Shown: piece by piece, positions 1 through 30,988 of the stretch
Layout of the letters: every line of letters starts with the position of its first letter
Numbering within the stretch: position 1 is the first letter of the stretch
DNA from: a virus
Taxonomy: Duplodnaviria; Caudoviricetes
Length of the DNA: 30,988 bases
IMG/VR virus record: IMGVR_UViG_3300020440_000050
Span: 1 to 30,988 of that record
Reading direction: 5' to 3' (one strand)
Position numbers and translations under genes: made by a program
The notes under the pieces: generated by a model
Told to the model about the DNA's origin: nothing
Database searches by the model: none
Seen by the model: only the letters and a program-made list of their open reading frames with translations

Positions 1-214
1 AGACATGCGCCTGTAAGTGAATGACACTTGATGTGCTTGCTGGTGTGATATTGACCGTCAAATCTGTTAATGGTGTGTCAGTCGCTGCCGCTAAAGATGG
101 CGTACTAAACCCAGTGAATTGCGTGTACTGAACCTGAATAATCCCACCCTGAGGCATAATAATCTTGTTGCCAGCAGTTTTGGGGGCGAGTTCGTTGACG
201 AGTAATTTAGACAA
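1..214 (-). CDS. Small tail-associated/virion protein, truncated by window edge
   Basis: Not in ORF track. TTG start at 214 overlapping the upstream gene's end, SD GGAG upstream, open to the edge: MSKLLVNELAPKTAGNKIIMPQGGIIQVQYTQF...VNITPASTSSVIHLQAHV. Resembles small beta-rich tail-cassette proteins of marine podoviruses. Confidence 0.65.
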   Translation of the reverse strand, partial: MSKLLVNELAPKTAGNKIIMPQGGIIQVQYTQFTGFSTPSLAAATDTPLTDLTVNITPASTSSVIHLQAHV

Positions 215-671
215 TGCTCATCTCCCCATTAATTAGAAGCGTGGTTCCAGATGCGATTGTGAACGTACCTGCGACCATTGCACGTTCTGACGCAGCAATA
301 GTTGTGTTTGTTGATAGTGTCCCTGTATTGATACGAATACCGTTACGCATTAAGTTGCCAGATAATTTACTAGCTGTGATTGTTCCATCGCTCACAGAAC
401 CCACATCAAATACATCCCCAAGAGCCACAATAAAATCTATTGTGTCGTTAGTGGTCAAAGCTTCAGCAAATACAAGGTTACTGCCGCTGACCGTGAACGA
501 ATCTTGAGGAGCTTGAATAATACCATTGAGAGATACTATTAGATGATTTGCAGATTCTGGAAAGTATGCTGCACCACCTAGCGTAAGAGCGTAGGTAGCG
601 GTAGCAGAGGCAGCAGGGAATGATAGTTTATTAAACCCACCGCCTACAGGTGCTTTTCCTATGTATGGCAT
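207..671 (-). CDS. Tail-associated structural protein (154 aa)
   Basis: MPYIG N-terminus, LIVSLNGIIQAP...FTVSGSNLVF beta module, SD AGGAG, located in the tail cassette. Confidence 0.7.
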   Translation of the reverse strand: MPYIGKAPVGGGFNKLSFPAASATATYALTLGGAAYFPESANHLIVSLNGIIQAPQDSFTVSGSNLVFAEALTTNDTIDFIVALGDVFDVGSVSDGTITASKLSGNLMRNGIRINTGTLSTNTTIAASERAMVAGTFTIASGTTLLINGEMSIV

Positions 672-702
672 CTGCTTCTCCTATTAACTATCATTTGTGT
701 CA

Positions 703-1269
703 TTATGCTATCCTCACCACATTCAAATATGTGCCGTATGCTGTAGCAGTAGAAAATGTATTACCTTGCATATTCGAGTGTACCCTGCCCCTAACTTCAT
801 AAGTTGCACTGGCGTTAGCATCAGCTAGTACAACCATTCTAATTTTTGTTGTCGCTGTTGTTGCTTTGTAAATGTAAGCACCAGAAAAATGCGCTGAACC
901 CGCCATACTATTATCGCTTTGTGTAGTTCTGTGAGCTGCGCCAAATAACCCTGTAAAAGTTGAGCCATCAGTTGCAACTTCTATTTGGCACCCAGCATCT
1001 TCCAACTCCTCTGTGTTAATGCCATCTGAGCAAATACTACAACCAAATGAGATTAAATAAACTCCATCACTACTATCTAAAAGATACGCATCATTACTTG
1101 TGTCAAAGTTTGATTTGGTGTCGTACTCAACAGTGCCATTACCGCTAAAATCAACAGTTTCTTCCGTTGCGTCAGGAATATTTGTTTGATTTGTTATAAG
1201 CTTAACAAGGAAATATTCTTTGTCTGTAAGGTCAACTGATGTTACTGGGTCTATTTTTGAAAGTGCCAT
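703..1269 (-). CDS. Putative tail fibre/receptor-binding accessory protein, C1q/TNF-like beta sandwich (188 aa)
   Basis: MALSKI start, YDTKSNFDTSNDAY...GVYLISF pattern similar to phage C1q-like domains, tail cassette context. Confidence 0.6.
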   Translation of the reverse strand: MALSKIDPVTSVDLTDKEYFLVKLITNQTNIPDATEETVDFSGNGTVEYDTKSNFDTSNDAYLLDSSDGVYLISFGCSICSDGINTEELEDAGCQIEVATDGSTFTGLFGAAHRTTQSDNSMAGSAHFSGAYIYKATTATTKIRMVVLADANASATYEVRGRVHSNMQGNTFSTATAYGTYLNVVRIA

Positions 1270-1273
1270 ATTG

Positions 1274-2101
1274 TTATCCTACTTTAAAACCGCTAATAAA
1301 AGTGTTGACAGCACCAGCAATTGCGTTTCTCGTGTTGGTGCTTAGGTTGTCTTGGAAACAGTAAAGGTCAAAGTAATCACCAGCGGTGTATGACACTACT
1401 CTCGACCCTGTGAATGAAATGCTTTCAGCAGCGGCACTAGTGTAATACTTATTCTGTTCAACGATTACAGTGCCGTTCTTACGCAGATAAGCGGCATTAT
1501 TATCACCATCAAGGGCATCAATTCTGACGTTCCAACTCAGGAACAAATAACCGCTGTGTCCACTAGGAACAGTGATGCGATTGTTTGTTGTGTCGTGAAA
1601 TGAGTGAGTAGCATATTCTGCCGCCTGTAACGGAAGAACAACACCTGCGCCATCTGGAAGAGCAGTATTAGAGTTCATATAAATATGAAACAGCACTGGA
1701 TTAGAGGGCGTTACAATTCCAGCACTATCAATAGTCATGGCAGTGTTTGTTCCAGTAGCATCTTTAATTGTGCCTACGTTCAAGCCGCCAGTAAACGTAC
1801 CGTTTGTAGCTTGCAGTGCTTGGTTGCTTGGATGTGTGCTAGTCTGCTGTGCTAGTGCGTTGTACACCACATAGATGTCATCTGTTGCTGCTACAGTATA
1901 TCCTACTAGATTAACTGTATTACCATCTGTGGTATACGATTCAGTAGGTTCTTGACGCACGTTGTTAATAAAAAGGTCAATGCTTTCTGGACTAGATACA
2001 GCATGAGACAGAATTAGGCTTGCGCCTGTAGCCCCTGTCAAATCCTGCTTTGGGGGTATCTTAGAAAACCCTTCAGTTTGCTGATTACCTATGTAACCCA
2101 T
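1274..2101 (-). CDS. Putative tail fibre accessory protein with C-terminal C1q-like domain (275 aa)
   Basis: MGYIGN start, LFINNVRQEP module, FHDTTNNRITVPSGHSGYLFLSWNV...GDYFDLYCFQ C1q-like pattern. Confidence 0.65.
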   Translation of the reverse strand: MGYIGNQQTEGFSKIPPKQDLTGATGASLILSHAVSSPESIDLFINNVRQEPTESYTTDGNTVNLVGYTVAATDDIYVVYNALAQQTSTHPSNQALQATNGTFTGGLNVGTIKDATGTNTAMTIDSAGIVTPSNPVLFHIYMNSNTALPDGAGVVLPLQAAEYATHSFHDTTNNRITVPSGHSGYLFLSWNVRIDALDGDNNAAYLRKNGTVIVEQNKYYTSAAAESISFTGSRVVSYTAGDYFDLYCFQDNLSTNTRNAIAGAVNTFISGFKVG

Positions 2102-2112
2102 AGTAAACCCCC

Positions 2113-2490
2113 TTATGTGCTAATTGCGTCAACGGCAGATACCCACACATCTAGTGAGCTTGCTGTGTCCGATTTAACAAACAATCTATCACCGCTTGCT
2201 ACGACTATCTTTGCACCACCATCAAGTAATTGTAATGCTCCACCCGCAGCTATAGGCGCACCCTTTATTAAGTAGTATTCTTGATTTCCGGCAGTATCAG
2301 TAGAACCTACACCACCTTCAGAAGTCGTGTTGTCTGTTATAAAAACATCCACAGTAATTGAATTTGATGTCCTGTTAGCACAATGAATCCCTACAATTGT
2401 ATCAAAACTATCAAAGTTTGCCCCATCAGGAATATCAGCAGCAACAGTGCCTACATTTCTTAATTTATATCTTCTAAAATTCTGTGCCAT
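2113..2490 (-). CDS. Conserved virion/tail protein following the tail fibre (125 aa)
   Basis: SD GAGGA. Pattern YLIKGAPIAAGGALQLLDGGAKIVVASGDRLFVKSDTASSLDV is typical of the gene after gp17 in marine podoviruses. Confidence 0.7.
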   Translation of the reverse strand: MAQNFRRYKLRNVGTVAADIPDGANFDSFDTIVGIHCANRTSNSITVDVFITDNTTSEGGVGSTDTAGNQEYYLIKGAPIAAGGALQLLDGGAKIVVASGDRLFVKSDTASSLDVWVSAVDAIST

Positions 2491-2504
2491 AATAATCCTC
2501 TAAA

Positions 2505-3638
2505 CTATAGGGCGATTGCCATTGCGATTGCGAAGCCGTTAGTGGCAAAACTAGATGTGTCTGCGGCAGAATCTTGCCACCCAGATGAGCTACGTACACG
2601 TAGTGTGTTACTAGTACTATTGAAGTACAAGTCCCCAACATCTACTGTACCAGCATTTCCTGTAGGTGCAGCACCTGTTTGATACGATTCAGCAGCAGCA
2701 TCGCTAGTAAATGCTCCGTAATACACATCACGCTGGGATTGAGTTTCGTTTTTAGCTTGATTTGCCCAATACTTGGCAGAGTACTCACCACCAGCTACAG
2801 CAGTATCACGGTCAAAACTTGTGCCACCGCCAAGAGACCACTGTTTAGCAGAGCCAGTATTCATGCCTGAGTTATCACCAGTGCCGATAGAATATTCTTT
2901 AGCAGAATACTCTGTGCCATCAACACTACCAAGTGTTTCAACAGCCCAGTCTTTAGCAGGGCCAGAACCAGCAGTATCTGTGACACCTGTACCACCTACA
3001 GCCCAAGACTTAGATGAATAGTTACCACTGTTTGCACCGTTTTCTTGTACTTGACCGTCTGTTTTAGTAGCGTAGTCTTTAGCTTCCTGTGCGTGTTCTT
3101 CAGCGTTTTGAATGTCAGTTAAGTTAGCTGTTAGTGTACTAGCTATACCTGCGACAGTTGTTACTTCTGTTTGAATACCTGCAACAGTGGTGATGTCAGG
3201 CAAGTTGGTAGATAAGAACTGCTTGTTTACAGCGTCTGTATTGTTAACAGGGTCTCCGACATTTTTAATAATGTTACCACCAGCATCCCAACGATTGGTA
3301 GTATCAAGACCAATAGTATCTCCAACCCTGTCGTTAGCTTCCTGTGCAGCGTGGAAGACCTGAATACTACTATTATCCAAGTCTTCTTCTGTCAGGACTG
3401 AGCCTGAGGCAAAGTCAACTGCACGTGCTGTTAGGCTTGTTGTACGTCTTACTTGTACAAGTGTACCAGTTGCTGGGGCAATACCTAGCTGCACAGTAGA
3501 AGTAGAAGGAAAGGTCAGGGGTGTTTCAGCCACACCGTCTACAGTAACGCTAATCTCACTAGTATTTTGATATGTGAAGGGGATGGAAAACGTAGTAGTC
3601 GTGTTATCCCCTGTGTAGTTTTGATATGAAAGAGCCAT
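2505..3638 (-). CDS. gp17: Tail fibre/adaptor protein, T7 gp17-like N-terminus (377 aa)
   Basis: YTGDNTTTTFSIPFTY...VQVRRTT...VDFASGSVLTEEDLD...QE T7 tail anchor motif, directly after gp16. Confidence 0.9.
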   Translation of the reverse strand: MALSYQNYTGDNTTTTFSIPFTYQNTSEISVTVDGVAETPLTFPSTSTVQLGIAPATGTLVQVRRTTSLTARAVDFASGSVLTEEDLDNSSIQVFHAAQEANDRVGDTIGLDTTNRWDAGGNIIKNVGDPVNNTDAVNKQFLSTNLPDITTVAGIQTEVTTVAGIASTLTANLTDIQNAEEHAQEAKDYATKTDGQVQENGANSGNYSSKSWAVGGTGVTDTAGSGPAKDWAVETLGSVDGTEYSAKEYSIGTGDNSGMNTGSAKQWSLGGGTSFDRDTAVAGGEYSAKYWANQAKNETQSQRDVYYGAFTSDAAAESYQTGAAPTGNAGTVDVGDLYFNSTSNTLRVRSSSGWQDSAADTSSFATNGFAIAMAIAL

Positions 3639-3646
3639 CTCTTATC

Positions 3647-6600
3647 CTATTCTGTTGTAGCGGCGTTAGCCAAACCATTTAATATTTGTCTTGCTCCATA
3701 TAACGAAGAGAAAGGTAGAACACGTAAAAGACTACGCAACTCGTTCTCTGTTAGTTCCCCTTCACCTATGGCATCAAATATATCTGAAACACCTTTAACT
3801 GCACCAATACCTAATGACACACCAGCAGGTGTAAGAGCATTGGTATTACCATCCATTGCACCTGTTGACAGTTGGTAGATATAACCAAACAAGGATGCAG
3901 CACCTATTTGACTTAATGCACCTTGAGCAAATCTATCCATCTGGAAATTACGCTGTAGGTATTCCTGTTGGTCACTACGTCCCATAGAATTAAGATAAGT
4001 TCTGCTCATGTACATCATACTACCCATCAAAGCAGAAAACGCCATGATACGTGCTACTTGTTGAGCGTCACCATTAACAAACCTAACGCCTAGACGCATA
4101 GCTTGTTGTTCCATAGAAGCCATAGGGAAAGATAAAAACTGAAAGAATGTTTTACCTATCTCACTACGCAGTAATCCATTTACTGAGCCATTGTTCATCT
4201 CTTGCACAAGTTGTGTAGCTTCACGTCTGGCAGACATGCTAAACACATTCTTAGCGTCTTGTAGTTCCCACTTGTCAATATTCAACGCATCTAACGCACC
4301 GTCTTTATTGTATGTCGCATGCTTTCTAATCATCTTTCCAATGTCAGATGCTACTGCATTTGATATGCCTAACTGCTCACGTTTAATAGGGGAGAATGGA
4401 ACTTTACCACGTCTTACTGCGTCTGACCATTCTGTAGCATAGTTAAGTGTAGTACCCCTACGAAGAATGTCAGTTACACCCTGAAGACCAGAAGCTACTG
4501 ACATAAAAATGCGTCCACGTCCAAGTAGAACATCCATCTCAGTAATTTCACCAGCGATTTCCATGCCACTAGCTACGTCACCCTCTAGTCTGCTTCTCAT
4601 GGTTGTAACTTTAGATACCATGCCATCACTACCCACACCAGTGACTGCCATCATCTCTCGCATTAGCTTATTATCTAACTCACCGTTCTGTGCTTTACGT
4701 ACTAAGTTTCTGAATTGAGGTACAGTTTTCATTAATGTGGTTAACGAATATTCAAACAGCACATTGGATGTTTCCATCAATGCCGCCATGCCTGACATAC
4801 CCATACTAGTGAAGAAAGAAACCTCTCTCACTCTACGTGTAATAGTCAAAGCATCGTCTGACAAGCCTGATTTGTATGCTAGTTGACCTGTTACAGAATC
4901 ATACATATACTGTAATGCGTCTATTTCTTTTTGTCTGGTTGAATCTGCTTGGTCTTTTACTTTACCTAGCAGAGTGTCAAAGCTAGACCCTAACTTGTTT
5001 GTATTGATACCATTACGAGCAAGAGCCGTAGCACCTGCTAGTTGAAATACATAACTGTCGTACAGGTTTTCCATGTTTTCTTCCAACAAGTCCGTAAACT
5101 TTAGTTGGAAAGGTTTACCGTCTGCACCTGTTACAGTAATCTCTGTACCTTCATCTAGTATCATACGTGGTTTGGCTCGTTTGTGTCCCTTTACTTCAGC
5201 AGAACGAGTAAGAGCATCAATCATTACTTCGATGTCAGCATCATCAAAACCTTCGTTCTTCATAAGCATTGTAAAGTCTTCTACATCAAAGTCACCATTA
5301 CGTAACTTAGCTGATGCTCCACCATACTTAGGGTCTACTACGTTCTTAATGTAACCACGTGACATAGAAGCAATGAAAGCTTTTACTTGCTTATTAGTCA
5401 CAGGCTTACCACGTTTCTTAGCTAACATCTTAGCTACATCACGCTCAATTTCTGGCTGACCTCTGCGTATAGCAGCTTCAGCTAGTTCACCCCAAGCCTT
5501 GTTGATAGTACCGTCAGCTTCATCTGGTAGTGTTTCTTTACGTAGTCTAGCTATGTTTCCCTTGTTAAACATTCTAGGAACATAGTTGTCAATGCGAGAT
5601 ATAACACCAGATGTAAAGCCAGCAGCGTCAGCACCTATAGCTTCTTTAGCTATGTTGTTTATCTCACGCTTGTAAATGTCTGCTGCTTCTCTAATTGTTT
5701 TATCAGCGTTAGGGTTTGGCATACGTATCTGTCTAGAGACTAGTACACTAAAATCTGAACGTGTAATATTAGGATTACGTCTGATAAAGTCATCCCTAAG
5801 AGTACGAATAGGTACAGCTACTTTAGCACGATATGACATAACCATAGTGTCACGTTGCTCTAACGCACCAAAGTTTACAGGTATGGTATTACCAGTAGCA
5901 GGGTCAACTCTGTTACCAGTACTATTTAATCCAAGACCATCTGCTAACCAACGTACTGTACCATCATCTGAATCTTTAGCACGTACAAAGGAAGACAACA
6001 CACCTCTTAATTTAGGTGCTACGCCTCTTTGCTTTGGTATTGCAGCAATCTCTTCTTCTGTCATTTCTGACAGTTCTTTTCTTTTTATACCAGCACTAGC
6101 GTCAGGTACAACAGCTTCACCTGTTTTGAAGTCGTCACCATCTAAGGCCATCTTACGAAACTGTTGAGCTAGTATCTCATCATCGTTATCTTGTAGTAAT
6201 CTTTGCTGTGCGTCTGTGAGTACCTTACCGTCTGCTTGGTCTCTGAGTGCCATCTGCACGTTAGCACGTTTGGTCATGACTTGTCCAAGTCTAGTAAAAC
6301 CTAGATTGAAGCCAGCACCTAATGCACCAGCCAGCATGATGTCACCACCTGTGATGTCATACTTAACTTGTGACCTAAGTAGTTCTAGACCAGCTAACTC
6401 TGTGCCACCAATACCAGCAGCAGCCATAAGATACTTTTTATTATTCTTAAACTTGCTAAACATGCTAAAAGTTTTAGCACCCAAAGCTGTAACAGGAGCA
6501 GCAGCAGGGGCTACAGCAGCCGTAGCAGCAGCAGTTGTAAGCATAAGTGCTGCATCATCTGGTGCAAACACATCTGCTGTAACTGTAGCTGCCAAACCTT

Positions 6601-7009
6601 TTAGACCTGCCTGAGATAGTTTCTTGTTTACTTCGTCAGTGCGTCTTACCTCATCAGCAATAGCACGTCCATACATAATACCTTTTTCTTGGGTAGCATC
6701 CAACACACGTTTCAATGCACGTTCATTGGTAATGCCCTCAGTTACAGAATCAACATCTTCCTGCGTCAGCATGGTGGGTGCTTCTTCTGCATCAGGACGG
6801 TCTATCAATGACAGAACAGAAGGTATAGTGCCAGCTTCGGAGTAACGCTCACCAACTAGCTCAAAGAAACTAGCATCTTTTTGTCTAGCCTTTGCTTCCA
6901 TGTTAGCTTTGTTTACTTCGTCTAGCGTGAACTTAGGGGTGTAAGGAGAGGGGGTAGCACCCCCAAATCCCAATGCCTCAAGTTCTGTCTTAAACTTCTG
7001 TTCAGCCAT
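3647..7009 (-). CDS. gp16: Internal virion (ejection) protein, gp16-like (1120 aa)
   Basis: Size and synteny between gp15 and the tail fibre, NYVPR motif, C-terminal FFQFLSFPMASMEQQ and hydrophobic segments. Confidence 0.8.
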   Translation of the reverse strand: MAEQKFKTELEALGFGGATPSPYTPKFTLDEVNKANMEAKARQKDASFFELVGERYSEAGTIPSVLSLIDRPDAEEAPTMLTQEDVDSVTEGITNERALKRVLDATQEKGIMYGRAIADEVRRTDEVNKKLSQAGLKGLAATVTADVFAPDDAALMLTTAAATAAVAPAAAPVTALGAKTFSMFSKFKNNKKYLMAAAGIGGTELAGLELLRSQVKYDITGGDIMLAGALGAGFNLGFTRLGQVMTKRANVQMALRDQADGKVLTDAQQRLLQDNDDEILAQQFRKMALDGDDFKTGEAVVPDASAGIKRKELSEMTEEEIAAIPKQRGVAPKLRGVLSSFVRAKDSDDGTVRWLADGLGLNSTGNRVDPATGNTIPVNFGALEQRDTMVMSYRAKVAVPIRTLRDDFIRRNPNITRSDFSVLVSRQIRMPNPNADKTIREAADIYKREINNIAKEAIGADAAGFTSGVISRIDNYVPRMFNKGNIARLRKETLPDEADGTINKAWGELAEAAIRRGQPEIERDVAKMLAKKRGKPVTNKQVKAFIASMSRGYIKNVVDPKYGGASAKLRNGDFDVEDFTMLMKNEGFDDADIEVMIDALTRSAEVKGHKRAKPRMILDEGTEITVTGADGKPFQLKFTDLLEENMENLYDSYVFQLAGATALARNGINTNKLGSSFDTLLGKVKDQADSTRQKEIDALQYMYDSVTGQLAYKSGLSDDALTITRRVREVSFFTSMGMSGMAALMETSNVLFEYSLTTLMKTVPQFRNLVRKAQNGELDNKLMREMMAVTGVGSDGMVSKVTTMRSRLEGDVASGMEIAGEITEMDVLLGRGRIFMSVASGLQGVTDILRRGTTLNYATEWSDAVRRGKVPFSPIKREQLGISNAVASDIGKMIRKHATYNKDGALDALNIDKWELQDAKNVFSMSARREATQLVQEMNNGSVNGLLRSEIGKTFFQFLSFPMASMEQQAMRLGVRFVNGDAQQVARIMAFSALMGSMMYMSRTYLNSMGRSDQQEYLQRNFQMDRFAQGALSQIGAASLFGYIYQLSTGAMDGNTNALTPAGVSLGIGAVKGVSDIFDAIGEGELTENELRSLLRVLPFSSLYGARQILNGLANAATTE
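4593..4615 (-). promoter_or_regulatory. Putative phage RNAP promoter inside gp16
   Basis: Minus strand TCTAAAGTTACAACCATGAGAAG, 23/23 identical to the plus-strand copy at 29910-29932, with a 17+6 T7-like layout and +1 G. Confidence 0.75.
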
Positions 7010-7012
7010 GAC

Positions 7013-10000
7013 TTATCCTTTTATAGCTTCTGCCATTTCTCTAGCACGATTAGGTGTTTGTTTTGACCAGCTAGTGGCTGTCTTTCTTTTACCACTAACA
7101 TTAAACAGCATGTGCATAGAGGCTTCTTCCAAAGCTTTTTTTTGCTCTGCTGAGTTTGTTGGTAGTGAAGCAGCTTTCTTAATAGCTGTCATAAACTTAG
7201 GCCACTCATCTCTGACGTTCTGTCTACCTAACTGAAACGCCATACTAGTGATAGCCATCTGTGTGTTATCAGGCAGGTTGTCGAAGCCGCTTACCTCATT
7301 GGTCATAAAGTCTGTAATCTTGTTTACTTTAAGTTCAATGACTGCATCAGCTTCTGGCTGCGTTATGTTGTTGATGTCTTTAATCAAAGCTTTTTCATCA
7401 CTCTCTAATGAAGGGATGTAGAAGCCATAACCTACAGATTTATTCTTACCATCTTTGTATGGGTTAGCTCTAAAGTCTTCCTGTACTTTGATTAGGCTAA
7501 CAGCTTTAGATTGTGCAGTATCGCCTTGAATTGTAGTTGTGTCTACAGCTTTGTCGCTAAAGGTTCTAGTAGATACCTCGCTAGGAGTTACCGTCACAGG
7601 TTCTGATTCTATAGTAGCTGCTTCGGCTTCGTCACTACCAAACAGACTACTTATACCTTCGCCTATGCTATCAAAGATAGATTCAAAGATACTATCACCA
7701 GCTTCGTCTACAGCGTCAGGATTGATGCCACGTTCTTGCGCTTTCTGTCTAGCTTTGTCAAGTAAAGCGTTACGCTCACCTTCCATAAACTTTGTTAGAC
7801 TTTCTCTAGCTGTGCGTCTATCAGCCTGACCAGTCAAACCTGTTATAGCTTCAAAGTCAGTGACTTCAAGTTCGCCACCTACTCTACCAGTATCAATTAC
7901 ACTAAAGTCTTCACCTTGGTCTCCAATACTATCAGCACCCAAATCCTCGTATTCTTCTAACAAGGCAGGGTCAAAGTCTGCCATAGAAATTTGACCTTTT
8001 CCAACAGCTTCGTCAAACTTAGTTACATACTGTTCTTTGATACCCTGTACTCTCATCTTATCAAACTCATGTAAGTTTATAAAATCAAGAGTTTTAGCTG
8101 TACCCTCATCTTTAGATGTAGCTATTAAGTATACTAAGTTTTCGTTACCTTCGTGATGTCGTAAACTTATTGTAAAATTAGCAGCGTCATCAAAGCCACG
8201 TACCATCAGTCCGTTTCTTCTAGCTTCCGCTAGTTGGCTACGTCCTGCTACCACAGAACCGTCTGTCATTACATAACGAGGCTCTATACCTAACTCACTA
8301 TGAATGTATCTCACTAGTTGTGCATTTTTTGTTATTTCTTCTAAACCCTGTTCTAAGTTCTCCACATATGCAGGAGTTCTTTTAGATAGTTTAGATTGTT
8401 TAACAAGTGATACACTACCGTCTGGTGACTTGACTTCCATAAAGTTAGCAGACACTTTATCAACAGCCATCTGAATTATTTGTTCATCAGACTTCTGTGG
8501 CATTATCTTTCTAAAAACTTGTGCTAACTCTTGGGCATCATTTCTCAGATAGTCTAAGTTGTGTGCATCTTCCTTATCTGTAAACTTAAATATGCCTTTG
8601 AAGCCACCATCAATAGCGTCTTTTACACTATCTGTAGTAACATCAATAGTAGCATCAAACTTGTCAATACCTTGAACATGCGACAAAGCAGTCGTAACGT
8701 CCATAATACTATTATCTACTAACGCCTGTACAGCGAGGAAACGCTCTCTAGTATCTGGTTCTAGTGTTGATAAATTACCACCAAACTTTGTAAATCTATC
8801 CATAGCTTCATAAGATGCTGCAAGATTTTGTGTATTTATGGGGTCAAGTACGTTTTGTGTTACAAGTGTACCATTAAAGGTTTGTGCAGCTTGTACTACA
8901 TCTACAGGAGTTTCACCTGTTGCTGTGTAAAACTGGTAGTATCTTGTTTGTGTAGGAATAACTTCATTTGTATTGATAGCTGCTATTCTAGCCTGTTTTT
9001 CAGTTTCAGATAAAGTATCATCATCTAATACTGCTTGTACTTTTTTCTGACTATTAATCATACGAACATTAAACTGCTCGTCTACATAGTTAGCCATGTC
9101 AATGTCACTAGGTGTCCATGTAGTACCTTCTCCATCAGGTATAGGTTCTTCTCTACCTGTGGGTAATGTACCTGAAGCACCATCAAACCAACCGTTAGCT
9201 GAGTTAGCGTACCAATTAGCTTTATAAGCATTACGTTGAGCAGTTTTACCAAGGCTGCTGGCTGATGCTATCTGTTTCCTAATTGCGGTAGCTTTATCAA
9301 TGTTTCTGTCTACATTCATTTGATTCTTAGACAGAGGACTATCTAACCACGCAACCAATGCACTGTTAGGATTAGTCTCACGCATATCAAAGGCAATACC
9401 CATCAAGTGGTCATTGATTTCTTGCTTAGTAAAATTATCACCATACGCTGCCATAAAGTTATTTACAAGAGTATTTACCTGTTCAGCCCCTGTTTGGTAT
9501 GCGTTCTTATCTGGGTTATCTTTATCCGTAAAGGCTGATTCACTCAGATTTACTTGACCAATAATAGAGGTGCCTAAAGTGCTGAGATTTATTCTTTTGT
9601 TTTCTTTAATTTTAGCAGGTTCATAAGTAGTCTTACCCCACACATTTGTGAGGGCTTCCATATTTACAGCAAACTCATCCAAAAGCATAGGGTCAATGTC
9701 TGTGCTTTTAAGTTTGTCTAACTCATCAGTAACAAAATCTCTACGCTTTTGAAGAACATCTGCGGTATTCATCTGCAAATATTCTTGCCTGTTGACTGTC
9801 CAATCTTTATCTAACTCTGCTTCAATAATTTTAGCTTGTTGGTCTAGCTGTGAAGCATGTATACGTCTTTGTCCAGTCTCTATTTCTCTCTCACGTTTTA
9901 GTCTATCAGCCTTACGTAAATTAGCATCTGCTTCTATAGCAGGAGTAATAGCTGTGAGGAATTGTGACAACTGACTAGGTTGTTGTTGTGTCTCTGGTGG

Positions 10001-10093
10001 TCTTACATAAGTTTCAACAGGAGAAGCTTGTGGACGTAAATCAGATTGTGTAGGAGCGTTAAGCCTACCTACCTGTACTCTAGTTTGTGCCAT
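7013..10093 (-). CDS. gp15: Internal virion protein gp15-like with C-terminal T4-type (GH24) lysozyme domain (1026 aa)
   Basis: Synteny. C-terminal VQEDFRANPYKDGKNKSVGYG...MAFQLG...SWSKQTPNRA resembles T4 lysozyme motifs. Confidence 0.8.
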   Translation of the reverse strand: MAQTRVQVGRLNAPTQSDLRPQASPVETYVRPPETQQQPSQLSQFLTAITPAIEADANLRKADRLKREREIETGQRRIHASQLDQQAKIIEAELDKDWTVNRQEYLQMNTADVLQKRRDFVTDELDKLKSTDIDPMLLDEFAVNMEALTNVWGKTTYEPAKIKENKRINLSTLGTSIIGQVNLSESAFTDKDNPDKNAYQTGAEQVNTLVNNFMAAYGDNFTKQEINDHLMGIAFDMRETNPNSALVAWLDSPLSKNQMNVDRNIDKATAIRKQIASASSLGKTAQRNAYKANWYANSANGWFDGASGTLPTGREEPIPDGEGTTWTPSDIDMANYVDEQFNVRMINSQKKVQAVLDDDTLSETEKQARIAAINTNEVIPTQTRYYQFYTATGETPVDVVQAAQTFNGTLVTQNVLDPINTQNLAASYEAMDRFTKFGGNLSTLEPDTRERFLAVQALVDNSIMDVTTALSHVQGIDKFDATIDVTTDSVKDAIDGGFKGIFKFTDKEDAHNLDYLRNDAQELAQVFRKIMPQKSDEQIIQMAVDKVSANFMEVKSPDGSVSLVKQSKLSKRTPAYVENLEQGLEEITKNAQLVRYIHSELGIEPRYVMTDGSVVAGRSQLAEARRNGLMVRGFDDAANFTISLRHHEGNENLVYLIATSKDEGTAKTLDFINLHEFDKMRVQGIKEQYVTKFDEAVGKGQISMADFDPALLEEYEDLGADSIGDQGEDFSVIDTGRVGGELEVTDFEAITGLTGQADRRTARESLTKFMEGERNALLDKARQKAQERGINPDAVDEAGDSIFESIFDSIGEGISSLFGSDEAEAATIESEPVTVTPSEVSTRTFSDKAVDTTTIQGDTAQSKAVSLIKVQEDFRANPYKDGKNKSVGYGFYIPSLESDEKALIKDINNITQPEADAVIELKVNKITDFMTNEVSGFDNLPDNTQMAITSMAFQLGRQNVRDEWPKFMTAIKKAASLPTNSAEQKKALEEASMHMLFNVSGKRKTATSWSKQTPNRAREMAEAIKG

Positions 10094-10105
10094 GATTACT
10101 CCTCA

Positions 10106-10735
10106 TTATATCTTAGGCATACCACCACCAGCATATACCCATGAAGGTGTAGCTGATTGACCCACTGTACCTACAGATGGCATGGTAGCACTAGTAGCAG
10201 CCATAGGATTTGCGGAACTACTAAATGGACTTTTACCTGTCATCATTGTTTCTGTTGCATAAGCATTAGCAGCAGTGCTAAGTGCGTGTGCTAGAACACT
10301 AGGTTTATAACCACGTGGAAGTGAGTTAATCCTGTTCAACATCTCTGTGTTATAGCCCTGCTTTTCGTCTTCTAATTGGTCTAGTACCATACGTAAGTTA
10401 TCGTTTAGAACTGTAGCACCACGTAGTTCACGTGCAGTAACCATATCTTTTTGAGCTTCAAATGTTCTTCCTGATAGACCTGATTCACCAGCAGCTACCT
10501 TACGTGCTTCCCTAGTTTCTAGGGCTTGTATAGCTAAGTCAAACTTTTTACCTGCTGTTGCTTCTGCTTCCTGTACTGCTCTTTGATTTAGAGAGTTTAT
10601 CTTTAGGTCACGTGCAGCAGCAGAATTAATTCTATTCTGTTGGTAACGTGCCTCTGTTCTTTCGGCTTCACCTTCTGCTTGAAAGTAGCCAGCAACACCC
10701 TGACTTATAGTCAGTATGGTCAATGGGTCTACCAT
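10106..10735 (-). CDS. gp14: Internal virion protein gp14-like (209 aa)
   Basis: Size, synteny, Ala/Gln-rich helices, VAAGESGLSG motif. Confidence 0.8.
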   Translation of the reverse strand: MVDPLTILTISQGVAGYFQAEGEAERTEARYQQNRINSAAARDLKINSLNQRAVQEAEATAGKKFDLAIQALETREARKVAAGESGLSGRTFEAQKDMVTARELRGATVLNDNLRMVLDQLEDEKQGYNTEMLNRINSLPRGYKPSVLAHALSTAANAYATETMMTGKSPFSSSANPMAATSATMPSVGTVGQSATPSWVYAGGGMPKI

Positions 10736-11193
10736 TATCGTATCCTCACAAATTCTAGAAATGGTTTATTACCTACGCCCCATTTCTCATGTTTCTTGAT
10801 AAATGTGAAACCAACAAAACGTAGCCAGTTAATAGCTACAGTATAGTCTGCATCTACTGCATTAGTAAGTAGGGGGTATTTTTGATTAGCTTCTTCTACC
10901 CATTTACGTGAGCCACGTAGGAATGGTAGCCATACCTTTTTAATAGCAGGTGTAGTTAACAGCCACGGCACAGCCATAGTCTTATCATGTTCTGATAAAC
11001 CATAGATACCAGCTATCTCATCTGTATCTGTTACTATAATAGTCCAGCACTCTTCTGATTCATCAAAGCCTAACTGCAACGCTTCTCTTGTAGTACCATG
11101 TGAGGCAAGTACCTCTTCCCTATCTTCAGGACGCAAGTTATCACAAAGATATTCAACATCTTCTTGGGTACTCTGTCTCACATGGACTTTCAT
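10735..11193 (-). CDS. gp13: Internal virion protein A, gp13-like (GNAT-like fold) (152 aa)
   Basis: NLRPEDREEV...PWLLTT...LTNAVDADYTVAINWLRFVGF motifs, after tail tube B. Confidence 0.8.
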   Translation of the reverse strand: MKVHVRQSTQEDVEYLCDNLRPEDREEVLASHGTTREALQLGFDESEECWTIIVTDTDEIAGIYGLSEHDKTMAVPWLLTTPAIKKVWLPFLRGSRKWVEEANQKYPLLTNAVDADYTVAINWLRFVGFTFIKKHEKWGVGNKPFLEFVRIR

Positions 11194-13590
11194 TTACATT
11201 CTCCTAGAACGTAGAACATAGAAGCCTTCCCACTCTGCCGATTGGAAAACACAGGGCAGGTGACTACTGCTTTTTAGTACAATACTTACATTACTTGAAT
11301 TTGCCATTATGCCAAACTCATACGTACCAGAATCAATAGCTGCTCTATTAAGTATGTTTGCTGCACCACCTACAAGTCGTCCTGTAAATTTACGATTGTA
11401 TGTAGAGCGTCTAGATGGTGTTACATCTACCTCAAAGAAACCTGTGTCGTTATACACAACTGCATAGTTTCTTAGATTCAGAACACCTGTTGTTATTGGT
11501 TGGTTGTTTTGCTTTACTACTGGTTCAGAGAACTGGTACTTGAAAGTAAATGGTATACCATAATATACAACAACAGAGGGGTCATTACTACTTTGAACAA
11601 TCTGTGTAGCTGCTTCATGTTCAGTTACTTGTTTACCTGTCTTATCTATAAAAATAGTATTACTATCTGTATATGGTAAAGTTGTAAAAGATTTATTTCC
11701 ATTAGTTGGGTGGGCTACTATTGAACTGTTATTATAATCTAGCTTATACCTTCTATCTAAATGAACAGAGAACTGACCAGTAGTATAATTTGTTGCGTCA
11801 TCTACGGATAGATTGATACGCTCAAGGTACAAATTAGTACCCCTCTTAATAAGTATTGTTATGTCTGCACGGTTGAACGAACACCCAATGATGTCACCAT
11901 CAAACACCCAGCGAGACCACGATGACTGTAGTTTATCTCTACCAGCCCAATAGTATCTGTATACATACAGAGCCTGAGGGTCATTATCAGTCTGTACTAG
12001 TAGCATGTCTTCGTTAGACGATGCCTGTATGTTGATAACCTCACCGTTTAGGTACTCAGGTACGTGCGCTGTAATCTCTGTAGCATCGTTAGTATCTGTG
12101 TCACTATCTACAAAGTATTCCCACATGCCAGACCATACTCCACGTGCTGAAGCAAAGTACACAAACCTACCAGCCTGTGCTGGCTTGGCTCTAAGTGATG
12201 CCTCAAACTCTGTGGTATTAGCAATGTTGACTGTCTCAGGCGTAAGCACAGGGTCAGCCGTTAGCTTAAACTGTGTTAGGTCAGAGAACAACAGCAGTGA
12301 TTCGTTAAAGGGTACAGCGTGTTTAAGTATGCTAACCTTGTTTGACGATACTGCTACATCAATAGGGTCACTGTCAACGATGGTTAGGGTAGACTTACGA
12401 AAGAAGTCAAAGTTTACATACTCACCTGCACGTGCAAAGATTACATTCTCATCTGCTAGTACACCTAGTCTATCACGATGAAAGAAAATATCTGACAGAG
12501 TATATCCTATAAAAGATGGATAGTCGTTAGTACCATCATCACCAACAGTTCTATCTGCATAACTTACTTCACCAAATATAAAGCTACCGTCTGGTTGCTT
12601 AGACAGTTTGTGTGGCAAGGTAGAAGCATCTAAGTCTACTAGGATGTTAGGTTCGATAGTTTCTTTCCATACACCATCACCAGTAAACTTAACGTAGTAA
12701 TCGTCTTGTGCTTTCTGGTTATCACCTGACACTTTAATATTAAAGTCTACTGGCCCCTCTGAGGGTAGCTTTTTAAAGTCACCAGTCTCACCCTTGAACA
12801 ATAGCAGGTGGTCTCCACCGTGGGAATCACCAACCTCTACAGTAAAGTCTGTACTGTCAGTAGACCTAATCCACAATACAGAACCATACCTACTTATACT
12901 AATACCTGCTATAGCACCACTATTTGTTATGTTATCATAATAAGTAGTACTAACAGTACCAGAACTAAACTTGTTTAAGCTTGTAGCAATCAAGTCTGTT
13001 GATGCACCACGCTCTGCGTTTTGTGTTAAAGCTGTACTAGATTGTGTAGAAGATTTAGTAGCAAACTCAATAGTACCTGTACTACCACCCTTCGTAATTT
13101 TCAATCTATATGTAGAAGAGTAGTCAGCCTGTTTGACATAAACTAATGCTTCAGGGTTACGAACAGGAGATGTGTTAGTACCTTTGGCTACTACTTTAGT
13201 TTTATTTACAATGAAAGTTGTGTCAGCAATAGACACAGCAGCTAACTCTTTACTAGGGTTAGTTAGACCTGTTACGTAAGAGGCTGCGTTATTAGTTACT
13301 GTTTTTGATACACCATCTTTGTCAAACACCCTAATCGTACCAGCAGTATCTACCACCATAGAGTAAAACTCGTTCTCATCCCTACGAATAGTATGTATAA
13401 AAGCTTTGTCTATATTACTAATTACCCCTAAGTCAGCAACATGTTTAGAGCTAGGACGCTTAGACAAGCCTGTTACAACATTGGATAATCCGTTTTCTTG
13501 TAGCTCTGCCTGTGTGTTAAGACGTAGTGATGGTGGTTGTTGTGATACACCGTTAATCAGATTGGGGATAGATTGACTGATGAGTGCCAT
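11194..13590 (-). CDS. gp12: Tail tubular protein B (nozzle) (798 aa)
   Basis: ISQSIPNLINGVSQQP start, GLSKRP, PSFIG...IFFHRDRLG, DSDPIDV, QSSWSRW. Confidence 0.95.
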   Translation of the reverse strand: MALISQSIPNLINGVSQQPPSLRLNTQAELQENGLSNVVTGLSKRPSSKHVADLGVISNIDKAFIHTIRRDENEFYSMVVDTAGTIRVFDKDGVSKTVTNNAASYVTGLTNPSKELAAVSIADTTFIVNKTKVVAKGTNTSPVRNPEALVYVKQADYSSTYRLKITKGGSTGTIEFATKSSTQSSTALTQNAERGASTDLIATSLNKFSSGTVSTTYYDNITNSGAIAGISISRYGSVLWIRSTDSTDFTVEVGDSHGGDHLLLFKGETGDFKKLPSEGPVDFNIKVSGDNQKAQDDYYVKFTGDGVWKETIEPNILVDLDASTLPHKLSKQPDGSFIFGEVSYADRTVGDDGTNDYPSFIGYTLSDIFFHRDRLGVLADENVIFARAGEYVNFDFFRKSTLTIVDSDPIDVAVSSNKVSILKHAVPFNESLLLFSDLTQFKLTADPVLTPETVNIANTTEFEASLRAKPAQAGRFVYFASARGVWSGMWEYFVDSDTDTNDATEITAHVPEYLNGEVINIQASSNEDMLLVQTDNDPQALYVYRYYWAGRDKLQSSWSRWVFDGDIIGCSFNRADITILIKRGTNLYLERINLSVDDATNYTTGQFSVHLDRRYKLDYNNSSIVAHPTNGNKSFTTLPYTDSNTIFIDKTGKQVTEHEAATQIVQSSNDPSVVVYYGIPFTFKYQFSEPVVKQNNQPITTGVLNLRNYAVVYNDTGFFEVDVTPSRRSTYNRKFTGRLVGGAANILNRAAIDSGTYEFGIMANSSNVSIVLKSSSHLPCVFQSAEWEGFYVLRSRRM

Positions 13591-14174
13591 TATAGTGTCC
13601 TTCGTCCCTGTCTGTCGATGATGCTGAAGGTATCGTAGTTGTCAAAGATGTTATGGTCATCAGCAGCCTTGTCAAACTCTCTTAGTTCAGCAAGTGCTGT
13701 AGCCTCATCTCGCATCTGAAAATCATGTAGTGTGTTGGAGCCAACAATTCTATCCTGAAAGATACGTGTTGCTCTCATAACTACGTAGCGTTTAGCTACC
13801 TCAGGCAAATCATCAAAATTTAATTGTACGACAACATCTAGTGCTGCCTCTGCATTAATAGTAAAGGTATTATTAACCCTGTCATACATCTTTAGCCCAC
13901 GTTGTACAAGGTCTTTACTATCTACTTTCTGTGTTGCGTCTGCACGTAATACATCCGTACCAAGGATTATCTCACCGTTGGTATCTTGTGCATATGACTT
14001 ATTTAATTCTGTGTTAAAGTGCCAGCCCATAGACTGCACTTCACGGTCAACTGTATCTAATATGGTTTCTGCTACCTCTGCTTCTAGCAAGCCAGAAGAT
14101 AGGCTACTAACTGGTGCTTCGCCAATGGCAGAAAGCATAGTGTTGACTGCATCTAATTGTGTTGTTCCTGCCAT
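13590..14174 (-). CDS. gp11: Tail tubular protein A (adaptor) (194 aa)
   Basis: LDAVNTMLSAIGEAPV, VQSMGWHFNTE, FDDLPE motifs. Confidence 0.95.
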   Translation of the reverse strand: MAGTTQLDAVNTMLSAIGEAPVSSLSSGLLEAEVAETILDTVDREVQSMGWHFNTELNKSYAQDTNGEIILGTDVLRADATQKVDSKDLVQRGLKMYDRVNNTFTINAEAALDVVVQLNFDDLPEVAKRYVVMRATRIFQDRIVGSNTLHDFQMRDEATALAELREFDKAADDHNIFDNYDTFSIIDRQGRRTL

Positions 14175-14183
14175 GTTGTCACC

Positions 14184-14447
14184 TTAGTTGCCTTTCCATT
14201 TGGTCTTGTTAGCCCAATAAGCAGCACTCTGTTCACCACGTGAAATATTCTTTCTATGTCTACTTCTGAAAGCGTCACGTTGTTTTTTGTTTTTGTTTGT
14301 CTCTACACCGTCTTGACCAAACCTAATTAGCTTTGGCTTTTCTTTGGTGCCAATAAGAACAGCATGTGACTTACCGCTTTTATGACCAGAAGTTCTGATA
14401 GGAACACGCAACGCACTAAATGTATGTCCACCACGCTGTATACTCAT
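14184..14447 (-). CDS. Small basic conserved phage protein (87 aa)
   Basis: KLIRFGQ...FRSRH...SAAYWANKTKW pattern seen in many phage hypotheticals, strongly basic. Confidence 0.75.
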   Translation of the reverse strand: MSIQRGGHTFSALRVPIRTSGHKSGKSHAVLIGTKEKPKLIRFGQDGVETNKNKKQRDAFRSRHRKNISRGEQSAAYWANKTKWKGN

Positions 14448-14448
14448 A

Positions 14449-14571
14449 TCACTTCTTCTTATATTTATCTGTTTTAGATTTCATCGGCATACCAGTTTTC
14501 TCAGCAGCTTTTTTAGCTTGAGCCATACCTTTTTTAGTGTACGCATATTTTTTACCCGCTACGTTTGGCAT
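14449..14571 (-). CDS. Small Lys-rich protein (40 aa)
   Basis: Below the ORF-track cutoff: MPNVAGKKYAYTKKGMAQAKKAAEKTGMPMKSKTDKYKKK. SD GGAG, fills the gap after the capsid terminator. Confidence 0.75.
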   Translation of the reverse strand: MPNVAGKKYAYTKKGMAQAKKAAEKTGMPMKSKTDKYKKK

Positions 14572-14585
14572 ATTTTTCTCCAAAT

Positions 14586-14620
14586 AAAAAGGAGAGAGGC
14601 TCTAGAAACCTCTCCCCTCT
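14586..14620 (-). terminator. Intrinsic terminator after the major capsid gene (T-phi equivalent)
   Basis: Minus strand GGGGAGAGG-TTTCTAGAG-CCTCTCTCC followed by TTTTT, just after the capsid stop. Confidence 0.85.
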
Positions 14621-14625
14621 GTTAA

Positions 14626-15741
14626 TTAGGCTTCAGACAAACCAATGCAAGATGCTGGACGCAGGACGTTATGCCCCATTGCGTACTTAGCAACCATCAG
14701 TGTGCCTTGACGATTAATCTGGTACTCAGATTCCATGCCCAAGTCAAGAAGCTTGACAGTAGCAACTGCGTCAGGAGTGAACACAAAGCCCTTGAACTTA
14801 GAAGCTTCAGCCACCATGTCACGTCCATCTACAGCAGCAGTTGGCAGGTCATAGTGAGTTGTGCGGCCTGAACCAGCAGTGTTAGCCAGTGGTGCATTGT
14901 CAGAAGTCTTACCTTCGTTAGCATCGCCTGTGGTGAAGTTCACATACAGGTTAGATACGTTAGCGTGGTTTGACATAATGATAGGCATACCAGCGATAGA
15001 CGCTACAGTTGCGTTAGCTACTGAGCCGTTACCACCGAAGTCACGGTTCATGTAGACAAGCTTGTTGCCATCGGTTACATCCATCAGCGCATAGTACTGG
15101 TCAGGAGCAAGAACAACAGTCGCACCTTCGGTTGGTACGTTCTTTACTTCCATCTCTTTACGTGCGTCAAAGATAGCCTTGGCAATCTTAGCGGGGTCTA
15201 GTGCATCAGCAGCAGCCGCACCAATAGTTACGTTATTGGTAAAGTCTTCTTCAGTGAAGGCTTTGTAGTCTTGTACAAGACCAGCAGCAGCAGTTGCGTT
15301 AGTTGACAGAGCAGCTTTAACAAGCATACGTGCTACGTTCTTGTCTGCCTCATTAGCCAATGCGATACCAGCTTCTTTAGAGTAGATGCTACGTACATCG
15401 TAGTGGTTGATAGCTTCGTCAATGTTTGCAATGAACTGAGAACTAATCAGCAAGTCATCAATCGTGACAATACGCTCACCTGCACGAATAGAGCCACCAG
15501 TAATCTCGTTGCCGGGGGTCAGATATTCAGCAGTTGCACGTCCTGTCATTGGGAATGATGCAGACTTACCTTTGGAAATTGTGCGAGTACGCACCTTATC
15601 CATAATTACTTTCTTTTCCTCAAAGGCGGTAAGGACTTCCCCAGCATACAGCTTTAGGAATAGGTCACGTACGTCACCTGAGAGGTTATTTTGGCCTTGG
15701 AAGCTTACGCTATAGGCCGGATTTGAAGCAGCTTGTGCCAT
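14626..15741 (-). CDS. gp10: Major capsid protein (371 aa)
   Basis: LFLKLYAGEVLTAF, RTISKGKSASFP, ITIDD-like motif, YDVRSIYSKEAG, AKYAMGHNVLRP. SD TAAGAGG. Confidence 0.97.
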   Translation of the reverse strand: MAQAASNPAYSVSFQGQNNLSGDVRDLFLKLYAGEVLTAFEEKKVIMDKVRTRTISKGKSASFPMTGRATAEYLTPGNEITGGSIRAGERIVTIDDLLISSQFIANIDEAINHYDVRSIYSKEAGIALANEADKNVARMLVKAALSTNATAAAGLVQDYKAFTEEDFTNNVTIGAAAADALDPAKIAKAIFDARKEMEVKNVPTEGATVVLAPDQYYALMDVTDGNKLVYMNRDFGGNGSVANATVASIAGMPIIMSNHANVSNLYVNFTTGDANEGKTSDNAPLANTAGSGRTTHYDLPTAAVDGRDMVAEASKFKGFVFTPDAVATVKLLDLGMESEYQINRQGTLMVAKYAMGHNVLRPASCIGLSEA

Positions 15742-15758
15742 TTTAAATTACCTCTTAG

Positions 15759-15906
15759 TAATGTTAATGTTGAGTTGTAGTTACACTCTGCATTACATTA
15801 CATCCTTTCTCCAAGATTGTCCCTCGCAAGGGGTCAGGGGTAATCGTTTGTATGTGTGCTTTCGTGTATAGGGCGTCCCCTATTAAATACACCCACGTTA
15901 GGTGTA
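15759..15906 (-). other. Structured capsid leader (four predicted hairpins)
   Basis: Inverted repeats at 15759-15800, 15821-15832, 15868-15883 and 15888-15906. Confidence 0.5.
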
Positions 15907-15909
15907 CTT

Positions 15910-15940
15910 AAAAGGAGAGGGGAGCAAGCCCCCCAATCCC
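15910..15940 (-). terminator. Terminator-like hairpin after the scaffold gene
   Basis: Minus strand GGGATTGGGGGG-CTTG-CTCCCCTCTCC-TTTT: G(CUUG)C tetraloop stem plus a short U tract. Confidence 0.55.
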
Positions 15941-15950
15941 ATGCAACAAT

Positions 15951-16703
15951 TTAGAACAGACTAGACTTAGCCAACTTATCAGCTACGCTTTGCCTGTAGG
16001 CGGGGTCTTTAGCGTATCTAGGGTCACTCATAGCAGCAGTAAGTTCCGCAGTGCTTTCAAACTTCCCACCTGAGGATACAGTACCAGTGCCACCTTGCAT
16101 TAGTGTCGGCTCTGCCTCAGAACGATAACGTGCATGTAGACCTTGGACAGCAAACTTAATTAAGTCTGTGTTTCCACTTTCCATAGTTGCATTGTAGGCT
16201 TCTACCTCACTCTCAGGTAGACTATCAGCAGCCCACTGTACCATCTGAGCGTATGCTTCTCCACCGCCAGCATATTCATGCACCTCTGCTGTCACCTGTG
16301 CAGTGATAGCATTTTGTCCTTCAATCCACGAATCTACCATAGCTTCAGAAAAGCCAGCCTCTGCCAAGGCTTCATACGCTTCTTCTGTTAGTCCACCTAG
16401 TTCCTGATACTCTTGTTGAAAAGCATCAAAGTCTAGGCCTCTATCATCTAGTAAATGTGCTACATCTTCAGCACTTTCGTCACCAGAAACTTCTATTTCT
16501 TCAGTAGTCTCTTCCTGCTCTGGCTTACCTAGCTTACCCTCTAATTGTGAGTAGGCTTTAGCCATTTCTTCAGCAGATTTAAATTTCTCAGGCAACCAGT
16601 CAGGACGTTCTTCTGTTTCTGTTCGCTCTTTGTTGAGCATTTCTTGAACATGTTCCTGTGATTCTGGTGCTTCTTCTTGATAAGTATTTAAGGCATCTGC
16701 CAT
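15951..16703 (-). CDS. gp9: Capsid assembly scaffolding protein (250 aa)
   Basis: RPDWLPEKFKSAEEMAKAYSQLEGKLG, AGGGEAY...WA, AMSDPRYAKDPAYR. Acidic, between portal and capsid. Confidence 0.95.
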   Translation of the reverse strand: MADALNTYQEEAPESQEHVQEMLNKERTETEERPDWLPEKFKSAEEMAKAYSQLEGKLGKPEQEETTEEIEVSGDESAEDVAHLLDDRGLDFDAFQQEYQELGGLTEEAYEALAEAGFSEAMVDSWIEGQNAITAQVTAEVHEYAGGGEAYAQMVQWAADSLPESEVEAYNATMESGNTDLIKFAVQGLHARYRSEAEPTLMQGGTGTVSSGGKFESTAELTAAMSDPRYAKDPAYRQSVADKLAKSSLF

Positions 16704-16706
16704 CTG

Positions 16707-18257
16707 TTACTCCGATTCTACTACGCCTTTAGCTACTTGTGGTGCTGCTGCTTGCATTGCACCCATAGCTGCTTGCTGTTCCATCTGTTGTTGCATCATC
16801 ATTTGTTGTTGCATCATCTCTTGTTGTTTCTGCTCTGGCGATTTAATTAGGCCAGATGTATCAATACCAAGTGATGCAGCCAAACGGTCTATGTAGTCAC
16901 CTAGATTCATTTCATTAGCAATAACTTCTTGACCCAAAGGCTGTAAGTATTGCAGAAATGCTGCTAGTTTATTCAAGTCTTGTCCACGTCCTAGTGCTTC
17001 GATGCCTGTAACGACAGTAGGCTTGATACTATCCTTAGGCATACGAGGCATCTTGCCTTGCTTTGTTAGTGATTCTAGTAGCAAGTTAATTAGTGGTAAT
17101 TGAAACTCCTGAGACAAGATTGAGTATACACCACCCAACGCAGTCTCAAGTTCCTGTGCCATGTAACGAACTTCTTCAGCAGTCACACGCTCTGCTGCTC
17201 TCTGGATAGAAGAGTTTAGCAGGAACGCAGCAGCTAGTCGCTCGTTAATCATACGCATAGTCTCTAGGGCTACACGGAAATCACCTGACTTCTGCACTTG
17301 CAGTGTTGATACATCGTTAGCATCGCCTGTCAGGAACGCACCATTAGCTGCTTTAGCTAGGTTTGCTGACTTAGTGCTACCGTTTGGACGTACCAAGAAT
17401 AGTACTTTAGAAGATGCAGCACTACCCTGTACAATGGCTTGTGTCAAAGCTTCCAAGCTACGCAAGTCACCAATGTATTCTTCAATAAAACCACGTCCAT
17501 AGTCTTCGCCATCAATACGAATAAAACGTAATGGAATGAATGGGTTCTGGTCTTCTTTGAATGTACCACGTGAGTTAGGTACTTCGATACCAGCCACCTC
17601 TTGGTGTACCATGAAGCCTTTTGTACCACGTGTTACACATGTGTAAAGGTCATAGTTCTTTACTGGTGAGCCTTTTTTGTGTGCGTCTTCTGCTGGCAGT
17701 AGGGCTTGCATCTCCTCTGGCAGCATCATAACTGCTACACTTTCTTTGGTAATAATCTCTAGGATATTACCCATAGCATCACGCTTAGTACAGTAATGGT
17801 CAGGTCTATACACCTTCATACCACCCTGTTTGGGCATGTACACCAAGGCATTACCTGTTACAATAAGTAACTTGAGTGCCTCAAATACTGGTACACGGAT
17901 AGACTTGCTTTCTATTTCCTGCATAGCTGCACGTTCAATACGTGCTAATCCTTCTTCTACCTGACCACGATTATCACCTGCAATCTGCTGTAGGTCAAAG
18001 TCGTCAATGGTCAAACGAAAGAAAGGGCTGTTAGGTGGCAAGAGTGCCATCAACAATTTGGATGCAAGGTTATTTACACCCCTTGCCCCAATGCCTTGAT
18101 ACGGTGTAGCATATACAGATGAACTGCTATGCCCTTCCTCTGGCAAAAGAGTAGGGATAGTTAGCCTCGCTGATTCACGTCCACGTTCTAGGAACGTATC
18201 ACGCTCACTTGCTAGTTGATTGTAGCGTTTAGCTACTGTTCCTACTTCTTGTTCCAT
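16707..18257 (-). CDS. gp8: Head-to-tail connector (portal) (516 aa)
   Basis: YQGIGARGVNNLASKLLMALLPP, GEDYGRG, ERVTAEEVR...LGGVYS. Confidence 0.97.
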   Translation of the reverse strand: MEQEVGTVAKRYNQLASERDTFLERGRESARLTIPTLLPEEGHSSSSVYATPYQGIGARGVNNLASKLLMALLPPNSPFFRLTIDDFDLQQIAGDNRGQVEEGLARIERAAMQEIESKSIRVPVFEALKLLIVTGNALVYMPKQGGMKVYRPDHYCTKRDAMGNILEIITKESVAVMMLPEEMQALLPAEDAHKKGSPVKNYDLYTCVTRGTKGFMVHQEVAGIEVPNSRGTFKEDQNPFIPLRFIRIDGEDYGRGFIEEYIGDLRSLEALTQAIVQGSAASSKVLFLVRPNGSTKSANLAKAANGAFLTGDANDVSTLQVQKSGDFRVALETMRMINERLAAAFLLNSSIQRAAERVTAEEVRYMAQELETALGGVYSILSQEFQLPLINLLLESLTKQGKMPRMPKDSIKPTVVTGIEALGRGQDLNKLAAFLQYLQPLGQEVIANEMNLGDYIDRLAASLGIDTSGLIKSPEQKQQEMMQQQMMMQQQMEQQAAMGAMQAAAPQVAKGVVESE

Positions 18258-18267
18258 TAGTTATTCC

Positions 18268-18591
18268 TTACGAAGTTGGAATGTTTAGGCCACTTGCGCC
18301 TGAACCACCGACATTAGCGGCAGCAGAGTTAGAAGTTACCTTGAGAGCCTTCTTACCCTTCTTTTTTTTCTGCATCTGAGTGCCAGTAGTTTCTACTTCT
18401 GTATCATCAAACTGCTCTGTATCTTTTGCAGCAGCAGTAGCTGAAGTATCAACAGCAGCAGCAGTCCTTGCTGGTGCAGCCTTATATTTCTTTGGTGCTA
18501 TAGGTTTTGTTACTGCTTTTGTAATTTTCTTTAGTGGTTTTTTTACTGCTCTAACAATTTTTCTAATTGGTTTTGGTGCTGACCCGCCCAT
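18268..18591 (-). CDS. gp7.3-like virion/tail assembly protein (107 aa)
   Basis: Lys-rich N-terminus and GKKALKV...GASGLNI C-terminus as in T7 gp7.3, immediately before the portal. Confidence 0.7.
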   Translation of the reverse strand: MGGSAPKPIRKIVRAVKKPLKKITKAVTKPIAPKKYKAAPARTAAAVDTSATAAAKDTEQFDDTEVETTGTQMQKKKKGKKALKVTSNSAAANVGGSGASGLNIPTS

Positions 18592-18824
18592 TAGTTACCT
18601 CCAGTTGGTATTTGTAGTCCTGATGCAGAGCTACCTGTTTGTACTGTTGTATCTGTCAGTTGTGTTTTCAAAGCTTTCTTACCTTTTTTCTTTTTGGTAA
18701 GTTGTTCTGATTCCAACTCTGTATCCTCTAGTTCAATGTCAGGTGACTTCTGAACTGCTGTTACAGGACGAGCAGGGGTAGGCATAACTGGTGGGGGTTT
18801 TGGCCCACGAAATATAGATCCCAT
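18591..18824 (-). CDS. gp6.7/7.3-like small virion protein (77 aa)
   Basis: Pro-rich N-terminus, acidic middle, KKKKGKKALK...ASGLQIP, synteny. Confidence 0.65.
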   Translation of the reverse strand: MGSIFRGPKPPPVMPTPARPVTAVQKSPDIELEDTELESEQLTKKKKGKKALKTQLTDTTVQTGSSASGLQIPTGGN

Positions 18825-18827
18825 AAT

Positions 18828-19007
18828 CTATTCCTCAAAATCTGTGTGTTGTAACTCTATCAACTTGTCGATGACTGATTGTTGCCCCTGAAGAAAGCTT
18901 AGTTCCTCAGGGGTAACGTGTCCAAGCGGCAGTTTGTTAGGATACAACTCTTTAAGGTGGTTAAGTAGTCCATCTGTGATGTTAAAATTGTTGCCTAATA
19001 CTCTCAT
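18828..19007 (-). CDS. Small conserved protein at the gp6.5 position (59 aa)
   Basis: LKELYPNKLP...FLQGQQSVIDKL. ATG at 19007 preferred over TTG at 19016. First gene after the promoter at 19020-19042. Confidence 0.7.
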   Translation of the reverse strand: MRVLGNNFNITDGLLNHLKELYPNKLPLGHVTPEELSFLQGQQSVIDKLIELQHTDFEE

Positions 19008-19019
19008 AATAAACAAACT

Positions 19020-19042
19020 TTCGCTAATGTTGTAACTTTAGA
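19020..19042 (-). promoter_or_regulatory. Putative phage RNAP late promoter (phi6.5-like)
   Basis: Minus strand TCTAAAGTTACAACATTAGCGAA with the 14-bp core identical to the other copies. Overlaps the RNR stop at the start of the structural module. Confidence 0.8.
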
Positions 19043-20915
19043 TTTCACATACACCTGCTGTACAGGCTAATTCCTGAGAAGATGTAGTGTTATCAGCTAG
19101 TTCTGTGTACTCAGAGAAGTCTACATCTGGTACTTGTTCCTTTAATTCAAGGTAAGTATCCTCATCAATCTCTTCGTATGGTGCTTGAGCATAGCTATGG
19201 TTGTCGTCCTCACGTGGCAGGAATGATACACCACAGATTTCATCCCAATGTTTGTACACCCATGCACCTACCTCTGCCCATTCTTCCTCACCCACATAGA
19301 TAGTGACTGATGGATTGTGGTCAGTCCAATGCTTACGATACTTGAGCCACAGTTCTAGATGCTGAATAGCAGACACATCATGCCGTGTCAAACTATTCTC
19401 AGCAGATTTCATTGGGAAACTGAATACCAAGTTCTGCGGATTATACACATCTGCTTCACAAGGCACACCCTTGTCCTGCATCCACGTTGCCAAAGGGTCT
19501 TTAACATCTGCACGTACACGTCTGATATAATATTTTGCATAGCGAGGATGGATACCACTTCCACTGTTTACAAGCTGCGACACAGTACCGCTAGGCTTGA
19601 CTGTCGTAATAGCTTTTGATTCAGGGATGCCTAGCTTTGCTGCCCACTCTTTGTTTGTTTCACGTGCAACTTCACGGAATTGTTGCAGTGTGCCAGCCAG
19701 AATGTTTGATTCGTACTCACCCTGTCCTGACATAATCTTATGGTCAAAGATACCTGTGAGTGATACACCTAGCAGTCGCTCTTCTTCTGAGTTCTTCTTC
19801 CACTTAGGTGACAGATATTTAAAGTCTACTAGTGCTGACTGGATTGTACCAATGATGGTAGCAATCTCTATCTTTTTCCTAATTTCATCAGTGCCATCAG
19901 TCTCACGAATGATTACCTCTGACAGATTACAGAACTGTTTACTGCGTAGGCTAATCTCACCACATGGATTAGTACCAAAGTCATCACGTGGCTCACGTCC
20001 AATAGCTACAGCCTTTGCTTTAGCTGCCTCACGGTTGAAAATACCACGTTCACCTGACTTAGATTCATAGATGGATGTCCACTCACGCAGGAAGCTACCC
20101 ATGTCAGGCTTCTCTGTAAAGCTGATAGAGTTGTTAGCATAGCTACGGTTCACTTGGTCATTCCACCAGTTGCCCATCTTAGCGTGACGCATACGGTCAT
20201 CACTCAGGTTAGACAAGCTAATCATAGCTGACCTACGCACACCACCTACAACTACAGCAGCAGCTACCTGACACATGAGGTCATGGCACTCAAGGCTATT
20301 CAGCTTGCGTCCTGCTGCCTTGGTGAATGTGTTGATGGCAAACTTAAACAAGTTCTCTAGTGGCTCTGCACCTGAGGCACGTCCACCAAATGTCTTGAGC
20401 CTAGCCCCAGCAGGACGTACTTTAGATACATCCCACTTAGGTATCTCACCAGCATACAGGCGAGAGATAATCTGACGTAGTGCCTTTGCCCATCCCTCTT
20501 TACTGTCTGCTACTACGATAACCTCATCAGTCTTGCTTAGTTCTGCTGGTACTTCGGGCAGCTTCTGGATGAACTGACGCTCAACACTGAATCCTACCCC
20601 TGTGCCACACATGAGTACAAGCAATGCCTCATCGAAAGCCTTGGGGTCATCGACAGCTAGGAAGCTACAGTTGTATGCAGCTACTTGGTTGCGGTCTAGT
20701 GCCTCACCTGCTGTCATAATGGTACGCATTGAGGGGACAACCTCAAGGTCATGGATAGCAACTTTAACATCCTGCCTCTGCTCAAGGGCAGGGAACTTGT
20801 CAGTCATGTAGTTCCACCAACGGTCTACAGTTTCTTCCCAAGTCTCACGCCTACCTTTATCTTCTAGCCACCGTGCGTATCGGCTGACGTGTATGTATGA
20901 TTGATAGCTATCCAT
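19038..20915 (-). CDS. nrdJ: Class II adenosylcobalamin-dependent ribonucleotide reductase, monomeric type (625 aa)
   Basis: SRYARW...RRETWEETV, YNCSF, LMCGTGVGFSVE, VVVGGVRRSA, TNPCGEI, TTVKPSGTVS, C-terminal ELACTAGVCEI. No beta-subunit gene nearby. Confidence 0.93.
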   Translation of the reverse strand: MDSYQSYIHVSRYARWLEDKGRRETWEETVDRWWNYMTDKFPALEQRQDVKVAIHDLEVVPSMRTIMTAGEALDRNQVAAYNCSFLAVDDPKAFDEALLVLMCGTGVGFSVERQFIQKLPEVPAELSKTDEVIVVADSKEGWAKALRQIISRLYAGEIPKWDVSKVRPAGARLKTFGGRASGAEPLENLFKFAINTFTKAAGRKLNSLECHDLMCQVAAAVVVGGVRRSAMISLSNLSDDRMRHAKMGNWWNDQVNRSYANNSISFTEKPDMGSFLREWTSIYESKSGERGIFNREAAKAKAVAIGREPRDDFGTNPCGEISLRSKQFCNLSEVIIRETDGTDEIRKKIEIATIIGTIQSALVDFKYLSPKWKKNSEEERLLGVSLTGIFDHKIMSGQGEYESNILAGTLQQFREVARETNKEWAAKLGIPESKAITTVKPSGTVSQLVNSGSGIHPRYAKYYIRRVRADVKDPLATWMQDKGVPCEADVYNPQNLVFSFPMKSAENSLTRHDVSAIQHLELWLKYRKHWTDHNPSVTIYVGEEEWAEVGAWVYKHWDEICGVSFLPREDDNHSYAQAPYEEIDEDTYLELKEQVPDVDFSEYTELADNTTSSQELACTAGVCEI

Positions 20916-21238
20916 TATCGGTCATCTCCCTCACCGTGTAGTGTACCTTTTTCTTGTCTCTTCTTTAGTTTCTCAGCGTTCATCTCTGCAATGGTCTGTA
21001 ATGATAAGCCACAGTCATGTGCTAGTGCAGCCAGCATCCATAATACATCACCCATTTCTGCTGCAATGGCTTGCTTCTGGTCTTGTATGTTGATGTCATC
21101 ACGCATCATCTTACTAATCTTACCACATACCTCACCTGCCTCTTCAGCTAGACCCAAGGCAGGGTATGAGATAGCATACTTCTTAGGGTATACTGCTGTC
21201 TTCAATGCGTTGATTTGGTATTCATAAAAGTTCATCAT
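20915..21238 (-). CDS. mazG: MazG-like nucleoside triphosphate pyrophosphohydrolase (107 aa)
   Basis: ALGLAEEAGEV...EMGDVLW...N.EKLKKR...GEGDDR. Confidence 0.9.
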   Translation of the reverse strand: MMNFYEYQINALKTAVYPKKYAISYPALGLAEEAGEVCGKISKMMRDDINIQDQKQAIAAEMGDVLWMLAALAHDCGLSLQTIAEMNAEKLKKRQEKGTLHGEGDDR

Positions 21239-21540
21239 TACCAGTTTACTCCATCTGTTTTCTTCATTAGTTCTATCATCTTATCTAGATACCATCTGGC
21301 TTTCTCAGCATCCTGAATAGGATTATCCTTGTTCCACAGACGTGAGCCTAGATACTTTAGTACCTGTGCATGTGCCACTGATATAGATTCATACTCACCA
21401 ATTACATCTACAATGTAATCCCATGTTTCAATCTTACCTGTGGTGTAATGTGCTGGACTGTTAACCATGTCATCAATCCGTGGCTGCTCTAAGTTAGCTA
21501 AGTCTTTCATGTATGCCTCGTGTCTTGTTGTGGTTGCCAT
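21238..21540 (-). CDS. DUF3310 / T7 gp1.7-like putative nucleotide kinase (100 aa)
   Basis: DMVNSPAHYTTGKIETWDYI...KYL.R...K...IQDAEKARWYL. Confidence 0.8.
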   Translation of the reverse strand: MATTTRHEAYMKDLANLEQPRIDDMVNSPAHYTTGKIETWDYIVDVIGEYESISVAHAQVLKYLGSRLWNKDNPIQDAEKARWYLDKMIELMKKTDGVNW

Positions 21541-22241
21541 AACTTTACCTCACCTGTGTCTGTATCATACTCACCGTTGCGTAGGATACGTGCTAGTCGT
21601 GCGTTCTCTAGTGCTACTTCTTCAGATAAACCTTTACTCTTAAACGTAGCAACCACTGTATCCCAGCCACAACCAGATGATAAAAGTTTATTAGCAGTCT
21701 TGGCACCAACAGTTGGACAGCCGCTATAGTTATCTGTACTGTCCCCAACCAAAGTTTGGTAAGCGAAATTGTAGTTAGCTTCTGCTTCAGAGATTGTAAC
21801 AACCTCGCCATTAATCCAGTGCCTTGCTGGTATAGTGAGTAGGTCTTTGTCTTCAGACCAGATAATAGTGTCAGGGTTTGATGTACCCAATATTCCAAGA
21901 ACATCATCAGCTTCTAGTCTCCTATATATAACTGTATTGTACTCGCTCATCATAAACTCTCTAGCCCATGTGAGCAGCAGAGGTTTACGAGTGTTCTTCC
22001 TGTTAGCCTTGTAGTATGGGGCTAACTCTTTACGAAAGTTTTCTTTATCTGACAAAGCCACGATGCAATCTTTTACAGGTGCTTCATCAACCAGCTTTTG
22101 TATCTGGTCTTTGATACGTATCGCTACGTCAGATTCAAAACTATGCAGTGTCCACAGACCATCACCCCAATTAATAGGTGTCTCTGCTGACGCTGCCGCT
22201 TTGTATGCTATGATGTCACCATCAATAAGCAGTAGGGTCAT
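21507..22241 (-). CDS. gp6: 5'-3' exonuclease (244 aa)
   Basis: LLIDGDIIAY, NFRK...YKANRK, LEADDVLG, DKDL, QTLVGDSTDNYSGCPTVG, ARLARILR. Confidence 0.95.
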   Translation of the reverse strand: MTLLLIDGDIIAYKAAASAETPINWGDGLWTLHSFESDVAIRIKDQIQKLVDEAPVKDCIVALSDKENFRKELAPYYKANRKNTRKPLLLTWAREFMMSEYNTVIYRRLEADDVLGILGTSNPDTIIWSEDKDLLTIPARHWINGEVVTISEAEANYNFAYQTLVGDSTDNYSGCPTVGAKTANKLLSSGCGWDTVVATFKSKGLSEEVALENARLARILRNGEYDTDTGEVKLWQPQQDTRHT

Positions 22242-22404
22242 CGTTTATATCCTCTTCTTTCTCAGCCTTGCGAAGTATGCGTAGTCCTGTTTGTACCTGT
22301 ATGTAATCTAGGTAAGCTTCCACAATCCACTTAACACTTAGACATATGCTTACACTCAGGAACGAGCAGGTTAGTATTAGCTTCCATACAAAATCAAAGT
22401 CCAT
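22222..22404 (-). CDS. Small putative membrane protein (60 aa)
   Basis: Hydrophobic N-terminal segment, SD AAGGAG, overlaps both neighbours. Confidence 0.65.
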   Translation of the reverse strand: MDFDFVWKLILTCSFLSVSICLSVKWIVEAYLDYIQVQTGLRILRKAEKEEDINDDPTAY

Positions 22405-23005
22405 GTTGGATGCACTCCTTTGCCTGTCCTACTGACATCTTAAACCACTCACCTCTACGTTCTGCTACCTTTGATGCAGCCTTGTGTGCAGCAGATTCAG
22501 CCTTGCGTCTGTCTTTAGTAGACACAGAGTACCTTACCTTGTAGTCACGGAAAGGACTGCTGGTTTGATAGCCGTTACACCTATCCTCTGCATCAACAGC
22601 CATCCCAATCTTCACCCACTCAGGCCACGCTGAGTTAGTAATAATGTAGACCTGACCCTCAGTACTACGCTCATAGTTTTGAAGACCAGAGAAAGCAGCT
22701 TCATCGAATGACTTGTATCGTCCTGCTTTCCATAAGGGGTGTGACTTAGGGATATGTTTACCATTAACATACATCCTATCAGCATCACGCTTATGCCAAC
22801 AAGACTTACAGACGTACTTAGCCTGTGCCTGTCTGGCCTCTGTCCAGTTGTCTCCTAGTACAAGCCCACTACCACAGTCGATACACTCCTTAGTGAGTGT
22901 CTGCCCAGTTGCTTCCGTACTTGTACTCACTGTCGAGTTGACATCTGAATCTGAAGTGCTGTTCGACATCTCGCATACACTGTTGAATAAGTCTGCCTGT
23001 TGCAT
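22394..23005 (-). CDS. T5orf172/GIY-YIG-like nuclease with N-terminal Cys4 zinc motif (start uncertain)
   Basis: CIDC...CKSC, then GQVYIITN...VKIGMA...RCNGYQTSSP...AESAAH...GEWF. Confidence 0.75.
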   Translation of the reverse strand: MQQADLFNSVCEMSNSTSDSDVNSTVSTSTEATGQTLTKECIDCGSGLVLGDNWTEARQAQAKYVCKSCWHKRDADRMYVNGKHIPKSHPLWKAGRYKSFDEAAFSGLQNYERSTEGQVYIITNSAWPEWVKIGMAVDAEDRCNGYQTSSPFRDYKVRYSVSTKDRRKAESAAHKAASKVAERRGEWFKMSVGQAKECIQHGL

Positions 23006-24596
23006 CCTCTTGTCCCTTCTTTACTACTAGTTGTACCTCATCATGGATGAACGCTACAATCTGTGCGTCCAAGTTTGCTTCCTTGATAGCACGTGCAATG
23101 AACACGTACCATGTCTTACAGATTATAGCACCAGCACTTTGTAGTAAAGTGTTGAGTGCAGCATGGCTATGCCTGATTGGAATGATACGTCCATCCAATC
23201 CCTTAATCCAGCCACGCTCGTCAGCAGCTTTGGACACTGCATCCTTTAGATACTTGAGGGCAGGTAGCTTAGACAAGAACTTCTTCTTGATTGCCTTGCC
23301 TTCCTTCGCACCCTTGCCTATTATCTTACCAGTCTTCTCATCACCTGAACCATACAAGAATCCATAGATGAATGTCTTTGCGTTGGCACGTGTGGGTAGA
23401 CCAGCAGCTTCCTGATTCTGTGTGTGGATGTCACCACTAACTACTGTGGTAGCATAGGCACCATCGTCATAAGCTGCCATATAATGACCAAGGCACCGCA
23501 ACTCAAGGCCAGAAGCATCAGCCCCCAAGAGACTATAACCAGCAGGTGCTTTGAATAAGGCTCTACACTCCTCACCATAAGGCGCACCAACACTAGGAAC
23601 TTGAGCCATGTTGGGGTTGCTGTGTGTACACCTAGACGTGACAGCCCCCATGTGATTAACTCTACCATGTAACTTACCATCCTTCTCCATCTTCAGCCAA
23701 GCTTGTTTGCCTGTGGCTATCTGACCGATACGTTTGTTCAGCAGTAGGTACTCGCTTAGTAGCCTAGCCTCTGGCATGTCAATGCCCGACAGCACAGTCT
23801 CATCCACCTTGGGTATACCAGTGTCAGTAAATACCTCAGGCTTCCAACCCCTGCTCATTAGTCTGTCACCAATCTGCTGACGTGATGCAGGGTTGAATGG
23901 AATAGTCTTGGTCTTAGTCTTTAACTCTACTATCGTAGGTTCAAAGGTTGCAACCAACTCTGCTTCAATGTCTGCTCTGCGTTGGGCTAGTGTGCCATAC
24001 AATTCTTGAGCAGCTTTGACATCAAAGTCAAACCCATGTTCCTGCTGTTGTATCAGCAGTGTGTGTATCTCAGCCTCTAGGTCTAGTGCCTGTTGACTAA
24101 AATTTTTTTCAGTAATTTTACGATGCAGTTTGCCTGTGACTGCTGTGTCTTGGATGCAGTAGTCGAGCATCTCAGGGGTGTATGCTGCAAAGCTTTCGCT
24201 ACCATTATTGAAGTCACCTTTTAATTCTCCTAGTCTGTATCCCCATGCCTTGAGGCTGTGGCTACCAATCAGTTTCTGTGGTAGTAAACCTTTAGCATGT
24301 AGCTTGAAGTCAATCTCTTTGACATCAGGCCAGATTGTTCTAGAGTATACCAACGTATCTACAATGTTACCCTTGAAGGTGTAACCATGTAGCTTCTCAA
24401 CAACACGTAAGTCATAATCAATTACGTTGTGACCTATCAAAGTCTTGGCGTTGTCCATAAACTCCAAGGCTTCTTGTGTTTGTGTTGGGTCAAAGGTGTG
24501 TACCTCATCTGTGTGTACATCCCTGAAGACATGACACCATATCTGTGTCACCTCTTCTAGTAGGTTGTCTGATTCTAAGTCCCATATATATTCCAT
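22890..24596 (-). CDS. gp5: Family A DNA polymerase with 3'-5' exonuclease (568 aa)
   Basis: WDLESD, GHNVIDYD, HSLKAWGYRLG, motif A DASGLELR, motif B RANAKTFIYGFLYG, motif C HDE. ATG at 24596 follows SD GGAG. Confidence 0.97.
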   Translation of the reverse strand: MEYIWDLESDNLLEEVTQIWCHVFRDVHTDEVHTFDPTQTQEALEFMDNAKTLIGHNVIDYDLRVVEKLHGYTFKGNIVDTLVYSRTIWPDVKEIDFKLHAKGLLPQKLIGSHSLKAWGYRLGELKGDFNNGSESFAAYTPEMLDYCIQDTAVTGKLHRKITEKNFSQQALDLEAEIHTLLIQQQEHGFDFDVKAAQELYGTLAQRRADIEAELVATFEPTIVELKTKTKTIPFNPASRQQIGDRLMSRGWKPEVFTDTGIPKVDETVLSGIDMPEARLLSEYLLLNKRIGQIATGKQAWLKMEKDGKLHGRVNHMGAVTSRCTHSNPNMAQVPSVGAPYGEECRALFKAPAGYSLLGADASGLELRCLGHYMAAYDDGAYATTVVSGDIHTQNQEAAGLPTRANAKTFIYGFLYGSGDEKTGKIIGKGAKEGKAIKKKFLSKLPALKYLKDAVSKAADERGWIKGLDGRIIPIRHSHAALNTLLQSAGAIICKTWYVFIARAIKEANLDAQIVAFIHDEVQLVVKKGQEDATGRLIQQCMRDVEQHFRFRCQLDSEYKYGSNWADTH

Positions 24597-24614
24597 GCTG
24601 TGTCTCCGCACTAG

Positions 24615-26231
24615 CTAAAATTCTATGTCGTCCTCTTCGTCAGAGAAGTATGTCTCAGTCATACGTCCTGTATCTGACAGATATTCTAGTGAACAACATA
24701 ATCCAGTTTCGCCTGACCATCTGTTCTTCAACACCCTGACCTGACTAATGTGTGGGTTATCCTTGTCTTGCTGGTTCCTCTCTAATCCTATCACGATGTC
24801 ACTAAGCTGACCAATAGCAGCACTACCACGTAGTTGTGACATGCTAGTCTGTGCGCCATCCTCATGTCCTCTGTCACCAGACGGACGCTTGAGGTGAGAG
24901 ATGAGTATCATACCACAGTTCAACTCTTCAACCAAAGCACGAAGCTTGGTCATAGTGTTGTCAATAATTCTACGCTCATCCCCACCTTCCATACCAGATA
25001 CAACGATACTAATATGGTCAAGGATAATATACTCGCAGCCGCAACCACGTACAAGATAGCGTATCTTGGATAAAAGATTATCGCTATCAGTGCTGCCCCA
25101 ATGGTCATACAGGTAAACCCTGCCAGAACCAACTGTAGCATCAAAAGCATTACGCATCTCCTCTTCAGGTAAGTCATTACTGTGTAGGTGTAAGGGCTGG
25201 TTGAGTTCAATAGACATCAGACCTAGAGCAGTACGCTTGATGTTCTCCTCTAGTGCTATGTATCCAATAGTCTCCCCATGTTTGATAAAGTTATAGGCAA
25301 ACTCCCTAGCCAACTGTGACTTACCAATGCCTGACCCTGCTGTAAGCGTGACAATCTCACCCTTACGACAACCACCAGTCTTCTCCTGTAGTCCAGCATA
25401 GGGGTAGCCTACTGATGCTCTGTCGTCATTGTGTATTACAATGTCCCATACATCTGTACCTGCTACAATACCATCTGGTCTAAAGGTCTTGGCTTCCCAC
25501 ATACAGTTAAGCAGTTCCTTCACACGTCCAGCTACCAACATCTCGTTGGCATCCTTCAGTGGTAGGGTAGCTATCCTACACTTGTTGGGTGGCAGTACAG
25601 ACGCACACTCTTTGGCTGCTCGTTGTCCTGCCTCATCGTTGTCGAACATAAGCACAACGTACTCGTAGTTAGACAACCATTCGATGGCCTTGCCTATTGC
25701 TTTCTTGGCTGACGTACAGCCAGAGGGCAGTGAAACCACAGGCCACTTGTGGTCTAGTGCTTGGCTAAGAGAGAGGGCATCTAGTTCCCCCTCTGTGATA
25801 GTAACAAACTTACCACTATCACGCCATAAGTGTTCGCCATACAGTGCCACATCCTTGATGTTGCCAATGACAGAGAAGTCTTTGTTAACAAAGCGTACCT
25901 TCTGTGCCTTCAGTTCACCATCACGGCTGCGATAGTTGGCTACCTGTACTGCCTGACCCTTGTAGGTTGAGACACCATAGCCCCAAACCTTACAGGTCTT
26001 CTCAGTAATACCACGCTTGGCTAGTTCTTTGAACTGTAAGTCTAAGAACATTGTGTCTGCTGTCTCAAACATAGCTACTGCCTCATCCGTTTTATCAGCA
26101 GGGGTCAGTGTCTCACAAGCGAAGCAGAAGTGATTACCATCTGCATACAAAGCATTGGCATCACTACTACCACAGTGAGGACAAGGCTCATGCCTAATGA
26201 ACTCACTTTCCGACTGCATTAACAATCTCAT
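24615..26231 (-). CDS. gp4: Primase-helicase (alternative start 26219)
   Basis: CPHC...CFAC zinc ribbon, TOPRIM TEGELDALS and FDND, Walker A AGSGIGKS, ILDHISI, LRGS, LKNR. Confidence 0.97.
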   Translation of the reverse strand: MRLLMQSESEFIRHEPCPHCGSSDANALYADGNHFCFACETLTPADKTDEAVAMFETADTMFLDLQFKELAKRGITEKTCKVWGYGVSTYKGQAVQVANYRSRDGELKAQKVRFVNKDFSVIGNIKDVALYGEHLWRDSGKFVTITEGELDALSLSQALDHKWPVVSLPSGCTSAKKAIGKAIEWLSNYEYVVLMFDNDEAGQRAAKECASVLPPNKCRIATLPLKDANEMLVAGRVKELLNCMWEAKTFRPDGIVAGTDVWDIVIHNDDRASVGYPYAGLQEKTGGCRKGEIVTLTAGSGIGKSQLAREFAYNFIKHGETIGYIALEENIKRTALGLMSIELNQPLHLHSNDLPEEEMRNAFDATVGSGRVYLYDHWGSTDSDNLLSKIRYLVRGCGCEYIILDHISIVVSGMEGGDERRIIDNTMTKLRALVEELNCGMILISHLKRPSGDRGHEDGAQTSMSQLRGSAAIGQLSDIVIGLERNQQDKDNPHISQVRVLKNRWSGETGLCCSLEYLSDTGRMTETYFSDEEDDIEF

Positions 26232-26466
26232 TAATGATGTACTGTAAGCCTTGGACTATATCATTAACTTCATCAGCATCATAGACATCATCCCTTATAT
26301 CTTCAAGGATATTCTCTGCCATCTGTTCCCATGTCACATCATCTGAGAATAGTTCGTCATCAATGTAGATACTGGTAGACAACCCTGTTGAGTATAGGTT
26401 CACCATCACATCAACCTCTGACGTAATCTCAGTTGTTAGTTCATCTTTTGTTTCAATCAAACTCAT
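26203..26466 (-). CDS. Highly acidic hypothetical protein (87 aa)
   Basis: ATGA overlap with the endonuclease stop, SD GAGGAG. By hand count 22 Asp/Glu versus 3 Lys/Arg. Confidence 0.8.
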   Translation of the reverse strand: MSLIETKDELTTEITSEVDVMVNLYSTGLSTSIYIDDELFSDDVTWEQMAENILEDIRDDVYDADEVNDIVQGLQYIINEIVNAVGK

Positions 26467-26828
26467 AGTAACCACTCCTCAGGTACTGTTCCTTCTGCCC
26501 ACATAAAACCATTACGGTCTGCCCATTCTTTACAGGTCATCTTGCTTCCATCCTTTCGCTTCTTGGCACCCTGTACTGTAGCACTAGCGTTCTGGAATAC
26601 AAACCTGATGTCCAACTCTGGATGCTGTGCCTTGACAGCCTTCATCTTTCGTTGGGCATCCTGTCTGAAGTATCCCTTTAGTTCTACAATCATTGTGCCT
26701 ACTGCTAAGTCAGGGATGTAGTGACGTTCCACATAGTAGGCCAGCTTCTCTGGCTCATACTTATATGCAACGCCACGTTCATCAAGGTCACTGATGACCC
26801 TCGCCTCAAAAGTCCCCTTCGTTGGCAT
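26463..26828 (-). CDS. gp3: Endonuclease I (Holliday junction resolvase) (121 aa)
   Basis: FEARV...YEPEKL.Y...YIPDL...VELKGYF...HPELDIRFVFQ...WA..NGF. Confidence 0.95.
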   Translation of the reverse strand: MPTKGTFEARVISDLDERGVAYKYEPEKLAYYVERHYIPDLAVGTMIVELKGYFRQDAQRKMKAVKAQHPELDIRFVFQNASATVQGAKKRKDGSKMTCKEWADRNGFMWAEGTVPEEWLL

Positions 26829-27426
26829 CGTTCACACCATCCTCAGAGTTAAAGACATCTGCTGCATCATCCTTAGTCACGGCTGATGTAACGTATCCGT
26901 CTTCCTCATCAAAGATAGATGCAGTAGACCCACCATACTCCACAAGATTGATAACCTGCACTGCCTTGAGGCGTAGTGTTACACCTACCTGCTTGGTTGC
27001 AAGCATCATGTATGGCACAGGCTCAACAGCTACATTAACTAATGAACCATTGCCAATCAACGCAGTACCCTGCATTGGTGTACGCTTGGCATCAACAACC
27101 ATAGGCTTTTGTTCCCATGACTGCCCATCCTTAGACTTAACTAACGCCTTCATCTTAGCTTTGAAGACTAAGTTACCAGTCGGATTACCTGCTTCGTCTA
27201 CATCCTGTGTGTATGATTGACGTGTGGACAGGACAGTCTTGAGTTTAGGATTGTCCTTGACAGCTTCAGCATGTTTGGCATTAACCATGCTATCCAACTG
27301 TTCACACACGTGTGCTGCTTGTTCTTCTGGTACGATTACCTGAATCGAATACTCACCGTCATCGACATAGCGAGTGTCTGGTTCAAATACTTTCGCCCAT
27401 TGTGCATTGCCTTTAATCTTCAGCAT
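26806..27426 (-). CDS. gp2.5: Single-stranded DNA-binding protein (206 aa)
   Basis: WAKVFEPD, IGNGS, GVTLRLKAVQVINLVEY, acidic tail ending in Phe. SD AGGAG. Confidence 0.93.
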   Translation of the reverse strand: MLKIKGNAQWAKVFEPDTRYVDDGEYSIQVIVPEEQAAHVCEQLDSMVNAKHAEAVKDNPKLKTVLSTRQSYTQDVDEAGNPTGNLVFKAKMKALVKSKDGQSWEQKPMVVDAKRTPMQGTALIGNGSLVNVAVEPVPYMMLATKQVGVTLRLKAVQVINLVEYGGSTASIFDEEDGYVTSAVTKDDAADVFNSEDGVNDANEGDF

Positions 27427-27457
27427 ATTTGTAACTCCTGTTCTATGCTAGTTAGTA

Positions 27458-27480
27458 CTTGGCTAGGTTGTAACTTTAGA
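27458..27480 (-). promoter_or_regulatory. Putative phage RNAP middle promoter
   Basis: Minus strand TCTAAAGTTACAACCTAGCCAAG, intergenic, 2 nt after the RNAP stop and upstream of ssb. Confidence 0.85.
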
Positions 27481-27482
27481 AA

Positions 27483-29132
27483 TCACGCAAAGAAATACTC
27501 CGATTGTAGTATCTCACGCAAATTTAATTCACCCCTAGCTGGTGGCACTGGTACATCTTCAGTACCTAGTACCTTGATAGCATGTTGTCTCAACTCTGTC
27601 AACACATCATGCTGCTCATACATATTAACAAACTCCTCACGTAATACCTCAGACAACAGTGGCATCATACTACTGTGTGTACCGTAGCTGTCGTGTACCA
27701 TAGCAAAGTCTTGGATGCCTAGCTTGCTTGCCTTGTTGATAGTCTTGGTCATAGCTGACGCATCCAGACTGTGGATAAAGTTAGGGCTGCTGCCCAACCC
27801 TGTCCTCTGCCTGTTCACAGAGTTTGGTTTGTCTTTGGGAAAGGACAACGACACGATGTCCCCATTGATATGTGTCTTGATTCTTTTCTGCTGCACCTCA
27901 CTGTATTGTTGTAACACTAACCATCCTGTAGGTGTGACCCACTCCATGTGCCTGTTCATCTGAGCATACACATCAGCCACATCCTTGATGTAGTCCATCA
28001 CCTTACGTGCTGACACAATCACCTCACTGATTGAATCCCACACGTGACCAGCTAGGTAGCTGGATGCCTCAAACAAATCATCACCGAATGGGTTAGGCTC
28101 ACCATCATCTATCTTGTCGTGCATAGCTTCCTCAATGTAGCCACGACATGCGTGACGTGTACCTGAGTAGGGGACAATCATCACTGGACGCTTGGCAAGC
28201 TTCCTGTCTATGCCAAAGGCCAAGCACTTACGTGCTAGTTCTGTGTCGTCCTGCTGCACACGTGCGATAGTCTTGTCTGCCACCTGTGTGTAGATGTCTT
28301 GAGGTATGCCTGATGGTACTAGGTTGGTAGCAATGCCACCCTGCCTGTCCCTCAGTATAGCAGAGAGGTGCTGTAGCCCATTGCAGCTACCATCTGCTGA
28401 CACAGGTAGGCGTGTCTCGTACCCCCAGCTATGCTTCATCAGGCCTGACATCTCGTAGCACCACGCCAAGAACTGGAATGGTTTGTCTGCCTCAAGCCAG
28501 ACCAAGCACTCGTATGGGTTGGACACAATGCGGTGCGCCCACATCTCTGCGTACTCCCATGCCCATGTCTCACGCTGGTCTAGTGTAACCTTGTCGTTAC
28601 CATACAGGTTAGCACCATGAATACACAACCACCGTGCGTCATCCCAATTGTTGATAGCCATTGGGTAGCCAAACTCAAGCAATGCCTTGCTCCAATCGGC
28701 AGACTGAGGTGAGAGGAACGTGCTGCTTGCATACTTGCGAGAACGAAAGTCGTTCTGCCATACGTAATAGAACCTGTCGTACCCAGCAAACTGTTCTGCT
28801 ATCTGTAGTGTACGCTCTACTTGTATGCGCTTGCTCACGCTGCGATTGTTGAGAGAGTAGATGTGATTACGCTTGCGTGACCATGCACGAAACTCATCCC
28901 TCTCATCCTCAGTCAACTGCTTGGGGTCACGATCAAAGGGATACTCAGGTAGTGGTACATCCTCTTTGGCTGGTAGCTTACCCCATTCATGTCCGTTGTC
29001 CCATATGGTACGCATCACCTCAAGCAATGGCTTGTTGATACGCCACTCTGTCCGTTGCAGTGTGTTAAGACAGGCATACTCTTGGATCAAGTCTTCCTGT
29101 CTTAGTCTGCGTAGGTGTGTCTTCAAACTCAT
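27483..29132 (-). CDS. gp1: T7-like RNA polymerase, C-terminal catalytic part (549 aa)
   Basis: WRINK, DFRSR (DxxGR-like), motif A DGSCNGLQH, motif B RKLAKRPVMIVPYS, PNFIHSLDA, motif C VHDSY, terminal YFFA. SD GAGG 5 nt before the ATG. Confidence 0.95.
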   Translation of the reverse strand: MSLKTHLRRLRQEDLIQEYACLNTLQRTEWRINKPLLEVMRTIWDNGHEWGKLPAKEDVPLPEYPFDRDPKQLTEDERDEFRAWSRKRNHIYSLNNRSVSKRIQVERTLQIAEQFAGYDRFYYVWQNDFRSRKYASSTFLSPQSADWSKALLEFGYPMAINNWDDARWLCIHGANLYGNDKVTLDQRETWAWEYAEMWAHRIVSNPYECLVWLEADKPFQFLAWCYEMSGLMKHSWGYETRLPVSADGSCNGLQHLSAILRDRQGGIATNLVPSGIPQDIYTQVADKTIARVQQDDTELARKCLAFGIDRKLAKRPVMIVPYSGTRHACRGYIEEAMHDKIDDGEPNPFGDDLFEASSYLAGHVWDSISEVIVSARKVMDYIKDVADVYAQMNRHMEWVTPTGWLVLQQYSEVQQKRIKTHINGDIVSLSFPKDKPNSVNRQRTGLGSSPNFIHSLDASAMTKTINKASKLGIQDFAMVHDSYGTHSSMMPLLSEVLREEFVNMYEQHDVLTELRQHAIKVLGTEDVPVPPARGELNLREILQSEYFFA

Positions 29133-29926
29133 TTGCGCCTCACTATAGGTAATTCGTCTATGTCGTGACCATGAAACCCACCACCCTGTACATCTGTCCA
29201 GTCCTTGGGTGGTACTATGCAGGGCAAGTATCGTGGCCTTGATACTTCCATGTATTCGTTGAACGCTTTGATAAACTCAAGCGTACCATCAGTAGGTTTG
29301 ACATAGGTAGCCCTACGTCTACGCTCAGTCTGCTGTGTGTCCAGCTTTACAATGCCTGTGTGCTGGATGATTATGTCAACCATCTTAAAGCCTACATGCA
29401 CACGCTCTGACTTCAGCCATGCTGATTCTTCATACCCATCCTTGTTCATCTTGTGCGTCAGGCCGTAGCGTCTAGCACCATAGGCTTTCTTCATAGCCTC
29501 TTTGATTGTGTTCTTTGCTACGCTACCCTCTGCGTGTACCCATCTGTCTAGTCTATCCTGCATCTCAATGTTAGTACCAATGGTACGTGCCACATGCAGC
29601 AGTGTGTTCTTCCTGCTGATGCTGTCAACCAACGACACCACTGAGAGGTAGGCTACCTGCTCTGCATCCATATCCTTGACACGCTTCCATGCTATGTCTC
29701 GTGATGGATTGCTAGGGTTGGCTAGGTACTGTTCAATACCCTGTGCTACTTGCCCCACAACTGTACCCACAATGGCTCTACCATGTGGCAGGTGTGATTC
29801 CCTACCCTTTTCAATGGCCTTGTCTCTGGCCTTCCTGAAGCGATTGACACCACCTGTCAGCATGTCTGCCTCAAGTTCAAGCTGATGCTCAAATAGGTCT
29901 TGGTTAGTTTCTAAAGTTACAACCAT
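29129..29926 (-). CDS. gp1: T7-like RNA polymerase, N-terminal domain part (265 aa)
   Basis: QLELE...GVNRF, IGTNIEMQ.R, W...ERVHVG, P.YLPCIVPPKDW...GGGF match the T7 RNAP N-terminal ~300 residues. SD AAGGGGGT. Confidence 0.92.
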   Translation of the reverse strand: MVVTLETNQDLFEHQLELEADMLTGGVNRFRKARDKAIEKGRESHLPHGRAIVGTVVGQVAQGIEQYLANPSNPSRDIAWKRVKDMDAEQVAYLSVVSLVDSISRKNTLLHVARTIGTNIEMQDRLDRWVHAEGSVAKNTIKEAMKKAYGARRYGLTHKMNKDGYEESAWLKSERVHVGFKMVDIIIQHTGIVKLDTQQTERRRRATYVKPTDGTLEFIKAFNEYMEVSRPRYLPCIVPPKDWTDVQGGGFHGHDIDELPIVRRK

Positions 29927-29932
29927 GAGAAG
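29910..29932 (+). promoter_or_regulatory. Inverted (antisense) phage RNAP promoter over the RNAP start codon
   Basis: Plus strand TCTAAAGTTACAACCATGAGAAG, identical to the 4593-4615 copy, predicted +1 at 29927. Confidence 0.75.
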
Positions 29933-29951
29933 ACCCCCTTTTACTATATAC

Positions 29952-29992
29952 TATAACATGTATAACATGTATTACATTTAAGACATGTCTTA
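29952..29992. repeat. AT-rich 9-bp tandem repeats and 14-bp palindrome
   Basis: TATAACATG-TATAACATG-TATTACATT (29952-29978) then perfect palindrome TAAGACATGTCTTA (29979-29992). Confidence 0.8.
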
Positions 29993-30142
29993 GATGGATA
30001 GCATCCCTGCTATACCGATGGTGAATACACCTACTAACATGACTACAAACTGTACACCTGTTACTGATTCATAGTCACCTATCATACCTACTACTGCTAC
30101 TGCTATCATAGATACAATCCATACTGTAAGTAGTGCATCCAT
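29990..30142 (-). CDS. Small two-helix membrane protein (50 aa)
   Basis: Not in ORF track: MDALLTVWIVSMIAVAVVGMIGDYESVTGVQFVVMLVGVFTIGIAGMLSI. TAATG coupling and SD GGAG. Confidence 0.75.
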   Translation of the reverse strand: MDALLTVWIVSMIAVAVVGMIGDYESVTGVQFVVMLVGVFTIGIAGMLSI

Positions 30143-30321
30143 TATGCTTCTCCATAATTATTTAGTAACCAAGTCTCAAGTGGTGACTGGATTACTGCTT
30201 CTGGTTCTTCTGCCCACTGCATCTGACACTCAGGGCAGTAGTATTCAATCATCCCATCCACTGCGTACAAGGCTTCAGCCTCACCACTACAGTGCATACA
30301 GTTCTTATACCCCATGCTCAT
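30142..30321 (-). CDS. Small early zinc-ribbon protein (59 aa)
   Basis: CMHC-x17-CPEC. ATG at 30321 follows GAGGAAGGA, so the longer track start is unlikely. Confidence 0.7.
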   Translation of the reverse strand: MSMGYKNCMHCSGEAEALYAVDGMIEYYCPECQMQWAEEPEAVIQSPLETWLLNNYGEA

Positions 30322-30553
30322 TGCTCTGTCCTTCCTCTTTGGTACGCAACAATTCCCCCTGCACATACCCCATCTTAAACTTGATATGATACTGAGCCTG
30401 TTTGTTCTTATCATACTGGTTCTCATAAGTCAACCCATGATAGCCATTGTGATAGCCCATAACGTAGGCATCGTCATACTTGTTACGCTTCTGATACATT
30501 GATTGTCTCCGTCTGGTCTGCATCACTGCTCTTTGTATTGGTGTCACTCTCAT
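30305..30553 (-). CDS. Early hypothetical protein (82 aa)
   Basis: TAATG coupling with the upstream gene, repeated Y..GY..G pattern. Confidence 0.7.
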   Translation of the reverse strand: MRVTPIQRAVMQTRRRQSMYQKRNKYDDAYVMGYHNGYHGLTYENQYDKNKQAQYHIKFKMGYVQGELLRTKEEGQSNEHGV

Positions 30554-30753
30554 TAGAATAGTGGTGTAAATTCTACACCATCCTCGTGCTGCTGCTTCAG
30601 TGTGCGTAGCTGCTGTCGCATAGCTGTTACATCTTCACCATCCCACTCTGCATCTTGTATCTTGATGGATAGTGCTGTCATTTTTTTGACAGTAGGTTCT
30701 AGCCTGTCGTCAGAGTACACGTCCTTGCAGTATGAATCAATGTACATGCTCAT
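30553..30753 (-). CDS. Early hypothetical protein (66 aa)
   Basis: ATGA overlap at 30750-30753 with SD GGAGAGG. MSMYIDSY...VEFTPLF. Confidence 0.7.
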   Translation of the reverse strand: MSMYIDSYCKDVYSDDRLEPTVKKMTALSIKIQDAEWDGEDVTAMRQQLRTLKQQHEDGVEFTPLF

Positions 30754-30956
30754 GCGTCCTCTCCCTGTGGGTACATAGCTACCCCTGTGTAATAGATGGT
30801 ATCCCAATTTATACCAATGGTTGCGTCATGCCTATGCTGCAAAGCATGTAGCACCTCATATGCTTGGTCTTCTGTTAGCCAGTCACACTCTAGCAACACG
30901 TCTGCAACAGACCACACGATTGCAATCTCACTGTCTTTTAAGTTAAGTGTCGTCAT
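30750..30956 (-). CDS. Early hypothetical protein (68 aa)
   Basis: SD GAGGTAAGG. W...DV......LT..QA.EVL......HDA.IGINW pattern common in phage early genes. Confidence 0.75.
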   Translation of the reverse strand: MTTLNLKDSEIAIVWSVADVLLECDWLTEDQAYEVLHALQHRHDATIGINWDTIYYTGVAMYPQGEDA

Positions 30957-30988
30957 TGTCCTTACCTCTGATAGTTAAGTTGTCCACG

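Follow-up and report, generated by a model that had tools for sequence, protein, structure and literature searches.

A T7-type RNA polymerase encoded by two conserved genes in a lineage of marine phages

The only T7-type RNA polymerase (RNAP) of the phage studied here is encoded by two conserved genes, and the proteins probably join non-covalently into a working enzyme. Comparison across diverged relatives, which belong to a widespread and uncultured marine phage group, leads us to regard the split itself as real, ancient and natural. The window, by which we mean the whole stretch of 30,988 nucleotides analysed, is 31 kb of T7-like phage DNA with every gene on the minus strand; the virus record that holds it is estimated to be 76% complete.

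The two polymerase genes and their surroundings

The features of the polymerase locus are as follows.

29129..29926, minus strand: RNAP N-terminal chain, 265 aa, up to T7 residue 300 (Pfam RPOL_N)
27483..29132, minus strand: RNAP catalytic chain, 549 aa, T7 residue 299 onward (Pfam RNA_pol)
29129..29132, minus strand: ATGA stop/start overlap, the same overlap as in 75 of 137 distinct junctions
29138..29143, minus strand: Shine-Dalgarno GTGAGG of the catalytic gene, within the Val-Arg codons of the first gene
29934..29938, minus strand: Shine-Dalgarno GGGGG of the N-terminal gene

The N-terminal ORF ends with GGGFHGHDIDELPIVRRK and its stop, the catalytic ORF begins MSLKTHLRRL, the two overlap by ATGA at 29129-29132, and GAGG sits 5 bases 5' of the catalytic ATG, all as the first-pass annotation had described. 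The G-run 5' of the N-gene start was present in all 18 relatives listed. The two halves of the window stand in a -1 frame relation, and one added A would join the frames.

The genes had also been called translationally coupled, with ATGA coupling in use elsewhere in the genome. One further case was indeed found, at 30750-30753, but the usual overlap is 1 nt, the commonest class (7/35) among the 35 junctions of longer ORFs in the window. Coupling is plausible in the window; it is not the hallmark of the system, because relatives carry gaps or entire genes between the halves. The junction mRNA showed no structure above chance that would make the second gene dependent on coupling (z -0.93 to 1.74), and no RNA structure hiding the Shine-Dalgarno sequence.

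After the RNAP genes, Pfam and PHROG matches gave the order SSB, endonuclease I, primase-helicase, PolA and exonuclease, and T7-like capsid and internal virion genes share one strand with the RNAP genes. Gene order and virion genes are those of the Autographiviridae/Autographivirales. In each of five near-complete relatives (40-45 kb) a single RNA_pol locus was present, and a second RNAP of the N4-like virion type was not found in any of these five genomes. Scans for sigma-70 promoters and terminators gave matches at or near chance level. RNAP genes occurred in RNA runs as contigs only, which is not evidence of transcription.

Some neighbouring genes deserve mention in their own right. Between endonuclease and primase, at 26203-26475, there is an acidic ORF of 90 aa for which PHROG gave no match. 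In related phages this place is taken by a lysozyme, the inhibitor of T7 RNAP; the window phage may limit its polymerase by some other route. The window further encodes a class II ribonucleotide reductase (19038-20915) and a T5orf172/MUG113 nuclease-like ORF (22394-23005) that overlaps the end of the DNA polymerase gene. An integrase-like gene precedes RNAP in deep clade members and in the nearest fused locus (L109 1052-2396; L144 108-545, Pfam-confirmed; L245 3422-4734); the window has small early genes there. The host predicted for relatives in published data is Rhodobacteraceae, with a low score.

Correspondence with T7 RNAP

When the chains are aligned with T7 RNAP, the first extends to R298/T299/H300 and the second picks up at T299/H300/S301, so that no residue is lost and two are duplicated. 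The break had been placed near T7 residue 300/301 without loss of sequence, and the alignment bears this out. By profile comparison the N chain matches T7 34-299 (E 8e-33), and on the PHROG RNA polymerase profile of 816 positions the two chains span 2-266 and 271-816. A fractured gene joined by a split intein was considered and rejected: the chain ends align to T7 with no extra residues, and Pfam recognises RPOL_N and RNA_pol only.

The N chain contains the promoter-binding domain, the C-linker with P231 (T7 P266), which is invariant in 29 N halves, and an anchor segment at 231-264. Thumb, palm, fingers, specificity loop and the C-terminal FA lie on the catalytic chain. The earlier description of the promoter-binding and opening part as a separate chain needs correction: the N chain makes up only a portion of the promoter-binding apparatus, the specificity loop being on the catalytic chain. 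There, D247, R310, K314, Y322, H480 and D481 correspond to T7 D537, R627, K631, Y639, H811 and D812, D128 and R132 to D421 and R425, and F548 A549 to the terminal FA. The catalytic residues and the F of the terminal FA were invariant in all 24 diverse C halves compared; the last Ala varies. Motifs A, B and C had been described as intact. All catalytic residues are kept, but two Gly-to-Ser changes had been overlooked, DxxGR being DFRSR (catalytic chain residues 128-132) and the YG of motif B being YS (PYSG). Both look harmless. Motifs A/B/C, a DxxGR counterpart, an N-terminal promoter-binding domain and a C-terminal FA place the enzyme with the T7-like RNAP family; unlike the single polypeptide of that family, it is encoded by two genes in all of the 238 entries where both halves are present.

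Conservation of the split

Viral contigs were scanned four times, two of the scans being taken as the best 80 of 190 and the best 80 of 104 matches, and gave 242 loci, some on contigs fetched repeatedly. With the window this makes 243 entries, of which 238 hold both halves and 5 lack the N half. The split lies at the T7 299-301 site in every one of the 238, which reduce to 137 distinct 500-nt junction regions. Their identity to the window ranges from 52 to 100% in the catalytic half and goes down to 40% in the N half. Five additional loci of a deeper branch were likewise all split. Searching for proteins like the N half yielded 103 matches, mostly of 255-272 aa with an LPIVRR-like tail, and the best 120 of 3111 matches to the catalytic profile all measured 506-554 aa, although up to 970 aa was permitted. 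Fused forms were absent among 8000 candidates scored by N-half alignment, a weak indicator, and some were later found by profile search. No cultured member of the clade was found among phage records, the best matches having at most 39% identity.

One contig, L144, carries a 230-aa ThyX gene (1729-2421) between the halves, which leaves a gap of 690 nt; the evidence for this insertion is one contig, because the L144 catalytic gene matched its own contig only. Single contigs also show an extra break inside the catalytic half (L092/L239, L177, L349, L351), including an extra stop in the C half in two contigs and three loci; for all of these an assembly error is the likely explanation.

Junction geometry and start signal

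Across the 137 distinct junctions ten geometries were seen. The genes overlap by 4 nt in 75, by 1 nt in 28 and by 11 nt in 1; they abut in 1, and are separated by 1 nt in 15, 2 nt in 1, 3 nt in 12, 11 nt in 1, 14 nt in 2 and 690 nt in 1. The halves are in the same frame in 14, in a +1 relation in 16 and in a -1 relation in 107. A Shine-Dalgarno-like duplex, defined as one of -5 kcal/mol or better, lies 5' of the second start in 134/137 junctions; among 1749 internal in-frame ATGs the share is 18%. In 74 of the 75 ATGA junctions the Val-Arg codons read GTG AGG, with no change at either synonymous site. The second gene therefore has its own selected start.

These observations bear on the two alternatives that had been raised together with the two-gene reading. 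A programmed -1 frameshift or other recoding at CGC-AAA-TGA, yielding one chain of ~814 aa, would suit the -1 relation of the frames in the window and the colinearity of the proteins with T7. However, all three frame relations occur among the relatives; the codon before the first-gene stop varies (AAA, AGA, GCA, TCA or CAT), so no slippery site is conserved; in 19 of the 137 junctions the second frame is closed by a stop immediately 5' of the start; the Shine-Dalgarno sequence is placed at start spacing; and in L144 a whole gene stands between the halves. We consider such a frameshift very improbable.

That an uninterrupted gene only looks split, through an error of one base in sequencing or assembly, could be imagined since a single extra A would unite the frames, and since the junction is covered by contigs and not by raw reads. 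The region 29125-29140 had been singled out for read mapping; assembled contigs from 7 of 8 public runs span it with no indel, two of the seven runs possibly being the source of the window and two looking like one data set. More decisive are the 238 split entries with their 137 distinct junctions and ten geometries: taken as independent, diverged assemblies, they already refute this alternative, whose probability we put at practically nil. The varying frame relation, the thyX gene between the halves and the start signal at the second starts together exclude both an assembly error and a conserved frameshift. The proposed check of stop/start and Shine-Dalgarno sequence in diverged relatives thus came out in favour of two genes, a reading now upheld by a deep clade in which the frame geometry changes and insertion of a whole gene is tolerated.

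Origin of the split and a second split group

In trees of the catalytic part a single branch sets the clade of the window (group A) apart, and the proteins that surround it are fused: P0229 and P0242, then L245, P0251 and P0267 (99/99 support). A second split group (group B) came to light in a scan of bacterial genomes, with ten Pelagibacteraceae loci; it also includes the cultured phages Gjalp, HTVC041P and HTVC025P and two uncultured records, each annotated with two genes, and the Eyrgjafa record shows two RNAP annotations. HTVC025P, HTVC041P, Gjalp, Eyrgjafa and uv-Fonsiphage-EPL are pelagiphages of HTVC019Pvirus group III with a two-part RNAP gene, and the split genes of group III are those of group B. 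Its break lies near T7 292, its second gene begins MHYNL/F, and in the trees it is sister to the fused P0247. A tree constrained to unite groups A and B is worse by 186 log-likelihood units (AU p = 4.8e-12; 26 rows, LG+G4, groups set by gene state after quick trees had been viewed), and on this test we reject a shared split ancestor. Group B represents a second, separate fission, about 8 residues earlier, in HTVC025P-type pelagiphages.

Within group A the history may be less simple. In the N-half tree P0229 and P0242, each a single sequence without genomic context, branch from an open fork among N halves that stand alone; three others of this kind fall outside the pair. This placement leaves a single fission unproven and makes re-fusion within or around group A possible. 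Scans that used P0235 and P0234, the deepest of the stand-alone N halves, gave no loci; those with the fused P0229 gave relatives of 28-44% identity only, and all seven viral loci of that scan were fused at the seam (ten metagenome loci were left out).

Several other records were set apart. Breaks in the bacterial assemblies L266, L286 and L287 lie at other positions, resemble frameshift errors or decay and were not counted as splits. P0245, whose end presumably is a translated sequencing adapter, was also excluded from the count. HTVC011P (L325, KC465900), the lone 'fused' member of group III, has one base fewer than all eight aligned relatives at about 2920-2960; the gap directly follows the second gene's conserved ATG, so that the fusion is either a record error or a genuine re-fusion. 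HTVC025P carries two small genes of no known function, gp10 and gp11, between its RNAP halves (L328 1022-1422). T7-type RNAP ORFs of 1336 and 1430 codons between stops were seen in L322 (4300-8310) and L324 (4057-8349), single-cell genomes labelled as marine archaea.

A predicted phage promoter

A general repeat search, otherwise mostly noise, brought out a 14-nt motif, TCTAAAGTTACAAC, with four copies in the window where 0.4 were expected (at most 2 mismatches); none of 100 shuffled controls attained four copies.

27467..27480, minus strand: predicted promoter core TCTAAAGTTACAAC, directly 3' of the catalytic gene, its function suggested by position
29910..29923, plus strand: antisense predicted promoter over the first N-gene codons, covarying with the downstream copy in relatives
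19029..19042, minus strand: predicted promoter 5' of the late genes
4602..4615, minus strand: predicted promoter within an internal-virion gene, 5' of the tail genes

In each of the five near-complete relatives the motif occurs four times in sense and once in antisense orientation, and the spacing from the motif to the following G fits a T7-type binding element at -17 to -5. We infer that the motif, in the candidate form TCTAAAGTTACAACC(T/A), is the phage promoter. The antisense copy covaries with the copy after RNAP in shallow relatives and is missing in deep ones; being absent from the deeper split lineages, it is therefore later than the split. Together with an AT-rich tail (in the window to about 29995; compare L342 1554-1650), the antisense copy forms an inverted repeat with the copy following terL, about 80 nt long in G001 and about 40 nt in G002. 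This arrangement makes the two sites point outward, to the presumed genome ends; autoregulation, a replication origin or a packaging signal are candidate functions.

Assembly and function of the two chains

Both halves are under purifying selection: for six pairs dN/dS was 0.04-0.18 in the N half and 0.08-0.12 in the catalytic half, dS being near saturation in distant pairs. Complex prediction for the two chains scored 0.84, the best control 0.01; of 157 solved complexes 116 attained the mark applied, and of 215 mismatched pairs 2 did. The prediction runs share at least 63% of contacts, with a partner pLDDT of at least 78. Because structures of T7 RNAP are solved, this pass may reflect likeness only. 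The predicted interface comprises two patches, one of N chain 231-264 against catalytic chain 3-30 and 111-140, the other of N-chain helices against catalytic chain 416-431, the specificity loop.

A mechanism in line with these data can be proposed. Both genes would be translated from an early mRNA, and in the window the ATGA overlap may help hold the two chains near 1:1. The last 35 residues of the N chain (231-264, PCIVPPKDW...GGG...LPIVR) are predicted to dock on two elements of the catalytic chain, its first helix and its DxxSR strand, and the promoter-binding helices of the N chain to contact the specificity loop. In T7 RNAP the C-linker comprises residues 251-296, P266 is near the pivot of the N-terminal domain rotation and subdomain H joins the RNA channel in elongation (PMC3961267). 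As the break lies just past the C-linker, the hinge around T7 P266 would stay inside one chain, and the domain could rotate between initiation and elongation as it does in T7, with the N chain anchored non-covalently and presumably retained during elongation. Middle and late genes would be transcribed by this enzyme from TCTAAAGTTACAA promoters. Fission at a surface seam that tolerates a break, followed by fixation, is the likely origin of the split, and no benefit is needed for it: neutral fission and fixation explain the sequence data without an adaptive advantage. Pelagiphages of group B, which are viable since they have been cultured, encode a two-gene RNAP.

A different role for the split would be control. 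The N chain might bind only loosely and serve as a sigma-like factor for initiation, or its amount might be tuned separately, for example through the antisense promoter at the start of its gene. The persistence of the split over 52-100% identity and its origin at least two times could speak for such an adaptation, as could inserted genes able to uncouple the halves and the conserved antisense promoter-like site over the first N-gene codons. However, the specificity loop is carried by the C chain; at most junctions the genes overlap or almost touch, an arrangement that favours synthesis at 1:1; and the antisense site is missing in the deeper split lineages. We consider this adaptation unlikely. 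The same small likelihood attaches to its more specific form, an exchangeable, separately controlled promoter-opening subunit whose synthesis the polymerase throttles through the antisense phage promoter. If true, there would be a sigma-like division of labour within a family defined as single-subunit.

Finally, one half or the whole enzyme might be vestigial, the phage using the host polymerase or the catalytic chain alone. The Gly-to-Ser changes in both DxxGR and motif B could be read in this way. Purifying selection on both halves, the invariant catalytic residues and the promoter-like motif at T7-like positions in 5/5 genomes all argue against it, and we give the idea very little credence. 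The split has several implications. A textbook single-subunit enzyme has been cut naturally at least two times within about 8 residues, beside a seam found in a laboratory screen; in a functional two-chain enzyme the covalent link past the C-linker would be dispensable across long evolutionary times. Two-input gene switches could draw on the clade as a source of natural split polymerases and of a predicted promoter to go with them. Annotation that filters by length or coverage will miss or mislabel RNAP in part of a large group of marine phages.

Comparison with known systems

Two-gene T7-type RNAPs are, as a kind, already in print, for group B since 2019 and for N4 in depth. RNAP genes were reported as fragmented into two parts in all HTVC019Pvirus group III genomes except HTVC011P, and Chen et al. 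2019 regarded the interruption as not recent; the three sentences of that preprint that speak of 'fragmented' genes offer no subunit model or break position (bioRxiv 10.1101/672428). The five relatives of the window that were looked up include four listed in AG-7, a marine Autographiviridae group of 102 uncultured genomes, third-largest and without isolate (PMC12361551). The table of that survey scores RNAP as present, and the words split, fragment, truncat and interrupt are all absent from its main text (PMC12361551). The literature searched, with most subscription journals outside coverage, contained no description of an RNAP split at 299-301; nor did it report the window lineage, its break at the engineered seam or its origin separate from group B.

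A close counterpart is the RNAP of the group III pelagiphages, which like the window phage are marine and T7-like, with a two-gene RNAP cut near the end of the C-linker and halves separable by genes. Their genes encode about 300-330 and 556-574 aa. The LVRTH-like strand is on the catalytic chain in group III, whereas it is on the N chain in the window clade, and the two enzymes share only about 37% identity. N4 RNAPII is a biochemically demonstrated heterodimer of gp15 (269 aa) and gp16 (404 aa); it has a truncated N-terminal domain, a cofactor gp2 and an accompanying virion RNAP (PMC4496689). Its break after DX2GR, given in the first-pass annotation, is confirmed, DX2GR being on the first chain (PMC4496689). 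The break in the window enzyme precedes that of N4 by about 120 residues; DxxSR belongs to the catalytic chain, and the N domain is almost complete.

With T7 RNAP (883 aa; PDB 1ARO, 1CEZ) the window enzyme shares domains, motifs and their order, as well as a promoter-like site directly 3' of the RNAP gene. It differs in its two chains, which total 814 aa, in a shorter AT-rich recognition loop region and in a phage without a lysozyme gene between endonuclease and primase. The tolerance of T7 RNAP to bisection near 301 had likewise been stated correctly: the enzyme cut at 301 or 302, one of five seams, is active (Segall-Shapiro et al. 2014, PMC4299498). The natural break lies within about 2 residues of this engineered 301-302 seam. 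In contrast to the engineered bisection, the split of the window clade is natural, is fixed over a deep clade and has its own evolved start with a Shine-Dalgarno sequence.

Follow-up and report, generated by a model that had tools for sequence, protein, structure and literature searches.

A predicted promoter of the phage's own RNA polymerase (RNAP) lies in reverse orientation on the RNAP start codon of an uncultured T7-like marine phage. We describe it here as a clade-defining reversed self-promoter, fused with the RNAP translation start, whose function we infer from comparison. With a probability of about 0.5, its main role would be to dampen the expression of RNAP and of the early genes, through a leftward transcript antisense to these genes and to the RNAP ribosome-binding site.

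The reversed copy and its genomic setting

The window, i.e. the whole stretch of DNA analysed, is the record of this phage (30,988 bases, 76% complete). All its recognised genes are on the minus strand, in the order RNAP, SSB, endonuclease, primase/helicase, DNA polymerase, exonuclease, MazG and B12-type RNR, followed by portal, capsid, tail and internal virion genes. What the sequence-only reading called the RNAP gene does encode RNAP, but it is actually the first of two genes: one for an N-terminal subunit of 265 aa (RNAP N, 29129..29926, minus strand; Pfam RPOL_N, PHROG 414) and one for a catalytic subunit of 549 aa that holds the specificity loop (RNAP C, 27483..29132, minus strand; Pfam RNA_pol). 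They are joined by an ATGA overlap and total 814 aa, and the best cultured RNAP match has 39% identity. The split recurs in all 80 loci of our set of relatives, and an assembly error behind the split or behind the reversed copy was ruled out, since both recur in independent contigs. No relatives were found in GTDB genomes, so that a host or prophage reading was rejected; the sequencing runs with a close relative are labelled as estuary, marine, seawater or viral metagenomes. A search of Rfam with the window and the related locus L004 gave no matches.

Some other features of these genomes were recorded. A T5orf172/MUG113 endonuclease-like ORF (22394-23005, minus strand) overlaps the end of the DNA polymerase gene; an acidic 90-aa ORF of no clear family (26203-26475, minus strand) occupies the slot of the T7-type lysozyme in cultured marine relatives; and the virion protein at the gp15 position (7013-10093, minus strand, 1026 aa) has no PHROG match. 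In some co-occurring strains a 249-bp early-region segment (L004:4126-4376) is swapped for 31 other bases.

The reversed copy is on the plus strand. Its predicted -17..-1 part (29910..29926) covers RNAP N codons 1-6 and, as had been claimed, the first 17 bases of the 23-mer are the reverse complement of the codons for M V V T L E (start at 29926). The base at 29927, the predicted +1, is a G adjoining the start codon, and the bases downstream are those given before. The predicted initial transcribed region (29927..29938, plus strand) is complementary to the RNAP Shine-Dalgarno, and a run of five C at 29934-29938 corresponds to +8..+12 of the predicted transcript. On the minus strand, the Shine-Dalgarno of RNAP N, of the A2-G5-T type as read from the sequence, is at 29933..29940; a Shine-Dalgarno pairs with 16S rRNA. 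Then comes an AT-rich tail (29939..29986, plus strand), homologous to the tail of the phiOR-like promoter that follows terminase in relatives; its 81% AT ties the highest 48-nt value of the window. The site had thus been placed correctly, but the element runs about 60 bases further than was stated, with the tail sequence at 29927-29986. Small early ORFs (29990..30956, minus strand) lie beyond it, antisense to the would-be leftward transcript from 29927.

The core 13-mer occurs four times in the window, three times on the minus and once on the plus strand, against 0.14±0.40 copies expected, and none of 100 shuffles reached four. Concerning the claim of a perfect 23-mer, the sequence is indeed present at 29910-29932, but it is identical at 23/23 positions only to a copy inside the gp16-like gene; it differs at 4/23 from the copy after RNAP C and at 7/23 from the one at the RNR end.

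The motif as a predicted promoter of the phage's own RNAP

The three sense copies, all on the minus strand, are found directly after RNAP C and before SSB (27458..27480, predicted +1 at 27463), at the end of the RNR gene and before the late genes (19020..19042, +1 at 19025) and inside the gp16-like gene (4593..4615, +1 at 4598). The last one replaces an intergenic copy before the tail-fibre gene, which the window does not have; it is kept in 5/6 gp16 relatives, which are likewise without the intergenic copy. L098 offers a natural control: it possesses the intergenic tail-fibre copy, and synonymous changes remove its gp16-internal one. Across L096-L101 the two copies alternate. In five near-complete relatives (G001-G005) the motif is found after terminase, after RNAP and at the RNR end, and before the tail-fibre gene in 4/5; in each of the five the RNAP-start copy is the reversed one, and G005 has one additional weak reversed match. 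The window and these genomes therefore have 4-5 copies at T7-like positions.

The +1 sits 17 nt from the AT-rich upstream end, in a register that agrees with the T7 consensus. In T7, residue Q758 contacts promoter base -8; the RNAP loop residue aligned to it with HMMER is S or T wherever -8 is A (16/16 rows) and Q, R, K or M wherever it is another base (9/9), although these rows are related and the P values of the co-variation overstate their independence. From -7 to -2, the copies of the outgroup agree with the T7 consensus as quoted in PMC10134795. The earlier proposal that the motif is a phage-RNAP promoter (predicted) is thus borne out by its T7-like positions, its purine at +1 and its association with the specificity loop. 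From these comparisons, RNAP very probably initiates RNA at 29927. Reading the motif in the opposite direction was ruled out by its placement before SSB, late and tail-fibre genes, by the purine at +1 and by the loop co-variation.

No copy of the motif lies before the major capsid gene in the window. A core motif with two mismatches (14175-14187, minus strand) abuts the start of tail tubular protein A and is possibly a weak late promoter. At L110:5135-5170, L112:9457-9495 and the phiOR of L014/L016, the promoter is followed by a hairpin of a C run and a G run plus a T tract, terminator-like and about 35-45 nt after +1.

Selection on the reversed copy

The reversed copy was found in 74/80 related loci; L029 does not cover the region, and in L076-L080 the copy is absent. 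When -1 was located by the motif alone, it fell on an in-frame ATG (49) or TTG (24) in 73 of the 74 loci, and +1 was a purine (G or A) in all 74. Since many loci are near-duplicates, and L001 is possibly the window's own genome, more weight should be given to the counts by cluster (defined at 85% aa), and the clusters are themselves still related. Over 19 clusters, the mismatches of the reversed copy to the post-RNAP copy of its own genome total 10, against 41.2±5.5 with partners shuffled (20,000 shuffles). For Thr4 and for Leu5 a single codon is used in 19/19 clusters, while single-codon use was found at 0/28 of the other invariant 4- or 6-fold residues. The -8 base is identical in reversed and sense copies in 19/19 lineages and the C run begins at +8 or +9 in 19/19, making the first 12-13 nt anti-Shine-Dalgarno. 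The sequence-only reading had proposed to look in relatives for conservation of the reversed copy and for its co-variation with the promoter of each genome, and both hold.

The reversed copy might have been a by-product, due to chance, of the codons for the conserved T-L-E residues, and outside the clade T-L-E codons can indeed yield a promoter match of 8-10 nt (L230). However, such a product is contradicted by the codon fixation in 19/19 clusters against 0/28 controls and, unlike it, the reversed copy tracks the promoter variants and the loop residue; mismatches in the best inverted match number 0-2 in 21 clusters and 3-6 in the other 19. We consider a chance origin extremely improbable and, on these sequence comparisons, already largely refuted; judged in the same way, the reversed copy is real and under selection.

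In L075 (L075:1244-1261) the reversed copy equals the sense copy at all 17 positions and there is no canonical start codon at that place; in this single contig, an in-frame GTG lies 18 nt upstream of the usual start position.

Relationship with the phiOR-like module

The phiOR-like promoter is not within the window, and the homology of the tail rests on relatives, among which L004 has an RNAP N 100% identical to that of the window and the same 60-nt tail. In 24 loci that run from terminase to RNAP, the reversed and the phiOR-like promoters converge across the predicted terminal repeat and the early genes. The tail of the reversed copy matches the phiOR-like tail of its own genome at 62/63 nt in L009 and at 57/63 in L004. 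Ranked in 14 lineages, the own-genome phiOR partner came first in 6, second or third in 4 (top three in 10/14) and poorly in 4. Local tail scores against phiOR in G001-G005 were 57, 21, 8, 32 and 9, compared with 5-10 against the other copies, and in close strains both tails are altered together.

Since G/C runs and AT-rich tracts are carried also by outgroup phiOR copies, phiOR is likely the donor of the module, and the reversed element probably arose by inverted duplication of the right-end phiOR-like module. T-L-E is found at the RNAP N terminus in the outgroup as well; its codons, which on the opposite strand already resemble the promoter's upstream half, would ease a duplication into register, and the C run of the duplicated module would then have served as the RNAP Shine-Dalgarno. 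The sequence-only reading, although right on the position, missed this inverted-copy relation, which raises the replication-origin reading considered below.

Some observations were made around phiOR. Long imperfect palindromes follow it in several loci (L004:638-730, L020, L046, L051), with a z of -4.8 in L004; we take them to be reminiscent of the T7 right-end hairpin. At L004:959-1167, and in G001-G005, a predicted terminal repeat of about 200 bp lies between a conserved block after phiOR and a junction pause motif; the latter, T7-like, is found in 4/5 near-complete genomes. In the terminal-repeat region of L004, RNA contigs from two studies end at positions 1029 and 1056, and three begin at 1432-1437. 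The stretch of L004 at about 1060-1310, without RNA cover, was left out as evidence.

Possible functions of the reversed copy

Under the favoured reading, autoregulation, RNAP would, once made, fire leftward from 29927. By geometry, an RNA starting there is complementary to the RNAP Shine-Dalgarno from +8 and then to all early mRNAs. The antisense RNA would cover the polymerase's own ribosome-binding site, and the leftward RNAP would meet head-on the host polymerase coming from early promoters; as a result, the expression of RNAP and of the early genes would be damped. The leftward RNA is presumably long: on the antisense strand of the early region neither a terminator (hairpin plus U, <= -9 kcal) nor a class II-type pause was found in any of the 5 near-complete genomes. 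There is no conserved antisense ORF, any such ORF being present in only 2/19 lineages, and a divergent promoter for a leftward gene was ruled out on this ground. Negative feedback appears the most probable effect given the antisense geometry, the lack of a terminator in the five genomes and the lack of a conserved gene to express. That the RNAP start is a control point is suggested by cultured relatives, which place a sense self-promoter there.

The proposal had also named occlusion; direct occlusion of a host promoter is unsupported, as the sequence immediately upstream of RNAP yielded no conserved sigma-70 promoter (best scores 7-9/12). An overlapping host sigma-70 promoter was rejected, as a -10-like hexamer is frequent there with no conserved -35, and the sigma-70 scan of the window is at chance level (10 found, 8.6±3.6 expected). 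A trans-acting anti-Shine-Dalgarno role for the phiOR RNA is not general, since several phiOR tails have a G run.

As for transcript data, RNA contigs from two studies (perhaps of one campaign) break at L004:4915-4925, on the Shine-Dalgarno beside the predicted +1 (4936), a weak hint, while 3 of 4 DNA runs continue across these positions. Of the RNA runs, X9 continues through the site, and X12 has no listed piece there. All these are unstranded contigs, and they do not decide between autoregulation and a replication origin.

Autoregulation does not explain the likeness of the tail to that of phiOR, which persists even where phiOR has a G run and not an anti-Shine-Dalgarno C run (L183/L176), and the exact register can be a frozen overlap. 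It is a serious possibility, though short of probable, that selection has kept the element as a leftward RNA-primed replication origin, the mirror image of phiOR, with the effects on RNAP expression as a by-product: the C run would anchor a short RNA, RNAP would be released in the AT-rich tract and DNA polymerase would take over. In T7 the origins face rightward, and the primary one is located after gene 1, the position of the post-RNAP promoter site. A C run follows the post-RNAP promoter in 8/19 clusters without the reversed copy and in 0/21 with it, which would suit an origin, but a sister temperate cluster also lacks that run. The match with the own-genome phiOR-like tail, found within the top three partners in most lineages, points the same way; however, it may be explained by gene conversion between inverted repeats (in L170 the phiOR tail follows the Shine-Dalgarno-type change of the reversed copy) and it is weak in 4/14 lineages. 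Similarly, the AT fraction is 0.72 in the tail and 0.64 downstream of the post-RNAP copy (Wilcoxon P 0.0016 over 19 lineages), but in G002, G003 and G005 the tail is no richer in AT than those of the other copies. A C run is already accounted for by the Shine-Dalgarno; on the other hand, a C or G run is present in 8/11 phiOR tails of the clade, where there is no gene to serve, and L075 keeps a perfect copy and the C run despite having no canonical start codon there. The site lies at 7.7-11.9% from the predicted left end, and T7 phiOR is described as a secondary origin, every T7 origin requiring a T7 promoter (PMC8373140; bioRxiv 2024.07.25.605042). Against an origin, the strong phiOR palindrome is mostly missing from the reversed tail and phiOR folds more stably in 12/13 pairs, the exception being the window's own group. 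By inspection, what we assume to be a T7-type primase site coincides in part with the G run in some lineages but is missing from others, and the phage's own site may differ. The readings are not exclusive, as one RNA might serve both autoregulation and DNA priming.

Two further functions were considered. The element could act on concatemers or circles together with phiOR, blocking phiOR or late read-through into the early genes or aiding terminal-repeat duplication. The two elements do point towards each other, 2.9-5.1 kb apart, with the predicted terminal repeat (L004 about 959-1160) between them, and what we take to be the T7-like junction pause motif is at L004 1161, after it. We regard this as improbable, however, as 3.1-4.8 kb separate the element from the predicted left end, a long way for a role in the terminal repeat, such a role does not need the overlap with the start codon, and no inversion joints were found in 8 runs. 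In support, a read-through role is proposed for the antisense promoter P001 by the authors of the LUZ19 paper (PMC10914365), and pausing of T7 RNAP at the junction is reported to start packaging (PMC3276506). An invertible segment between the inverted repeats was likewise rejected, no strand-changing joints appearing in the contigs of the 8 runs, which show presence and not absence. Alternatively, RNAP could simply bind its own start codon as an operator-like roadblock, with little or abortive RNA. The conserved part does coincide with the binding determinants (-17..-5), and the pyrimidine run at +8..+16 could favour abortive release; yet +1 is a purine in every locus with the copy and the identical 23 nt form the apparent tail-fibre promoter inside gp16, so that we hold this to be highly improbable.

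Coming back to autoregulation, a single leftward initiation might also be a protein-free switch, which silences RNAP and early expression and primes replication at the same time. We find this combined role somewhat unlikely; if true, the switch would cover the jobs done in other T7-like phages by lysozyme, by gp2/gp0.7 and by a MarR repressor.

Distribution across split-RNAP phages

The 19 lineages with the reversed copy form one branch among the split-RNAP phages (SH-aLRT 100), in a quick version of the tree where L118 is labelled as having no inverted copy though its start region is uncovered. An extended set of 172 usable loci (re-fetches included) gave 40 clusters. The reversed copy is present in 21 of them, none of which has a MarR-like gene or an integrase; 12 of the 19 clusters without it have these genes. 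Among the clusters without the copy, four have more than 2.5 kb of upstream DNA and neither gene, and three more are too short to judge. L205, which spans terminase to RNAP, has neither a lysogeny cassette nor a reversed copy. On this evidence the reversed copy accompanies a lytic layout, which can also exist without it, and because it marks one clade its link with the loss of the lysogeny cassette counts as a single event. The idea of an obligatory replacement of the repressor is not general, since lineages without either exist, a point that the sequence-only reading had also missed.

In temperate loci (L076, L078, L102-L112, L206-L255), a MarR-like gene and an integrase precede the split RNAP; operator-like palindromes occur in the temperate split-RNAP loci, and several close relatives are without the cassette, suggesting repeated loss.

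The sequence-only reading recognised no gp0.7, gp2 or gp3.5. The absence of a gp3.5-type lysozyme was confirmed, as neither the split-RNAP loci nor G001-G005 yielded a T7-type amidase; such an enzyme is present in three cultured marine phages, and missing as well from the lineages without the reversed copy. PHROGs likewise recognised neither gp0.7 nor gp2 in the early ORFs of the window and of G001, most of which have no annotation. The feedback reading fits a clade without a repressor and without a lysozyme.

None of 8 cultured records has a reversed promoter at the RNAP start. A sense copy is found there in five cultured phages, with direct matches in CRP-125, CRP-171, HTVC168P and HTVC142P, plus phi1 in LUZ100. 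The best inverted 15-mer in the cultured controls matches at 10-11/15 in seven and at 14/15 in HTVC011P, and the latter was read not as a promoter but as a palindromic operator-like repeat.

Comparison with known systems

The sequence-only reading implied that an inverted phage promoter is unique, which goes too far. P001 of LUZ19 is an antisense phage-specific promoter mapped by transcript ends and found in 15 other Phikmvvirus species (PMC10914365). As described there, P001 resembles the element presented here in being one conserved phage-RNAP promoter directed against all genes, in the early part of a genome with few phage promoters, and its role too is a hypothesised regulation. However, P001 is at the far left end, preceding the early promoters used by the host polymerase, and its transcription crosses the genome junction and enters late genes, whereas the reversed copy lies behind all early genes and is antisense to the RNAP Shine-Dalgarno. 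It also differs in lying on the RNAP start codon, in sharing its tail with a phiOR-like copy and in being predicted from sequence.

According to the accounts cited above for T7 origins (PMC8373140; bioRxiv 2024.07.25.605042), phiOR is a phage promoter after terminase with an RNAP-primed origin logic, and the module found here is similar; like the T7 primary origin phi1.1A/B, the reversed element is close to the RNAP gene and about 10% in from the left end. T7 lysozyme, which exerts feedback on RNAP (PMC10134795; bioRxiv 2024.07.25.605042) and is described as stimulating priming, has no counterpart in the present clade, and by inspection no conserved T7-type primase site was seen here. LUZ100 phi1 is also a phage promoter at the start of the RNAP gene, through which RNAP acts on its own expression; as presented in PMC10134795, it is in sense orientation, with a proposed positive feedback under MarR control in temperate T7-like phages. 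The copy discussed here is reversed, with a predicted negative feedback and with MarR and integrase absent. Concerning the polymerase itself, N4 RNAPII (gp15/gp16) is also described as made of an N part and a catalytic part (PMC4496689), but the enzyme of this clade is of full T7 size and has double-stranded T7-type promoters. The RNAP of the Pelagibacter phage HTVC025P is also annotated as split, with no inverted self-promoter.

A reversed self-promoter over the RNAP start codon was not found in the literature searched, mostly main texts of open-access papers. In papers on marine Autographiviridae (PMC12361551, PMC11092137, bioRxiv 410191), the main text contains neither the word "promoter" nor the word "split". 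Reversed phage promoters were already known from LUZ19 and other Phikmvvirus species, and what appears to be new is the location on the RNAP start codon.

Significance

These results bear on how T7-like phages without lysozyme or recognisable inhibitors of the host RNAP limit their polymerase and shift from early transcription to replication, for which this clade offers a testable answer in about 80 bp. The opening codons of the RNAP gene would here be constrained by the specificity of the very enzyme that it encodes, and the clade gives a promoter-to-loop recognition code for the two-subunit RNAP family. It is also a possible record of a temperate phage rewiring the control of its RNAP after the loss of a repressor. 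If confirmed, it would provide a natural design of negative feedback for T7-type RNAPs, of interest for expression systems that limit themselves.
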